A stretch of DNA of 61,413 nt from a virus (taxonomy: Duplodnaviria; Caudoviricetes), in the IMG/VR virus record IMGVR_UViG_3300044267_005592, positions 1 to 61,413 of that record. One strand, written 5' to 3'. The number at the start of each line of letters is the position of its first letter. Positions within the stretch are counted from its first letter, which is position 1. Under the pieces are notes generated by a model. The model saw only the letters and a program-made list of their open reading frames with translations. It made no database searches and was not told the origin of the DNA. Below, in pieces: positions 1-61,413 of this stretch. Position numbers and translations under genes: made by a program.

Positions 1-837
1 GACTGTTAAATTCATCATTAACTGACCTGTTGTAGAGAGTACATCTTTTTTAGATTTATCCTTTACCATATCAATATTTCTGTATGGATTGTTCTTCATA
101 TTTACTGGGTAATATCCACTAAGACCATCAAGTACATCAGTAGGTTTTTTAGCTTTCTGTAAAACTTTTTGAGCTATATCCCATCTTGTATGAGAAGAAT
201 TCTTAGATTGTCCTGAAGTATATCCTGCATTGCCATACTCATATCCATGATTAGTTCTGACATGACCTAATCTCCTATCTAATTCTTTGATAGCAGGTCC
301 TTGTTCTGAAGTCATTTCAATTGCAAAAGATTTAGCTTTACTAGCTACAAATGTATGACCCTTTACACCGACTTCAGCTTCATCCTTTCCAGTAAACTTT
401 ACTATAGATTTTATTGTTTGGTATAGTTTTGGGTACATTAAAGCTCTTCTGATTTTTAGACCATCTTCAGAAGGTCTTCCACCTTTCTTAATCTTTTTCT
501 TTTCTTTCTCATCAGCATCTACCATCAGTGCAGAGTTAATAATTCCTATACCTTTAGAATTCATTCCTTCAGACCAATCAGTATCATCATCTAAAATGTA
601 TACCATTTCTATTTGTCCTACTAATTCTCTTACTACTTTCACTTTAGCAGTATAAGCTCTGTCTCTATTCTTAGCCATTATGACTTTCTTGTCTAGAATG
701 CTGTGAGTTATTATACACTCATTTACACCTTTCTTTTTCTTCTTCTTTTTCTTCTTACTCGGTCCGCCTTTAATAGTACCGTCTGGAAGAGCTAAGTCTA
801 TACCGAATTCTTTTAATATGTCTTTTAGCTTAATCAT
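1..837 (-). CDS. Ntn-hydrolase (Cys nucleophile; C45/NRDE-like) with MIKLKDILKE leader; 3' end runs off the window
   Basis: Not in the ORF track; translated by hand from ATG 837-835, which overlaps the TAA of the upstream gene. Open for 279 codons to base 1: MIKLKDILKE...K9-GVNE-C41IITHS...MAKNRDR...WSEGMNSKGIGIINS...RTNHG. The C...KNRD, EGxNxxG and TNH motifs are typical of Ntn cysteine hydrolases. Confidence 0.7.
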   Translation of the reverse strand, partial: MIKLKDILKEFGIDLALPDGTIKGGPSKKKKKKKKKGVNECIITHSILDKKVIMAKNRDRAYTAKVKVVRELVGQIEMVYILDDDTDWSEGMNSKGIGIINSALMVDADEKEKKKIKKGGRPSEDGLKIRRALMYPKLYQTIKSIVKFTGKDEAEVGVKGHTFVASKAKSFAIEMTSEQGPAIKELDRRLGHVRTNHGYEYGNAGYTSGQSKNSSHTRWDIAQKVLQKAKKPTDVLDGLSGYYPVNMKNNPYRNIDMVKDKSKKDVLSTTGQLMMNLTV

Positions 838-1769
838 TATCTTCCGTACATTCTTTTGACAACTTTTCCACCTTTCTTTAATTTTCTTTCATAATAACCA
901 TCTTCTAAATGTTTTATGAATTTAGGACCTACCATCTTCTCAATCTTCTTCTTGTCCATAACTATTGGAGCACCTTTGGATTTCATTATCTTATCCATCT
1001 TCTTACTTCCTTCTAGAGAATAGCCAGATTTAACCATAGAAACAGCTTTCTTAATTACTAAAGACTTGCTAATTCCTTGTCCATCAGTAGCTAACAATTT
1101 TAATCTCTTACCCCTTGTAAATATAAATGCATCTGGCATAGGGTCTTTATCAACATCGATTAACATTACTACTTCATAACTGCTTCTTAATTCACTTGCA
1201 CTAAAAGCTGATAAATCCAAACCTTCAGAAGAATAAACAGCACTGTAAATTTTAAATAGTACATCCATAATCCTATCATCAATAGAACCTAAAGGTTGTT
1301 TTATCCACTTCTTTTTAGGATGGTCTTTTAAATCATAAGCTTCGTCTAATTTATTTAGGATATCTTTTGATATTTTTATTTTCTTTTTACCAATCTCACC
1401 TCTAACATCTGGAATATCTTCGGCCATTACTGTATCACCTGACATTTCCCATGGTCCCCAATGTCCTTTACTAACCATAAACTTAGCTGCATCTTGGTAT
1501 TTATAGTATTTACATTCACTTGGTTTTATTCTTCCTAATGCATAATAGACTTTCTTTGGTAAAGACCTCTTCTGTCCATTTGAATGGTCTAATACTTTAC
1601 TTCCAACTTCTACCCATGCATGACCAAATCTAATACCATTTAATCTTCCTTGTCCATTTACCATTCCATGTACAAGCTTTCCATTACTAATATATTTCAT
1701 AATAAGTCTACCTGCTGCTTGATAGCAATCACCCATTCCTTCTAGTAATATGTCTTTTAGTTTAATCAC
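837..1769 (-). CDS. Transglutaminase-like Cys-His-Asp domain plus a second (possibly GNAT-like) domain; MIKLKDILLE leader
   Basis: GDCYQAA...GHAWVE...VLD triad pattern in the N-half. The C-half fold is a weak guess. Confidence 0.55.
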   Translation of the reverse strand: MIKLKDILLEGMGDCYQAAGRLIMKYISNGKLVHGMVNGQGRLNGIRFGHAWVEVGSKVLDHSNGQKRSLPKKVYYALGRIKPSECKYYKYQDAAKFMVSKGHWGPWEMSGDTVMAEDIPDVRGEIGKKKIKISKDILNKLDEAYDLKDHPKKKWIKQPLGSIDDRIMDVLFKIYSAVYSSEGLDLSAFSASELRSSYEVVMLIDVDKDPMPDAFIFTRGKRLKLLATDGQGISKSLVIKKAVSMVKSGYSLEGSKKMDKIMKSKGAPIVMDKKKIEKMVGPKFIKHLEDGYYERKLKKGGKVVKRMYGR

Positions 1770-3070
1770 TTTCCACCAACTTTCTTAGCTAAATCTTTAT
1801 CTGCTTTACCCCATGTACCTGGTGATTTTGTAGCAAAAGAATTTACTCTAGCCATTGCCCAAGCGTGTTGTGGAGCTCCTGGTTTGTGTCCAACTTTCCA
1901 AGCTGCAAGACCTCTATCATAAACTTGCTTTAGTATACCTTTTGGCATACCACTTAATTTAGCTTTTTTTTGCAAAGCTGAATCAACTCCAGATTTCTCT
2001 ACTAAATTATTCTTGCCCATTTTCCATACTTCTTTTACAGTCTTCCAAGAATTTTCTCCATACATCTTATCGAATTTATCTGAAAATGATTGTTTCTTTT
2101 TCTTTCCTTCTTTCATAACAATTATCTCCTCTTTTTTGCCATACATTTTATCGAATTTTTTATTAAATTGTGAAGGTTTAGTTTTCCTTCTTTTTAGTTT
2201 GCCACCTTTGCCTTTTACAAAATCAGACCTAAAAGATTTAGGGTCATAAGCTTTTTTTGGAGCATCTTTTGCAGGATATTTCTTACCCCTTTCTATTTCT
2301 TTTTTCCTATCAGTCTTTGCTTTACTACCAATACCCATCATAAAAGTTGTTCTCTCATGGTCTTTAGTAGCATTTTTAGATAAATTCTTTCTCTTATGTT
2401 TCATAACTTTTTTTGAGTTTGGACTAGCTTCAAGAACTGGTTCAGAAGAGTATTTCATTTTCTTAAATAATTCATCTCCTATATCCAAACCTAATTCTGA
2501 ATCAGAAGGGTAGTGAACTTTTGCAATTAATCGACTTCTAGATATTTTATCTCCTATTTCCATAATCTCATTCTCACGTTCTGGGTATAGACTAGAAAGG
2601 TATCTCGAAATAAATCTTCCCTGTATAGAATGTCCTGAAGGATATGCTGGTGTAGTTGCTGTATCAAGAGGTTCATCGTGAAATTTTAATCCTAAAGCTT
2701 TTGCAACTTGATTAGGTCTTGGTCTATTGTAATGGTATTTTAATTTGTAAATTATACCTCTTGTATCATCCAAAAGTTTTTTAACTTCTTCTTTAGGATA
2801 TTTAAGGTCTAAAGCTTTTAAACCATCTTCAAAATACTTTTCAACTTTATCTGCAGCTTTAACATCGACATCAGGAGTTATCCTTTCTAAACTTCTAAGT
2901 TCTTTGAAAGTTTTATTGCTACTATTTTTTGGTGGAGGAGTAGTCATGAAATTTTTTATATTGAAATCTACAAAATTACCACCAACACTTTTCATGTGTT
3001 TCTTGTGCTTAGGTTTAATCTCTTTAGAATAAACTAACTTATCTAAAATCAATTTACTTTTTAATTTCAT
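1766..3070 (-). CDS. PAP2/acid-phosphatase domain, Lys-rich linker and C-terminal viral domain (DUF5824-like)
   Basis: KYHYNRPRP, PSGHS and SRLIAKVHYPSD are the three PAP2 motifs. C-terminal YDRGLAAW...HKPGA...WAMARVNSF. Confidence 0.75.
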   Translation of the reverse strand: MKLKSKLILDKLVYSKEIKPKHKKHMKSVGGNFVDFNIKNFMTTPPPKNSSNKTFKELRSLERITPDVDVKAADKVEKYFEDGLKALDLKYPKEEVKKLLDDTRGIIYKLKYHYNRPRPNQVAKALGLKFHDEPLDTATTPAYPSGHSIQGRFISRYLSSLYPERENEIMEIGDKISRSRLIAKVHYPSDSELGLDIGDELFKKMKYSSEPVLEASPNSKKVMKHKRKNLSKNATKDHERTTFMMGIGSKAKTDRKKEIERGKKYPAKDAPKKAYDPKSFRSDFVKGKGGKLKRRKTKPSQFNKKFDKMYGKKEEIIVMKEGKKKKQSFSDKFDKMYGENSWKTVKEVWKMGKNNLVEKSGVDSALQKKAKLSGMPKGILKQVYDRGLAAWKVGHKPGAPQHAWAMARVNSFATKSPGTWGKADKDLAKKVGGK

Positions 3071-3219
3071 TTTGGCATTACCACTTTTTGTTTTAAGGAT
3101 TTCAATTTCATTCTTAGTGAATCGTTTTCTGGATTCTTTTTAAGCTTTTTTGTTAAATTTGAAATTTCTGTTAGCTTTTTCTTCCAAGCTTTTCTTGTTC
3201 CGTTCTTTCTTCTACTCAT
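3067..3219 (-). CDS. Small basic hypothetical protein
   Basis: Probable start at ATG 3219 (MSRRKNG), which avoids a long overlap with the upstream gene. ATGA overlap with the next gene. Confidence 0.5.
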   Translation of the reverse strand: MSRRKNGTRKAWKKKLTEISNLTKKLKKNPENDSLRMKLKSLKQKVVMPK

Positions 3220-3412
3220 GACTACAGTGCTCGCAATAACATTTTGGCCTAGCTTCTTTCCTTTCAACAACTTTACCTTTAGAATCTTTTATAATCATAT
3301 TAGTTTTATTTACAAGAATATCATCAGTTGTAAGATTCCTTACATGACACTTACAGTGGTCACATATTTCAGTTAGAGTCTGAACTCCATTCTTTATTTG
3401 TAAACGTATCAT
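3212..3412 (-). CDS. Small Cys-rich, probably zinc-binding protein
   Basis: CDHCKC and CYCEHC clusters; translationally coupled overlaps. Confidence 0.55.
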   Translation of the reverse strand: MIRLQIKNGVQTLTEICDHCKCHVRNLTTDDILVNKTNMIIKDSKGKVVERKEARPKCYCEHCSHE

Positions 3413-3720
3413 TTTCTTTTACTGTTTGGTTTGTTTGGTCTATTGTTTGGTTTGTTTGGCCTATTGTTAGGTTTATTTGGTTTATTATTGGGTTTTATTA
3501 TCGTATAATTATACGTGTAATTTGGAGTGCTTACTTTCCACCACCAATAATTATGATAATTTGGGTAGGGTTGATAGTGATATGTTTGGGGAGGATTACA
3601 GCATCTGTGGTCTGATAGGCATGGTTCACCTCTTAGAATCAGTTCACATTGGTTTGGTTCATAAGTTATTGCACAACTTGAAAGCAACACAATTGATAAT
3701 ATGTATAGTATTTGTTTCAC
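3409..3720 (-). CDS. Lipoprotein with Asn/Lys/Pro-repeat tail
   Basis: Signal peptide with lipobox LLSS-C; C-terminal (NNRPNKP)-type repeats. Confidence 0.65.
   Translation of the reverse strand: MKQILYILSIVLLSSCAITYEPNQCELILRGEPCLSDHRCCNPPQTYHYQPYPNYHNYWWWKVSTPNYTYNYTIIKPNNKPNKPNNRPNKPNNRPNKPNSKRK
3421..3495 (-). repeat. Short coding tandem repeat (21-bp unit built from 9/12-bp subunits)
   Basis: tgtttggtttgtttggtctat / tgtttggtttgtttggcctat / tgttaggtttatttggtttat. Confidence 0.8.
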
Positions 3721-4001
3721 TAGAATTGTTCCAATCTATCTATTTTAGCCATTACTGATTTTAATTGTTTTTTATACAACTTATACTTTTTTTCCATCTT
3801 ATCAATCTCTCTAGCATACTTATCAGCAATTGGTCCTCCTTCTGGCTCAGCTTCTTGTTCCATATCTTTATAAGTCAAAGCTAGTCTATTGGCTAAAGAT
3901 TTCATTCCGGACTCAATATCCATACCATCACCTCTTAACTTCTGAAGTGCATCAAATCTCTTCCAAGCAGAAGAAGTTTCTAATATTCTTTTCAGTTTCA
4001 T
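3720..4001 (-). CDS. Hypothetical coiled-coil protein with MKLKRILE leader
   Basis: Shared leader motif; helical composition. Confidence 0.65.
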   Translation of the reverse strand: MKLKRILETSSAWKRFDALQKLRGDGMDIESGMKSLANRLALTYKDMEQEAEPEGGPIADKYAREIDKMEKKYKLYKKQLKSVMAKIDRLEQF

Positions 4002-4370
4002 CTACCATTCTCCCCACGAACCTTGAATATATTTCCAAGCTCTTTCATATCCATTAGAACCAGATGGATGTTGATAATCATATCTAAGTCTTATCAACAT
4101 TACTACACCAGCCAACTGCCTAGCTTGTATTACGATATTTACTTCGAGGTTTATAGATTTAAACATTGGTCCCATTAAGCCTAAAGAAGAAGGCTTGATT
4201 GATACAGTTTTTGTTTCGTCAGTTCTACCTGTTGTCTTATAAGCATTTTTTATTGCTTTAGAAGCCATGGGTCCAAATTGAGTTAAACCAAATTTTTTCA
4301 ATTGGCTCATCATATCTTTTTGAGCTTTTGCCTGGTCTACTGTTTCCGTTATTAAGTTCTTTAGTTTCAT
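4002..4370 (-). CDS. Hypothetical protein with MKLKNLITE leader
   Basis: Probable true start ATG 4370, just after the upstream stop; shared leader motif. Confidence 0.65.
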   Translation of the reverse strand: MKLKNLITETVDQAKAQKDMMSQLKKFGLTQFGPMASKAIKNAYKTTGRTDETKTVSIKPSSLGLMGPMFKSINLEVNIVIQARQLAGVVMLIRLRYDYQHPSGSNGYERAWKYIQGSWGEW

Positions 4371-4371
4371 C

Positions 4372-4584
4372 TTACTTCTTTGCAAATTTTTCTACGCCAC
4401 TTATACCAAAACATCCAAGAACTACCCATACAAATGAATCATATACAAATTCATTTATTACTAAGTCTTGTCCAGTCCATCCTGATACTAAGTCTGCTAT
4501 CATTATTATACACATGATTACAAAAGCTACAAAGCCTACTATAGCTTTTTCGTTCCAATCATTATTATCTTTAAATATATTCAT
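4372..4584 (-). CDS. Small two-TM membrane protein (holin-like)
   Basis: Two hydrophobic segments and a basic C-terminus (EKFAKK); probable start ATG 4584. Confidence 0.55.
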   Translation of the reverse strand: MNIFKDNNDWNEKAIVGFVAFVIMCIIMIADLVSGWTGQDLVINEFVYDSFVWVVLGCFGISGVEKFAKK

Positions 4585-4586
4585 AA

Positions 4587-4829
4587 TTATTCTCCATTCC
4601 AATTATGTACGTGTGGACTAAATATTCTAAAAATGTCTTTAGAATTATCATTACCTATGGTATCTAATCCAATTCTCCAATAACTAATACCTTGTTTAGC
4701 TAAAGGGTCTTTTGATGATACTACGCCTCCAGTACTAGTATTTCCTGTCGATTGTTTGCCTCCAGGAGCAGCTGGTAATCTTGATGTAAGACCTAAATCT
4801 CCCATTACCATACTTAAATCTGGACGCAT
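4587..4829 (-). CDS. Hypothetical protein, paralog of 4832..5203
   Basis: C-terminus QGISYWRIG...FRIFSPHVHNWNGE; AGGAG upstream. Confidence 0.65.
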   Translation of the reverse strand: MRPDLSMVMGDLGLTSRLPAAPGGKQSTGNTSTGGVVSSKDPLAKQGISYWRIGLDTIGNDNSKDIFRIFSPHVHNWNGE

Positions 4830-4831
4830 AT

Positions 4832-5203
4832 TTATTCTCCTTGCCAGTTGTGTACGTGTGGACTAAATATTCTAAATGATGATTTAGCACTTTTAGCACC
4901 AATAGTCCAAAATCCAACTCCTTGTGCACTTAAATCTAATCTATCTCCTGAAGCTACTCCGCCAGAACCACCACCTGCTGATGGAGGAGGTGGAGTACCA
5001 GTAATTCCTGTTGGTAAAGGTATAGATACCGGATTAGGTAAAGGTGGATTTGCTGGTAGTGGAAATGCTACTGGATTAGGTAAAGGTGGATTTGCTGGTA
5101 GTGCAAACTGTACCGGAGTTCTTAATTGTTGTGTTGGTAGTGCCGGTGGAGTTTGTACTCTAGGTAATCTCCCTACTGGTAATCTTCTTAATCCTGATGC
5201 CAT
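4832..5203 (-). CDS. Pro-rich hypothetical protein, paralog of 4587..4829
   Basis: C-terminus QGVGFWTIG...FRIFSPHVHNWQGE; internal LPANPPLPNPV x2; AGGAG at 5210-5214. Confidence 0.65.
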   Translation of the reverse strand: MASGLRRLPVGRLPRVQTPPALPTQQLRTPVQFALPANPPLPNPVAFPLPANPPLPNPVSIPLPTGITGTPPPPSAGGGSGGVASGDRLDLSAQGVGFWTIGAKSAKSSFRIFSPHVHNWQGE

Positions 5204-5223
5204 TTTATTCTCCTTTTTATTAA

Positions 5224-5547
5224 TTAAAATCCTTCCATCAGTATTTCATCAACTTTTTCCTGGACTTCATCCTTAGTTGCTTTCATACTGAAAGATATAT
5301 CGGCTTGAAATCTTTTAATTTCTTCACCTTCATGTAAAATTATTATTGTCGGTACAACAACTATTTCGTATTTTTCACCTGTATCAGTATCTGTAGCTAT
5401 ATCTACCCACTTAATTTTACAATCTGATAGGTCTTCTACCCAATTAACATCGTTAGAAGCATTCCAACCTGCATTGAAATGGATTACTTGTATCTGAGAG
5501 AAAGCTACTCCCGATACCAACAATAATAAATATAATACTTTTTTCAT
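5224..5547 (-). CDS. Secreted thioredoxin-fold protein lacking CxxC
   Basis: Signal peptide; VIHFNAGWNAS at the usual WCxxC position; VPT cis-Pro motif; GEEIKRF. Confidence 0.65.
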   Translation of the reverse strand: MKKVLYLLLLVSGVAFSQIQVIHFNAGWNASNDVNWVEDLSDCKIKWVDIATDTDTGEKYEIVVVPTIIILHEGEEIKRFQADISFSMKATKDEVQEKVDEILMEGF

Positions 5548-5557
5548 ATATAACCCC

Positions 5558-5842
5558 TTATTTTAAATTGTCTATTTTACGTTCTATTCTATCTAAGTCT
5601 TCTTTTAACTCTTCTACATCATCTGCAGTATTTTCGATAGTTAATCGTATATTTTTGTCTTTCATATCAAATTCCATTCTGGTGACATCAGGTGGTAGTG
5701 GTTCTGGTAATAGTTTTGCATCTTCAATATCTGCTTGTAGCATGAACCACATACTAATAACAGTTGCCATTGCAAATCCTATTGCTACTAATGTTTTTAT
5801 ACTAACCTGAAAGCCTGTATCTTCGTTTAATTCTTTTGCCAT
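5558..5842 (-). CDS. Membrane-anchored coiled-coil protein
   Basis: One N-proximal TM helix followed by a heptad-rich C-terminus. Confidence 0.6.
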   Translation of the reverse strand: MAKELNEDTGFQVSIKTLVAIGFAMATVISMWFMLQADIEDAKLLPEPLPPDVTRMEFDMKDKNIRLTIENTADDVEELKEDLDRIERKIDNLK

Positions 5843-5845
5843 AAT

Positions 5846-6100
5846 TTAATCCCAAAATATCATTTTTCCTATTATTCCAAGTATTGCTATCCAAATAGAC
5901 CACAATACTTTTGTTGTATTATTTCTAAATTCTGTATTTCTATTTACTCTAGATATTGTTCCTCCATCTGGATTTAATAAAACTTTTTTAATCATAGTTA
6001 AATCTTCTTGCATCTTCCTTTGTCCATCTTTAACATGATTAAGGTCTTGTTTAACAAGTTTTATTTCATTATGTAAATCTGTATTAGTTAGTCTTGCCAT
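5846..6100 (-). CDS. Coiled-coil protein with C-terminal TM helix (XhlA/holin-like architecture)
   Basis: N-terminal heptads; C-terminal VLWSIWIAILGIIG. Confidence 0.6.
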   Translation of the reverse strand: MARLTNTDLHNEIKLVKQDLNHVKDGQRKMQEDLTMIKKVLLNPDGGTISRVNRNTEFRNNTTKVLWSIWIAILGIIGKMIFWD

Positions 6101-6101
6101 T

Positions 6102-7160
6102 TTAAAATACCTTATAATTCAATCCCAATGAAAAGTTATGCCATTCTCTATTCCAATATTTATTATATTTACCTTCTACAAAAGCTCCTAAGTTCTTATT
6201 GAACCAATATCCAAATATAAGTCCTCCTGAATAATCCAGCCAATTACCACCATTAAAATTGTGATATGAGTATTCCCCTCCATCATCATAGTGATATGGC
6301 ATTAAATTACCCCATGAATGTAACCAAAATTTCTTATCATAATGATAGAAATCAAAGCCTACAATTACTGAATGTTGTAAAGTTCTGCTTAGTTTGTTTC
6401 TTTCACTTTCAACATAATCGTCTAGAACTTGAGGTATAACAACTTCTTCCCATACTTCATTAGATGTTGCAACAACGTTTCCACTAGGGTCTGTGTATGT
6501 ACTAGTAAAAGGGTTTATATTATAATCTTCTTGTAAAGCTAAATAAGTATAGTGTAAATTTCCATTTTCTAATACCCAATCTGCTAAAGGGTCAAATCCA
6601 TAAGGTTCAGCGAATCTTTGTACTGCTCCTACATTTAATGAAAACTTTCTACTTATTTTTTGTCTGTATCTCTGAGTAGATTCAAAGTATTCTATATCTG
6701 CAAAACCGTTAGTATAGTACTCAGCTTTTACTAACCACTTATTAGCCACATATCTTAAAAAGTGATGTTGGTCAAAAAATGTTAATCCTTGTTGTCTTTT
6801 ATACTCTCCTTCGAATAAGAATTCAAAACCAGTCACTTTACCCATTGTTGCTGCATCTGAGAAAGAATTCTCTGTCCCTTTCTTAAAAGCTTCTTTTGGT
6901 AAATATCCAAATCTTGCAATTTTTCTAACTCCAAATTTAATTGAATAGTCGAATGGGGTTTCTATTACATCCTGACTTAATTGTCCTGTTGTGATAGAAT
7001 ATATATCATCATCCGATATTGATGTTCCTCCGTTAACTGCTCCGTAAAAAGTTGAGAATTTAAAAACTTTTTTTACTTCTTTACCCAGATTAAATTTTTT
7101 GTCTTCATTTTGAGACAAACATAATAGGGGAAGTAATAATAAAACTAGAATATTTTTCAT
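6102..7160 (-). CDS. Putative outer-membrane beta-barrel protein
   Basis: Signal peptide, alternating aromatic beta-strands, and C-terminal FSLGLNYKVF ending in Phe (BAM beta-signal pattern). Confidence 0.65.
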   Translation of the reverse strand: MKNILVLLLLPLLCLSQNEDKKFNLGKEVKKVFKFSTFYGAVNGGTSISDDDIYSITTGQLSQDVIETPFDYSIKFGVRKIARFGYLPKEAFKKGTENSFSDAATMGKVTGFEFLFEGEYKRQQGLTFFDQHHFLRYVANKWLVKAEYYTNGFADIEYFESTQRYRQKISRKFSLNVGAVQRFAEPYGFDPLADWVLENGNLHYTYLALQEDYNINPFTSTYTDPSGNVVATSNEVWEEVVIPQVLDDYVESERNKLSRTLQHSVIVGFDFYHYDKKFWLHSWGNLMPYHYDDGGEYSYHNFNGGNWLDYSGGLIFGYWFNKNLGAFVEGKYNKYWNREWHNFSLGLNYKVF

Positions 7161-10100
7161 TTCTTTATCACTCTTTGGTTAATAATGTTACCTTTATATA
7201 TTATACTGAGGTTGTAAATTCCGGTAGGCAGGTTAGACATATCTATTTGATTAACATCGTTTTTAGAAATTACTAACTGGCCTGTCATATCATAAATATC
7301 AGCTTGAAAGCCATTTATCCCTTTAAAGTAAAGGATATTTTTTGTTGGATTAGGATAAATTACTAATTCACCATTAATTTCTTCTAAATCAATTGGCCAT
7401 CCTAAATCGCAATAATTGTAAAGTTCAATACAGAAAGAATCCCATTGTCCTGAACAACATTCATCATCAATAGATATTACCCATTCAAAACAATCATTTG
7501 GTAACCAGTAAGGTTCTCCTGGTCCTCCACTACATCCTGCATCATATTCACATGTTCCATCATCTGTATTTGAAAATGCATTATAATTGTAAGCATTAGA
7601 ATCTGTACACCCTTCTACGATTTCAATACATGAACCATTATCCGTATTCGCTAAAGAATCATAATTAAAAGCATTTTCATCTGTACAACCGTAAACTACT
7701 TCGATACATGAAAAATCTTCGGTATTTGCATCAGAATTATAATTAAATGCAGTTGAATCTGTACATCCTAATACTACTGGTATACATGAATCGTTATCTG
7801 TATTTGCTAATTCATTATAATTAAATGCTTCTGGGTCTGTACAACCGTAAACTGGGTCAATACAACTGAAATCATCTACATTTGCTAATTCATTATAATT
7901 GAGAGCATTAGAATCTGTACACCCTTCTACTATCTCTATACATGAACCATTATCTGTATTAGCATTTTCATCGTAGTTTAGAGCTGTACTATCTGTACAT
8001 CCATAAATAGGTAGTATACAACTACCATTTTCTGTATTTGCATTCTCATTATAATTAAGAGCAATTGGGTTAGTACATCCAAGTACTACTGGTATACATG
8101 AACCATTATCTGTATTAGCATTGGCATTAAAATTAGTAGCTGTATCATCTGTACAACCGAATATAACAGGTGTACATGAACCATTATCAGTATTAGCATT
8201 TTCATTATAATTGAAAGCTGTTGGGTCTGTACAACCATAAGATATTGCTATGCAACTACCATCATTTTCTGTAGCTTCTGAGTCATAATTTATAGATGAA
8301 AGGTTTGTACATCCTGGTACTTCTAATTCATTACAAACACCATCTGCATCATCATCATTTAAACAAACATCATTACAATCATAATAATCGTCAGGATATA
8401 TACATCCTCCGCTATCTGCATTTGCATTAGAATTATAATTACATGCTGTATCATCAGTACATCCTAAATATATACAATCACCACCATCTGTATTTGCTTC
8501 GCTATTATAATTCCAAGCTGTTTCATCTGTGCAACCTACTACAACTGCTTCACAGGAACCATCATCAAAATTGGCTTCTTCATCGTAGTTGAAAGCTAAA
8601 TCATTAGTACAACCTTCTACTATCTCTATACAACTACCATCATCTGTATTTGCATCTTCATTATAGTTTAGTGCTTCTGAATCTAAACATCCTAATACTG
8701 TAGGAATACATAATGTTCCACAGAATGGCATTGCTTGGTATGTATTATAAAATGGAGGACTAAATGGTTGTAGAGCTCCTTGGCCATTATCTGCAAATGG
8801 GTTCCAACCTTCATATAACAATATATCTCCATTAGCATTAGTTAATTTAAAAGAATTGTGTAAAGTTTGGAATGCTACTTCTTCTGGTGGTGTTTGTGCG
8901 CCTCCTACTTGAAAGTAATAAACTTTAACAGGTTTGTCCGTTTCTAACCATATAGGAAATGTTTGTTCGTATTCTCCTGGTCCCATTGTAAATGACCACT
9001 GATTATCTCCTTGAACAACTCCTAAAAATGAATTACCCCATCCATCTGCACCGGCATCACCTATCCACAATTCATAATTACAGTTTGGATATATTTCCAT
9101 TTGTGTAGCTGTTGAATCATAGTTAAAAGCATTTTCATTTATACAACCAAATATGTGTTCGTTTAAGCATGAACCATCGTCTGTATTTGCATCAGGATTG
9201 AATTCTTGATAATCATTATCTGTACAACCTAGTACTTCTTCTACATTACCACATATAGTTGTCTGTTGCCATCCTGAATAAGCTACATTTCCAAAACCAA
9301 CTCCTACTGTATCTTGTTCTGCATTTACCCAAGTATTAGATGATAGTGAAGTTATTACTTCTCCATCACACCCTTTTATTACAACATCACCATCCATAGT
9401 TCCACCTGTAGTTGAACCTGCAACACCATCACCATAAGTATCTGTAAGAACAAATTCAAATCCTCCTTCCATTGCACAAACATTATAAGTATAGGTTTGT
9501 CCTACATCTTGATAAGTATATGTTCCGTCTTGAACATCAGTAGAACCATCACCACTAACAAATGACCAACCTGTTTCACCTGGCCAATTGTCTAAAGTTA
9601 CTTCTATTACTAGTGGAACATATCCTGCATCACAAGCTTGACCTCCACATGAACCATCATCTACTGTAGCCCATGGATTATAATTAGGAGCATTCTCATC
9701 TGTACAACCTTGAGTACATGGATATGGAGTGAAAAGTATTGTATCTGATACTAGACTATCTGCTGTAGTAAATTGAGCATAGAATTCATCGGACCAATTA
9801 GGTGGCATTGTACCATTACCAGCATAAACTCCCCATATACCATTATCTATATTCGTATCAAAATTGTATGAATTGGTATTTTCACTACCATAAGTTATTT
9901 GAATTATATTACAATTAGGATTGTCTGAAATATCCCAGTTATAATAAAGAATTGCAGAACCTCCATCACATTGTTGTTCTACATAAATATTGTCGATTGA
10001 TTCACAAGGAGGGTATTCACATAACATTGAATCGTTTACATCCGCATCAGGATTATAATTAATTGCATTTTCATCCATACAATCAATAACTGGTGGATTT

Positions 10101-10465
10101 GGTGGAGCACATGGTGCTATAGTAAGTGATTCAATTAAACCTATTCCATAATCTCCTGAAGCATAGAATAGTGTATCTTGACATGCATTTGATACTAAAC
10201 AATAACCATCGTTTGGCCATGATAATCCATCACCAAAAGCATCTAGTAATTCGAATGTGTATTCTCCAGATTCTAATGAATCTATTACATGGAATGCACT
10301 TGGTTGTTCAAACTCATAATCTCCTCCAGATGCTACTACGCCATAATCATTAGATAATGTCCATGAAACTTCATCTGCATAATCGTCAAACTGAAACTCT
10401 ACATTAACCCAAGTATCTTGAGCAAATGTAAGAATTGGTATTAGTAAAAATAATAATTTTTTCAT
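7157..10465 (-). CDS. Type IX secretion (T9SS) cargo protein with Cys-repeat stalk and type A C-terminal sorting domain
   Basis: Signal peptide; about 18 GCTDxxAxNYNxxANTDxGSC repeats; C-terminal IYPNPTK...IYDMTGQLV...LPTGIYNLSI...RVIKK. Confidence 0.85.
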   Translation of the reverse strand: MKKLLFLLIPILTFAQDTWVNVEFQFDDYADEVSWTLSNDYGVVASGGDYEFEQPSAFHVIDSLESGEYTFELLDAFGDGLSWPNDGYCLVSNACQDTLFYASGDYGIGLIESLTIAPCAPPNPPVIDCMDENAINYNPDADVNDSMLCEYPPCESIDNIYVEQQCDGGSAILYYNWDISDNPNCNIIQITYGSENTNSYNFDTNIDNGIWGVYAGNGTMPPNWSDEFYAQFTTADSLVSDTILFTPYPCTQGCTDENAPNYNPWATVDDGSCGGQACDAGYVPLVIEVTLDNWPGETGWSFVSGDGSTDVQDGTYTYQDVGQTYTYNVCAMEGGFEFVLTDTYGDGVAGSTTGGTMDGDVVIKGCDGEVITSLSSNTWVNAEQDTVGVGFGNVAYSGWQQTTICGNVEEVLGCTDNDYQEFNPDANTDDGSCLNEHIFGCINENAFNYDSTATQMEIYPNCNYELWIGDAGADGWGNSFLGVVQGDNQWSFTMGPGEYEQTFPIWLETDKPVKVYYFQVGGAQTPPEEVAFQTLHNSFKLTNANGDILLYEGWNPFADNGQGALQPFSPPFYNTYQAMPFCGTLCIPTVLGCLDSEALNYNEDANTDDGSCIEIVEGCTNDLAFNYDEEANFDDGSCEAVVVGCTDETAWNYNSEANTDGGDCIYLGCTDDTACNYNSNANADSGGCIYPDDYYDCNDVCLNDDDADGVCNELEVPGCTNLSSINYDSEATENDGSCIAISYGCTDPTAFNYNENANTDNGSCTPVIFGCTDDTATNFNANANTDNGSCIPVVLGCTNPIALNYNENANTENGSCILPIYGCTDSTALNYDENANTDNGSCIEIVEGCTDSNALNYNELANVDDFSCIDPVYGCTDPEAFNYNELANTDNDSCIPVVLGCTDSTAFNYNSDANTEDFSCIEVVYGCTDENAFNYDSLANTDNGSCIEIVEGCTDSNAYNYNAFSNTDDGTCEYDAGCSGGPGEPYWLPNDCFEWVISIDDECCSGQWDSFCIELYNYCDLGWPIDLEEINGELVIYPNPTKNILYFKGINGFQADIYDMTGQLVISKNDVNQIDMSNLPTGIYNLSIIYKGNIINQRVIKK
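7550..8700 (-). repeat. Coding tandem array of ~78-bp (26-aa) degenerate repeats
   Basis: Recurrent atctgtacaacc / catgaaccattatctgtatt units; about 14 near-consecutive copies. Boundaries are approximate. Confidence 0.85.
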
Positions 10466-10477
10466 AACGTCTCCTCC

Positions 10478-10630
10478 CTATTTTATTTCTATACCGAAAT
10501 TCAATAATATAAATCTGAAGCTAACCCCAGGGTTCCAGTGTAATTCTAATAAAGTAAAAACCCCAAACCTGATAGTAAAGTCAATAATATTCTTCTTATT
10601 ACCTTCTTTCCAACTATTTATAAAATTCAT
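10478..10630 (-). CDS. Small hypothetical protein (50 aa)
   Basis: Translated by hand: MNFINSWKEGNKKNIIDFTIRFGVFTLLELHWNPGVSFRFILLNFGIEIK. Fills the gap between its neighbours. Confidence 0.6.
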   Translation of the reverse strand: MNFINSWKEGNKKNIIDFTIRFGVFTLLELHWNPGVSFRFILLNFGIEIK

Positions 10631-10632
10631 AA

Positions 10633-11025
10633 CTAAACTCCTTTATAAACTCTTTTTTTACCACCCTCATAAACATAAGCATGGCCTTCTATTATTAATA
10701 ACTGATTAACATTAATTTCATTCTTGTCTTCGTCTTGAATGAATATCTCTCCAAGAACTCTACCATATTTCCCAACTCCGTGGGATTTTAATAGAAAATA
10801 TCCTGGTCTAGCACTTATCTTTTCAATAAGTTCTTTATTTCTAGCTTTTGCTGCTAATCCTTTTTCTTTTTCTGCTAGATTTCTGGTTCTTGATTCCCAA
10901 GCATCTACACCCATGTACCTAATTCTTTTCTTAACCCAAGTGTCAAACCCTAAATCTATAAGAGCGTCGACAGTATCTCCATCGACGACTCTTTCTAGTT
11001 TTGCTTTGTAAATGTACTTTTCCAT
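10633..11025 (-). CDS. Thermonuclease (SNase-like)
   Basis: VVDGDTVD, RIRYMGVDAWE, GKYGRVLG, VNQLLIIEGHA. Confidence 0.85.
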   Translation of the reverse strand: MEKYIYKAKLERVVDGDTVDALIDLGFDTWVKKRIRYMGVDAWESRTRNLAEKEKGLAAKARNKELIEKISARPGYFLLKSHGVGKYGRVLGEIFIQDEDKNEINVNQLLIIEGHAYVYEGGKKRVYKGV

Positions 11026-11195
11026 TATTTTTTACAGCTTTTATCACAGTGAGTTGCCCAGTAAGCCCAAGCTCCAGCACCAGCTAATAAACATAATCCT
11101 ATCCAAAAATTAGCACCGAATGTACATCCTGCACCAACTGCTAGAAGATAACCTCCGTAGCATTTACCATAGCATTTTACTTTTTCTAAATTCAT
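11025..11195 (-). CDS. Small Cys-flanked two-TM protein (holin candidate, 56 aa)
   Basis: Translated by hand: MNLEKVKCYGKCYGGYLLAVGAGCTFGANFWIGLCLLAGAGAWAYWATHCDKSCKK. AGGAG at 11202-11206; stop overlaps the next ATG. Confidence 0.6.
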   Translation of the reverse strand: MNLEKVKCYGKCYGGYLLAVGAGCTFGANFWIGLCLLAGAGAWAYWATHCDKSCKK

Positions 11196-11204
11196 TTTTC
11201 TCTC

Positions 11205-11816
11205 CTAAATTAAATCGTTTGATTCTATTAATGTGTATGTGAAGCTATTGCCCCATACATCTCTTGCCTTTCCACAAATATCCATAAATTCTCTGAAATC
11301 ACTATTCTTAGCAATAACTTGACAACCAGCAGACCACTTATCTACTCTTGTAGATTTGCCACCTGTTTTACCTGTTGCTCTATGGATATTGATACCGAAA
11401 AGACCTTCTTCTATCGAAGACTCATTTAAATCGTATTTTTTATCACGATTGTTATCTCTATAAACTTTTACAGGTTTCTTTTGACCTAAAGCTTCATATC
11501 GACCTTGGTGTTTTCTTATTTTATGGCTTCCTCTGTACTGACCTGGTTTTAGTATAGCTACACCAGATTCTCTCATTATATTTTCTACCCAGTGAGTTCC
11601 TGGGTCAGTTGTGCAATCATAAATATGAAATTGCCATTCGCCATCTATTTTATATGAAAGTGTTATTTTGTCGTCGAATGCATTTGTTACTCGACCTTTG
11701 GTTTCGTTATTCCTAACTCCTACAATGTTTACATCATAGCCTTTATTGTTAGAATCTCCAAACCAAACATATCCTTTAGCTTTTACAGCTGTTTCGATTT
11801 GTTCTCTTGTATACAT
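11205..11816 (-). CDS. YkuD/L,D-transpeptidase-like cysteine enzyme, putative endolysin
   Basis: INIHRA...WSAGCQV matches HxX(14-17)SxGC; no signal peptide. Confidence 0.6.
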   Translation of the reverse strand: MYTREQIETAVKAKGYVWFGDSNNKGYDVNIVGVRNNETKGRVTNAFDDKITLSYKIDGEWQFHIYDCTTDPGTHWVENIMRESGVAILKPGQYRGSHKIRKHQGRYEALGQKKPVKVYRDNNRDKKYDLNESSIEEGLFGINIHRATGKTGGKSTRVDKWSAGCQVIAKNSDFREFMDICGKARDVWGNSFTYTLIESNDLI

Positions 11817-11822
11817 AAGATA

Positions 11823-12023
11823 TTATTCTCCTTTAGAATAAATATCATCTAGCGGGATTAAACTGTCAGGTTGTGCCCAAAATATGCGACCTACATGGTC
11901 TTTAACCCTGATGCTTTTATTGCCCTTTACCGTATCTTCAACTTTTACTATTGTTCCTGCAGGTACTAACCCAGTATTAGAATACACTGATTTAGTAAGT
12001 TTACATTTATCACCTATTTTCAT
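11823..12023 (-). CDS. Small beta-rich hypothetical protein
   Basis: ORF track; in-operon position. Confidence 0.55.
   Translation of the reverse strand: MKIGDKCKLTKSVYSNTGLVPAGTIVKVEDTVKGNKSIRVKDHVGRIFWAQPDSLIPLDDIYSKGE
11837..11846 (-). promoter_or_regulatory. GATATTTAT(A/T) motif, putative late promoter
   Basis: GATATTTATT just upstream of the RBS of 11205..11816; the same motif recurs at 32414, 37281, 52062 and 54171. Confidence 0.5.
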
Positions 12024-13297
12024 TAATGAACCTCCAATAATTTTTTATCAAACTTAGGATTTTTAATACGAGTTTTAGTAGTTTCTTTAAGTTCTTTTAT
12101 ATCGAATTTAAAGTTTCCAAATTCATATTTTCCTGGTTGTGTAGTTTGTATTATTTTGTGTAAGTGGACTAAGAAGTTATAATCGTCAGGCTTTAATTCA
12201 TCTGAATCAGCTTCTATTAATATACTATAATCTTTTTTAGGCTTTTTTGCATATTTATAAATCTGTTTGTAATCTTGCTGATTGTAAAGATGTTTGCACT
12301 TATCCCAAGCTTCTCCATTAAATCCTAATAGAAAATTTGCAGGAACGTGTTCTTTGTCACAAAGGCCTATAGCTTCTTTAATAACTTTTTTATTATCTAA
12401 CCAAATTCTAGAAAAATAAGGTTCTATATTAAATATAGTATTCGGGTTCATTCTAGAAGAGTTCTTTATAAATAAATCTATATCATACTTAATAAGTTTT
12501 TCTGTACCATGATTAAAGCCTCCCCAACGTCTCACAAACCTTTTCAATTCTATCTTATCAGCTATATTCTGAATTCTTAATCTCTCCTGAGCTTCTTTAT
12601 TTTCTGCTGAAAACCAATTAGGTCCTCTTGAAGAAGTACATGTAAAATGGTAAACTAAAGCACCATAAGTTTGTTTTAACTTTACTCCAGAATGTAAACA
12701 TCTTTGAACCAAATCTGAATCTTCTCTAGACCTTCTGAATAAAGTATCATACCCACCTAATTTGCCCCAGACTTCTTTATAAAAAGTCAAAGGAGCAAAA
12801 AAGTAAGTTATGGAAGTTGGCTTCTTTTGTTGTTCTGCAAATAGATTCCAACTTAATAAGTCGAAGTGTATAGGGTCTACTCCGAAATCTTTAGTTATTG
12901 TTATTGGTGATTCTCCATGTAAAGGAGGTTCTACTCTTGTAGAACTTAGTATACAATTTTCTTCTATATTATTTAGGACATCTGAATCATAATGTGGGGA
13001 TATCACCATGTCACTCTGTAGATAGCTTACTATCCTATTTTCAGCCATATCTACAAGTAAATTGTTATTTCTTGAGTACCCAACACAAGGTCCAACCTTA
13101 TGGGTTATTATCTTTAAATTCTTATACTTAGGTTTAATATACTTTAGATAGTCTACAGTTCCTTGATTATCACTATCAACAAAAACTAAAATTTCATGGT
13201 CATCTCTATCTAAATTCTCTTTAAGAGACTTCAGAAGTAATTTTACATGTTCCAATTCATTTTTAGCTGTATTTATTACAAAACTAATCTTTTCCAT
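12023..13297 (-). CDS. Glycosyltransferase family 2
   Basis: ISFVIN, FVDSDNQGT, QSDMV, GGYDTLF...EDSDL. Confidence 0.8.
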   Translation of the reverse strand: MEKISFVINTAKNELEHVKLLLKSLKENLDRDDHEILVFVDSDNQGTVDYLKYIKPKYKNLKIITHKVGPCVGYSRNNNLLVDMAENRIVSYLQSDMVISPHYDSDVLNNIEENCILSSTRVEPPLHGESPITITKDFGVDPIHFDLLSWNLFAEQQKKPTSITYFFAPLTFYKEVWGKLGGYDTLFRRSREDSDLVQRCLHSGVKLKQTYGALVYHFTCTSSRGPNWFSAENKEAQERLRIQNIADKIELKRFVRRWGGFNHGTEKLIKYDIDLFIKNSSRMNPNTIFNIEPYFSRIWLDNKKVIKEAIGLCDKEHVPANFLLGFNGEAWDKCKHLYNQQDYKQIYKYAKKPKKDYSILIEADSDELKPDDYNFLVHLHKIIQTTQPGKYEFGNFKFDIKELKETTKTRIKNPKFDKKLLEVH

Positions 13298-14282
13298 TTA
13301 ATATCTCCATCATATTTTTTGTGAAAACTTCTTCCCCATAATACTTTCTGTAAGCTTCTTTTGCAAACTTACTAACTTCATTATAAAAAGGTTCATTATT
13401 CTTAAGTTGTTCAGCTACTATCGTTGCGGACTTTACATCGTCTACTCTTACAGAACAAGCAGGGAAACATGTTATTTGGGTATCGACATCCATATTACCT
13501 ATACAAGGTATTCCAAAATAAGCACAATTTAAACTAAAAGTTCCAGCTGCTACAGTTGGCATAAGATGAACTGCATATTTAAATTTAGATACTTCTTTCA
13601 TCCAATTTAACCAGGTAAGTCTATCAAAATGGTTTATACCTTCTATAGCTTCTTCACCTTTCCTTTTGGAATGACTAGTTTGAGTCCATATTTTATTATC
13701 GAACAACCTAGCAACCATAAAGCTTTGAAAGCCACCATACCACCTAGAAAAATTACCACCAACTAAAGTCTTTTCCTCAGCTTTTGGTTCTATATCTTTT
13801 AATGTATCTTCTATCATTAATGTTGGTATAACTTCTACTTTTTGTTGACCATAAGTTAAACCTTCATAGAACCTTTTATCTAATTTATTATGTACAAATA
13901 TACCATCACACTTTTCTAAACACAGATAGTGGTCGTATTGTTGTTTAACTTCATAATCATTAAATAGCCAATTTGGACCTTCCTGAATTATATAAACTTT
14001 CTTGTTTTTAGATTGTAAAAATTCTATAAAAGATGGATTACATAAGTTCGCTTTGGGGTCTGAAACTGGTTCCATCATCTGACTTGCATCTGCGCTTAAG
14101 TAAGTTCTAAGTTTTGGTAATATGACAAACACAACATCATACTTTTTTACTTTTTTAAATTCTTGGATTGGGTGGTGTTTAGCTCCTAAAGCTAACATCC
14201 AAGCAAACTCTGTTCTTGCATTTTCAAAAGTTCTTGGAACTGTTCCTTTAAAATTATTTTCTGATAAAAAAGCTATTTTCAT
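13284..14282 (-). CDS. GT-B fold glycosyltransferase
   Basis: MKIAFLS start; C-terminal AGTFSLNCAYFGIPCIG. Confidence 0.6.
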   Translation of the reverse strand: MKIAFLSENNFKGTVPRTFENARTEFAWMLALGAKHHPIQEFKKVKKYDVVFVILPKLRTYLSADASQMMEPVSDPKANLCNPSFIEFLQSKNKKVYIIQEGPNWLFNDYEVKQQYDHYLCLEKCDGIFVHNKLDKRFYEGLTYGQQKVEVIPTLMIEDTLKDIEPKAEEKTLVGGNFSRWYGGFQSFMVARLFDNKIWTQTSHSKRKGEEAIEGINHFDRLTWLNWMKEVSKFKYAVHLMPTVAAGTFSLNCAYFGIPCIGNMDVDTQITCFPACSVRVDDVKSATIVAEQLKNNEPFYNEVSKFAKEAYRKYYGEEVFTKNMMEILNGKD

Positions 14283-15040
14283 TTTAATTCCTCTATTGTT
14301 TCTTTTAATCTATCTTCAAAATTTCCACTTATAAACGATTTGCTATTACTGATATACGGGTTATCCAGTCCATCTTCGGTTACTTCTACCTTAGCAGTCT
14401 TTCCTAAAATCATAGCAATCATTTCTGCTATGTGAGTTAATCTATAAGTTTCTTTATATTTACATTCAAAAGACTTTTTACAATTATTGTTATTTACATA
14501 CCATTCAACTAATTTTATTAGGTCTTTCATGTGTACAAAATCCATGTACTTATCTTTATGTATAACCATTGGATTATCTTCGATACACCTTTTTACATTA
14601 GATTTTATAAACCTAGTATTAAGTTCATTTTCATCAAATAATCCCCAGATAATTAAATTGTAGAAATTTTCTGTCTCTTCAATCATATCTGCTATTATCT
14701 TTTTACTATGACCATAATTTGTTAAAGGGTATACAAATTGAGCACCTGAACCAAAATGAATAAGTTTTCCATAATGTTGTTTACCAAAAGAAAGATTCTC
14801 AAACATTCTTAAATTATCTTTAAAAACTTTCCTATCTTCTTTGCCCAATCTAGAACCTCCAATAACTGCACAGTGTATTACTACATCAAAATACTTATCA
14901 GCTAAAAAATCCCTAACACTATCTGCATCTGTTAAATCACATACACTTCTATTTAAAGCAGTTACTTCATAACTTTTTAAATTATTTAAAAGTGACTTAC
15001 CTAAATAGCCATTGGTTCCTGTTATTAATATTTTTTTCAT
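14279..15040 (-). CDS. NAD-dependent epimerase/dehydratase (SDR)
   Basis: ITGTNGYLG; YGHSK (YxxxK). Confidence 0.85.
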   Translation of the reverse strand: MKKILITGTNGYLGKSLLNNLKSYEVTALNRSVCDLTDADSVRDFLADKYFDVVIHCAVIGGSRLGKEDRKVFKDNLRMFENLSFGKQHYGKLIHFGSGAQFVYPLTNYGHSKKIIADMIEETENFYNLIIWGLFDENELNTRFIKSNVKRCIEDNPMVIHKDKYMDFVHMKDLIKLVEWYVNNNNCKKSFECKYKETYRLTHIAEMIAMILGKTAKVEVTEDGLDNPYISNSKSFISGNFEDRLKETIEELK

Positions 15041-15507
15041 CTTTTCAAATTCATATAAGAAGGTAATCCGTTATTAATAAGTTCATCAAAATCCTCCTTC
15101 GTTAATTTTTTGGATTTGAATAACTCTAAATGCTTAAAATTTATTAAAAAATCTATATCATCTTCTGCCCAATGAGAAAACCCTAAATAGCCATAGTCTT
15201 TATCTCTACCACCACCAACAATCTTTACGGGTATCTTCTCTTTATCTAGGTAATTTCTTATCCATTCAAAAGGTCTGTATATTGCAAATGGAGTTATAGA
15301 ATAAACTATAGGTATGTAACCATCCATAGCTAAACCTGTAGCCATTCCCATCATTAACTGTTCTGAGGATTGAGCATTATAAAATCTATCTGAATAGTCT
15401 AATCTAATTTTATCCCATAAGCCATATCCTAAATCTCCAGTTATTAAAACTATTTTATCATTTACAGACATTTCGTCATGTAGCATTTTTGCAAATTTAC
15501 TTCTCAT
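15037..15507 (-). CDS. Transketolase-like pyrimidine-binding subunit
   Basis: TGDLG, SEQLMMGMATGLA, RPFEWIR, GFSHWAEDD. Confidence 0.8.
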   Translation of the reverse strand: MRSKFAKMLHDEMSVNDKIVLITGDLGYGLWDKIRLDYSDRFYNAQSSEQLMMGMATGLAMDGYIPIVYSITPFAIYRPFEWIRNYLDKEKIPVKIVGGGRDKDYGYLGFSHWAEDDIDFLINFKHLELFKSKKLTKEDFDELINNGLPSYMNLKR

Positions 15508-16117
15508 TTAATATCTCCTTAGCCTGCATATAATCTTCTTTACTCATAACGTGATAGTGAGCATTAAGACCTTTTAAAAATGGAAATTCATTAACGTTAG
15601 TATATCTAAGATTTATTTCCGGTAAAAAAGCTTTAAGCCTATCTGAAAGATATTTTGTGTCTATAGAATCATAAGCTACATAACCATTTATATTTACATA
15701 AACTTTTATATTTGTTAAAGCATTATCCTTTATAAATCTTAAAGCCTCCCAAACAGAACCTTCAGCACATTCACCATCACTGATAAGAACGTAAACATTC
15801 CTATTTCTATCTGCTAACGCCCTACCTACTGCTACAGTTATACCCATACCTAAACTTCCTGTTGAACAATAAATTCCATTCTCTTCGTCTCTATGAGGAT
15901 GTCCACCGTGTTTAGCAAATAAGTCTTCAGCATTTTTACCACAGTACTTTTCTAAAGCTGCATATAGAGCTAAAGCTGCATGACCAGAAGATAGTATAAA
16001 TATATCATCTTCTTTTTTAGTTTGGAATATTTCTTCTACTATTCCAGCAGCAGAAAAATAACTACCTAAATGGGATAAATCATTATACCAAGCTATATCT
16101 AATATTCTACTTTTCAT
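15497..16117 (-). CDS. Transketolase-like TPP-binding N-terminal subunit
   Basis: SHLGS, LSSGHA, STGSLGMG, SDGECAEGSVWEA...N (TPP motif). Confidence 0.85.
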   Translation of the reverse strand: MKSRILDIAWYNDLSHLGSYFSAAGIVEEIFQTKKEDDIFILSSGHAALALYAALEKYCGKNAEDLFAKHGGHPHRDEENGIYCSTGSLGMGITVAVGRALADRNRNVYVLISDGECAEGSVWEALRFIKDNALTNIKVYVNINGYVAYDSIDTKYLSDRLKAFLPEINLRYTNVNEFPFLKGLNAHYHVMSKEDYMQAKEILNEK

Positions 16118-16853
16118 TTTTTACCTCTCTATGTTTAAAAGCCATATAGTGATTCCATTCTCTTAAAGCTTCATCAGGAAGCATTTTTTCACTATCTATT
16201 CTAGGATAAGCCGGAGTTTTTAAAGGAGAACCCATCATACCAAACATTTCGAATTTATGTACATAAAGGAAGTATAGAAAATTATCAAAATCAAAAAGTC
16301 CTCTATATATAAATTGATGTCCCATTCTCCAATTAGGATTACTTATAAAGTATACAGAATTATTGTGTGTTAATTCATAAATTTTTTGAACTATTATAGA
16401 AGGATTAAAAACATGTTCTAAAAAATCATTAGTTATTACCAAATCATACTTATCTAATAAGCCTTCAGTATCAAAATCCATAGCCAAATCCTTTACAAAA
16501 AACTTACCTTTGAACTTATTTTCATCAAAGTATTTTTTTGCAAAAGGTTTATCAACAAGATGATAATCTAAATTAGGATATTTTTCAAGAATCTTTTGTG
16601 ACAAATTTCCAGGTCCACTTCCCAATTCTAAAACAGATTTTATTTCAAAACCATCATTTACTAATCTGTTGTTGATAATACCATTTATCATCTTTGCTTC
16701 GTATTCATACCGACTTTCCCATCCTGGTTCTTTAAGTCTTTCTAAAGAATCATCATTCCACTCTTCGGCATCTACTGTATCGAATTTGTCTGAGTTGAAT
16801 ATCTTTTCGACTTCTACACCAGCTCCATTATCTTTTATTCTAAATAATCCCAT
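16107..16853 (-). CDS. Class I SAM-dependent methyltransferase
   Basis: VLELGSGPG; YDLVITNDFLEHV. Confidence 0.8.
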   Translation of the reverse strand: MGLFRIKDNGAGVEVEKIFNSDKFDTVDAEEWNDDSLERLKEPGWESRYEYEAKMINGIINNRLVNDGFEIKSVLELGSGPGNLSQKILEKYPNLDYHLVDKPFAKKYFDENKFKGKFFVKDLAMDFDTEGLLDKYDLVITNDFLEHVFNPSIIVQKIYELTHNNSVYFISNPNWRMGHQFIYRGLFDFDNFLYFLYVHKFEMFGMMGSPLKTPAYPRIDSEKMLPDEALREWNHYMAFKHREVKNEK

Positions 16854-16865
16854 TTTACTTTCCTT

Positions 16866-17810
16866 TTACCATATAAAATTCTTTAAATAATACTGTACAA
16901 TTTCTGGAAGTTCTTTATCGAATTCACATTCAGGCTCCCATCCTAATTCTCTAAGTTTAGAATCATCTATCGAATATCTAACATCTTGACCCGGTCTTGA
17001 ATAATCTAAATCTATTAATTCATTATCTATAACTTCACCATTATAAGCTAACTCTATAATCTTACTAACAGTCTTTATATTTTCTTGTTCAAAATCTCCA
17101 GATATATTAAAAATCTCATTAGTCTTACCACTTTCTATTACACTTATAATTGCTTTAGCGGTATCTTTTGCATGAAGCCAATTCCTTTTTGGTAATCCTC
17201 TATCATGCAAAGGAATCTTTTTACCCAATTTCAAATACTTACAAACTTTAGGTATCAGTTTTTCTGTATACTGACCTACTCCATAATTGTTAGTTGGTCT
17301 AACTATAATATATGGAAGACCATAAGTTCTATTCCAAGCCAAAATCAATTGGTCTGCTGCAGCTTTTGTAGCTGAGTATGGATTACTAGGTTTCAGTAAG
17401 TCAGTTTCTTTGTGAGCACCATCTACTATATCACCATAGACTTCATCAGTAGAAAAGTGTAAGAATATAGGCATTTCATCTGACTTATTAAGTCTTATCA
17501 ATTCCAATAAATTATGAACTCCATTTATATTAGAACTTATAAATTCATCACTGCTGACTATAGAATTTCCTACATGGGATTCTGCTGCTAAGTTTATTAC
17601 ATAATCACAATCATGAATAGTTTCTAAATTTACTATATCTTCTTGGATAAAAGAAAAGTTTTCATACTCACCGAATTCATCTAATAATTCTTTTCTAGCA
17701 GCATAAGTAATCTTGTCAACTCCTTTAACATACCAGCCCATTTTCAAACAAGCTCTTGTGACATAAGAACCTATAAAACCTAAACAACCTGTTATATAAA
17801 CTGCTTTCAT
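16866..17810 (-). CDS. rfbB: dTDP-glucose 4,6-dehydratase-like
   Basis: ITGCLGFIG, NLAAESHV, STDEVYG, PSNPYSATK, RPTNNYG. Confidence 0.85.
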   Translation of the reverse strand: MKAVYITGCLGFIGSYVTRACLKMGWYVKGVDKITYAARKELLDEFGEYENFSFIQEDIVNLETIHDCDYVINLAAESHVGNSIVSSDEFISSNINGVHNLLELIRLNKSDEMPIFLHFSTDEVYGDIVDGAHKETDLLKPSNPYSATKAAADQLILAWNRTYGLPYIIVRPTNNYGVGQYTEKLIPKVCKYLKLGKKIPLHDRGLPKRNWLHAKDTAKAIISVIESGKTNEIFNISGDFEQENIKTVSKIIELAYNGEVIDNELIDLDYSRPGQDVRYSIDDSKLRELGWEPECEFDKELPEIVQYYLKNFIW

Positions 17811-19180
17811 CGTACGTACATCTTACAGTAATCATCTACAACTTTTTCTATATAATCCAATTGCTCATCAGTCATACCTGGCCAAACTCCCATAAAGAAT
17901 GTATCTACTGTAGATTTTGTAGCTACTGGGAATTGTTTTCTTGGGTCTTTATAGTTCTTTGCCAAATCCAAATAAGCTGGGTGGAATAAAGCATTACCTG
18001 TAAAATAACTTCTTGTTTGTATTTTAGCTTTTTCTAAGTAAGTTATAAATTTATCTTTTTTAAATCTCATACTATCCTTTAAAGTTATAAGAAATCCAAA
18101 CCAAGAAACATCAGCATCAGGTAAAGCAGATGGTAAATGAAATAACTCATCATACTTAGAGAATATTCCATGTAACCTTTTAAAATTATGTTTTCTTCGG
18201 TCGTGCATGTAATCTAATTTCTTAAGCTGTTCTAATCCCATACAGGCTTGAAGTTCTAAAGGCTTTAAATTATACCCAATTTCATCGAATACATATCTGT
18301 GGTCATAAGTAATATCTTTTTGTTTTGGAAACCAACTAGCAAATCTCTGACCACAAGCAGTTCCGTCTATTACACAACCTGGTTTATTTGAATTACAATA
18401 ACAAGCTCTTCCCCAATCTCTGATACTAGCTAGAGTCATCCTTAATTTAGCAGAGTTAACTCCAACAAAACCACCTTCTCCCATTGTCATGTGGTGTGCT
18501 GGAAAGAATGAACATGTAGAAACATCTCCAAATCCTCCTAAAGGTTTTCCTTTCCATGTAGAACCTAAAGCATCACAAGAATCTTCTAAGAAAATTAAGT
18601 TGTACTTCTTTACTAATTTCATTAGTCTATCCATATCAGGAGGATTTCCTAAAACGTGAGCAAATATAATACCTCGAATCTTTTTCTTTTTATCTTTCTT
18701 TAGTAAAGCTTCTACTTGGTCTAAGTCTATATGTAAATTTGGTAAAGTCACATCGACGAATACAGGTTCAAATCCATTTTGAATTAAAGGATTTATTGTA
18801 GTAGGAAAACAAACTACTGGAGTTATAAACTGGTCTCCTGGTTTTACATCGAATCCAGCTTTTTTAGATTTTAATAGACTAACCATTAGTAGATTAGCAG
18901 AACTTCCTGAATTTGTTAGTATTCCAAATTCTTTATCCAGCTTCTCTGCAAACTCTAATTCAAACTCTCTACCCTTCTTTCCGAATATTAACCACTCGGT
19001 CATTAGACTTTCAACAGCTGCTTTATATTCTTTCTCATCAAAGAAAGGTCCTGAGTATTGAATCCAATCCTTACCAGCTTCCCACTTTGCATTTTTTCTT
19101 CTCATTTTAATAAGACTAGATACTCCACCTAGAATCTTTTTTGAATAATATTTTTCCCAAAAATTACTAAATATTCCCAT
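17807..19180 (-). CDS. rfbH: NDP-4-keto-6-deoxyglucose 3-dehydratase (RfbH/DdhC E1 type)
   Basis: NSGSSANLL; EDSCDALG; SFFPAHHMTMGEGG with His at the PLP-Lys position; Cys-rich RDWGRACYC...C...C loop. Confidence 0.85.
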   Translation of the reverse strand: MGIFSNFWEKYYSKKILGGVSSLIKMRRKNAKWEAGKDWIQYSGPFFDEKEYKAAVESLMTEWLIFGKKGREFELEFAEKLDKEFGILTNSGSSANLLMVSLLKSKKAGFDVKPGDQFITPVVCFPTTINPLIQNGFEPVFVDVTLPNLHIDLDQVEALLKKDKKKKIRGIIFAHVLGNPPDMDRLMKLVKKYNLIFLEDSCDALGSTWKGKPLGGFGDVSTCSFFPAHHMTMGEGGFVGVNSAKLRMTLASIRDWGRACYCNSNKPGCVIDGTACGQRFASWFPKQKDITYDHRYVFDEIGYNLKPLELQACMGLEQLKKLDYMHDRRKHNFKRLHGIFSKYDELFHLPSALPDADVSWFGFLITLKDSMRFKKDKFITYLEKAKIQTRSYFTGNALFHPAYLDLAKNYKDPRKQFPVATKSTVDTFFMGVWPGMTDEQLDYIEKVVDDYCKMYVR

Positions 19181-19191
19181 TTTATTTTTCC

Positions 19192-20178
19192 CTATAACTT
19201 GTTTTGATTATTAAACCAGTAGTCTATCATTTCATCCAACATGGATTCAAATGTGTACTGATGTTTCCATCCTAATTGTTTTTGTGCTTTAGAACAATCA
19301 CCTTTTAAAAATTCTAATTCTTCTGACCTCATATATTTTTCGTCTATAGCTATATAATTTTTCCAATTCAAATCTAATCTACGAAATACATATTTAACTA
19401 AATCTTTGACTGTGTGAGAAACTCCGGTTGAACACACAAAATCGTCAGATTCTTTTTGTTGTAACATTAACCACATAGCATAAACATAATCTTTTGCATG
19501 ACCCCAATCTCTACTAGCTTCAAGATTACCTAATGTTAGTTTGTCTGCTTTTCCTAATTTTATTTTTACAGCTTCTTTCACAACTTTATTTGTAACAAAA
19601 TTAGTTCCTCTTCTAGGAGATTCATGATTAAATAGAATTCCATTAGAAATAAACATCCCATAAGCATTCCTATAATTCTTACAAATACTGTGAGCATAAA
19701 GTTTTGCACAACCATAAGGACTTACTGGAGTCATCGGAGTTGTCTCCCGTTGATAACCATCAGAATCTATGTTATTACCAAACATTTCTGAAGAACTTGC
19801 TTGATACATTTTAGATTTTGGTACTACAATTCTGATTGCTTCTAAAAGATTAAGAGTTCCAGTTGCTATAGAATGTGTAGTATAAATCGGCATATCAAAA
19901 CTAATCCTAACATGTGATTGAGCAGCAAGGTTATATATTTCATCAGGTTTAGATTTTGTTAAAACTCTAATTAATGAAGACATATCTAACATATCTGCAT
20001 ATACTAATTTTACTTCTTTAAATACTCTATCAGGAATTCTAGCTGTTTGGTTTTCTGCTACAGAATTTCTTTTAAGAATTCCCCAAACTTCATAACCTTT
20101 ATCCAAAAGCAATTCAGTTAGATAGCTACCATCTTGACCATTTATTCCTGTTATCAGTGCTACTTTTTTAGATTCCAT
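19192..20178 (-). CDS. gmd: GDP-mannose 4,6-dehydratase
   Basis: ITGINGQDGSYL, NLAAQSHV, SPYGCAK, LFNHESPRRG, RDWGHAKDYV; probable start ATG 20178. Confidence 0.93.
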   Translation of the reverse strand: MESKKVALITGINGQDGSYLTELLLDKGYEVWGILKRNSVAENQTARIPDRVFKEVKLVYADMLDMSSLIRVLTKSKPDEIYNLAAQSHVRISFDMPIYTTHSIATGTLNLLEAIRIVVPKSKMYQASSSEMFGNNIDSDGYQRETTPMTPVSPYGCAKLYAHSICKNYRNAYGMFISNGILFNHESPRRGTNFVTNKVVKEAVKIKLGKADKLTLGNLEASRDWGHAKDYVYAMWLMLQQKESDDFVCSTGVSHTVKDLVKYVFRRLDLNWKNYIAIDEKYMRSEELEFLKGDCSKAQKQLGWKHQYTFESMLDEMIDYWFNNQNKL

Positions 20179-21046
20179 TATAAACTCTCGATATACCATC
20201 TTTAAAATTAGTAAATTTAAATCCTGGTAATAATTTTTTTAATTTATCTATCGAAACATCTTTTCTATACTGTCCATCTAAACTATTATCCGGATATTTT
20301 ATTTTTAATCCAGGTTTTAATGTTTCTACTGCTATTTCAGCCATTTCATTTATTGAGTAATTAGTTTCTGTAGCCACATTAAAACTTTCTATTATGTCTT
20401 TATCAATAACTTCTTTAACAACTCTAGCTAAATCGCCTGCATACATAAATTGTCTTAAAGGTTTACCAGTTCCTAAAAGTTCTATACTTCCGTCTGAATT
20501 TTTAATCTTTTTAAGCAAAGCTGTGATAAAGTGCATTTTATTCCCGTGTTCAAAATTATCATACTCACTATACAAATTACAAGAAGTCAAATAATTATAC
20601 TCGGTTCCATACTGTTTATTGTAAGCTCCTATTTGTACAGCCATACATCTCTTCGCATAAGCATAACTAAAATTAGTAGGTGCTGGAGGTCCTATAAATA
20701 AATCGTCTTCAGTCATAGGATATCTGTCTACTTTATCTGGATAGATACATGTACTCAACATAGCAGTAAATCTACTAACTTTATACTTTCTGCACATCGT
20801 AATTATATTATGGTTCATCATAACATTATCATCAAAGTACTCTGCTGGCTTATTAACATTATCAATAATTCCACCTACTTTTGCTGCTAAGTGTATAACT
20901 CTTTTTGGTCTGTGATTCTCGAAAAGAGCTACTGTATCAAACCAATCAGTTAAATCATATTCATCACTACCAACATATACAGCATTCGGTAAAACTTCTT
21001 GTAAGTGCTTACCAACCATACCAGTACCTCCTGTTACTAATATCAT
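20168..21046 (-). CDS. fcl: GDP-L-fucose synthase
   Basis: VTGGTGMVG, HLAAKVGGI, STCIYP, YAYAKR, GTGKPLRQF. Confidence 0.88.
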   Translation of the reverse strand: MILVTGGTGMVGKHLQEVLPNAVYVGSDEYDLTDWFDTVALFENHRPKRVIHLAAKVGGIIDNVNKPAEYFDDNVMMNHNIITMCRKYKVSRFTAMLSTCIYPDKVDRYPMTEDDLFIGPPAPTNFSYAYAKRCMAVQIGAYNKQYGTEYNYLTSCNLYSEYDNFEHGNKMHFITALLKKIKNSDGSIELLGTGKPLRQFMYAGDLARVVKEVIDKDIIESFNVATETNYSINEMAEIAVETLKPGLKIKYPDNSLDGQYRKDVSIDKLKKLLPGFKFTNFKDGISRVYNGI

Positions 21047-21999
21047 ATTAATATCCCATGTCTTTGTTTTAATATTTTACTAACGTCTTGTTTTTGAAAA
21101 TCTGGGTCTATCTTATGTAATATATTATTCCATCTATGATAACAAGTTCCTGTGGATAATAATCTTCTTTTTCCAGCTTCAAATATTTTACTATAATCTT
21201 TTGGATTCTTTTCATAGAATTTTATCTTATCCATTGCTTCATCTACAGTTTCAAATAGTATAAATTCTTTATTTGGTTCATAATAATTTTCTATAGTATT
21301 AAAATGCTGAGAAACCATCAGAGTAAAATATGGTATCTCTGCTACTCTACCTTTAACTTGGGTTCCTGACATAATAGAATTCATTGTGAAAGATAAAGAA
21401 TACTTAGATTCAGCCCATAAAGATTTTATCTCTTCATAATAACATTCCGATATAGTCCTGACATCCATTCCCTTCATTCTAAATTCAGCTATTAAATCTC
21501 GTCTATTGGAATGTAATCCTCCTGCATGGCTTAGTAAAGTCTTTCTTTCTTTAGGAAAATCACATAACATTGTATTTGGATTAAAAGACCATTTAGTATG
21601 TATAAATTTTTCTTCAGAAATACCCAAAGCTTTATAATCATCCCAATTGCCTGCAAATGAAATTGTGCCATCTACAAAAGGAACCCAATCTTTTGCAAAA
21701 TCATTAAATCTCCAATCATCATCTGACTGTAAAACATACAGTTTTGCAAAATCTTTTATCTTCTCCATTTCGGGATGTACTTTTTCATAAGCTACATGTA
21801 ATACTATATCAGCCCCGTGGCTTCTAAGTCTATCACAAAGACTATCTATATCAAACTCTTCATATCCGTATTCAGGAAACCATTCGTAGGAAACATCATA
21901 ACCAAAAGCTTCCAAAGCACCATAATTCCAATTTATAGCTTCAGAGTACTCATCTCTGTGATTTGCTTTTTCTCTAAATAACCAAACTATCTTTTTCAT
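21043..21999 (-). CDS. GT-B glycosyltransferase (CgeB-like)
   Basis: KGRVAEIP...YYEPNKEFILF...DKIKFY C-terminal pattern. Confidence 0.65.
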   Translation of the reverse strand: MKKIVWLFREKANHRDEYSEAINWNYGALEAFGYDVSYEWFPEYGYEEFDIDSLCDRLRSHGADIVLHVAYEKVHPEMEKIKDFAKLYVLQSDDDWRFNDFAKDWVPFVDGTISFAGNWDDYKALGISEEKFIHTKWSFNPNTMLCDFPKERKTLLSHAGGLHSNRRDLIAEFRMKGMDVRTISECYYEEIKSLWAESKYSLSFTMNSIMSGTQVKGRVAEIPYFTLMVSQHFNTIENYYEPNKEFILFETVDEAMDKIKFYEKNPKDYSKIFEAGKRRLLSTGTCYHRWNNILHKIDPDFQKQDVSKILKQRHGILI

Positions 22000-22913
22000 T
22001 ATGAATTCTCAATTTCTTTAAATGTTTTTAAATGATTTTTATAAAGGTAATCATAATCCGTTTTAAAATTTCTAGCTATTTCCATATTCTCTTTAATAGC
22101 TTCTATTTTAGAATTGTATAGTTCGGGAGTTAGGGTTGGTATTATATTACTTAATTCTGGTAAAGAGTTAAATTGTATGATACCATCAGCATTAAAATGG
22201 TCTCCTATATTTGGGCACCCAAAGAAAATTGGTATACATCCACAAGCAAAAGAATCTATTAGAGCTTCCGTGTACCAACTATCTTTAGTAGAATTCATTA
22301 TTACAAAATGATAATGATATGAAGCAAGACCATATATTTTACCAAAAGGTCCTTGACTATCAATTAATTCATTATAACCATTTCCAAAAACATCCATATT
22401 AAAGTGAGGATTATTTTTTTGTATATTTTTAATATTATTTTTAATTTCATTTATAGCCCAATGTCTCAATCTATGACCTACAGTCCAATCTTTCGAAGAT
22501 GCTACTATAGATAAACATTTATTTTTTTCATAAAGACCCCATTTTTCTGGTAAAACTCTTGTACATCCTCCAGGACAAAACATAAATCTATCTTCAGTAA
22601 TTAAATGACTAAAGTATTTATAGTCTATAGGTGCTATTAATAAATCAAAATCATTTTTATGCTTAGCAAAATAATCATAAGGATTATAAGGGTTTTTTTG
22701 AAAAATACAAGCATATTCATAAATATCATATATTTCTCTTATCCAAGCAACTTTTATTTTATCTTTATAATTGACATGTTCTGCCAATTTATTATCTTCA
22801 AATATATGGATATTACAATCGTCATCCCCATGAAAGAAGTCATGAACTTCTTGGTCTGGTGGAACATGTACATTCCAATCTCCAAAATTTTCTATATGTA
22901 ATTTAACTTTCAT
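21999..22913 (-). CDS. GT10 (alpha-1,3/4-fucosyltransferase)-like glycosyltransferase
   Basis: YHFVIMNS...WYTEALIDSFACGCIPIFFG resembles the GT10 motif YKFxxxxENS...YxTEKxxxxxxxGxIPxxxG. Confidence 0.65.
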   Translation of the reverse strand: MKVKLHIENFGDWNVHVPPDQEVHDFFHGDDDCNIHIFEDNKLAEHVNYKDKIKVAWIREIYDIYEYACIFQKNPYNPYDYFAKHKNDFDLLIAPIDYKYFSHLITEDRFMFCPGGCTRVLPEKWGLYEKNKCLSIVASSKDWTVGHRLRHWAINEIKNNIKNIQKNNPHFNMDVFGNGYNELIDSQGPFGKIYGLASYHYHFVIMNSTKDSWYTEALIDSFACGCIPIFFGCPNIGDHFNADGIIQFNSLPELSNIIPTLTPELYNSKIEAIKENMEIARNFKTDYDYLYKNHLKTFKEIENS

Positions 22914-23415
22914 TTTTTTCTCCTAAAATTGAATGTAAATATATTGAATGTACTGACTCGACAATACCATAATCTTTAGAGTCTACCCAATATCTTAAAC
23001 TTGCTGCCATATTATTTAATTTATTATCCTCTTCAAAACCAGATAGAGCTACATACTCTGTAAAAGTTTCATCGCAATACTTTGCAGCATTTACTATATT
23101 CATAGAATTACCTGAAGAAGATATTAAAATTACTAAGGTTTTTGTATTACCAAAATCTTTTATGAATTCCATGTAAGCATTATCTCTACCATAATCATTT
23201 ATATAACAAGTTAGCCTAGATGGGTCTGAAAAACTTATAGCTCTCTTATCTAAGCACTTTGTATAATCTTGTGCAATATGTGAAGCTATAGAATTACTAC
23301 CACCATTTCCTATTATGATAATATCCTCATGCTTACTAACTAGATACTTAAGGCGTTTTACTTCACCTTTAATCTTTTCTACTTCTATTATCAATTTATT
23401 TAAATCCATTATCAT
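22903..23415 (-). CDS. gmhA: SIS-domain phosphoheptose isomerase-like
   Basis: IGNGGSNSIASH, TCYINDYG, ISSSGNSMNI, YGIVESVH. Confidence 0.75.
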   Translation of the reverse strand: MIMDLNKLIIEVEKIKGEVKRLKYLVSKHEDIIIIGNGGSNSIASHIAQDYTKCLDKRAISFSDPSRLTCYINDYGRDNAYMEFIKDFGNTKTLVILISSSGNSMNIVNAAKYCDETFTEYVALSGFEEDNKLNNMAASLRYWVDSKDYGIVESVHSIYLHSILGEKNES

Positions 23416-24037
23416 CTCTACTAAATAAAGGAAATTCTGTCACATCCCTATAATCTGGTATTTCTACTTGGTCTTCTGCATGTTCAGGATAATGTTGTAA
23501 TAACCATAAGCCTCTAGCAGCTTGTTCTGGTGTCATATACATATTCCAGCCCATTATATCTATTCCATCTATTTGATAGTTAACTCCATCATCAAAGCAT
23601 CTGCCTTCATATCTTGCTTTTATAAACCAATCGTAAGCTTTCTTACTATCAGTTAATATCATTCCGCCTTTACCAATACAAATTGGTTTCTTTAAGTGGA
23701 ATGATAAACACATGTGGGTTCCTGGTATGTACATATTAGAAGTAAACCTTTTAGCCGAATCGTATATAGGAAATGGTTTTAATTGGTATACACCTTTCCA
23801 TTTCAAATCTTCAAATACTGGTATTCCTCCAGCATGATGTATAGATTGAGGTACTGAAATATAAGTTCTTTTTGGTATCATTACTTCTTTACCCTTTACA
23901 CTTTCATAAGAACAGGCCATAAGTAAAGCATCAGTACAACTACTTACACCGACAGCATATTTAGCTCCAGTGTAATAAGCAACTTCCTCTTCGAACATTT
24001 GAACTATTCTATATGGATTATGTAATTTAACAGGCAT
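23396..24037 (-). CDS. Short DegT/DnrJ/EryC1/StrS sugar aminotransferase
   Basis: FEEEVAYYTGAKYAVGVSSCTDAL, YDSAK, SFHLKKPICIGKGGM; probable start ATG 24037. Confidence 0.75.
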   Translation of the reverse strand: MPVKLHNPYRIVQMFEEEVAYYTGAKYAVGVSSCTDALLMACSYESVKGKEVMIPKRTYISVPQSIHHAGGIPVFEDLKWKGVYQLKPFPIYDSAKRFTSNMYIPGTHMCLSFHLKKPICIGKGGMILTDSKKAYDWFIKARYEGRCFDDGVNYQIDGIDIMGWNMYMTPEQAARGLWLLQHYPEHAEDQVEIPDYRDVTEFPLFSRDDNGFK

Positions 24038-24935
24038 AAGATTTAACTCCAACATTATCTATTTCAATAGGTATACATTCTACACCATTTTTATAAGGTT
24101 CTTTTGAAATTACTAAGAAATAACCACCACCTCCTGCTCCTAATAATTTTTTTGCTAAAACATTTTCGTCTTTATCTAGTTTGTTTCCAACTTCTAAAAC
24201 TTTCTTATTCATTACCAAATCAGAAAAAGTTTTTTTCTTTTCCCAAGCTGTATTTAAAACATCGCAAAGTGCTGAAGGATTTCTATTCATATCTAAAACA
24301 TCAACATCTTCTAAAGCTCCCAAACACTTATCTGGTTCTATAGAGCTTAATATATCTGTAGAATTTCTACGAGTATTGGTTGGTATTAAGCTAACATTTA
24401 ACCCTTCGAATAAATTAGAATTAATATACTGAACCATAACTTTCTGTCCGCCAAAAAAATCTAACCTCTTCAGACCACCAATTCCACATCCATAAGTGTC
24501 TTGATATCCAGTTAAAGGATTAAATTTTCTTTCTAATTCTAATGCTAAAGTACAGATTTCAAATTGTGACCAATTCTTATTTAGAAATTCTAAAGAAGCT
24601 TTTATAGCTGCTATCATATAAGATGAAGAGGAAGCTAATCCAGTACCTGTAGAATCTATATCAGAATTAAAAATCATTGTCATTGGTGGTAAATTAAAAT
24701 ACTGTATCACTTCTCTAGCTACATCATTCTTTATATCAGAAGGGTTTTTAACTGTTTCAGTTTTTGTATAATTTATTCTGTACTTACTACTTCTATTTGC
24801 ATTTATAGTTATGTAAGTATATAATTTAGCAGGAAAGCTTATAACAGCACCTCTACCAAACTTAGAAATAAAACTTTCTAAATCTGTAGACCCTCCAACT
24901 AGAGAAATTCTTAATGGACATTTAGCTGTTATCAT
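24027..24935 (-). CDS. hddA: GHMP kinase, HddA-like heptose-7-phosphate kinase
   Basis: PLRISLVGGSTD, GTGLASSS, GYQD, KLLGAGGGGY. Confidence 0.8.
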   Translation of the reverse strand: MITAKCPLRISLVGGSTDLESFISKFGRGAVISFPAKLYTYITINANRSSKYRINYTKTETVKNPSDIKNDVAREVIQYFNLPPMTMIFNSDIDSTGTGLASSSSYMIAAIKASLEFLNKNWSQFEICTLALELERKFNPLTGYQDTYGCGIGGLKRLDFFGGQKVMVQYINSNLFEGLNVSLIPTNTRRNSTDILSSIEPDKCLGALEDVDVLDMNRNPSALCDVLNTAWEKKKTFSDLVMNKKVLEVGNKLDKDENVLAKKLLGAGGGGYFLVISKEPYKNGVECIPIEIDNVGVKSYAC

Positions 24936-25581
24936 TTTCTACCTCATATCTTAAAATTACTTTACTATTTCCAATATAAAAGTGTGCAGGATATTTTTCA
25001 TTATCACAAATTCTAATTCTATCCCAAAAAGGTACTAAAGAACTTATTTCAGAATCTTTAGGACTTCTCTTCTGATGATAAGATTCAAACCCACTTTGTT
25101 CTCTCAGAACCATTACACCTTCTTTTAACTCTTCTAAAAACTTATCGAAGCAAATAGATATACCAGCTAGTCTATTTATTTCTAATTCACGATATGTATC
25201 AATATCATTAATTTCCATATTGTGCTGATATATTATCTGTCCTGCGTCTACTTTCTTAGCTAATTTATACAGACTTACTGTTATATTCTTCCTGCCATTC
25301 AAAACTGCCCACTGTAATGGAGCATGACCTTTACCTTCTGGTATTGGTGTTTCGTGTATACCTATTATCCCATACTTAGGTTTACTCAAATACTCTTCTG
25401 GTATAATATCATAAACTCCACTTTCTACTACAAAATGAAAAGATTCGTCTATGTCACTTAAATCCTTAATAATATGATAAGTTAAATTATGATTCTTAAG
25501 TGCATGGATAAAACAATCCTTTCTAAATCCCATAAGACCTATTTTCAAATCCTTAATATTTTCATCAATTCTTTGAATCAT
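24922..25581 (-). CDS. Sugar N-formyltransferase (Fmt-like)
   Basis: GIHETPIPEGKGHAPLQWAVLNG, VDAGQII. Confidence 0.75.
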   Translation of the reverse strand: MIQRIDENIKDLKIGLMGFRKDCFIHALKNHNLTYHIIKDLSDIDESFHFVVESGVYDIIPEEYLSKPKYGIIGIHETPIPEGKGHAPLQWAVLNGRKNITVSLYKLAKKVDAGQIIYQHNMEINDIDTYRELEINRLAGISICFDKFLEELKEGVMVLREQSGFESYHQKRSPKDSEISSLVPFWDRIRICDNEKYPAHFYIGNSKVILRYEVENDNS

Positions 25582-26503
25582 TCATCTTCTCTACATATCT
25601 ACTTAATCCTATTTCAGGAGTAACTTCTGGAACAAACCCTAGCATAGTATTTATTTTTTCAGTACTACTTCTTCTATTCTTAACCTTCTGAGTATCTTCT
25701 GGTTCGAAAACTATTTCAGTTTCTTTTCCAATTATAGACATCATAATCTTAGCCAAATCAACTACTTTAGTTTCTTTGCCACTTCCAACATTAAAAAATT
25801 CATTGCTTACATCACTTTCCATTCCTAAAAGATTTGCTTTAGCTATATCTTCTGCATGAATCAAATCCATAGTTTGAGTTCCGTCACCATAAATAGTTAT
25901 AGTTTCTCCATTCATTATTTTATCATAGAATATAGGAAAAACTTGAGTGTAAAAAGCTCCTTTATTCATCCTGTCAGAATAAACATTATAGTATCTAAAT
26001 CCTAACCAATCTACTTTACAATTAGATTCAAAAATTAATTCTGCTGATATCTTTGTCCAACCGTAAATAAAGTTTTTGTATTGGAATGGGTGTTTCTCAT
26101 CTACTGGTAAATACTTAGGTTCGCCATAAACAGAAGCAGAAGAAGAATAACATATCTTTTTAATTCCAAACTTATTAGATAAATCTACAACATTAAAAGT
26201 TCCCATGACATTTGTATTTATAGCTTTTCTAGGCAAAGCTTCACTATCTTGTATTAACATAGAAGCACAGTGAAAAACATAGTCTGGTTTATGTGTTTCG
26301 AAAACATAACTTAATTCGTCTAATTTAGAAATATCCAAAGGGTAATACTTTACATTAGCAGAACTATTTATATTCTTACCATTAAAAAAGTTATCTACAA
26401 TTACACACAATTTAGGTTTTTGTTTTAAAACCTCGTCTAATATGTAAGAACCTATATTACCAGCTCCTCCAGTAATTAAAACTGTACTATCTTTTAGTTT
26501 CAT
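25565..26503 (-). CDS. NAD-dependent epimerase/dehydratase
   Basis: ITGGAGNIG, SSSASVYG, YGWTK, RYYNVY; probable start ATG 26503. Confidence 0.85.
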   Translation of the reverse strand: MKLKDSTVLITGGAGNIGSYILDEVLKQKPKLCVIVDNFFNGKNINSSANVKYYPLDISKLDELSYVFETHKPDYVFHCASMLIQDSEALPRKAINTNVMGTFNVVDLSNKFGIKKICYSSSASVYGEPKYLPVDEKHPFQYKNFIYGWTKISAELIFESNCKVDWLGFRYYNVYSDRMNKGAFYTQVFPIFYDKIMNGETITIYGDGTQTMDLIHAEDIAKANLLGMESDVSNEFFNVGSGKETKVVDLAKIMMSIIGKETEIVFEPEDTQKVKNRRSSTEKINTMLGFVPEVTPEIGLSRYVEKMNDSKN

Positions 26504-27311
26504 TATATTTCTCTTCCCAAAGTTTTGCATATTTAACTTTTATATTATCTATACACTCATGTAAATATTTGTCATTATTCTTTTCACCATCAACAATAGT
26601 ATTTCCAGCAGAGTATTCGGATAGTCTATAAAACCAAGTAGGTAAATTTACCATCTTACATTTCCTCTCATTAAATAATATCCTTGTCCAATATTCAAAA
26701 TCACAAGCACCACCAAATGACATATCTGGTTCGCCAATAATTTCATGTAGTTTAGTTCTGTATATAACTCCAGAAGCCATCATGTGATTATTAGCTCTAG
26801 TGACTTTACTGTCTTCTACACCAAACCAATGTTTAAAGCATTCTAAAGGATTATCATAAGAAGGCCAATTAACTCCTGGGTTTATATTTGGGTTCATACC
26901 AAAAGATAAAACTTTTGAATCATCTGACATCATAATACAGTTGTGAAATACTAAATCTATATTAGGATTTTTTCTAAATATATCCATAGAAGTTGTATAA
27001 AATGTTGGTGTCATTGGGTCATCTTGGTCAGTCACATGTAATAAATCACCATTTACGTATGGTAAAGCTCCTACCCAACTACCTCTACAAACTTTATTAC
27101 CAAAGTTTTTTGGACTGTAAATGTATTCTATTTCATCTTTATAATCCGATAAGTCTTCCTCAATTTCTTTGTCACCATTATCATTAAAAATTATGTACTG
27201 ATAGTTTTCTATTCTAGCTACTCTTAGCGCTAATAAATTTTGTGCTAGAGTTTCTAATATATAAGGATTTCTCCTATAGACACCATGTACTATTGTTAAT
27301 TTTTGTTCCAT
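26487..27311 (-). CDS. Glycosyltransferase family 2
   Basis: IIFNDNGD, TDQDD, ACDFEYW. Confidence 0.75.
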   Translation of the reverse strand: MEQKLTIVHGVYRRNPYILETLAQNLLALRVARIENYQYIIFNDNGDKEIEEDLSDYKDEIEYIYSPKNFGNKVCRGSWVGALPYVNGDLLHVTDQDDPMTPTFYTTSMDIFRKNPNIDLVFHNCIMMSDDSKVLSFGMNPNINPGVNWPSYDNPLECFKHWFGVEDSKVTRANNHMMASGVIYRTKLHEIIGEPDMSFGGACDFEYWTRILFNERKCKMVNLPTWFYRLSEYSAGNTIVDGEKNNDKYLHECIDNIKVKYAKLWEEKYNETKR

Positions 27312-27320
27312 AATATAACC

Positions 27321-27338
27321 TTAATATAAGAAATTTTT
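27321..27338 (-). promoter_or_regulatory. Putative early/middle promoter (AAATTTCTTATATTAA)
   Basis: One of seven copies of a WTTT(C/A)(G/T)TATATT motif directly upstream of genes. Confidence 0.55.
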
Positions 27339-27757
27339 TACACTTTTCTATGATGATTTCTTATTCTTTTTCGTAAATTTGTTGTCGACCAATCGTGATT
27401 TCTATTGTGCCAATAAACAGGGATTTTTAAATCTATTCCTGTATAATCTTTACCTAACCAATCTGAACCTAATATTCTTAAGTCATAAGAAGTTTCTTTT
27501 AAATGGTTATATAATTCTGCTTCAGTTCTATAAGTCCATATTTCATCTATATACTTACACCCTGATAACATTATGAATCTTTCCTCCAAGGTTTGAATAG
27601 GTTTATTCTTTTCTTTTCTATCTAAATTAGGGTCTTCTTGTAGACCTACAACTAATCTATCACATTGTGATTTTGCATCTTTCAGCATTAACATGTGTCC
27701 AGCATGTAGTAAATCAAATGCACTACAAGTAAAGCCTATTTTATTAGATTGTTTCAT
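27338..27757 (-). CDS. Cytidylyltransferase (TagD/RfaE-II-like HxGH nucleotidyltransferase)
   Basis: FDLLHAGH, LVVGL, LGSDW, WSTTNLR; probable start ATG 27757. Confidence 0.85.
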   Translation of the reverse strand: MKQSNKIGFTCSAFDLLHAGHMLMLKDAKSQCDRLVVGLQEDPNLDRKEKNKPIQTLEERFIMLSGCKYIDEIWTYRTEAELYNHLKETSYDLRILGSDWLGKDYTGIDLKIPVYWHNRNHDWSTTNLRKRIRNHHRKV

Positions 27758-28373
27758 AAAATGCGTTTTGTTTCTCTTGTCTTCCAATATCTTTTGGATG
27801 ATATAAACAGAACTTTTCTTCTGCAGGAAGATTTGCGAATTTAGTATAACCTTTTAATTGTTCATGTACTGGTTTTATCCAATATATTTCTTCTTTATTT
27901 CTATAGATTCTCATTTGCCAATCGGGAAAATTCACCCAACCATCTTCAGTTAATCTCCAACCCCACTTCTGAACATGTTCATCAGTAATACCTGCTACAG
28001 TATTTACTCTAGGTACCCAAAATGCTTCTACGTCTTCATTAGCTTCAAGGATAAACGGTAGAGCTTCAATTAAATATTCATTTGGTATTTCATCTGCATC
28101 TATTTGAAATATCCAATTACCATCACACTTTTTATTCAGTGCATTTTTATATCCTGCAAAGTTCTTATTAAGTGAATGCTGAGTGAGTGTGTATTCTGAA
28201 GCTTGTTTGGATTCGAATCTTTCACATGCATCCCAAACTTCTTCTGTTGCATTTTCTTTATCCATTTGGACTACTACCTGGTCTTCAGGTCTTTTGTGTT
28301 CGAATAAAAAATTTAACAACTTAGTTATTTCTTTATGTTCATTGCATACTGTTATTGCGTAACTAATTTTCAT
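27744..28373 (-). CDS. Glycosyltransferase family 2
   Basis: ISYAITVCNE, WIFQIDADE, PDWQMRIYRN. Confidence 0.82.
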   Translation of the reverse strand: MKISYAITVCNEHKEITKLLNFLFEHKRPEDQVVVQMDKENATEEVWDACERFESKQASEYTLTQHSLNKNFAGYKNALNKKCDGNWIFQIDADEIPNEYLIEALPFILEANEDVEAFWVPRVNTVAGITDEHVQKWGWRLTEDGWVNFPDWQMRIYRNKEEIYWIKPVHEQLKGYTKFANLPAEEKFCLYHPKDIGRQEKQNAFYETI

Positions 28374-28376
28374 AAC

Positions 28377-28847
28377 CTATTCTTCTTCTACTGAAGTTCC
28401 CATAAGAGTTGCTTCAGTATCTTTATTAAATTTATAATCTATTATATTTATACTACCAAAAGAATTTAAATCCATAGTTCTATAAGCTCTATTAAAATAT
28501 GAATCTAAACCTCCTCTAAGTCTTTTAGCATAAAATCCTTTAGGTGAACCTTCTATAACCATTTCAGCTATATCCAAACCTCTGTACTGTTGGTATTGAG
28601 GTATGTACCTTAAACCTTGATTTTTTGCAAACCTATCAAAAATTTGGAAACCAAAATTGTCTAGGGTTAAAGCGTGAACCTGATTATAAAATCTAGGATT
28701 TAGTATCAGGAGCATGTACCTTTTGGCTTCTCCTTCTTGTGGTCTGTATCTAGCTTCCACAATCATTCCACGTGAAAGCTTAGCTTTTGGAATTACTAAT
28801 CTTTTCCTAATCCTCAGAGTGTGTTCGTTTAGATGTGAACGAGCCAA
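28377..28847 (-). CDS. Hypothetical protein
   Basis: ORF track; operon context. Confidence 0.6.
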   Translation of the reverse strand: MARSHLNEHTLRIRKRLVIPKAKLSRGMIVEARYRPQEGEAKRYMLLILNPRFYNQVHALTLDNFGFQIFDRFAKNQGLRYIPQYQQYRGLDIAEMVIEGSPKGFYAKRLRGGLDSYFNRAYRTMDLNSFGSINIIDYKFNKDTEATLMGTSVEEE

Positions 28848-29307
28848 GACTATACCCCCTTATCCTTTTTATTGCATCTACATACCTATCAAAATATAGA
28901 GCATTTTCTAAATCTAATTTAGATTCATAATTAACTACTTGTGAACTTTCTACTTTTTCTTCTTCTGTAAGTTCTTTTACTTGAGCAAAACACCATTTCA
29001 AATCACCAGGCTTCCCTACTGGAAATACCATAGCATCTTTGGTTCTTACTGTTGATGGGTACCAATAAGATTCTCCATCGTCAAAACGACAATCTCTGAT
29101 TATCTTAGGCATGGAACTTTCATAAGTTTCTATATCTAAATCTGGATTCTTTTTATGATTCAAAGGAGTTTCATTAGTGTAAAAACCACTACTTAAATCC
29201 ATTTTAGATGCTCCAGATTTTTCATCATAACTACAAAGAACCTGCTCAAGTCCAGTTATTGGACTCTTTTTCCAAATGTCTTTATTCTTTGTTTGTTGTT
29301 TTGCCAT
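28807..29307 (-). CDS. Hypothetical protein
   Basis: ORF track; operon context. Confidence 0.6.
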   Translation of the reverse strand: MAKQQTKNKDIWKKSPITGLEQVLCSYDEKSGASKMDLSSGFYTNETPLNHKKNPDLDIETYESSMPKIIRDCRFDDGESYWYPSTVRTKDAMVFPVGKPGDLKWCFAQVKELTEEEKVESSQVVNYESKLDLENALYFDRYVDAIKRIRGYSLGSFTSKRTHSED

Positions 29308-29485
29308 TTCTTAAATCCCTTAATCTCCACATTAAGTGTGATGTTATATCTTGAACTGCACCGTTCATCATACCGGCGTCTTCTAATAATTTAGCCAAAC
29401 TACTCAAAGGTGTTTGTAATTCTTTCTGAATCCAATCTTTATCGCTTTGGTCTAATTCCATATTGTGTCTAATTACTTTTCTCAT
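29282..29485 (-). CDS. Hypothetical protein
   Basis: AGGAG at 29492-29496. Confidence 0.6.
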   Translation of the reverse strand: MRKVIRHNMELDQSDKDWIQKELQTPLSSLAKLLEDAGMMNGAVQDITSHLMWRLRDLRNGKTTNKE

Positions 29486-29495
29486 TTTAATCTCC

Positions 29496-30776
29496 TTAAA
29501 CAGTTGTTTTTAATTTTGGAAGTTTTAATTTTGGTAACTTTATTTCCTTTCTTTCTGGAACGTACTTATCCATTATCTTAGCAAATTCTAAATCCATACC
29601 TTCCAAACTAAAATTTTTATTTATATGTGATTTCTGTTTCTTTGCTTGCTCTTTGTATTTCTTATAGTTATCGAATACTTCTTTAATTACTCCACTAGCA
29701 TAAGTAGGGTTTACATAGAACCACTTTGCTTCTGGTAATATAACTTTATCCCATACTGCTGATTGGTGTACTGGTTGAAGTTCACCTCCTAATTTTAGAA
29801 CATCTTTACAGAAGTCTAAATGTCCAGACCAATTAGAAACTATTATTGGTTTTCCAGTAGTACTAAATTCAGCTAAAGGTCTACCATAACCTTCACCTTT
29901 TGTAAAACTAACCATAGCTTTAACTTTGTAATGGTTATAAAGACCATTCATTTCATCTTCTGTTAAGTCCCCATGTAATAAATATACTTCAGGTGCATTT
30001 TTAATCCCAGAAGACTTTCTAAGGTTCTTTATAGTCTCTAAAAGATTCTCTCTATCTGCGACAGAAAAAGTTGCCATTGATGTTTTAAGTATTAGAGCAG
30101 GTCTTTTAGATTCCGGAGTCTTTTTAAAAGTTTCTAAGAAACACCTGATAGTTGTTGCTAAATCTTTCCTATCATGTCCAAAATCACCTTTCAACCAATG
30201 ACCACAAACTAAATAACAGAATTTTTCTGGTATCTCTCTAAACATATCATTAATGGTTTCGGGTATTTCATTTTTAGCATTAAATACTTTTGTATTTACT
30301 CCTTCAAATAAAACTTCTATTGGTTTTTCAGTTTTTAAACCACCAACCACATTACCTTGTTGGTCTTTTTGGTCGTATACAGTTTCTAAGAAAACTTTTT
30401 TAGAATGTTCAGAAGGAACTATATTAACATCCATTCTATTTAAACCCTGAAGCCAATCTGCTGAACAAGCAGTAGTTTCTATACCTGCAGTTATACCTAT
30501 ATTGAATTTGCCTATAGGATTAAATTCATTAGGAACTGAACATTGTACAAACACATCTGGTTGTCTATCCAATCTAGGACTTGGCATAATACACCTAATT
30601 ATATCATCATGAATACCTTTTTTCAATCCATCTCTAGGACAAACGCCCCAAGGCATATCATTAATTTTTATTTCAAATCTATCCATCTTAATAAGAGAAC
30701 TTAATAAATCTCTAGTATGGTCTCCATAACCGGACCTAGAACTTGCTGGTCCTTGAAAAGCTAATAACTGTTTCAT
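29496..30776 (-). CDS. Glycosyltransferase family 4
   Basis: SRSGYG, DRKDL, KGEGYGRPLAEF (ExxGxxxxE). Confidence 0.85.
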   Translation of the reverse strand: MKQLLAFQGPASSRSGYGDHTRDLLSSLIKMDRFEIKINDMPWGVCPRDGLKKGIHDDIIRCIMPSPRLDRQPDVFVQCSVPNEFNPIGKFNIGITAGIETTACSADWLQGLNRMDVNIVPSEHSKKVFLETVYDQKDQQGNVVGGLKTEKPIEVLFEGVNTKVFNAKNEIPETINDMFREIPEKFCYLVCGHWLKGDFGHDRKDLATTIRCFLETFKKTPESKRPALILKTSMATFSVADRENLLETIKNLRKSSGIKNAPEVYLLHGDLTEDEMNGLYNHYKVKAMVSFTKGEGYGRPLAEFSTTGKPIIVSNWSGHLDFCKDVLKLGGELQPVHQSAVWDKVILPEAKWFYVNPTYASGVIKEVFDNYKKYKEQAKKQKSHINKNFSLEGMDLEFAKIMDKYVPERKEIKLPKLKLPKLKTTV

Positions 30777-32212
30777 TTTATCATTCCTATTGGGTATTTT
30801 ATTTCTTTCGAATTTTTAGTACTTATCATTTCAAATCTTTTTCTAGGGGTCCAATTCTTAAAACAACCTTCTATAGCATCTGTCATAAATTGACACATAT
30901 CCGCTGATGTAAAGCCATTCTGTATTGCCCATTCTCTACCAATCAAACCATTCCTTTTTCTTTGTTCTCTTCCCATATCGTACCAATACTTTAAACCATC
31001 CTTTATCTGCTTTATACTAACTCTAGAATCATATATGTAAGGAGTCAAAGGAGAACCTGATAGGTTCATTTGTGGCCATAGAGGATAAGCCCAAGCTCCA
31101 TGATTCTTATATTTACCATCACTATTACTTGGCCAATCTGTATTATAATCTTCCAATACAACAGGAGTACCATCATTCTTTACTAAACCTAATTGGTCTT
31201 GTAAACCTCCTATACAACTTGCAAGTACTGGGGTTCCTGACATTATTGATTCCATTACACTTAATCCAAATCCTTCAGCTGAACTTGGTTGACAAGTAAC
31301 ATCAGCTAAATTATACATCATAACCAAATCTTTTTCTGGAACTTTACCACCTGATATAACTATATCGGCTCCAGGTGCTACCATTTTAGCAACTCTAGGT
31401 AAATCAGTTCCGTGTTGGTCAATTGGAGTAGTGTGCATTAATAATCCGCATCTTTCAGCTTTTTCAGGACCTATCTCCTCTAAAAACATTTGAAAAGCTT
31501 GTATTAAATCTGAAGGATGTTTTCTTCCTATATTTCTACTATTGAAAAATGCTATAAAATCTTTAGTCTGTCCTGGAAAGAATTTTTCTTTTGCCTTTAC
31601 TAAATCAGAATCTAATTCTTCTACAGGCATAAAAATATCTTCTCTTATTCCATGAGGAACATACTTTAAGTCCCAATCTTTTCTAGGTTTTCTCTGACAA
31701 ACATTATTATTTATATTATAAGTTTGTTTTGAAATTGCCATTAGTAAGTCACAAGATTCATAAGCATTCTCATTCCAATGTGGGTATGGAAGGTCATCCC
31801 AAATATTATAGTACATAATTGGAATTTGCTGTCTTATTTCATGTTCCATATCGTATAACCACTGCCAGAATCTAGGGTCAGTGAAGTGTATAATACCATC
31901 TGGCTTTTCTGTTTCCATTAGATGTCTTACTAGAGTTGGGTCTCCATATCCACTTACTGGCCAAATTTTACAGTAAGCGTTTTCTACACCGCCTTTTTTA
32001 AACTCTTCTGAAAGGTCGAATAGTTTTCCTTGGTCTGGGTGATTTATAGCTCCACCAATCTGAATCCAATCATACTTATGGATAGTTCCTCCAACTATAT
32101 GTTTAGCCATGGTACCTACTCCAGAATTTACTCTCATGTCATCACACATGAGCAGGATTTTTTTCTTTTTTAATCCGTTAGGACTAATTTCTTTTAATTG
32201 TGGTAATTCCAT
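30773..32212 (-). CDS. Glycosyltransferase family 4
   Basis: NSGVG, RNIGRK, SSAEGFGLSVMES. Confidence 0.85.
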   Translation of the reverse strand: MELPQLKEISPNGLKKKKILLMCDDMRVNSGVGTMAKHIVGGTIHKYDWIQIGGAINHPDQGKLFDLSEEFKKGGVENAYCKIWPVSGYGDPTLVRHLMETEKPDGIIHFTDPRFWQWLYDMEHEIRQQIPIMYYNIWDDLPYPHWNENAYESCDLLMAISKQTYNINNNVCQRKPRKDWDLKYVPHGIREDIFMPVEELDSDLVKAKEKFFPGQTKDFIAFFNSRNIGRKHPSDLIQAFQMFLEEIGPEKAERCGLLMHTTPIDQHGTDLPRVAKMVAPGADIVISGGKVPEKDLVMMYNLADVTCQPSSAEGFGLSVMESIMSGTPVLASCIGGLQDQLGLVKNDGTPVVLEDYNTDWPSNSDGKYKNHGAWAYPLWPQMNLSGSPLTPYIYDSRVSIKQIKDGLKYWYDMGREQRKRNGLIGREWAIQNGFTSADMCQFMTDAIEGCFKNWTPRKRFEMISTKNSKEIKYPIGMIK

Positions 32213-32223
32213 TTTTATAACCT

Positions 32224-32391
32224 CTATTTACAATCATTAATTGTTTGTCTATATTCTTTGTCTGTCACATATTTCGCTAAACTTATATTTACAAGTTTTT
32301 GAAACGTTATATTTTCTTTTATACAAAGTATTTTAAATTGTTTATGGAACTTCTTATCAACATTAACCGATGTTAGTTTTAATTTATTCAT
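32224..32391 (-). CDS. Small ribbon-helix-helix DNA-binding protein (55 aa)
   Basis: Translated by hand: MNKLKLTSVNVDKKFHKQFKILCIKENITFQKLVNISLAKYVTDKEYRQTINDCK, a beta-strand plus helix-turn-helix RHH pattern. Confidence 0.6.
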   Translation of the reverse strand: MNKLKLTSVNVDKKFHKQFKILCIKENITFQKLVNISLAKYVTDKEYRQTINDCK

Positions 32392-32413
32392 AACTTATTC
32401 TCTTATTTGTATA

Positions 32414-32422
32414 TATAAATAT
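32414..32422 (-). promoter_or_regulatory. ATATTTATA motif, putative late promoter
   Basis: Intergenic, about 25 bp upstream of the RHH ORF. Confidence 0.5.
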
Positions 32423-32439
32423 ATACTTATATGAAAAAA

Positions 32440-32841
32440 CTAATTAATTATAGTAATTTTTTTACCCATTTTTTTTGCTTCGTTTAATGTATGGTTTGTT
32501 CCATTAGAATGAATTCCTTTCGGTATAAAACCTATTAAGAAATCACAATACTTAGCTAATAATTTATTTCTATGAAAAAAGTTTTTAGGTGAATAATTTT
32601 TATTGTAAAAGTTTTCATTACAAGCAGAGTATAGATTTGGAGTAGTATGTGAAGGATTAAATTCTTTATACTTACATTCCATTTCTAAAGCATACTTTTT
32701 TGCATACTTGTCTGCTCCATTAGGACAACCTCCAGAAACTATTATTAAATCTTCGTTAAACTTTTGACGTAGTTTATATATAGTCTCTTTAATTTTCCTT
32801 CTGTTCTCGTAAACTCTACTACCTATTATTCCTATTTTCAT
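32440..32841 (-). CDS. SLOG-family protein (YspA/DUF2493-like)
   Basis: IGIIGSR, IVSGGCPNGAD, RNKLL, SNGTNHT. Confidence 0.75.
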   Translation of the reverse strand: MKIGIIGSRVYENRRKIKETIYKLRQKFNEDLIIVSGGCPNGADKYAKKYALEMECKYKEFNPSHTTPNLYSACNENFYNKNYSPKNFFHRNKLLAKYCDFLIGFIPKGIHSNGTNHTLNEAKKMGKKITIIN

Positions 32842-33191
32842 TTTCTATCGTAATCATCTTCTATTCTAACTATATCATCCTCACCAAAGTAAGAACCATA
32901 TTGAACTTCTATAAATACTAAATCATCTAGACTTTTATTTTCTACCCGATGTTTAGTTAATACTGGTATGAATATTGTTTCTCCATAAGTGTGATGAGAA
33001 ACTTTATCATCTAAAGTAATAGTAGCATTACCAGATACTACAGTCCATACTTCATGTCTTTTATGATGATACTGATAACTTAATCTTCCTCCTGGGTTTA
33101 CAGTTATCTTTTTAACTTTACAATCACTATCATCAACCAGTATTTCAAATTTTCCCCAAGGACGTTTTTCTATATAATTTTTCACAAACAA
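32838..33191 (-). CDS. Cupin, mannose-6-phosphate isomerase type II C-terminal domain
   Basis: RPWG, LSYQYHHKRHEVWTVVSG, IEVQYGSYFGEDDIVR. Confidence 0.85.
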   Translation of the reverse strand: MFVKNYIEKRPWGKFEILVDDSDCKVKKITVNPGGRLSYQYHHKRHEVWTVVSGNATITLDDKVSHHTYGETIFIPVLTKHRVENKSLDDLVFIEVQYGSYFGEDDIVRIEDDYDRK

Positions 33192-34066
33192 CTAAAATAT
33201 CTTTCACCTCTATCACAGAGTATTGTTATAACATTTTTGGAATAAGAATTACTATAAGACCATCTCTCTGAAGCCAATACATTAGCTCCTGCGCTTATAC
33301 CAACGAATAAGCCTTTTTCTTCAGCTAAAAATCTAGCTTTTATTTTTGCTTCTTCGGTAGGTATAGTTATTACCTCGTCTACGAAATCCAAATCTACTAG
33401 AAACTTGCTGCCATCTCCTATTCCTTGAATACCATGAATCCCTTGTTCTCCTCCTGACATGACCGGACTCTCCGCCGGTTCTACGGCAATAATCTTCATA
33501 CCACTCCAGTGTTCTTTTAATCTCGTTCCGCAACCCATTAAAGTTCCTCCTGTGCCTGTACCTAAAATAAAGGCGTCTGGCGGGTCCAATTCTTTCCATT
33601 GTTCTATTATCTCCTCTGCAGTTGTTTCATAATGAGCTTTTACATTTAATTCATTATGGAATTGGTTACAATTAAACCAACCTCTTAACCCTGCTAATTT
33701 ATTTCTTAATTCTATAGCACCATCAAAATCACCCTCTTCAACTTCAATAAGATTAGCTCCGTAGAACTTAAACATCTTCTTACGCTCTTCTGACATATTA
33801 GATGGCATAACTATAAACATCTTATACCCTCTCTCGGCTGCTAACATAGCAAAAGCGATTCCAGTATTACCTGAAGTCGCTTCTACCAAAGTGTCTCCTT
33901 TTCTAATAAGTCCCCGTCTCTCTGCATCATTTAATATGTAAGTTGCCATTCTGTCTTTAACACTTCCTCCAGGATTCATGAATTCGGCTTTACCCCATAT
34001 AGTAAAGTATTCGAATTTAATTGGTAGGAGGGGAGTATTACCTACAAAGTCTGACAATTTTTTCAT
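33182..34066 (-). CDS. cysK: Cysteine synthase (O-acetylserine thiol-lyase)
   Basis: GNTPL, NPGGSVKDR, EATSGNTG, GTGTGGT, IQGIG, DRGERY. Confidence 0.88.
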   Translation of the reverse strand: MKKLSDFVGNTPLLPIKFEYFTIWGKAEFMNPGGSVKDRMATYILNDAERRGLIRKGDTLVEATSGNTGIAFAMLAAERGYKMFIVMPSNMSEERKKMFKFYGANLIEVEEGDFDGAIELRNKLAGLRGWFNCNQFHNELNVKAHYETTAEEIIEQWKELDPPDAFILGTGTGGTLMGCGTRLKEHWSGMKIIAVEPAESPVMSGGEQGIHGIQGIGDGSKFLVDLDFVDEVITIPTEEAKIKARFLAEEKGLFVGISAGANVLASERWSYSNSYSKNVITILCDRGERYFSCL

Positions 34067-35016
34067 ACTAATTTTCTATTTTCTTTTGGACATAAATCAT
34101 AATCCTCTTTAAAGGGACAAAATCTACAATTGTTACCTCCAGGTCCTGATACTGCTTTATAATCTTTTACTATCTTTTTACCATTGCTATCAAAAGCTTC
34201 TGATATAAAAGCATTAAAGTTTTTAGCAGTTTTATTTATAGATGGTTTCCCATTTGGAGGTGTATAAGTCTGAATTCTTCTTTGAGGAAAATCTGAATCT
34301 TCCCAAATTTTTCTCTTTAAAATAAAGTATTCGACTTCTATATCCTTCTCTATTTCATTTAAAGTCATTGTAGGAAATATCCTTTTAAATTGCTTAGAAG
34401 AGTATTTCTTGTATAACCTTAATTGGTCACCTTCTTGTTTCTTTTTATAATCATTCCAACCAGTAGTAGCAGTTTTTATATCTATTATTTTTATTTTGTC
34501 ATGCTCTCTAAGGACCAAATCCATGAAGCCAATTAGTACAACATTAGGATTTGTATCTACTTCTGCCAAAACAGGTAATTCTATTCCTATTAATTCAGTC
34601 TTCTTTTTAGTAAAATACTTTCCGCGTCTTTTTCTAAATTCTTCTAGAATAGCTATACCCTGATTACAAAACTCAGTAAGTTCTTCGCGGGATGAAAAAT
34701 GCTCTCCGGAATTTTTTTTCACTTCTGCAGAATACTCTTTTTTCATAGATTCAGCAAGTATACTAGGCCATTCCATAGACTCAGCTTTTTTTACAGTTTC
34801 TGTATACATAGTCTCTAAGAATAGCTGAATACATTCGTGCATAGCATTACCAAAGACATTGTATATGGTTGGGTTCCACTTTCCCTTCTTCTCCAGATAC
34901 TGAAGTTGCCATTGTTTTGGACATCTCTTAAACATGTTATATTGACTATAACTCACAGAAGTTTTGCCCATCTTATAGACTTGATTATACAAGTCTTTGG
35001 TTTCTTGTTGATTCAT
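34063..35016 (-). CDS. PD-(D/E)XK exonuclease, Cas4/AddB-like with Fe-S cysteines
   Basis: SYSQ...RCP, GFMD...IIDIKT, QLRLY, C-terminal CRFCPF...C. Confidence 0.8.
   Translation of the reverse strand: MNQQETKDLYNQVYKMGKTSVSYSQYNMFKRCPKQWQLQYLEKKGKWNPTIYNVFGNAMHECIQLFLETMYTETVKKAESMEWPSILAESMKKEYSAEVKKNSGEHFSSREELTEFCNQGIAILEEFRKRRGKYFTKKKTELIGIELPVLAEVDTNPNVVLIGFMDLVLREHDKIKIIDIKTATTGWNDYKKKQEGDQLRLYKKYSSKQFKRIFPTMTLNEIEKDIEVEYFILKRKIWEDSDFPQRRIQTYTPPNGKPSINKTAKNFNAFISEAFDSNGKKIVKDYKAVSGPGGNNCRFCPFKEDYDLCPKENRKLV
34682..34700. repeat. 19-bp exact dispersed repeat, copy 1
   Basis: tcttcgcgggatgaaaaat, identical at 43437-43455. Confidence 0.85.
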
Positions 35017-35030
35017 AAAAACTTTTTAAT

Positions 35031-35279
35031 TTATTCTGATTTGTCTTTTGGTAAAAATTCTTTACTTATATGACCACATTCATCACATTTGAATACTTGC
35101 ATAGGTACCATAGTTTTTTTACCTGTTGGTGACAAAACTGCAGATAAACTTTTAAATAGAAATACCTGTGTGAATGTTTGATTTCCACATTTTTCACACA
35201 GAACATCTGTTAAGTCATCTGGGTTTATATTAAGTTGCGCTTGTTGATTCATGTTTAGACCTTTTTCTTTTCTTTTCAT
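35031..35279 (-). CDS. Zinc-ribbon protein
   Basis: CEKCG...CDECGH. Confidence 0.7.
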   Translation of the reverse strand: MKRKEKGLNMNQQAQLNINPDDLTDVLCEKCGNQTFTQVFLFKSLSAVLSPTGKKTMVPMQVFKCDECGHISKEFLPKDKSE

Positions 35280-35287
35280 ATAATTAT

Positions 35288-36934
35288 CTAGTGTCCTGGA
35301 AAGGGTAAACCATCTTTAGCTAATGATGGCTCTATAGTTTCCTTATCTTTTGTCATTAAACATTCCGTAGTTATAATTGTTCCTGCAACTGAACCAGCTT
35401 TTTCTATAGCTGTTCTAGTTACTTTAGCAGGGTCTATAATTCCTGACTCTAACATATCAACTACTTTCTCAATTCTTGCATCATACCCTTTTGTCTTCGA
35501 ATCTTCAGAATGAATACGCATCCAAATTAATTCCCAATTTAGACCAGCATTAGACATTATAGCTTCGAAAGGTGCTTTACAAGCTCTTTGAATAATTTGA
35601 GAACCTCTTAATTGGTCATCATTTTCTATATCTACTTTAGCACTTAATCCTGCATGCATTAAAGCAATACCTCCTCCAGGTACTATACCTTCATCTAAAG
35701 CTGCTCTAGTTGCACAAAGAGAATCTTCTACTCTAAACTTCTTTTCTTCCATCTCCAATTCTGAATCTGCACCTATTCTACAAATAGCAACACCACCGGA
35801 TAGTTTTCCTAATCTCTCTTGGAGTTGTTCTGTATCATAATGGGATTCTGAGTCTTCTATTGCTGCAGTGATTTCTCTAACTCTAGATTCTATGTCTTTA
35901 GCATCACCATTTCCATCTATAATTGTAGTTCTCTTATTATTGATAGTAACTAATCTTGCAGAACCAAACCAGTTAGAATCGAAGTTAGTCAATTTCATAG
36001 CTTTATTAGGACTTACTACTGTTCCTCCTGTTAATACTGCAATATCTTCTAGGTTATCAGTTCTTTTTTCCCCATATCCAGCTGCTTTTACTGCTGCTAC
36101 ATTTAAAGTTCCTCTAGCCTTATTAACTATAAGACCTGCAAGAGCTTCGCCATCTATATCTTCAGCGATTATTAATAAAGACTTACCTGATGCAATACAA
36201 GCTTCTAAAGGTTTTACTAAATACTTTAAACTAGAAAGTTTTTCATCTACTAATAATATATTAGGGTCTTCTAGTTCTACTTGCATATTACTTTGGTTAG
36301 TTATAAAGTATGGTGAGCAATAACCTTTATCGAATTGTAAACCTTCTACAGTTTCTAAATAAGATTCTGCTGTTCTTGATTCTTCTACAGTCACAACTCC
36401 TTCTTTACCTACTTTATCTATAGCTGCACCAATTAACTTACCAATTTCTGAGTCATTATTTGCACTAATTCTAGCAATGTTTTCCACTTCTTTCTGACTT
36501 TTTATATCCTTAGATATTTTTTCTACTTCTTCAACTATAACTTTTACAGCTTTATCCATTCCCCTTTTTAGTTCTATAGGGTTGCATCCATTTTCTATAG
36601 CTTTAAAACCTTCATTTATGATTTCATCAGCTAATACAGTTGCTGTAGTTGTACCATCTCCGGCTTCGTCATTTACTTGGTTAGCTACTTCTTTTACCAT
36701 TTGTGCACCTGCATTTTCTAATTCATCTTTTAGTTGAATTTCTTTTGCTACAGTAACACCATCTTTTGTTGAAATATATTCCCCATATTCTTTTTCTATA
36801 ACTACATTTCTACCTCTTGGCCCAAGCGTAACTTTTACCGCTCTAGCTAATTGATTCACTCCAGATTTAATCTTTAGTCTAGCTTCTCTTTCGAAGTCTA
36901 AATTAGTAATGTTAGGGTTCCATTTTTTAGCCAT
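35288..36934 (-). CDS. groEL: Chaperonin GroEL
   Basis: TLGPRGRNV, TKDGVTVAK, AGDGTTTATVLA, GIVPGGG, GIIDPAKV. Confidence 0.97.
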   Translation of the reverse strand: MAKKWNPNITNLDFEREARLKIKSGVNQLARAVKVTLGPRGRNVVIEKEYGEYISTKDGVTVAKEIQLKDELENAGAQMVKEVANQVNDEAGDGTTTATVLADEIINEGFKAIENGCNPIELKRGMDKAVKVIVEEVEKISKDIKSQKEVENIARISANNDSEIGKLIGAAIDKVGKEGVVTVEESRTAESYLETVEGLQFDKGYCSPYFITNQSNMQVELEDPNILLVDEKLSSLKYLVKPLEACIASGKSLLIIAEDIDGEALAGLIVNKARGTLNVAAVKAAGYGEKRTDNLEDIAVLTGGTVVSPNKAMKLTNFDSNWFGSARLVTINNKRTTIIDGNGDAKDIESRVREITAAIEDSESHYDTEQLQERLGKLSGGVAICRIGADSELEMEEKKFRVEDSLCATRAALDEGIVPGGGIALMHAGLSAKVDIENDDQLRGSQIIQRACKAPFEAIMSNAGLNWELIWMRIHSEDSKTKGYDARIEKVVDMLESGIIDPAKVTRTAIEKAGSVAGTIITTECLMTKDKETIEPSLAKDGLPFPGH

Positions 36935-37236
36935 TATTTATCCTCCTTAATTATTGTTAAAATTTCACATTCTTTTATTATATGATATTCTACATCGTCT
37001 ACTTCTATAAGCTTAGACATATTTTTTTGGTACAAAACTCTATCACCAACTTTACATTGACCTGGTGTATAAGTTCCGCTAACTAGTGATTTCATTCCCG
37101 GCCCGATAGCTACTACTTTACCAAATAAATTACTTTCTTTGGTTAAATCTGGCATGATAACACCGCCTGAAGTCGTACTTACATCTTCTTGGGAAATTTC
37201 GATAATGATTCTATCTTCTATTGGATTGAATTCCAT
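36934..37236 (-). CDS. groES: Co-chaperonin GroES
   Basis: PIEDRI, TSGGVIMP, GKVVAIGPG, KVGDRVL. Confidence 0.92.
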   Translation of the reverse strand: MEFNPIEDRIIIEISQEDVSTTSGGVIMPDLTKESNLFGKVVAIGPGMKSLVSGTYTPGQCKVGDRVLYQKNMSKLIEVDDVEYHIIKECEILTIIKEDK

Positions 37237-37280
37237 AATTATAACCTCCTTTTTATTATTGTTTATAACGTTTTTATTTA

Positions 37281-37291
37281 ATATAAATATC
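37281..37291 (-). promoter_or_regulatory. GATATTTATAT, putative late promoter of groES-groEL
   Basis: Identical 11-mer at 52062-52072 and 54171-54181. Confidence 0.6.
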
Positions 37292-37295
37292 AGTA

Positions 37296-39734
37296 TTACT
37301 TTTTAAACTCATCACTTTCTAGCAAAATTTTTATTTTGTCTATAAGTTTAAATTCATCTAATTGTTCTAATACTTGTTTTTTAAAATACACATCGTAATC
37401 TATTTCAAAGACGTCTTTTCTTTTATCGATATACTTTAAATCTTCTGAATTTAGGCATATAGCTTTCTGTCTTTCTTTTGCTTTTAAATCCTCTTCACAA
37501 TTACTTTTTATATAAAATAAATAAGGATTGTCTTGATGTGTTATTTTAGTTCCTAATTTTTCATTTGCCCACTTTGCTGCTTTAACATGTTGAGGCATTG
37601 TCTTTTCATAATCTTTAAATGGTTTGCCAAAAGCTTTAGATATACCAATAGTTTCATAAGGCTGACTTTCTAATATACTTCTTAAATCTTTAACCCAATT
37701 TACATCTAATTGGTCTCTAACAGCTAATTCAGCCATATCATTTAGTTTATCTTTTAAAAATTCTGGGGTATCTTTTCTGATTATATTTAAGCCTCTAATA
37801 TACTTCTTACCAGTTTCTCTTATGATAGTATAATACCTTTTCTTTGCTTCACTGAAATAAGCATATTCTAAGTCATATTCGAATTTTAAATCCATGTGAT
37901 TATATTCCAAATCTACTTCTGGATTATACTTCTTAACAAAGTTATTCTCTAAATTCTTATTAAAGCCTTCCAACTCTATATTCATTTGCTCTTCATTCTT
38001 ACCTTCGGACTTAACAAATATAGAATCTGTATCACCATATAAAGTCTTATGGCCTCTACTAGTAAAATCTACTATAGCATATTTTAAAGCTTGTCTAGCA
38101 AAAAATGTAATAGCATCTGCACATTCATAAGAACATAATCTAAAGTAATTAAAGCCCATTGCACCGTAAGCTGAATTAAGTATAAGTTTAAAAGCCCACT
38201 GTCGCTTTTTCATAGCTACAGCCATATCACCTTCATAGTTACCAGCTTTTAAATTACTATTTATTTCGACTCTTTTTAAGAATAGCTTCTTAAGTATTAT
38301 AGGCATTAAACCTAATTTGTGTTTGTGAGAATAGAATAAATATCTCTTACCAAAAAGGTCTTCTTGAAATCCAGTATCTATTACTGGTACACCATCTTTT
38401 TCTAATTCAGATTTAACATCTTCGAAGTTTATTCCTAACTTTTGACACTCTTCTTCTGAAGTTATAAAAGTTTCTGGACTGATATTAAATGCCATTATTG
38501 TTGTAGGATATAGCGAAGTATAATCCATAACAGTAACATCTTTATGTCTACCAGGTTCTGTAGGGTCTATAACTATAGCACCAGCATATCCACGCCTTTG
38601 GATAGTTCGCCTAGTAGGGAATATCATTTTGTTATGAAATTCTTTAACCATATAGTTATCTACAATCATAGACTTAAAGAATACTAAACTTAAAGTTTCT
38701 AAATTAGCAATCTGTTGCATTGTTATATACAAATCGAACATTTGTATTTTATCATTTATTTCTTTAAGAATTTCAACATCCCGTACAGCGTATTTAATAA
38801 AACCATTATAATCATCTAACCAATCTCGCCAAGTTACGTCTGTAAGTTTATCGTAGTTTTCATCACCAGTTATTTCTTTTACTGCTGTTGCCAATTTCCA
38901 ATTAGGAAGGTTGTAGCCCATATCTTTTAGACCTTCCATCATATCAACATGGTCTAAACCTCTTATATTAAATCGCCAGTAATCTCCACGTTTTCTCATA
39001 TAGACATCTTCTACTGGAGACATCTTTTCAAATGGTAATCCTAAAACTTTACACCTATTAATTATGTAAGGAACGTCAAAGCCACCTGAGTACCAACCAG
39101 TAAGAATATCTACATTACTAACACTAAGTAAATCTAAAAATCCCCAAATAACTTCTTCTTCAGTCTTACTAAATACATAAGTGACATCGCCTTTATCTAC
39201 GATTTTAGGTTCTTCGAAGTCTTTAGTTTTTTCTGGGTGCCAAGAGAATACAAAATACCTTTCTTTCTCTGTAGAATAAAGCACGATAGAAGTTATTGGC
39301 ATTAGAGCTTTTCCTGGAGAGTTTTTAGAATTATCAGCAGGGTCGTACCAAGTTTCAATATCAAAATACATTATGTGTCGTTTATTAGACCACTGTAAAT
39401 TGTTATCTAAAACATATTTGAATTCTGGTTTAACATCTGCTTGAAAAATTCTATCTCTAAAAGTCCTATCTATATTATTCTTTTCTTTTATAGAAGAGTA
39501 ATATATTTTATTAACTTTTTCCCCATTCATACTATCGTAGAATTTGGTATCCCCACAATCAAAAGCCCGCTTATCTTCTATATCGTCTAAATGATTTGCA
39601 TTGTAATAAAAATAGTCTCTATAAGTGTCTACTTTTTTTACAAACTTTCCTTCTTGGTTATATCCAAATTGATGGATATTCCAAACCCCTTTGCCAAACT
39701 TGGCAGCTATTCTTGATAATTTAAATTCTTCCAT
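37296..39734 (-). CDS. Family B DNA polymerase with 3'-5' exonuclease
   Basis: FDIET, GFDVPY, DYTSLYP, KLILNSAYG, YGDTDS. Confidence 0.95.
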   Translation of the reverse strand: MEEFKLSRIAAKFGKGVWNIHQFGYNQEGKFVKKVDTYRDYFYYNANHLDDIEDKRAFDCGDTKFYDSMNGEKVNKIYYSSIKEKNNIDRTFRDRIFQADVKPEFKYVLDNNLQWSNKRHIMYFDIETWYDPADNSKNSPGKALMPITSIVLYSTEKERYFVFSWHPEKTKDFEEPKIVDKGDVTYVFSKTEEEVIWGFLDLLSVSNVDILTGWYSGGFDVPYIINRCKVLGLPFEKMSPVEDVYMRKRGDYWRFNIRGLDHVDMMEGLKDMGYNLPNWKLATAVKEITGDENYDKLTDVTWRDWLDDYNGFIKYAVRDVEILKEINDKIQMFDLYITMQQIANLETLSLVFFKSMIVDNYMVKEFHNKMIFPTRRTIQRRGYAGAIVIDPTEPGRHKDVTVMDYTSLYPTTIMAFNISPETFITSEEECQKLGINFEDVKSELEKDGVPVIDTGFQEDLFGKRYLFYSHKHKLGLMPIILKKLFLKRVEINSNLKAGNYEGDMAVAMKKRQWAFKLILNSAYGAMGFNYFRLCSYECADAITFFARQALKYAIVDFTSRGHKTLYGDTDSIFVKSEGKNEEQMNIELEGFNKNLENNFVKKYNPEVDLEYNHMDLKFEYDLEYAYFSEAKKRYYTIIRETGKKYIRGLNIIRKDTPEFLKDKLNDMAELAVRDQLDVNWVKDLRSILESQPYETIGISKAFGKPFKDYEKTMPQHVKAAKWANEKLGTKITHQDNPYLFYIKSNCEEDLKAKERQKAICLNSEDLKYIDKRKDVFEIDYDVYFKKQVLEQLDEFKLIDKIKILLESDEFKK

Positions 39735-39753
39735 ATTGTTATATATTTATACC

Positions 39754-39773
39754 TAAATATAAGAAATCTTTTT
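39754..39773 (-). promoter_or_regulatory. Putative early/middle promoter (AAAGATTTCTTATATTTA)
   Basis: Repeated motif directly upstream of polB. Confidence 0.6.
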
Positions 39774-39792
39774 CACTTTCCTATGCTATTTT

Positions 39793-40248
39793 TTAATTAT
39801 TTTTGAGAAAGTTATTAACAATTACACCAGCTTCTTTTAAGAATTCTAAGCCATTTGGTTCGTAATTATCTCTATAAACTACTCGCTTTATACCAGACTG
39901 ATGAATAAGTTTAGCACAGTTTCTACATGGAGCAGTTGTAAGATATAGAGTAGCACCTTCACAAGAATTCCCATACTTAGCACACTTCAGAATTGCATTT
40001 GCTTCTGCATGAAGAACTTCCCATTTAGTTTTATCATCTACTTCACAATCATTTTCGAATCCAGAAGGCATTCCATTATACCCATCTGAAATAATCTGAG
40101 TATTCTTTACAATAAGTGCACCTACTTTCCTCCTTTTGGCATGGGACAATTGAGCCCAAGATTCTGCCATTTGAATATAAGTTGCGTCTTTCTTATTTAG
40201 TTCCTGTACTTCCAAATCCTCCATCTCCTCTATTAGATTCCTCTTCAT
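39793..40248 (-). CDS. dCMP deaminase
   Basis: KVGALIV, DGYNG, HAEANA, PCRNC. The true start is probably downstream of 40248 (for example ATG 40224). Confidence 0.9.
   Translation of the reverse strand: MKRNLIEEMEDLEVQELNKKDATYIQMAESWAQLSHAKRRKVGALIVKNTQIISDGYNGMPSGFENDCEVDDKTKWEVLHAEANAILKCAKYGNSCEGATLYLTTAPCRNCAKLIHQSGIKRVVYRDNYEPNGLEFLKEAGVIVNNFLKNN
39808..39823 (-). promoter_or_regulatory. 16-bp upstream element AATTGTTAATAACTTT, copy 1
   Basis: Exact copy at 51001-51016; both lie at the same offset from a TATATT promoter core. Confidence 0.55.
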
Positions 40249-40630
40249 ATAAATTTTCTTCGCTAACTTCTTCTAGGATTGGATTTCCTAATTTTAGAAG
40301 TACGAATTGAACTACTTTATCTCCTGGTAATAATTGTGTATACTCCTGACCTATATTTACCAAATGAATATGAACTTCACCTTGATAACCACAATCTACT
40401 ACACAAGCTCCAACTTGTAATCCTTTTTTAGTGGCTACTCCTGATTTGTTAAATGCTACTAAAGCATAACCTTCAGGAACGTTTACTTTGATTCCAGAAG
40501 CTATTAAGCAACTATCTCCTGGTGTTAGTGTTATTGTACCCGCAGTTTCAGGAACAAAAAAATCTATTCCTGCATCTGTATTATTTGCTCTCTTTGGTGT
40601 TTTTACATCCTTAACTTTTGCAAATTTCAT
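40193..40630 (-). CDS. dut: Trimeric dUTPase
   Basis: AGIDF, KSG, VVDCGYQGE, VQFV, RGDGGFGSTG. Confidence 0.92.
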   Translation of the reverse strand: MKFAKVKDVKTPKRANNTDAGIDFFVPETAGTITLTPGDSCLIASGIKVNVPEGYALVAFNKSGVATKKGLQVGACVVDCGYQGEVHIHLVNIGQEYTQLLPGDKVVQFVLLKLGNPILEEVSEENLYEEESNRGDGGFGSTGTK

Positions 40631-40640
40631 TTTAATCTCC

Positions 40641-41441
40641 TTACTTATTTTGTTTTAATATACCTTTTTCATTTTCAAATACATGTAAAGAAGTTATGTG
40701 CATTTGAAAAAATCCTAATTTAATATCCTTCCACTTCAATTCTAGAGGTGGATTATCATTATCTTGTCTCTTAAGAAAGTCTGCTTTTTCCAATTCAATC
40801 TTTTTCAATTCTTCTAGAATAAAGTAAGCTTTTCTGCAAGCCATGTATATATCATCTCTGAAGTGTCTTAGAAAATCACAAGACCTTATGTAATATATTA
40901 TATGTAAAAAATCATTTCTTACAATAAATTGATAACCTAAAGTACAAGGAACTCTTTCACCATGAACTGCTCCTGTATCTTCAGGAAACCATATAGGTAA
41001 AAAAGCTTGTCTTGTTAAAGGCTCTTCATATAGTAATCTTATAACATCATCTAAATTCCCATACTTATATCTCATACCTCTAAGTTTATGAGGCCAAATT
41101 CTTTCTGGATAAGTGTGAGAAAACTGTTCATCTGATTTGAATTTCTTATTATTCTTTTGGGCAAAGGGCCACCACTCATTACTTGGTGGAGGGTTTAGAG
41201 GTAGTCTACCAATCCTCTCTTCAAAGTGGTCATCAGCCCAAGGTAAATTTGGATTAATGTCTAATTGCATTTGGCTTACATTCTGAGGCATTTTGAAACC
41301 AAAGCTATGTCCAAATAGTTCCCACATACCTTGGTTCACATCTATAGATTGCCAACGGCCGGAATTTACTACTTGACCTAAATTATACAACTTTTCTTTA
41401 GTTGCTTTAATTGCTATATCTGCCGATTCATAATACTGCAT
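40641..41441 (-). CDS. Divergent thymidylate synthase / dCMP hydroxymethylase homolog
   Basis: TRQA, catalytic VPC, RSCDFLRHFRDD, SLHVF. Confidence 0.8.
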   Translation of the reverse strand: MQYYESADIAIKATKEKLYNLGQVVNSGRWQSIDVNQGMWELFGHSFGFKMPQNVSQMQLDINPNLPWADDHFEERIGRLPLNPPPSNEWWPFAQKNNKKFKSDEQFSHTYPERIWPHKLRGMRYKYGNLDDVIRLLYEEPLTRQAFLPIWFPEDTGAVHGERVPCTLGYQFIVRNDFLHIIYYIRSCDFLRHFRDDIYMACRKAYFILEELKKIELEKADFLKRQDNDNPPLELKWKDIKLGFFQMHITSLHVFENEKGILKQNK

Positions 41442-42777
41442 GTTGCATACCTTCTTTAAATAATTTAATAACCTTTTTTCTATAATCTAAAGGCTGAGTT
41501 TTAATACTCTCATTCTTTAATGGAGCTTTGCTTCTATCTACAATCTTCTTAGGAACCCAATCTCCAAAAGTAGTTTTAAGAATTTCTTTATTCATTCTTT
41601 CCATTCTAGTACAACCTAAAGCATACCTAATAACATCATGACCTAAAAATGGATTTCTCAATTCTATTGTATGGGCCATAGACATTCTATCGAGTCTTGG
41701 TAAATGATAGTAAGTTAGTTCGTGGTATATATCAGAACCTTGCGAATCATATTCACTAATTCTTCTATAACCACCAAATAATTCATCAGCACCATCACCT
41801 GATAAAACTATCCTATGTCCAGTTTTTGCTACAGCATCAAACAAATGGAATTGTGGTATTACAGAACCTAAGTCAATTGGAGTTTCATTCCATTTACAAT
41901 AGATTTCTTTTAACATACTCTTATCGTTTAAATCATAAGTAAGTTTATTAACTTTTATACCATAGAAATCTTCACAAAGTTTTATGTATTCAGATTCTCC
42001 ATTCTCAATAGTATAATAAGTAACGTCTGCACCTTCCCATTCTAGTATTGATGTTATGATAGTAGAATCTAATCCTCCAGAAAGTAAAACTGATATTGGA
42101 TAATTCTTAGATAGTAACCTTCTTTTAACAGAAGTTTTTAGAATCTCTTTTAAATCTCCAGATTTTGGAGTAAATATAAAATTATCAATAGTACTTACTA
42201 TTTTTGAATCATTTTTCCAAGAATAAATCTTAGTAGGATTTAATCTAGATATACCACTCCAAGGAGTTTTAAGGTCATGATTATATCCCCACTTATTGAT
42301 AGAACCAAAATAAGCTGGGTCTATTAAATTGTTATTATGGAGTGGTTTTATTTCTGAACATATTTCATAATCTTCATTTATGTACAATTGTTTTTTACCT
42401 AATGGGTCTGTAAAACATATAAAAGTATTTGTACTCTTATTATAATAAACTATAGACCAAAACCCATCCCAAGATTCATACTCTTTAAACTTATGTTTTC
42501 TGAAGTGCTCTAAATCTTTACAATCAGCAAAAAATGTTTTTAAGTATTCAGTATCAGAACTGTATTTGTCGGGATAATTAAATATCTCACCATTAAATAG
42601 TAAAATACCATCATCAGATTCTATTGGCTGTTTCCATTCATCATTATCTCTAGTCTGAATAGGTAATCTGTGATGTATAAAATGTTTATCGTCTTTACTA
42701 ATGTAATGACTTTCCGTTCCTCTATGTTTTATCATAGGACCTCTTTCAGGTCTATTTGTAACTAATATTCCACACAT
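41428..42777 (-). CDS. Asparagine synthetase B-like glutamine amidotransferase (compact, 449 aa)
   Basis: MCGI (Ntn Cys), HHRL, FNGEIFN, LSGGLDS (PP-loop), SGDGADELFGGY, DRMSMAHTIELRNPFL. Confidence 0.88.
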   Translation of the reverse strand: MCGILVTNRPERGPMIKHRGTESHYISKDDKHFIHHRLPIQTRDNDEWKQPIESDDGILLFNGEIFNYPDKYSSDTEYLKTFFADCKDLEHFRKHKFKEYESWDGFWSIVYYNKSTNTFICFTDPLGKKQLYINEDYEICSEIKPLHNNNLIDPAYFGSINKWGYNHDLKTPWSGISRLNPTKIYSWKNDSKIVSTIDNFIFTPKSGDLKEILKTSVKRRLLSKNYPISVLLSGGLDSTIITSILEWEGADVTYYTIENGESEYIKLCEDFYGIKVNKLTYDLNDKSMLKEIYCKWNETPIDLGSVIPQFHLFDAVAKTGHRIVLSGDGADELFGGYRRISEYDSQGSDIYHELTYYHLPRLDRMSMAHTIELRNPFLGHDVIRYALGCTRMERMNKEILKTTFGDWVPKKIVDRSKAPLKNESIKTQPLDYRKKVIKLFKEGMQHAVL

Positions 42778-43289
42778 AATTTTTTAAATCTATTTACTGA
42801 TTTTTCATCGAAAGCATTATAAAACCTTTCATAACCTACACCGCTATCTTTAAGAGCTTTTAAAAATGTATCAAAAGAATTTAATTCAACATCTCTAGGA
42901 ACATCGTCCCAAATATCTTTATAGCCTCTTTGTTCTGGATTTTTACCAACAACATAAATTATTTTAACGTTTTGGAATAAACCATCTTTTATAAAATAGT
43001 TAAATTGGTCCATAGCTTCTTCTTGGGTTATTCTCTTTTGGAATACTCCCCAAGCTAAAGCTGTTATAACACCTCTATCCATATAGGTACTATTAAGATA
43101 ACCATTTTTATTAAGTTCGTGAATCATAATCTCTTTGCCTAAACCTAAGCAATGACCATCAGTACACGTTTCTTTCAATCCAAGTCTTTCAAACCATCCT
43201 GTAAAAGGAAATTTGAAAACTGGAGTTTCTAATTGACTCAACAAAAATGTTTTGCCACTATTTCTTGCACCTTCTATAATTGTTAACAT
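42762..43289 (-). CDS. P-loop nucleoside monophosphate kinase (thymidylate-kinase-like)
   Basis: IIEGARNSGKT; YMDRG. Confidence 0.7.
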   Translation of the reverse strand: MLTIIEGARNSGKTFLLSQLETPVFKFPFTGWFERLGLKETCTDGHCLGLGKEIMIHELNKNGYLNSTYMDRGVITALAWGVFQKRITQEEAMDQFNYFIKDGLFQNVKIIYVVGKNPEQRGYKDIWDDVPRDVELNSFDTFLKALKDSGVGYERFYNAFDEKSVNRFKKLCVEY

Positions 43290-43293
43290 AATC

Positions 43294-43312
43294 TAAATAT
43301 AATAAAAATTTA
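43294..43312 (-). promoter_or_regulatory. Putative early/middle promoter (TTTTTATTATATTTAG) heading the pyrimidine operon
   Basis: Repeated motif a few bp upstream of the kinase ATG. Confidence 0.5.
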
Positions 43313-43336
43313 CGACTTTTAAAAACTTTATTAAGG

Positions 43337-43537
43337 TTATTTATAAGCACAATGCCTACAACCACTATTACAGCAATAACCTCTTTTTTTGTGATACTCT
43401 TCAGTAAAAACTACTTTACCATCTTCTTCATAAAAATCTTCGCGGGATGAAAAATCTTCTTCAAAATTTTTTCCGAGAAACTCCTTTAAGTATAATTTCT
43501 GTACCCAATCAAACAATTTCACAACTCCCGCCAGCAC
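43337..43537 (-). CDS. Small Cys-rich protein, DUF5522-like
   Basis: FYEEDGKVVFTEEYHKKRGYCCNSGCRHCAY; start uncertain. Confidence 0.65.
   Translation of the reverse strand: MLAGVVKLFDWVQKLYLKEFLGKNFEEDFSSREDFYEEDGKVVFTEEYHKKRGYCCNSGCRHCAYK
43437..43455. repeat. 19-bp exact dispersed repeat, copy 2
   Basis: Identical to 34682-34700. Confidence 0.85.
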
Positions 43538-45368
43538 ACGCTAATTCACCAGTAAGATTTGTCTCATCTTTTTCTTCGATAACTTTTGATAAATCAACAT
43601 TCGTTAAAGATTCCATCATCTCATTATACTTTTTTTCAGTGATATCTTCAAATGGGGCTTGAGTGTAGCTCCCTCCGTCATATGGAAGTACTGATAAACC
43701 ATTATAGGATTTTCTATTCTCCCACATCCACTCTCCTGCTAAATCCCAATCGTTTTCTTTTAAAGAAATTGTTGCTGAAACATTATGAGTATTCGAACCA
43801 TTTCTATGCCCAGAAGCAACCCATTCAGTAGCTATTTTTTTAACTCTTTCCAGTAGTTGGAATGGAGACTCTGTTCTAAGTATTGCGCCTTTAGGGGCTT
43901 TTTGTGGTATTTGAATCACAGCAGTATCATGTGGTCTGAAGTACTCATCTTCGACTAATTCAGGATGGTTTTCATTTAGATAACCATATATAGATTCGTT
44001 CTTACCAACTCTAATTCTACGAATATAATAATCGTTATGCCAAGCGTGTATACCAGAACTAGTTCCTAATGTTAGAGAAGTAGTTCCTGCAGGTTTTACA
44101 GTTGTACATCTAGCGGCTTTATTTATTCCTAAAATCTTTGATACTCTAGTATTTTCTCTTTTAACAATACTAGCTGCTTTTTTCATGTCATAACCTAGAA
44201 CTGTACCAGAACCTATACCAGTCATACTCACGCCTATTAAAGCATCTTTTTCTGTTGTCTCTTGCCATATAGGTCTTAAATAGTGAAATTCTGTATATCC
44301 TGCTTGGAGAGTTCCAATAAATGCAGCAGCTTTAACTCTAGAATTTAAATCTTCTTGTGATTCTATATTTGAAACATTTACTTCACATAAGTTACAAAAT
44401 TGGAAAGGTCTTAATGCAATTTCACAACAAGGATTAGTTCCCCAATCTTTATCATTATTAAGATATATACCAGGTTCACCTGCTCCTGATAGTTCTACTC
44501 TTTTCCATAAGTCCATAAAAAACTCTTTAGTTATTTTATGTCTCATAAGTACTGCAGAATTATTTGCTCTACCTCTCTGTGCATTTAATTCCCACCAATT
44601 ACCAGATTTACACCCTATCATTTGGTCATCATCTGCACTAAATAAACTGATAAGTGCTGCTCTACGAATACCACCAGCTAATACAGCATCGGCTATGTGA
44701 CAAACCATGTCGTGAGCTTCTAAAGTAGTTATACTATCTCCAGTTTCTTTCTGTTCTAAAATCCCAGTTAATTTTAAAATACATTCTTTTAATGGTTGAG
44801 GTCCAGGAGCTTTACCACCTGAAGTTACTAACCTAGAACCTTTTGGTCTGATATCTGAATAGTCAAATTCTACTCTACTTCCACCACCATTCATATATGA
44901 CTTCATAAGAACTTTAATAGCATCTGCCCAACCTTCTATTGAATCTCCAATTAAAAACCTTCTAGTTCTTTTTGGATATGGTTTATTTATTACTGGGAGT
45001 TTTTCAACGTGATGTTTCTGAACCGAATAGCCTACTCCTGTACCACCTAATAATAAAAACATTGTTTCCGAAAATGAATCAATAGAATCTATTGGAAGGT
45101 ATGCACAATTATAAACTCTATTTGGACTTATTTCAATTGGCTTTCCTGCAAATTGCATACTCCTCATAGATGGAAGTACTTTCTTTTCAAATACAAATTT
45201 GTAAGCTTCTTGAATTTCTTCTGTTAATTTGGGGTATTTCTTTATGTGCATATTCACATTTCGAGTTACTAATTCTTCCCACGTTTCTCTCCGGTTTAAT
45301 TCCGGTACATACTTAGCATACTTCATGTAGACAGTAATGTCACTAAGTATTCTTGTAGATACTTCCAT
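43509..45368 (-). CDS. nrdJ: Class II (adenosylcobalamin-dependent) ribonucleotide reductase
   Basis: NCAY, GGIRRAALI, TNPCCEI, TTVKPAGT, C-terminal CAGGSC; no small subunit nearby. Confidence 0.88.
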   Translation of the reverse strand: MEVSTRILSDITVYMKYAKYVPELNRRETWEELVTRNVNMHIKKYPKLTEEIQEAYKFVFEKKVLPSMRSMQFAGKPIEISPNRVYNCAYLPIDSIDSFSETMFLLLGGTGVGYSVQKHHVEKLPVINKPYPKRTRRFLIGDSIEGWADAIKVLMKSYMNGGGSRVEFDYSDIRPKGSRLVTSGGKAPGPQPLKECILKLTGILEQKETGDSITTLEAHDMVCHIADAVLAGGIRRAALISLFSADDDQMIGCKSGNWWELNAQRGRANNSAVLMRHKITKEFFMDLWKRVELSGAGEPGIYLNNDKDWGTNPCCEIALRPFQFCNLCEVNVSNIESQEDLNSRVKAAAFIGTLQAGYTEFHYLRPIWQETTEKDALIGVSMTGIGSGTVLGYDMKKAASIVKRENTRVSKILGINKAARCTTVKPAGTTSLTLGTSSGIHAWHNDYYIRRIRVGKNESIYGYLNENHPELVEDEYFRPHDTAVIQIPQKAPKGAILRTESPFQLLERVKKIATEWVASGHRNGSNTHNVSATISLKENDWDLAGEWMWENRKSYNGLSVLPYDGGSYTQAPFEDITEKKYNEMMESLTNVDLSKVIEEKDETNLTGELACAGGSCEIV

Positions 45369-45464
45369 TTCTAAATTCCTTCTAATTTTTTATATTTTTT
45401 TGAATACCCAATAACCTTTATTGTTTCTGAGCTCAAATATAATTATCAATATATGAATATATGT

Positions 45465-46826
45465 TTAGTCCTTTTTATTATTTAATTCGTTAAATTTTTG
45501 TTTCAAAACTTGTCTTACATATTCATTACTATTATTCATCTCATTCTGTGTTTGTTGTCCTCCCAAAGAAGTCTGTTCGAAGATTTCTATCTTACCATTA
45601 CTAGCATTTATTTTACTAGGAAAAGTAATTCCGTCGGGACCAAACCTATTCTTAATAACGTGCCATCTTCCTGTTCCTGCTAACTTATCTTCTATCTTTC
45701 TACTTAAAGAAACTACAAAATCTGCAGTCATTATTTTTGTATAAGATTCGGCTATTTTTTCTGCACCAATCACATCATCTTCTAATGCACTTCTATTTGC
45801 TTGGGATGCTGTCCATATTGGTACTTCTTGTTCTCCAGCTAAACCTCTTAAGTCTTCGTAAATATTCCCAAGTATGTGTCTCATCTCTCTACCTCTACCA
45901 CCAATATCTCTTAGCAGGTCCGCGTAGTCAACTACAACTAAATCTGGTTTTTGTCCATGGATTTTACACCTTTCTATATGAGCGGCAAGACCACTTACAG
46001 AACAAGCTTTAGTTGGAAAGTACTTTATAGTAAGATTTCCTTTAATGTGTTTAAGCCTTTTTTCAACTTCTGGAATATGGTATCGTAAATCTTGTGCTGC
46101 TATACCAGTAAAAACTGAATCATATCTTAGACCAACATAATGTTCATTCAGTTCCATAGTGTAGTGTATAACATTCAGTCCTGCTTTTAAAGCTGCAACT
46201 CCAATGTTTACTAAAGCCCAAGATTTACCAATACCAGAAGGAGCTACCATAACTCCTAACTCACCTTTGCCTAATCCACCATCGGCAAGGTCATCTATAA
46301 TTTCCCAACCTGTACTAACAGAATTTCTAACAGATTCTTCATACCTTAAACTAATTTCATTCTGGTAATCATGTCCTATATTCCTTTCACTACCAGCTTT
46401 CATTGCTTCATCTACTCTACTCTTTATACCATCATAGTCTCCAGCTTGTAATAAATCTACCGATTCCATTATAGCTGCTTTTAGTACTTGATTCTTACAA
46501 AAGTCTAAAGCTTTTTGTTTTACGAAATCTCTATCCGTAGTTTCTAGGTTCTTATATACGTCTTTTAAATGCTGTACAACGGTGGTTTCTAGCAAGTCAT
46601 TATCTATATCTTTTATTTTAACTTTCATTACCTCCATAGTTGGAGAGTCTTTGAATTCTATAAAATAATCTTTTACTGACTTTACTATAAATTGATTTGC
46701 CTCAGATTCAAAAAATCTAGGTTCTAGAATATCACTAATCTGCTGTAGAAAGTGTTTATCTGTAAATAATAGAGCTATAATTTTTATTTGGAAATTGTAG
46801 CCCCAATCTGAAAGTTTGTTGGTCAT
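45465..46826 (-). CDS. DnaB/T4 gp41-like replicative helicase
   Basis: APSGIGKS, YTMEL, VVVDYADL, WTASQANR, KNRFG. Confidence 0.92.
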   Translation of the reverse strand: MTNKLSDWGYNFQIKIIALLFTDKHFLQQISDILEPRFFESEANQFIVKSVKDYFIEFKDSPTMEVMKVKIKDIDNDLLETTVVQHLKDVYKNLETTDRDFVKQKALDFCKNQVLKAAIMESVDLLQAGDYDGIKSRVDEAMKAGSERNIGHDYQNEISLRYEESVRNSVSTGWEIIDDLADGGLGKGELGVMVAPSGIGKSWALVNIGVAALKAGLNVIHYTMELNEHYVGLRYDSVFTGIAAQDLRYHIPEVEKRLKHIKGNLTIKYFPTKACSVSGLAAHIERCKIHGQKPDLVVVDYADLLRDIGGRGREMRHILGNIYEDLRGLAGEQEVPIWTASQANRSALEDDVIGAEKIAESYTKIMTADFVVSLSRKIEDKLAGTGRWHVIKNRFGPDGITFPSKINASNGKIEIFEQTSLGGQQTQNEMNNSNEYVRQVLKQKFNELNNKKD

Positions 46827-46834
46827 AATTTTTT

Positions 46835-47878
46835 CTAATCGTGTGTCATACTAGCATAAACGTCTAGACTAAAAAAGGTTTCTTTTAGCCAAAATTCTGG
46901 GCTTTTAACTAGCCAGAGTCTATCTTCTAATATGAACTTTAAAAATTCATACTTTATCATTCTTTGTACAGGCTTCTGGACTATGTATCTGATGGATTCT
47001 TTTATAGTACCAGAAATATCTGTTTCTTTAAGCTGCATTAAATCGTAATTTAATTCTAGCTTTTGTGTAGATTCTGAAAGCTTTGTCATTATAGCATTAG
47101 AATCTTTATTGTCTTTTATATAAGTAAGGATATCCTTTAAAGATATTTCCTTATCTTGAAATAAAATAGGTATATTCTTTTCTAAAGTTTTTTTACCTAA
47201 GCCTTTTATACCGGGGACATTGTCGCCTTTGTCTCCCATTAAGGTTTTATATAGTATATAGTTTTGACTGTTACAGCCAAAAGTGTCTTTAACATTTTCT
47301 TTAAAAAAGAATTTTTTCTTAGTTGGGGCCCAGACTACAACACGGTCATCGACCAGTTGGAGAAAGTCGGTATCGCTAGACATTATAAAGCATTGGCTTT
47401 TTGGATAGACTTGCTGACATATATATGCAATTGCGTCATCAGCTTCGATGTTCTCTGTTGCCATAACCGTGACTGGTAGCTTTTCCAGGTATTCTACCAA
47501 TCTTTGAAGCTGTTGACCCATAGCAACCTTCTCGTCATCTACAGAAGTGAAGTTATCCAATCTAGTTAACCTGCGGTTAACCGCTCGATTAGCTTTGTAA
47601 TCTGGGTACATCTTTTTCCTTCTCTTACTACCACCTTTACCATCAAAGCATATTATAACCCTAGTAGGTTTTATTTGCCTTATAGCATGGCCTATTGAAA
47701 GTAAGAATCCTTTAATCCCCCCAACATGTATACCATCCTCGTTCTTGGATGGGTTGATGGTAAAACTACGAATGAACGTGTTTAAACCATCTATTAATAA
47801 GACTCTGTCATCAGAGCCTTTAGATTTTAGACTAGTAGGCTTTAGCCCACTTAGCATTTCTTTATAAGCTTTCTTCAT
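46835..47878 (-). CDS. 5'-3' exonuclease / flap nuclease (PolI N-terminal or T4 RNase H type)
   Basis: LIDGLN, FDG, YKANR, EADD, SDTDFLQL, GDKGDNVPGIKGLG; probable start ATG 47878. Confidence 0.9.
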   Translation of the reverse strand: MKKAYKEMLSGLKPTSLKSKGSDDRVLLIDGLNTFIRSFTINPSKNEDGIHVGGIKGFLLSIGHAIRQIKPTRVIICFDGKGGSKRRKKMYPDYKANRAVNRRLTRLDNFTSVDDEKVAMGQQLQRLVEYLEKLPVTVMATENIEADDAIAYICQQVYPKSQCFIMSSDTDFLQLVDDRVVVWAPTKKKFFFKENVKDTFGCNSQNYILYKTLMGDKGDNVPGIKGLGKKTLEKNIPILFQDKEISLKDILTYIKDNKDSNAIMTKLSESTQKLELNYDLMQLKETDISGTIKESIRYIVQKPVQRMIKYEFLKFILEDRLWLVKSPEFWLKETFFSLDVYASMTHD

Positions 47879-47906
47879 AAGTAAATATTTTTTTAGATTG
47901 TATACT

Positions 47907-47925
47907 ACAATATACGAAATCTTTT
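47907..47925 (-). promoter_or_regulatory. Putative early/middle promoter (AAAAGATTTCGTATATTGT)
   Basis: Repeated motif; near-identical to 49982-50000. Confidence 0.6.
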
Positions 47926-47931
47926 CGACAT

Positions 47932-47989
47932 AAAAAAATAATTTAGGTGACAATTTGTCAAATTAGCATGACTATTTGTCACCCAAATT
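47932..47989 (-). terminator. Long hairpin with U-tract after recA; possibly also an operator
   Basis: 21-bp imperfect inverted repeat (47940-47960 / 47969-47989), 8-nt loop, followed by a U-run on the minus strand. Confidence 0.6.
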
Positions 47990-47994
47990 TTTTG

Positions 47995-48059
47995 CCAGTG
48001 GGGAGGGTTTTGCGTTCACCTGATGCCGGTCTTAGGATATATTAACTCACCTCCCTTGG
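47995..48059 (-). ncRNA. Candidate GC-rich structured RNA in the recA 3' UTR
   Basis: CCA/UGG and GGGAGG/CCUCCC stems close a ~65-nt GC-rich island in an AT-rich genome. Confidence 0.35.
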
Positions 48060-48066
48060 ACTTATT

Positions 48067-49185
48067 TTATCCTGTAGGAACGTCGTCGTTTCCTATTTCA
48101 ATATCATCGATACCAAGATTCTCTGGTTTATACTTCATAATGTAATTATCACAAATTTTATCGTAAATTTCTTCTTTTAATTCTAAATTTCCTAGTAATA
48201 GTTTTTCAAAATCTTTAGACATAAATTTATAATCTTTACCATTTTCATCTGTATAGGTATACCAGCTACCTCCTTGTTTAACTAAGTTATGGTTCTTCAT
48301 AACATGTAGCCATCCACCAAAATCATCAACACCTTTTTCAAAGTATATATCAAATTCTGCTGTTCTTAATGGAGGTCCCATTCTGTTCTTGACTACAACT
48401 GCTTTAGTTTTAATACCAACTACATGGTCTTTACCATTAATCTTAGTTTTAATCTGTCCAGCAGCTTTTAGTCTTAATCTACAAGAACTGTGAAACTGTA
48501 TTGCTTTTCCACCACTTGTTGTCCAAGGGTCTCCAAACATAACCCCTAGTTTTTGTCTAAGCTGATTTGTAAAGACTAAAGCTATTCTCTGTCTACCAAT
48601 CATTTGGGTAACTTTTCTCATAGCTTTAGAAAGTATGATAGCTTTCTGTGTTGCATAACCAGCTTGGTCAAAATCATCTGCTTGTTCTACTTTAGTTGTT
48701 GAACCAGAAACTGAATCTACTACTATAGTTACTAGTTTATCTTTGTCAGATTCTCTAACTTTAGTAATAATACTTTCTATTACTTCAAAAATATCTTCTA
48801 TAGCTTCTAGTTGAACGTATAACATATTCTTAGCATCTACACCGATAGCAGCAATAAACTCTTCGTTCATAGCATTTTCGGTATCTATATAAACTGCAAG
48901 TCCACCTTTCTTTTGGGTATTCGCTAACAGATGGGCAGCAAGCAGGGATTTCCCACTTGCTTCCATACCTGTCAGTTCAGTAATTCTTCCTACTGGAATA
49001 CCACCGTTGGGCCGATTTGAAATAGCTAAGTCAAGCATTGATGAACCTGTTCCAATCCACTCCGTCAAATCTGTTGGAGTTTCTTCGCTCCCATCTAAAA
49101 AATATGCAACTTTATAATCTTTAAACTTTTTGTTTAAAGAGTCTGCTAAAATAGTTGCCATTTGGTCTCTTGTACTTTTTGCCAT
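48067..49185 (-). CDS. recA: RecA/UvsX recombinase
   Basis: GGIPVGRITELTGMEASGKS, YIDTE, VVDSV, FTNQLR, SGGKAIQF, KNRMGPP. Confidence 0.93.
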   Translation of the reverse strand: MAKSTRDQMATILADSLNKKFKDYKVAYFLDGSEETPTDLTEWIGTGSSMLDLAISNRPNGGIPVGRITELTGMEASGKSLLAAHLLANTQKKGGLAVYIDTENAMNEEFIAAIGVDAKNMLYVQLEAIEDIFEVIESIITKVRESDKDKLVTIVVDSVSGSTTKVEQADDFDQAGYATQKAIILSKAMRKVTQMIGRQRIALVFTNQLRQKLGVMFGDPWTTSGGKAIQFHSSCRLRLKAAGQIKTKINGKDHVVGIKTKAVVVKNRMGPPLRTAEFDIYFEKGVDDFGGWLHVMKNHNLVKQGGSWYTYTDENGKDYKFMSKDFEKLLLGNLELKEEIYDKICDNYIMKYKPENLGIDDIEIGNDDVPTG

Positions 49186-49196
49186 TCTAAATCCTC

Positions 49197-49946
49197 TTAC
49201 TGATTAAATAAATCGTCAAATGCTTTGTCGATATTATCATTACTTTTAGCCGCAGCAGCAACTGGTTGTGCAGTTGGTTCTGAAGCATTTTCACTACCTT
49301 CACCTAACCATTCTTCAAGAGCTAATTTTAAATCTTCATAAGATGATTTTCGGTAAACTTCATAAATTTCTGACTGACCACTTACTATCTTTTCTGCGAT
49401 ATTCTTATCTTCAGTAGCTGGTGTTTGACTTGGTTTAACCATGATAGAAGTTTTAGGCCATTTTTCTGCACCTTCTGGTGGAGTAAAAGTAACTTTAATA
49501 TCTCTACCGTTTGTTAAATCTGTAACATCACCATAATCTGGGTCAGCAATAAATTCTAAAAGTTCTTGGTATATTTGTTTTCCAAATCCCCAAAACTTAA
49601 CACCTTCTGATTCTTTTCCTCTAACAATAACTGGAACAAAAGTTCTCATTTTTGGTTCCATTTTTTTAGCTAGTTTCCAATCGTCAGAATTACCTGTAGC
49701 TTTTAGTTTATCAGAAAACTCAGCAATTGGGTCATTCTCACCGAATGTAACTAAAGATAAGTAATTTTTCTTACCTAAGTCGTAGTGAAAGAATAACTCA
49801 ATAAATGGGTTTTCTTTATTAAATTGATAAGGAACTATACGTATAGTATTTTGTCCCGGTTCTGGTTTCCATAATAACGATGTCTTGTTATTAGTAGTTT
49901 GTAAGCTTCCTAGCTTACGTCTGATTGCATTAATGTCAATTGCCAT
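49197..49946 (-). CDS. T4 gp32-like single-stranded DNA-binding protein
   Basis: WKP...IRIVP, GVKFWGFG, GRDIKV, acidic tail AFDDLFNQ; sits next to recA. Confidence 0.8.
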   Translation of the reverse strand: MAIDINAIRRKLGSLQTTNNKTSLLWKPEPGQNTIRIVPYQFNKENPFIELFFHYDLGKKNYLSLVTFGENDPIAEFSDKLKATGNSDDWKLAKKMEPKMRTFVPVIVRGKESEGVKFWGFGKQIYQELLEFIADPDYGDVTDLTNGRDIKVTFTPPEGAEKWPKTSIMVKPSQTPATEDKNIAEKIVSGQSEIYEVYRKSSYEDLKLALEEWLGEGSENASEPTAQPVAAAAKSNDNIDKAFDDLFNQ

Positions 49947-49981
49947 TTTGTAATCTCTCCTTTGTTTTTGTTAATAATTAT

Positions 49982-50000
49982 TAAATATACGAAATCTTTT
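49982..50000 (-). promoter_or_regulatory. Putative early/middle promoter (AAAAGATTTCGTATATTTA)
   Basis: Repeated motif upstream of the SSB gene. Confidence 0.6.
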
Positions 50001-50004
50001 CCAA

Positions 50005-50901
50005 TTAAAAAAACTTTAAAAGGGTTTTTTCTTTGGCTTTCGCTTCAACCACACAATCGAAATCCCAACCGTAATCTTTTGGTTTTTCGAGAATATAATC
50101 TGAATGAGCTTGTGGTTTAATAGACTCGTCCAGTTTTTCTTTTGCTCTAGATTCTGAATAGTGTGTACAAGGTCTTATGCCTTTGGGCCAAGTACTTAAT
50201 GCTAATTTTAGAGCTTGTTGTTCTGTCATATCCCCAGTACAGAATTTGTGATGGTGATAGTCGAACACTATAGGAATACCAATAACTTTGTATACACCTT
50301 CGTACAAATCTAATACAGAGTACATACTAGCTTTATCGTCGTTTTCTACTGTAAGCCTTTTAGCAGTACAAGGTAATAAACGTTTGTAGTTTTTACAAAA
50401 CCTTTCTAGTGCAGAAGCTTTGTCGCCATAAGCACCACCAACATGTATATTAATTTTTGCTGCTGGTGATTGTGGTAGACCCATTAAGTCCATAATTTGA
50501 CCTGCACGGTTTAGTTCTACAAGACTAGATTCTACTACTTTTTCATTTGGAGAAGCTAATACACAGAATTGTGCTGGATGGAAACTTAAACGTTGACCAT
50601 ACTTTTTAGCTAGATTACCTGCACTTTTTAAAAGAGTGCATATTTTTTTGTAATCTGGTAATTCTGTGAATTCGTATTCTGAATCCCAAGGGAAAATTCT
50701 AGAAGACATACGATAGACTTTTATGTCTTTTGTATGGTTCCACTTTATTATTTCTATTAAATCTTTAATGTTTTGTATTGCGATTTCTGAAACGTAAGGA
50801 AGACCTTTTGCATCGAAAGTACGACGAATCATACCACGACCAGTGAAGATACCTTTACTTTGAAGTTCCGTATTGATACACGCATAACCTAAATTTACCA
50901 T
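50005..50901 (-). CDS. uvsE: UV-damage endonuclease
   Basis: LGYACIN, YRMSS, RLSFHPAQF, NIHVGG, VENDD, FDYHHH, HYSES, HSD, EAKAKE. Confidence 0.92.
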   Translation of the reverse strand: MVNLGYACINTELQSKGIFTGRGMIRRTFDAKGLPYVSEIAIQNIKDLIEIIKWNHTKDIKVYRMSSRIFPWDSEYEFTELPDYKKICTLLKSAGNLAKKYGQRLSFHPAQFCVLASPNEKVVESSLVELNRAGQIMDLMGLPQSPAAKINIHVGGAYGDKASALERFCKNYKRLLPCTAKRLTVENDDKASMYSVLDLYEGVYKVIGIPIVFDYHHHKFCTGDMTEQQALKLALSTWPKGIRPCTHYSESRAKEKLDESIKPQAHSDYILEKPKDYGWDFDCVVEAKAKEKTLLKFF

Positions 50902-50946
50902 AGTTTACTTCTTTATTTAATTCTTAGTTAGTATTTATTATTTGCT

Positions 50947-50965
50947 ATAATATAATAAATCTTTT
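50947..50965 (-). promoter_or_regulatory. Putative early/middle promoter (AAAAGATTTATTATATTAT)
   Basis: Repeated motif upstream of uvsE. Confidence 0.55.
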
Positions 50966-51000
50966 GCAATTACCACGATGTTTTACGGGTTATTTTCAAA

Positions 51001-51016
51001 AAAGTTATTAACAATT
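51001..51016 (-). promoter_or_regulatory. 16-bp upstream element AATTGTTAATAACTTT, copy 2
   Basis: Exact copy of 39808-39823. Confidence 0.55.
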
Positions 51017-51041
51017 TATTTTTTAATTTTTATTTTTTAGT

Positions 51042-51383
51042 CTATAGCATTACCCATATCCAAATTGAACCATGAACTCCAGTTGGAGAATGGTCTTGTA
51101 TATCGACATCTTCAATATACTTTTCCATCTTCTTTGCAGCTTTACTAGCTCTCCTTCTTGCGTTTTCTGTTTCTTTCTTTAGAATATCTCGACCTGCTTT
51201 AGTTACTATTTGTGTTCCTGCAGAAGGATAGTCTTTAATTGGAAATTCAAACCAACTACCAACACCTTTAGCTTTTTTAGCGTGTACACCACCATACATT
51301 TTTGCAATCTTTTGAACCGCTTTCATCTGGTCTCTGATATCCATGCTAGATATATTTTCTATTAAGTTTTTTAATTTAATCAT
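51042..51383 (-). CDS. Hypothetical protein with MIKLKNLIE leader
   Basis: Shared leader motif. Confidence 0.65.
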   Translation of the reverse strand: MIKLKNLIENISSMDIRDQMKAVQKIAKMYGGVHAKKAKGVGSWFEFPIKDYPSAGTQIVTKAGRDILKKETENARRRASKAAKKMEKYIEDVDIQDHSPTGVHGSIWIWVML

Positions 51384-51601
51384 TTTAATGTATCACTTTT
51401 TGCTTTACAAGAATCAAGTTCTAACTTTAATTCGTATGCTACTGACCTACACAATTCATCTTGGAAATCATAAGTAGCTTTATCAGATTTCATTTGTTCT
51501 AGTAGTTCAGCATTTTTTGCTACTTGTTCGTCATACAATTTACTAGATACTACACATGAACTTAATGTTAATAGTATCGATATTATAAATAGTTTTTTCA
51601 T
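51380..51601 (-). CDS. Small lipoprotein with coiled coil
   Basis: Lipobox TLSS-C. Confidence 0.65.
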   Translation of the reverse strand: MKKLFIISILLTLSSCVVSSKLYDEQVAKNAELLEQMKSDKATYDFQDELCRSVAYELKLELDSCKAKSDTLK

Positions 51602-51608
51602 AATCTAT

Positions 51609-51860
51609 CTACTTCATTTTATTAACAAATTTCTTTAGGGTTTCTATCATCTTTATGGTATCTGGTACTGTTCTGTGATAAGTTTCCGCCCACTTTAAAG
51701 TCTTTTTATGTTTTGCTTTATCAATATCACTAGCTAAAGAATTCAGTGCTCTTGCAAGTTGCCAGCCAGGAGTATTTGTATCCTCTTCTTCGCTTAACTG
51801 GGTTTCTCTTATCCACTTACCGTGATTAAAAGTACCATTTTTGTTTACATATTTTCCCAT
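51609..51860 (-). CDS. Hypothetical protein
   Basis: ORF track; operon context. Confidence 0.6.
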   Translation of the reverse strand: MGKYVNKNGTFNHGKWIRETQLSEEEDTNTPGWQLARALNSLASDIDKAKHKKTLKWAETYHRTVPDTIKMIETLKKFVNKMK

Positions 51861-51862
51861 TT

Positions 51863-52045
51863 TTATTCTTTGCCTTCTGCAACTGAAGCTTTCCGGTAAT
51901 CAGTTACTAATTTTTTAATTTCACCTAAACCTTTTCTAGCTCTTGTTCCTGCAGCTTTGTTTCCTTTTTCTGTAAATTTTCTATGATTCTCTTGGAATGA
52001 TTCCCATAGGTCATTCAAATTATTGTATAATTGAGTTGTACTCAT
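51863..52045 (-). CDS. Histone H1-like (Hc1-family) small DNA-binding protein
   Basis: KGNKAAGTRARKGLGEIKKL...YRKAS. Confidence 0.7.
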   Translation of the reverse strand: MSTTQLYNNLNDLWESFQENHRKFTEKGNKAAGTRARKGLGEIKKLVTDYRKASVAEGKE

Positions 52046-52061
52046 AACATTTTCTCCTTTT

Positions 52062-52072
52062 ATATAAATATC
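52062..52072 (-). promoter_or_regulatory. GATATTTATAT, putative late promoter
   Basis: Directly upstream of AGGAG and the Hc1-like gene. Confidence 0.6.
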
Positions 52073-52472
52073 AACGTTTTACTTTTATATGGATAATTTC
52101 ATCAACTTCTGTATTAATTCTTTTCAAACCATCTTCTGTGGTTGTAAGTATACAGTTTCTGTAATTTTCCCATTCTACTTGAAAAGTAGTATCAAGTACT
52201 CCGTTATTAACTGTTCGTATTAGCTCATTCAGAGCATTAATTGTATAGAGACTATTTGTTAACTTCTTTCTGTGTAAAGATATTGTATTATCTAAAATCA
52301 CAGTAGAAGGTCTCTTCTCTATATTGTATGTACACATAAGTTCACGATTGTCATCCGCATTCTTTAGCACAAAAATTTTGTTGTAAAGTACATCGTAAGT
52401 TTCTATTATAGTGTCAACTGTTTTTGTTAACGTTTTTCTTACTGCGAATGTACAAAGTAGTTGTGTGTTCAT
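52071..52472 (-). CDS. Hypothetical protein
   Basis: ORF track; coupled to the upstream gene. Confidence 0.65.
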   Translation of the reverse strand: MNTQLLCTFAVRKTLTKTVDTIIETYDVLYNKIFVLKNADDNRELMCTYNIEKRPSTVILDNTISLHRKKLTNSLYTINALNELIRTVNNGVLDTTFQVEWENYRNCILTTTEDGLKRINTEVDEIIHIKVKR

Positions 52473-54154
52473 TATGAATATACTCTCTCTGTTGCTTCTT
52501 TTAATCTCTTAGCCATTTCGGGGTGCAATTTCATTTCAAATTTGATAGAGCTTCCACCATAACCTCTTCCGTCTTGGCGTATTACTATATTAGAGACTTT
52601 AACATCTTCTTCGCCTTCTACAGCGTATGCTAAATAAGGTTCTCCCTTTTCACTTCGTTTTACTGTTAAGTTTTCTTTCAAAGATTCAAAATCAGATGTT
52701 CCGAAAACGTCTTTCATTGTATCTTTATCTAAAGACATATCGCCTATAGCCATAGTCTCTTCACCTTCTGATACAGCTTTTAAAGGGAATTCATTTTTTA
52801 TTTCTTTGACTAATTCAGTTTTTACTTTTGGATTAGTATTTATTTCATTTATTGCATCATCTTGCATTTTTCTATGAGCTTTATCATCTTCTTCTAAATA
52901 CTTTTTAGCTTTTTCATTTCCAGCTTTGGCTTCTTCTTTTATAGCTTTTAGTATAGATTTAGAATTACTTCTACTACCTCTTCCTTCACTAGCAGCATCT
53001 ATATTTTTAGCTAACTTAGTTTGCATATCTTTAGAAAGTATATCCTTAGCACCTTTTGCTAATCTTTGCCTTTCATTTTTAGCATAAACTTTTGGGTCTA
53101 TTGAAGAACCTGCTAATTCTGGGTCCCATTTATTAACTAGGTCTCCAGTTCCTGAATTTAGAAAGTTTATATTTTTATCTTTCTTAAGAGAAATTTCATC
53201 TAAGATTTCCTTACCATCAGAAGTTTTAACTTTCATATACATATCTGTAGAAAAGCCTTTATTTTTTTCATAATCAGAAAGGCCCATTGCTTCTACTTCT
53301 GATTTTGCATCCCAAGCAGAACCTATGACTTCAGCATCTTCTCCATATTGTTTTTTTACTCTATCTAATATAGCTTTTCTAGAGTTCTTTGTTGCTTTTA
53401 TCCATGATTTTGTTACTATCCGTGTTCCTTCTTTTTTCAAATCTGGATTATTTTTAACTTGTTCAGCTACATGATTTTCTATAGTTGTTGCAAACTTATC
53501 AAATTCTTTATCGGACATTGAAGAACCCATCATAGTCATTAATTCTCCTGCTTGAGCACTAATTTGACCGGCTCCACCTTGTATATCAGAAAAGTGTCCC
53601 CATTTTTTTGTATCTTCTGTAACTTTAGTATTTACCATTCTCTCTAAAGCTTTTAGATATCTTTTTGGAAATTTTGGATTTTTTATTAAATCGTCTGAAA
53701 ACTTTAATGGCTCAGGTGGTATAGGTATTGCATTAGCTTTATTTTTTTCTTCAAAACTATCATCATCAGGTTCCATATCTCTACTAAACTCTTGGGATTC
53801 AGATGGACTTCCTTTCTTAAGAGTTTTATCTTTTCCAGATATAACTCTTTTTTCTGAATCTGGTTCCTTTTTAGACTTACTTTCAGGGTCTGCTTCTCCA
53901 GCAGTTGTTTCTTTACCACCAATAGTTACTGCAGTTGTTGGTCTCATTTTATGTTTAGATTTATATTTTAAGAAAGAATCTTTATTTTGGAATTCTATTT
54001 CAGAAATATATTTATGAATGAAATCTTCAGAATACTTATGGTCTCGGAGAGTCTGTTCGAGGACTTCTAAGTGGTCACGATTCTTAGGGTCAGGCATACC
54101 ATCATTGACTTGCCATGCCCAATCTTTAACTAACTGATTTATCATAAAACGCAT
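52472..54154 (-). CDS. Large hypothetical protein with possible PD-(D/E)XK nuclease core
   Basis: AGELM...STDMYMKV...DEISLKK. Confidence 0.45.
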   Translation of the reverse strand: MRFMINQLVKDWAWQVNDGMPDPKNRDHLEVLEQTLRDHKYSEDFIHKYISEIEFQNKDSFLKYKSKHKMRPTTAVTIGGKETTAGEADPESKSKKEPDSEKRVISGKDKTLKKGSPSESQEFSRDMEPDDDSFEEKNKANAIPIPPEPLKFSDDLIKNPKFPKRYLKALERMVNTKVTEDTKKWGHFSDIQGGAGQISAQAGELMTMMGSSMSDKEFDKFATTIENHVAEQVKNNPDLKKEGTRIVTKSWIKATKNSRKAILDRVKKQYGEDAEVIGSAWDAKSEVEAMGLSDYEKNKGFSTDMYMKVKTSDGKEILDEISLKKDKNINFLNSGTGDLVNKWDPELAGSSIDPKVYAKNERQRLAKGAKDILSKDMQTKLAKNIDAASEGRGSRSNSKSILKAIKEEAKAGNEKAKKYLEEDDKAHRKMQDDAINEINTNPKVKTELVKEIKNEFPLKAVSEGEETMAIGDMSLDKDTMKDVFGTSDFESLKENLTVKRSEKGEPYLAYAVEGEEDVKVSNIVIRQDGRGYGGSSIKFEMKLHPEMAKRLKEATERVYS

Positions 54155-54170
54155 ACAATTTTCCTATCGT

Positions 54171-54181
54171 ATATAAATATC
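54171..54181 (-). promoter_or_regulatory. GATATTTATAT, putative late promoter
   Basis: Intergenic, just upstream of 52472..54154. Confidence 0.6.
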
Positions 54182-54191
54182 AAGAAATCTA

Positions 54192-55211
54192 CTAAAACGG
54201 TAAAGTTTTTAGGTCATTATAGTTGTTTCCATAAACTATAGTAGTTGGAAATCTTAACACTTTTTCTATAGATTTTATTAGTTTTTTACCATCTTTTGGG
54301 TTAAAATCTATAAGGAAGGAGTCGTAAGTGTACAAAATTAATTTTGAATCATAACCATTTAATTCCTTAAAAAGTAATTTTATCATCTCTACATTAGATT
54401 CTGTTTCGAAAGCTTGTATCTGATAATTAAATAATTTTTGTGGATTAACATTTTCAAAACATTCTTTATATAACTTTCTTTTATATATAGGAGTTTCTAT
54501 ATAACCCTTCTTATTATAAATATCCCAAAGAGAAAAAATATAATCTTTTATACCATCAAAGAATGGTATCTTTTTAAAGTTTTTTGGTATTCCACCATAA
54601 AGTAGTCTGAAAGACATTGCTTTAGACATTTCGTAATCTTGTGGGGTTAATTCTTGCTTTCCAAAATACTCTTTTCCCAACTGTTCGTGGATAGAATTAT
54701 TATCGAATTTGTACTTTGTTAACTCTGCTATAAGTCTAAGATGATATGCATCGAAATCAAATTCTATTAAAAGACCTTTATCAAATCTACTTATAAATCT
54801 TTTCCTAGAACCATCGTCTTTATTCAGTGCAGCGTAATTAATTCCATTGTTTGCATTAGAAGGTCTACCAGTTAGAGTGTAAATGTTATACTTTGTGTAT
54901 TCATAACCATCTTTTGTGTAAAGGCCATTAGATTCTATATTACTAAAAACTTCTGCTAAATTCTTATAGTTTTCATAAACTTTAGAATCTGGGTTGTCAT
55001 AATCATTTAGTTTTTTTCTTAGTAAATTTAGACGTTCTTTGTGTTTTATTTCTGGAATTATAGAATTTATATCAGACCTACTCCAGTACTTATTTTCAAA
55101 AAACTTATGTGCTGAAGTAGTTATTTCTTCAGTATTCAAAGACTTTCCTAAATTTAAGTATGAAATTAATTTTAATTCTTTTTCTATATTTTCAATCTGT
55201 TCTACAACCAT
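54192..55211 (-). CDS. Minimal family A DNA polymerase domain (no exonuclease)
   Basis: TLTGRPS; motif A EFDFDAYHLR; motif B SKAMSFRLLYG; NYQIQ; motif C YTYDSF. Confidence 0.8.
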   Translation of the reverse strand: MVVEQIENIEKELKLISYLNLGKSLNTEEITTSAHKFFENKYWSRSDINSIIPEIKHKERLNLLRKKLNDYDNPDSKVYENYKNLAEVFSNIESNGLYTKDGYEYTKYNIYTLTGRPSNANNGINYAALNKDDGSRKRFISRFDKGLLIEFDFDAYHLRLIAELTKYKFDNNSIHEQLGKEYFGKQELTPQDYEMSKAMSFRLLYGGIPKNFKKIPFFDGIKDYIFSLWDIYNKKGYIETPIYKRKLYKECFENVNPQKLFNYQIQAFETESNVEMIKLLFKELNGYDSKLILYTYDSFLIDFNPKDGKKLIKSIEKVLRFPTTIVYGNNYNDLKTLPF

Positions 55212-55215
55212 GTTC

Positions 55216-55233
55216 TTAATATAAGAAAAAAAA
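55216..55233 (-). promoter_or_regulatory. Putative early/middle promoter (TTTTTCTTATATTAAG)
   Basis: Repeated motif a few bp upstream of the PolA-like ATG. Confidence 0.5.
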
Positions 55234-55251
55234 TCGAATAAAAAAAATTTA

Positions 55252-55851
55252 TTAGGTGATAATTGCGAATCTAGTATAATTTGTTACATAATCTCTTATG
55301 CCTCTAAATTCTAATTCGGCTTTGTTTACAGTTCTCTGATTTGTATCATAAACACCAAAGAGTTGTAAAACTCCATTGTTATCGTAAACATCTTTTTCAG
55401 GCCCCATTATTTTCCACTCTAGTTCATAACCAGCATAAAAAGCTTGAACTTTTATTTTACCGTGTTGTTTTTTGTTAACTTCTGTAATTTCATGAGTATT
55501 AACTTTTTTAACAAAGTATCTAGTAAAGAAAGATTTATCGTAATCTTTTTGGGTTAATTCAGGTACATAGGTTGAAGGGGATTTCCAATTTCTTTTTGAC
55601 TTAAATTTAGAATTTAAAGATTCATATTGGAAAGCTGGTACATTTAATTCATGATGTGCAGGTATTTCTGTATTTACTGCATAAGGATAAAGTCTTTTTG
55701 CTGTTTTATCTTTAGGACCTTTTCCAGATGCAAAAATTTCATCTGCTACCCAATAAAGACCAATATAATCTGTACCATCAGCAAAAGCAAATTCTCCACC
55801 TTTAGTGAAAAACCCTGTTTGATTAATTTTTCTTTTAGTGTACTTCCTCAT
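55252..55851 (-). CDS. Hypothetical protein (end of baseplate operon)
   Basis: ORF track; position. Confidence 0.6.
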   Translation of the reverse strand: MRKYTKRKINQTGFFTKGGEFAFADGTDYIGLYWVADEIFASGKGPKDKTAKRLYPYAVNTEIPAHHELNVPAFQYESLNSKFKSKRNWKSPSTYVPELTQKDYDKSFFTRYFVKKVNTHEITEVNKKQHGKIKVQAFYAGYELEWKIMGPEKDVYDNNGVLQLFGVYDTNQRTVNKAELEFRGIRDYVTNYTRFAIIT

Positions 55852-55853
55852 AA

Positions 55854-58307
55854 TTATTCGTCATGTATTTCTGTTGAAGTTCCGCTACCACCAGCATACC
55901 TATCACCAAAGCTACCACCTACATCGTCTGGAAGTATTTTTATATTATCTCCATCTTCCAAATAAGAACCTCCTGCTGGTGAAGCTTGGGATTCTTCGGC
56001 TCTTTGTGAACTATCATTATCGCCAACTCTATAAGAACTTTCTAAAGAATCTGCTTCTGTCTGTGGACCAAATTGGGTAGCTGGATGAGAATTACTTTCT
56101 AAGTCTGATGGATGTCCACTAGTCCACTCTTCACCATTTGTTATTACTCTAATTACTGTATCTATACTAGTTGTCCAATTACCTGGTTGTATATCATGTT
56201 TAACTTTTGTAACCATAAAATAAACTTTCCCTTCATATCTAGCAGGAACATAATTAGGTCTTATAGTATTTCCCCATTCTATACCCGAAAAGCCATCCAT
56301 TTCAAAAGAGAAATTTATTGGTAGAACTGGTGGACTTGCGTCTGTTGATTTGTTTGGAAAATCTGGTAAAGATTTCATTGCATTAATTGCTGCATTAACA
56401 GTTTCACTATCAAGTCCATCTAAGAGGTCTCCAACTGCTTGATTAAATGCTTCTAAATGGTCTTCTTCATCAGCTTCACTATCATCTTCTTTACAAATTC
56501 TATCTTTATCATTCTTTAGGTTATTATTATCTGGGGTTAAATCATATAAATCAGGTCCTCCAAATAAATCGTACTCATCAAAAGTTTCTGCTTTTTCATC
56601 TGGGTCTTCGTCATTCCTATTAGACCCATACATTATCTGAGCTTTTAATTCTTTAGAAACTTCTGTATCTACAGTCACACTCCTAGCAATAGAATTTTTA
56701 CCAAATACAGGTATTTCTATAGGATTTTCACTATCAGATGCTGTTGTATCTACATCAACTACCATTACCATTTGGTCATTTTGTGGGTGAGTTGTAACTA
56801 AAAAATTCCAAAAGCCTCCACAAGCATTATTTACTCCATCACAAACAGCATTTAAAAAATCTTCTAGTGTTGAAGCATCTCTTTCAACAGTTCTTAACCA
56901 GAAAACATTTAGTAGGATATTACTTATAAACCCTTTTTTTTCTGTTTCTGCTATAGCTTGCATTGTACCGTCAGCAGCTCTGTATTTAATTCCGCTAGGA
57001 CATCTAAATGGAGCTTCTTTAGTCATTTTGTTATAAGATTCTAAATCGTCAACATCTTCAACATCACCCGTATACTCTGGATGCTCCCAAGCTGCTTGGC
57101 CTGGAAGTATACAAGTAAATGGGTCCATAGAAGATAAAAGTTTATGATTTCTTATTAGACTATTTCTACTATCACACTTTCCTACATTTGCTGTATCTCT
57201 TTTAACTAACCACTGGTGCTCTCCGTACATAGGTTCGGATGGTTCACCTTGTTCTCCGTCTTTTGTAGAAGCACCTTCTGCTGTAGGTATACAAAGCTTA
57301 TTCAGAGCTTCCTCCATAGCATCCCAAGTTATATATGGCATATTAGTCATAATACTATTAGAAAAAATACCTTTAGCCCAATCTCCAAGTCCCGACCTGT
57401 TCTCTTTCATAGCTTCTGTCTGTTCAGCATCGAATCTCATAGTCACACCTGCGGGTTTTCCTAAGTCTTTACCTTTATTCCAGAAGGTTTTTCCTGAAGT
57501 ATTATATGTAGTTGACCCATCACGGAAATCTATATACTCCCCAGCTTCTTGGTCCCCATCAGAAAAGTTCTTAAAAAATATTTGCATATCAGAATCTTCA
57601 CAAGGTCCACCTTCTTCGTTCTCACACTCGCAAGGACCAGCTCCTTTTGGTTCTTTTATGTCTGTTCCTAGAATAACTTCAGCCATAGACATTATAGTGG
57701 TATCACAATCAAAGCCTCCATCGTCATTCATAGACCAATTGAAATTAGAAATTAAACCTTTTACAGCATCATAACAACCTGACATTTCTGCTTGTCTATC
57801 TAAAATTATCTTTTGGAATGGACCTTGGCCTAGTGCACACTCATCTTCTGATAGTAAAGGCAGTACCGAATCTCCATTAGGAGTAACGCTCCAACCCCAC
57901 TCTACTACGCAAGTTTTACCTAAAGACATATAAAGCATTTCCATTTCTGAAAGTTGTGTTAAGTTCCAACAAACAAAACTTACTTTAGTTTCTCTAAGCC
58001 CACCTTGGCTTCCTTTAAAATCTACAGATACTTTAGTAATACCAGGCATTGGAACATTTCTATTAGAATCATAAGAGTAGCCAATTTTAGTTCCCGTTGA
58101 TAAAATTTTTCTAGCTGTTCCACCCATTATAGAATGACCATATTGAAATTGCCTTGGAGTTTCTTTAAACCTAACATTAGAAGTCATTCTAACCCAATTC
58201 TGCCTTGTATTCCAAGCATGGGTTCCAGTCATACCGCTCATTGTGTCTGACCTAGCTTGTATAGCGTCTTTAGTCCACTGTGGTGGGTCCGTTAAAAAAA
58301 ATGACAT
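55854..58307 (-). CDS. Putative baseplate hub protein
   Basis: Follows the LysM-type gene; beta-rich PGITKVSVDF...VVEWGW N-terminus and FMVTKVKHDI...WTTSI C-terminus. Confidence 0.45.
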   Translation of the reverse strand: MSFFLTDPPQWTKDAIQARSDTMSGMTGTHAWNTRQNWVRMTSNVRFKETPRQFQYGHSIMGGTARKILSTGTKIGYSYDSNRNVPMPGITKVSVDFKGSQGGLRETKVSFVCWNLTQLSEMEMLYMSLGKTCVVEWGWSVTPNGDSVLPLLSEDECALGQGPFQKIILDRQAEMSGCYDAVKGLISNFNWSMNDDGGFDCDTTIMSMAEVILGTDIKEPKGAGPCECENEEGGPCEDSDMQIFFKNFSDGDQEAGEYIDFRDGSTTYNTSGKTFWNKGKDLGKPAGVTMRFDAEQTEAMKENRSGLGDWAKGIFSNSIMTNMPYITWDAMEEALNKLCIPTAEGASTKDGEQGEPSEPMYGEHQWLVKRDTANVGKCDSRNSLIRNHKLLSSMDPFTCILPGQAAWEHPEYTGDVEDVDDLESYNKMTKEAPFRCPSGIKYRAADGTMQAIAETEKKGFISNILLNVFWLRTVERDASTLEDFLNAVCDGVNNACGGFWNFLVTTHPQNDQMVMVVDVDTTASDSENPIEIPVFGKNSIARSVTVDTEVSKELKAQIMYGSNRNDEDPDEKAETFDEYDLFGGPDLYDLTPDNNNLKNDKDRICKEDDSEADEEDHLEAFNQAVGDLLDGLDSETVNAAINAMKSLPDFPNKSTDASPPVLPINFSFEMDGFSGIEWGNTIRPNYVPARYEGKVYFMVTKVKHDIQPGNWTTSIDTVIRVITNGEEWTSGHPSDLESNSHPATQFGPQTEADSLESSYRVGDNDSSQRAEESQASPAGGSYLEDGDNIKILPDDVGGSFGDRYAGGSGTSTEIHDE

Positions 58308-58309
58308 AA

Positions 58310-58624
58310 CTATCTCTCCCTTTGGATTTTTTTGTAATCTGACATAACCTTATCCATTCTCTGTGGTATTCTTATTTGTAATCCTGCAGCTAGAGTTAAT
58401 CCTCCTTTACCTACATTATTTGCTGCTGCGATAACCCACCAAAGAGTTGTATCGCCATAGTACTGCCAAGCAAGAGAATCTAACCTATCCCCTTGAACTG
58501 TTATTACGTATATATCCGATTCGTGTCTATCAATTTTAGGATAAAAAGTACTTCTGTAGTACTCCGGAGAAGGTCCATCAAGATTTCTTTTTCTATTTAT
58601 TTTATTTCCAGCATACCTTTTCAT
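58310..58624 (-). CDS. LysM-like baseplate wedge protein (gp53/tail X type)
   Basis: QGDRLDSLAWQYYGDTTLWWVIAAAN...GLQIRIP. Confidence 0.75.
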   Translation of the reverse strand: MKRYAGNKINRKRNLDGPSPEYYRSTFYPKIDRHESDIYVITVQGDRLDSLAWQYYGDTTLWWVIAAANNVGKGGLTLAAGLQIRIPQRMDKVMSDYKKIQRER

Positions 58625-58628
58625 ATTG

Positions 58629-60602
58629 TTATCCTGATATTATATTATTTCCAAAGTACCATGCATTAGAAGAGTCTTGTGGAACTGATACGAATTTTAT
58701 ATTTACATCTAATTGGAAGTGTTTGCACAATTCTTTTCCTGTTGTTTGTCTTCCCTCACCAAAAGCAATATCCCAATCGTGAGTAATAACTGTATTATTT
58801 ATACTTTCTACTATACAAGGTTTATTAGTCCAATAATCTCCTAAAGTTATGTAATTTATTGGTGCAGTAGGTATTCCATCATCATTATAAGTTGCTCTAC
58901 AGTTAGCTAGGAGGTTATTTACTTTACGATAATTTTTAATAGTTTCGTTAGCTGTAAATGAAGGTACCATTATTTTAAATGTAGAAGACCTGGAATACTT
59001 GTCATAAGTATATAAAGCAGTATCTCTACCAACATAAGTGTGTTCTTTCCAAGTGAAAGAATTATTATCTGTAATATCGCCATCGAATATAGCCCTAAAT
59101 TGTATACCACCCAAAATGAATTTTATAGCATCACTAAATGAATTCGCATTAACATAAGCATCATCTTCGGGAGAAGATTTATCCCATCGACCATAATCTC
59201 CAAGTCCCCATCGAGCTTGTACATTATTAGCAGCATAATCAGTAGTTACATTACCTTTAGCTGCATCAGTTTCTTTTATGAAGTTATTTGTTGTTGATTG
59301 TTCTGTAGGTATATCTCCATATTCGAATGCTTTGTAAGCAGAAATACCTAATGCAGTAACTCCTCTACCACCACCAGTAGAAGGTTTGAAAGATTCTAAA
59401 GCATCAGAACTTGCTAGCTCATCTAGTTGTTCAGTACTATCAGCTGGATGCATTATTACCATATCATCAGTTGTTGTAGCATCAAGAGGTCCTAAGTGGA
59501 AACCTTCATTTTCATCACTATCTCTAACTGAAGTATTAAAAGTAAATCTAGCTGCATCTTTTTTGTACGGTTTTTCTAAAGTCCAAAAAGAATAGTCTTC
59601 TTGTAAAGGATTTCCGCTACTGTGTCTGTATTGGGTAGTTGACCCTATTCCTAAAACAGAATGAGGTCCCCCTAGACCACTTAAAGTATCCCATGCAGTT
59701 CTTCCTCCTGCTAATTTTGCAGATAGTTTTTTTGCAAAAGCTTTAAGTTTAGCTAAACCAGTTCCCTTTTTTTCTCCTTCTGGCATACCATCTATAGCGT
59801 TTTGACCACCTCCTTGGAATCTACTATATCCAGCTTCTTGTCCAAGTTTTATTAATCTATTAAAACTATTTTCGAATGAAGTACCTTGGTCTTCATTTAG
59901 TTTTCTTATTCTGTGTTCATAAGTAGATTCTCTTTCATTGAAAGGTCCTTTACCATGTCTATCTAAATGAACTCCTAAAAGATTTCCAGCTGGTGCACCT
60001 AACATAGCTAGGGGATTAAATATCCTATCATTATGTAGCGGATTAGAAACTGTACCTGAAGGGTCATAAAATTCTCCTTTAGGGTTTGTTAACTGATATC
60101 CAAATTGTTTAATTAAAAACATAAGTCCTTTTGGACTACCTAAAAACATAGCGTCTCTAGCAATAGCAAATAAAGGTGCAGTTAAAACTCCTTCTTTAAG
60201 CGCAGGTTTAGGTTTACCAGTTGATGGTCCACGGTTTAAGAATGGTTGTTGAAGCCATAATGGAGCTTCTTGGTTGTTAGCTTTTGCTTCTTGGGTATTA
60301 CTTTTAAATTCTCTCTTACCAATATGACTTATATAGTATTCTGAAAGTTTTCCATGGTCATCAAAGTTTCCACCAGTTCTCATTTGGGTTCCTGTTATAT
60401 CCGAAGTAGCTTTATAATTTCTAGCACCACCTCCAGCAAGAGAATTTTTTGATATATCTATTGTTGTAAAAGCTTTTTTATCTTCATAAGCATTTGTTAT
60501 GGTATTAGTTATCCCTGCATCAGAAGTTTGACCTACTTTTGGTTTACCGGACCACCCTTCGTAATACTCTGCTAAATTCGTTATTGGGGATATTATTGCC
60601 AT
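58629..60602 (-). CDS. Putative tail-tube initiator / baseplate protein
   Basis: C-terminal IQFRA...DNNSFTW...YVGR...SRSSTF...ITLGDY tube-fold pattern; lies between the tape measure and LysM genes. Confidence 0.5.
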   Translation of the reverse strand: MAIISPITNLAEYYEGWSGKPKVGQTSDAGITNTITNAYEDKKAFTTIDISKNSLAGGGARNYKATSDITGTQMRTGGNFDDHGKLSEYYISHIGKREFKSNTQEAKANNQEAPLWLQQPFLNRGPSTGKPKPALKEGVLTAPLFAIARDAMFLGSPKGLMFLIKQFGYQLTNPKGEFYDPSGTVSNPLHNDRIFNPLAMLGAPAGNLLGVHLDRHGKGPFNERESTYEHRIRKLNEDQGTSFENSFNRLIKLGQEAGYSRFQGGGQNAIDGMPEGEKKGTGLAKLKAFAKKLSAKLAGGRTAWDTLSGLGGPHSVLGIGSTTQYRHSSGNPLQEDYSFWTLEKPYKKDAARFTFNTSVRDSDENEGFHLGPLDATTTDDMVIMHPADSTEQLDELASSDALESFKPSTGGGRGVTALGISAYKAFEYGDIPTEQSTTNNFIKETDAAKGNVTTDYAANNVQARWGLGDYGRWDKSSPEDDAYVNANSFSDAIKFILGGIQFRAIFDGDITDNNSFTWKEHTYVGRDTALYTYDKYSRSSTFKIMVPSFTANETIKNYRKVNNLLANCRATYNDDGIPTAPINYITLGDYWTNKPCIVESINNTVITHDWDIAFGEGRQTTGKELCKHFQLDVNIKFVSVPQDSSNAWYFGNNIISG

Positions 60603-60604
60603 AC

Positions 60605-61413
60605 TTATGTTCTCCTTGGTGTTGCAGCAAGACCTATTACGTCTCCTACTTTCTTACCATCCATATTAATTATTCCTCCTGCTTGAACTGCAGATATTAA
60701 TTCATCTAGTTTATCTATAACTGCTTGATTACCTGGTTCATTTACAGGTTCTTCCTCTTCTTCGGTTTCTGCTTCTTCTGCTGCTTTACCACCACCTAAA
60801 CCTGAAATTGCTTTAAGAGCCGGTACCGCTATAGCTAAAAGACCTAGAATTGGTAAAGCTGGAAGCATAAATAGTAATCCCGTAGCTAATTCTTTAAGAC
60901 TCTTAGCTAAAGAACTAAATGCCATTGATAGCATTATAATCATAGGAGCTTGAGTTGCTAATCTTGGTATACTTTCACCTAACTGTCTTACTGTATTGGT
61001 ACCACCAGCTGTATTGAATATTCCAATTCCTACTCCTGCAACTCCTATTGCAGTACCTAATTTTTTTATCCCATCACCAACAACATTCATCTGGTCAGAT
61101 ACTTCTGCTAGAACTGGTATAGCGATTGCTAACTCATTCAGTGCAGGTCCTAATAAGGATATGTTCTGAGCAGAATCTCCTATTTTTGTAAATACTTCTG
61201 CCATTCTATTTAGAGCTTTAAATCCTCCGAATAGTGTAAAGAAAAATAAAGAACCTGCAAAGGCTAATAATCCTACGGCAAGAGGTACTAATGACGCACC
61301 AAGTAATGCTAAAGCTGGTCCTACTAACATTAAGGATGCTCCTATTGCACCCAAAGCTACTAAGTGAGGAACTAGTATTGGTAAAATTAAACTTAATAAC
61401 ATCATAGAAGGTA
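60605..61413 (-). CDS. Tape measure protein, C-terminal part (5' end outside the window)
   Basis: The frame is open to the window edge; Ala/Leu/Gly-rich helices; terminal INMDGKKVG motif; upstream of baseplate genes. Confidence 0.65.
   Translation of the reverse strand, partial: PSMMLLSLILPILVPHLVALGAIGASLMLVGPALALLGASLVPLAVGLLAFAGSLFFFTLFGGFKALNRMAEVFTKIGDSAQNISLLGPALNELAIAIPVLAEVSDQMNVVGDGIKKLGTAIGVAGVGIGIFNTAGGTNTVRQLGESIPRLATQAPMIIMLSMAFSSLAKSLKELATGLLFMLPALPILGLLAIAVPALKAISGLGGGKAAEEAETEEEEEPVNEPGNQAVIDKLDELISAVQAGGIINMDGKKVGDVIGLAATPRRT

What the first reader, a model, noticed from the sequence alone, without database searches (positions are those of the whole stretch)
39793..43312. 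Candidate new pyrimidine-modification pathway: dCMP-type TS homolog, asparagine-synthetase-like amidotransferase and NMP kinase
Seen: one promoter drives kinase-asnB-TS-like-dut-dCMP deaminase, directly upstream of polB, with overlapping gene ends. The TS homolog keeps the catalytic PC and RSxD but reads RSCDFLRHFRDD: Asp at the E. coli Asn177 position, His at the conserved Gly, and HVF for HxY. Known: Asp here confers dCMP specificity (T4 gp42), AsnB-like enzymes transfer Gln-derived ammonia to an ATP-activated acceptor, and dedicated kinases feed modified dNMPs to the polymerase. Inference: synthesis of a non-canonical, possibly amino- or amide-bearing, C5-modified cytosine nucleotide for the genome. 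An alternative is an unusual dTMP route via 5-methyl-dCMP and the deaminase. I know of no characterised pathway with this trio.
Basis: partly seen in the sequence, partly recalled or inferred. Interest (0 to 1): 0.87.

Follow-up and report, generated by a model that had tools for sequence, protein, structure and literature searches.

The report
Phage cytosine-modification operon with amidotransferase
An uncultured marine phage carries, next to its DNA polymerase, genes that probably build a chemically altered cytosine for its DNA, including a virus-only amidotransferase whose substrate is unknown.

Summary
On the minus strand lie a TMPK-fold kinase, an AsnB-family glutamine amidotransferase, a very divergent thymidylate-synthase homolog (TSl), a dUTPase, a dCMP deaminase and PolB. 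TSl keeps the catalytic Cys but has Asp at the E. coli Asn177 site and Thr at His147. That is the pattern of dCMP-specific enzymes. Five of 5 complete jumbo-phage genomes with TSl also encode a canonical ThyA. A 46-kb phage with a related TS-like gene has ThyX. So TSl is probably not the dTMP synthase.

The conserved pair is kinase plus AsnB-like (76 of 80 loci), not AsnB-like plus TSl. In jumbo phages the pair lies about 100 kb from TSl. Even so, all 9 complete AsnB-bearing genomes carry a D-type TS-like gene. A second, unrelated lineage also puts AsnB-like between a TS-like gene and dUTPase. A sister lineage has kinase and TSl without AsnB-like.

The AsnB-like family is virus-specific, is not tied to sugar genes, and occurs without CmoA or CmoX.

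Best reading: a T4-style pre-replicative cytosine modification with an optional amidation step that has not been characterised. The chemistry is unproven. I score it as a new variant of a known kind, interest 0.62.

The parts
42762..43289 (-). Kinase ('kin'), 175 aa. P-loop protein with a thymidylate-kinase/deoxynucleoside-kinase fold; probable dNMP kinase for a non-canonical nucleotide.
   Evidence: ORF. No Pfam, PHROG or NCBIfam hit and no tblastn hit in phage records. AF2 pLDDT 92.3. Best Foldseek hits are S. aureus TMK at 2.9e-4 and M. mycoides dAK at 3.9e-4. The family alignment shows an invariant EGxRxxGK P-loop and a DR motif. It is a remote homolog of the Serbin 'thymidylate kinase' (hhalign 90.6%, 160 columns). 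It is not like M6 gp54, the 5-HMUDK.
41428..42777 (-). AsnB-family glutamine-dependent adenylating amidotransferase, 449 aa, of a virus-specific clade. The acceptor substrate is unknown.
   Evidence: Pfam Asn_synthase 4.5e-37 and GATase_7. TIGR01536 scores 196.3, below its 267.1 cut-off. Cys2, NGE, SGGLDS and the Lys449 equivalent are kept; SGDGADE replaces SGEGSDE, His replaces Asp384, and about 100 C-terminal residues are missing. Best PDB hits are human ASNS at 6.7e-35 and E. coli AsnB at 3.3e-32. Relatives at 46% identity or more are found only in viral contigs and 4 MAG contigs.
40641..41441 (-). TSl: divergent thymidylate-synthase-fold enzyme, 266 aa, of the cytosine (dCMP) type.
   Evidence: The catalytic Cys is kept, with Asp at N177, Thr at H147 and D169 kept. 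Best Foldseek hits are the phage HY126 dCMP hydroxylase (9iqc/9iqu, 8e-11), then MilA, then TS. 4989 relatives were found.
40193..40630 (-). Trimeric dUTPase.
   Evidence: Pfam dUTPase 8.9e-18. TIGR00576 scores 102.7 against a cut-off of 102.55. phrog_135 1.7e-40.
39793..40248 (-). dCMP deaminase.
   Evidence: Pfam dCMP_cyt_deam_1 1e-24. phrog_174 7.3e-54.
37296..39734 (-). Family B DNA polymerase immediately downstream.
   Evidence: Pfam DNA_pol_B 1.6e-47 and exonuclease domain 2.9e-11. Only about 25% identical to T4-like polymerases.
43296..43323 (-). Promoter-like hexamer pair in the 47-nt gap upstream of the kinase. Weak evidence.
   Evidence: 9 of 12 matches. Site counts in the region are not above the shuffled expectation. 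The 28-mer is unique in the window.
43337..45368 (-). Upstream co-directional genes: class II RNR-like (43509-45368) and the small Cys-rich DUF5522 protein (43337-43537). They may belong to the same transcription unit.
   Evidence: Synteny is conserved in relatives.

Best explanation
The block is a pre-replicative deoxycytidylate-modification module of an uncultured phage. CheckV puts the window at 34% of the genome, so the whole genome may be about 180 kb.

Shown by the calls:
- A tightly packed run of kinase, AsnB-like amidotransferase, TS-fold enzyme (TSl), dUTPase and dCMP deaminase lies in front of PolB.
- TSl has the cytosine-type active-site signature.
- TSl coexists with a canonical TS in complete related genomes.
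- The kinase has a TMPK/dNK fold.
- The AsnB-like protein keeps all glutaminase and ATP-pyrophosphatase motifs.

Inferred:
- dUTPase and dCMP deaminase manage the dUMP and dCMP pools, as in T4.
- TSl uses its Cys to activate C5 of dCMP and installs a one-carbon group. This is most likely hydroxymethyl from methylene-tetrahydrofolate, because Asp169 is kept and the C-terminal lid that shields the intermediate from water is missing.
- The kinase phosphorylates the non-canonical dNMP, which host kinases would handle poorly, and PolB incorporates it.

Most speculative: the AsnB-like enzyme is an optional add-on that works with the kinase. It would use glutamine-derived ammonia and ATP to amidate (or aminate) the modified nucleotide, or the modified base once it is in DNA. 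The result would be an amide- or amine-bearing C5-substituted cytosine.

My odds: about 0.75 that TSl makes a modified dCMP that ends up in virion DNA, and about 0.5 that AsnB-like acts in that same pathway.
For: TSl is a cytosine-type enzyme.
- Alignment to E. coli ThyA and T4 gp42 gives Cys146 kept, H147T (as in gp42) and N177D (as in gp42). These are invariant in 20 of 20 family members.
- The best PDB sequence hits are MilA, a CMP hydroxymethylase (3e-5), and the L. casei TS N229D mutant.
- The best Foldseek hits are the phage dCMP hydroxylase 9iqc/9iqu and MilA.
- N177D marks a dCMP substrate, and positions 147 and 177 are the two residues most associated with cytosine-modified viral contigs (PMC13326640 sections 24 and 28; PMC8670742 section 11).

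TSl is not the dTMP synthase.
- 5 of 5 complete jumbo genomes with TSl also have a PF00303 match of 269-299 bits.
- The one I aligned is 50% identical to E. coli ThyA and has PCH and FNI.
- The 46-kb phage G016 has ThyX two genes downstream of AsnB-like, in the same operon as its TS-like gene.

Kinase.
- It has a TMPK/dNK fold.
- It is a remote homolog of the kinase in the siphophage module kinase-dUTPase-X-TSl-deaminase-PolA.
- It lies directly upstream of TSl in the AsnB-less sister lineage L005-L010, 6 of 80 loci.

AsnB-like is linked to this system.
- The kinase family lies next to it in 76 of 80 loci.
- 9 of 9 AsnB-bearing records that are at least 90% complete carry a TS-like gene (one search had none that complete).
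- 8 of 8 complete TSl records among the 44 examined carry AsnB-like.
- A second lineage (L146, L153, L158) has a TS-like gene only 31-35% identical to TSl, also with Asp at 177, followed by AsnB-like and dUTPase with overlapping ends.
- The AsnB-like family is virus-specific.
- Its presence does not track sugar genes.
Against: - The kinase plus AsnB-like pair is about 100 kb from TSl in jumbo genomes. In G075, AsnB-like is at 60,133-61,536 and TSl at 161,224-161,997.
- Only 4 of 80 TSl loci have AsnB-like within 8 kb.
- The complete jumbo genomes share synteny. They count as one lineage, so the 9/9 and 8/8 figures overstate independence.
- TSl works without AsnB-like in many phages: 116 cultured phage records with TSl against 12 records with only weak AsnB-like hits in other genera, plus G011, G012 and G003.
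- AsnB-family enzymes adenylate carboxylates (established knowledge of the family). A hydroxymethyl or methyl group offers none, so the acceptor is unexplained.
- The acidic cluster that binds the amino group of aspartate in human ASNS (Glu364, Asp367, Glu368; PMC6748925 passages) is largely kept here as Asp, Asp, Glu. A true asparagine synthetase is therefore not excluded.
- Position 143 is Arg, not the Asp or Glu typical of hydroxymethylases (PMC13326640 section 24).
- The TSl model has low-confidence loops at 102-124 and 153-162.
Confidence: 0.5

Rival explanations
1. This is a T4-like modified-cytosine pathway (TSl, kinase, dUTPase, deaminase), but the AsnB-like gene is not part of it. It would be a genuine, if divergent, asparagine synthetase or another metabolic helper gene that merely travels with the kinase.
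For: - The closest solved relatives are asparagine synthetases: human ASNS 6.7e-35 and E. coli AsnB 3.3e-32.
- All catalytic motifs and most of the acidic cluster that binds the aspartate amino group are kept (PMC6748925 passages).
- In jumbo phages the gene is about 100 kb from TSl.
- The sister lineage lacks it.
Against: - It scores below every NCBIfam asparagine-synthase cut-off: 196.3 against 267.1 and 132.7 against 499.
- The Asp384 equivalent is His, about 100 C-terminal residues are missing, and there is a family-specific insertion.
- It sits in the nucleotide operon of two unrelated lineages, including complete phages of 46 and 49 kb.
- It is never seen in a complete genome without a D-type TS-like gene: 9 of 9.
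- It is adjacent to a nucleotide-kinase-fold gene in 76 of 80 loci.
Confidence: 0.25
2. An unusual dTMP route. TSl methylates dCMP to 5-methyl-dCMP, and the adjacent dCMP deaminase converts that to dTMP.
For: - No other ThyA or ThyX was found in the window or in the 77-80% complete relatives G011 and G012.
- The deaminase is in the same operon.
- Asn-to-Asp TS mutants methylate dCMP (cited in PMC8670742 section 11).
Against: - Complete genomes with TSl also carry a canonical ThyA, 5 of 5, or ThyX. A second dTMP route would be redundant.
- TSl lacks the C-terminal segment present in ThyA.
- The route explains neither the dedicated kinase nor AsnB-like.
- The window is only 34% of a genome, so the absence of thyA or thyX there is weak evidence.
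Confidence: 0.08
3. Post-replicative, CmoY-like chemistry. The AsnB-like enzyme amidates a carboxyl-bearing cytosine (such as 5-carboxymethylcytosine) already in DNA, as the AsnB homolog CmoY does with glycine.
For: - PMC12783734 (passages and section 13) shows that CmoY, an asparagine-synthetase homolog, ligates glycine to DNA 5-carboxymethyl-C. It also predicts a second ligase cluster with a glutaminase domain that would use ammonia.
- Streptomyces phage TurkishDelight gp121-125 shows that arrangement.
- Its gp124 is a homolog of our family (hhalign 99.6%).
Against: - CmoA (TIGR00740) was found in 0 of 11 records searched, 7 of them complete.
- A C5 DNA methylase was found in 1 of 10 records and not in the window.
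- Our family is only about 21% identical to gp124. gp124 is closer to E. coli AsnB (33%) than ours is (26%).
- No source of a carboxymethyl group is visible.
Confidence: 0.07
4. The AsnB-like enzyme belongs to the large sugar-nucleotide and glycosyltransferase cluster of the window and amidates a uronic acid, as AsnB-like enzymes do in polysaccharide pathways.
For: - The window carries a cluster of about 20 kb with GT2, GT1 and GT4 glycosyltransferases, dehydratases, aminotransferases and a formyltransferase.
- The sister genome G011 lacks both AsnB-like and most of that cluster.
Against: - The complete genomes G016 and G017 have AsnB-like but no GT2 and no epimerase/dehydratase match, 0 of 2.
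- G011 has GT2 and epimerase genes without AsnB-like.
- The gene lies about 9 kb from the nearest glycosyltransferase of the cluster (about 13 kb from its core) and is translationally coupled to nucleotide genes.
Confidence: 0.05

Closest known systems
T4-type pre-replicative hydroxymethylcytosine pathway (gp56 dCTPase/dUTPase, gp42 dCMP hydroxymethylase, gp1 dNMP kinase, cd dCMP deaminase, td thymidylate synthase)
   Same: A TS-fold enzyme with Asp at 177 and Thr at 147 like gp42, a pool-editing dUTPase-family enzyme, a dCMP deaminase, a dedicated nucleotide kinase, and proximity to a family B polymerase. A separate canonical TS is present in complete related genomes.
   Different: TSl is only about 21% identical to gp42. 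It has Arg rather than an acidic residue at position 143, His at 173, and an even shorter C-terminus. The kinase has no detectable sequence family. An AsnB-family amidotransferase is added. The product is unknown.
CmoA/CmoX/CmoY 5-carboxymethylcytosine and glycyl-carboxymethylcytosine system of Synechococcus phage S-B43, and its predicted glutamine-dependent variant (PMC12783734)
   Same: An asparagine-synthetase homolog is used for cytosine C5 hypermodification of phage DNA. A variant with a glutaminase domain exists, seen in TurkishDelight gp124, and is homologous to our family.
   Different: That system is post-replicative and needs a Cx-SAM synthase and a C5-methyltransferase homolog. Both are missing here. 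Here the partners are a TS-fold enzyme and a nucleotide kinase. Identity to gp124 is about 21%.
Flavin-dependent 5-hydroxy-dCMP synthases (RB69 gp48, DLP3 gp80, HY126 AfhB; PMC13326640, PDB 9iqc/9iqu)
   Same: A TS fold acting on dCMP. These are the best structural matches to the TSl model. They work together with a cognate dNMP kinase.
   Different: Their diagnostic Asp169-to-Asn change is absent, since TSl keeps Asp. No arabinosyl-transfer genes were identified next to TSl.
Thymidine hypermodification pathways (dUMP hydroxymethylase, 5-HMUDK, aGPT-Pplase; PMC5889632, PMC8989533)
   Same: A TS homolog plus a P-loop kinase plus group-transfer enzymes. The authors note uncharacterised amidotransferases associated with such clusters (PMC8989533 discussion passage).
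   Different: Those act on uracil and on DNA. Our TS homolog is of the cytosine type. Our kinase resembles TMPK/dNK and not M6 gp54.

Membership tests
Thymidylate synthase ThyA (dUMP to dTMP) | Matches the family model above its curated thresholds | tested here: inconclusive
   Pfam PF00303 scores 27.5 bits against a 24.3 cut-off, over residues 116-191 only. The NCBIfam equivalogs are far below their cut-offs: 38.9 against 174.55 and 21 against 325.
Thymidylate synthase ThyA (dUMP to dTMP) | Catalytic Cys146 in a P-C motif | tested here: met
   VPCT aligns to APCH of E. coli ThyA. The motif is invariant in the family.
Thymidylate synthase ThyA (dUMP to dTMP) | Asn177 and His147, which read uracil | tested here: not met
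   Asp and Thr occupy these positions. The canonical ThyA of jumbo phage G004 has Asn and His.
Thymidylate synthase ThyA (dUMP to dTMP) | C-terminal segment after His207 that closes over the folate | tested here: not met
   TSl ends 13 residues after the His207 equivalent. E. coli ThyA continues for 57 residues.
T4-type dCMP hydroxymethylase | Asp at position 177 plus the catalytic Cys | tested here: met
T4-type dCMP hydroxymethylase | Acidic residue at position 143 (PMC13326640 section 24) | tested here: not met
   Arg is at 143, and Glu is one position earlier.
T4-type dCMP hydroxymethylase | Formation of 5-hydroxymethyl-dCMP from dCMP and methylene-tetrahydrofolate | not testable with these tools
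   This needs an enzyme assay.
5-hydroxy-dCMP synthase (flavin-dependent TS homolog) | Asp169 replaced by Asn (PMC13326640 section 28) | tested here: not met
   RSCD is kept and is invariant in 20 of 20 family members.
Asparagine synthetase B | N-terminal Cys nucleophile, PP-loop SGGxDS, and Lys449 (human Lys466) | tested here: met
   MCGI, SGGLDS and a conserved Lys are present in the alignment with E. coli AsnB.
Asparagine synthetase B | Score above the equivalog cut-off, and the conserved Glu348/Asp384 (human Glu364/Asp400) pocket | tested here: not met
   TIGR01536 scores 196.3, below 267.1. Glu is replaced by Asp and Asp384 by His. The roles of these residues come from passages of PMC6748925.
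CmoA/CmoX/CmoY system | Cx-SAM synthase CmoA and a C5-methyltransferase homolog CmoX in the same genome | tested here: not met
   TIGR00740 was found in 0 of 11 records. PF00145 was found in 1 of 10 records and not in the window. The window is only 34% of a genome.
Thymidylate kinase / deoxynucleoside kinase fold | P-loop and overall fold | tested here: met
   The best Foldseek hits are TMPK and dAK, with TM about 0.6 and E 3e-4. The P-loop and DR motif are invariant. Reading the DR motif and P-loop Arg as TMPK-like is recalled, not tested.
Thymidylate kinase / deoxynucleoside kinase fold | Matches the family models (PF02223, PF01712) | tested here: not met
   There are no Pfam, PHROG or NCBIfam hits. 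The ESM Atlas shows Thymidylate_kin on only 12% of one neighbouring cluster.
[quoted passage not shown] | Homology to M6 gp54 | tested here: not met
   hhalign gives probability 44% over 50 columns that exclude the P-loop.

The most novel reading that the evidence does not exclude
The kinase plus AsnB-like pair, together with the D-type TS-fold enzyme, would make a previously unknown amide- or amine-bearing C5-substituted deoxycytidine at the nucleotide level, which the phage polymerase then incorporates. TSl would install a group other than plain hydroxymethyl. Its invariant Arg143, Arg172 and His173 around C5 could hold an anionic, carboxyl-bearing substituent or nucleophile. The virus-only amidotransferase would convert that group to the amide, and the TMPK-fold kinase would be specific for the product. 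This would be the first pre-replicative amidated cytosine hypermodification. It would be widespread in jumbo and marine phages: 201 AsnB-like and 340 TSl loci in IMG/VR.
Probability: 0.3. Interest if true: 0.85.

Novelty: new variant of a known kind. Interest (0 to 1): 0.62.

Why it matters
Modified bases let phages escape restriction and CRISPR, and they supply enzymes for biotechnology.

- This TS-fold clade is very large: 4989 proteins at E <= 0.001. It spans Gordonia, Serratia, Brevundimonas, Streptomyces and Clostridium phages as well as jumbo phages. It is annotated everywhere as plain thymidylate synthase, yet it carries the cytosine signature and coexists with real ThyA or ThyX.
- If it makes a modified dCMP, many sequenced phages have unrecognised modified DNA.
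- The kinase plus AsnB-like pair is a compact, testable two-gene module with no assigned function. It could extend the recently found use of asparagine-synthetase homologs in DNA hypermodification from DNA-level to nucleotide-level chemistry.

Tried and rejected
- Complex prediction of AsnB-like with the kinase gave no verdict (score 0.00 against a mark of 0.32, controls not run). I do not use it either way.
- The unknown protein of about 270 aa upstream of TSl in siphophages, labelled 'pyrimidine hmase synthase' in Yersinia phage P744, shows no detectable similarity to TSl (hhalign probability 0.2%). It has no PDB sequence hit and no Pfam hit. A MAFFT alignment had hinted at shared motifs, and I dropped that idea.
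- The neighbours of TSl and of the kinase/AsnB pair in jumbo phages gave little. Near TSl there are MGS-like, metallophosphoesterase and RNase HII genes. Near the pair, nine of ten neighbours had no Pfam hit and one was NUDIX.
- I looked for a recurring promoter motif and found none. The 28-mer upstream of the kinase is unique in the window.
- The paper on phage P744 does not mention thymidylate, modification or restriction (0 passages). The paper on T-modified phage polymerases did not bear on this clade.
- No paper describes an AsnB-family enzyme together with a TS homolog and a kinase. One search found 0 papers with all five terms and one search found 0. One search found 6 papers, of which only PMC12783734 is relevant. 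One search found no follow-up on the glutamine-type ligase.
- My statements that Arg325 and Lys376 of E. coli AsnB are catalytic or substrate-binding, and are not kept here, are recalled. I leave them out of the evidence.

Full report
**What is there.** The window is a 61,413-bp IMG/VR virus record that CheckV rates 34% complete. All its genes are on the minus strand.

The finding covers five tightly packed genes:
- a 175-aa P-loop protein, 42762-43289;
- a 449-aa AsnB-like protein, 41428-42777;
- a 266-aa TS-like protein (TSl), 40641-41441;
- a dUTPase, 40193-40630;
- a dCMP deaminase, 39793-40248.

A family B polymerase follows at 37296-39734. Gene ends overlap by 16, 14 and 56 nt, and one junction has a 10-nt gap. 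Pfam, PHROG and NCBIfam scans agree with these names. The kinase-like protein matches nothing in them. TSl only just passes Pfam's thymidylate-synthase threshold, at 27.5 bits against 24.3.

Upstream lie a class II RNR-like gene, a small DUF5522 protein, a DnaB-like helicase, a FEN-like nuclease, RecA, a gp32-like SSB and UvdE. Downstream lie GroES/GroEL, a PD-(D/E)XK nuclease and a sugar-nucleotide and glycosyltransferase cluster of about 20 kb.

A promoter-like site lies before the kinase at 43323-43296, but such sites are no more frequent than in shuffled sequence.

**The TS homolog.** I aligned TSl with E. coli ThyA and T4 gp42.
- Kept: the catalytic Cys, Arg166-Ser167, Asp169, Tyr94 and His207.
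- Changed: Thr at His147 (as in gp42), Asp at Asn177 (as in gp42), Arg at Leu143, Arg at Leu172, His at Gly173, Asp at Phe176 and Phe at Tyr209.
- TSl stops 13 residues after the His207 equivalent.

These residues are invariant in 20 of 20 aligned relatives that share 57-82% identity.

By sequence, the best solved relatives are the CMP hydroxymethylase MilA and an Asn229Asp mutant TS crystallised with dCMP. By structure, the AF2 model (pLDDT 79.7) matches best the flavin-dependent dCMP hydroxylase of phage HY126, then MilA, then ordinary TS.

The literature I read gives three residue rules:
- Asp at 177 means a dCMP substrate.
- An acidic residue at 143 goes with hydroxymethylation.
- Asn at 169 goes with 5-hydroxylation.

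These come from PMC13326640, sections 24 and 28. Positions 147 and 177 are also the two residues most associated with cytosine-modified viral contigs (PMC8670742, section 11).

TSl meets the first rule, fails the third and is ambiguous on the second. I conclude that it acts on dCMP. Its product is not determined. The missing C-terminal lid and the retained Asp169 lead me to favour a folate-dependent transfer ending in hydration.

**TSl is not the thymidylate synthase.**
- The family is large: 4989 proteins at E <= 0.001 among 5411 candidates, 340 of 348 candidate stretches confirmed in IMG/VR, and 116 cultured phage records.
- Five of 5 complete jumbo-phage genomes (270-435 kb) that carry TSl also carry a strong PF00303 match of 269-299 bits, and none has ThyX.
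- The one I aligned is 50% identical to E. coli ThyA, with His147, Asn177 and a full C-terminus.
- In a complete 46-kb phage, a related D-type TS-like gene shares an operon with ThyX.
- In the window's own lineage I found no second TS, but the best records are only 77-80% complete.

**Which linkage is conserved.** Around 80 TSl loci:
- only 4 (L004, L011, L021, L037, all close relatives of the window) have AsnB-like next to TSl;
- 6 (L005-L010, a sister lineage) have kinase-TSl-dUTPase-PolB with no AsnB-like;
- 70 have neither gene within 8 kb.

Around 80 AsnB-like loci, the kinase family lies immediately upstream in 76. So the conserved unit is kinase plus AsnB-like.

In jumbo phages this pair is about 100 kb from TSl, among genes that mostly have no Pfam match.

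At genome level the genes travel together. All 9 AsnB-bearing records that are at least 90% complete have a TS-like match (the 40 records included none that complete). All 8 complete TSl records among the 44 examined have AsnB-like. Seven of those nine are syntenic jumbo phages and count as one lineage.

The more telling case is a third lineage: L146, L153 and L158, from records G016, G017 and G018, the first two complete at 46 and 49 kb. It carries a different D-type TS-like gene, 31-35% identical to TSl, with RSND as in gp42. That gene is followed by an HNH gene, a small ORF, AsnB-like (50% identical to ours), dUTPase and ThyX. It has no kinase of our family.

The observed combinations are:
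- kinase + AsnB-like + TSl;
- kinase + TSl;
- AsnB-like + TS-like;
- TSl alone.

AsnB-like was never seen in a complete genome without a D-type TS-like gene.

**The kinase.** The AF2 model is confident (pLDDT 92.3). Its best matches are thymidylate kinases and a deoxyadenosine kinase. ESM Atlas neighbours are all viral and mostly unnamed.

The family profile detects the annotated 'thymidylate kinase' of Serratia phage Serbin over 160 columns (hhalign 90.6%). That gene heads a module shared by Gordonia, Serratia, Yersinia and Brevundimonas siphophages: kinase, dUTPase or MazG, an unknown protein of about 270 aa, TSl, a deaminase, PolA, and a Cas4-like nuclease.

The profile does not detect the DNA-level kinase 5-HMUDK, M6 gp54. 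I read the protein as a dNMP kinase for the TSl-derived nucleotide. This mirrors T4 gp1 and the cognate kinases needed in the 5-hydroxy-dCMP system (PMC13326640, section 24).

**The amidotransferase.**
- It keeps the Cys2 nucleophile, the NGE motif, the SGGLDS PP-loop and the Lys449 equivalent. It should therefore hydrolyse glutamine and adenylate an acceptor.
- It lacks about 100 C-terminal residues of AsnB and has a family-specific insertion between the two domains.
- It reads SGDGADE where AsnB, human ASNS and TurkishDelight gp124 read S/TGEGSDE.
- It has His at the Asp384 (human Asp400) position. Residue roles are from passages of PMC6748925.
- It scores below all NCBIfam asparagine-synthase cut-offs.
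- Relatives at 46% identity or more occur in 201 viral stretches. In GTDB genomes they occur on only 4 MAG contigs, and the next cellular relatives are at 31% or less.

The closest published analogy is CmoY, an asparagine-synthetase homolog that ligates glycine to 5-carboxymethylcytosine in phage DNA. The same paper predicts a second, uncharacterised ligase cluster that has a glutaminase domain (PMC12783734, passages and section 13). I found that arrangement in Streptomyces phage TurkishDelight: ParB, ParB, methyltransferase, gp124, methyltransferase.

Our family is homologous to gp124 but distant, at about 21% identity. The required CmoA and CmoX are absent: CmoA in 0 of 11 records, and a C5 methylase in 1 of 10 records and not in the window.

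A role in the neighbouring sugar cluster is unlikely. G016 and G017 have AsnB-like but no GT2 or epimerase genes, and G011 has those genes but no AsnB-like.

**Verdict.** The cytosine-type reading of the TS homolog is well supported, and so is its separation from dTMP synthesis.

The trio is not a fixed unit. The amidotransferase is an optional, kinase-coupled accessory that appears only where a D-type TS-fold enzyme is present.

The most likely mechanism is a T4-style pre-replicative cytosine modification with an added ATP- and glutamine-dependent amidation step. What is amidated is unknown. The simple products of a TS-fold enzyme have no carboxylate, which is the main weakness of this reading. 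A genuine asparagine synthetase remains a live rival.

I class the finding as a new variant of a known kind. It is worth an experiment because the genes are few, the assay already exists, and the gene families are very widespread.

Noticed in passing
window 12023-32212 (-): A cluster of about 20 kb for sugar-nucleotide synthesis and transfer. It holds three GT2, a GT1-like and a GT4 ('conflict-system' type) glycosyltransferase, four to five SDR dehydratases/epimerases including GDP-mannose-dehydratase-like genes, two DegT aminotransferases, a formyltransferase, a GHMP kinase, a cytidylyltransferase, a SIS isomerase, a split transketolase and a methyltransferase. It could glycosylate DNA, virions or the host surface. 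The sister genome G011 lacks most of it.
   Followed up: partly
G010:C1:396502-398409 (IMG/VR record of 430,120 bp): The TSl gene of this complete jumbo phage is split into profile positions 1-177 and 173-257 within one open frame of 637 aa. This looks like an intein or similar insertion just after the catalytic region.
   Followed up: no
L001 5202-6035, L002 5138-5977, L164 4054-4971, L165 4165-4974: In siphophages of Yersinia, Brevundimonas, Gordonia and Serratia, a conserved protein of unknown function (about 270-305 aa) sits immediately upstream of TSl. It belongs to the module kinase, dUTPase or MazG, X, TSl, deaminase, PolA, Cas4-like nuclease. It has no Pfam or PDB match and no similarity to TSl. 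It may be another modification enzyme.
   Followed up: partly
L146 2064-2954 and 7173-7697: The 46-kb phage G016 has a dCMP deaminase gene carrying an HNH/AP2-like insertion. It also has a free-standing HNH endonuclease between its TS-like and AsnB-like genes. Homing elements cluster in this nucleotide operon.
   Followed up: no
window 43337-43537 (-): A small Cys-rich DUF5522 protein of 66 aa lies between the RNR-like gene and the kinase, overlapping the RNR-like gene's end by 29 nt. It is present in L003/L004 but absent from the AsnB-less sister genome G011.
   Followed up: no
window 35288-37236 (-): The phage encodes GroEL (548 aa) and GroES (100 aa) directly downstream of PolB.
   Followed up: no
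window 32440-34066 (-): A YspA/SLOG-family protein, a mannose-6-phosphate-isomerase-type cupin and a PLP-dependent (PALP) enzyme lie between the nuclease and the glycosyltransferases. The cupin and the PALP genes are missing from G011.
   Followed up: no
G095:C1:111448-112854: The AsnB-like gene of this record contains one in-frame TAG. This could be a sequencing error, a pseudogene or stop-codon recoding.
   Followed up: no
window 54192-55211 (-): A 339-aa ORF has a weak family A DNA polymerase match (35.7 bits) in a phage that also has a family B polymerase.
   Followed up: no
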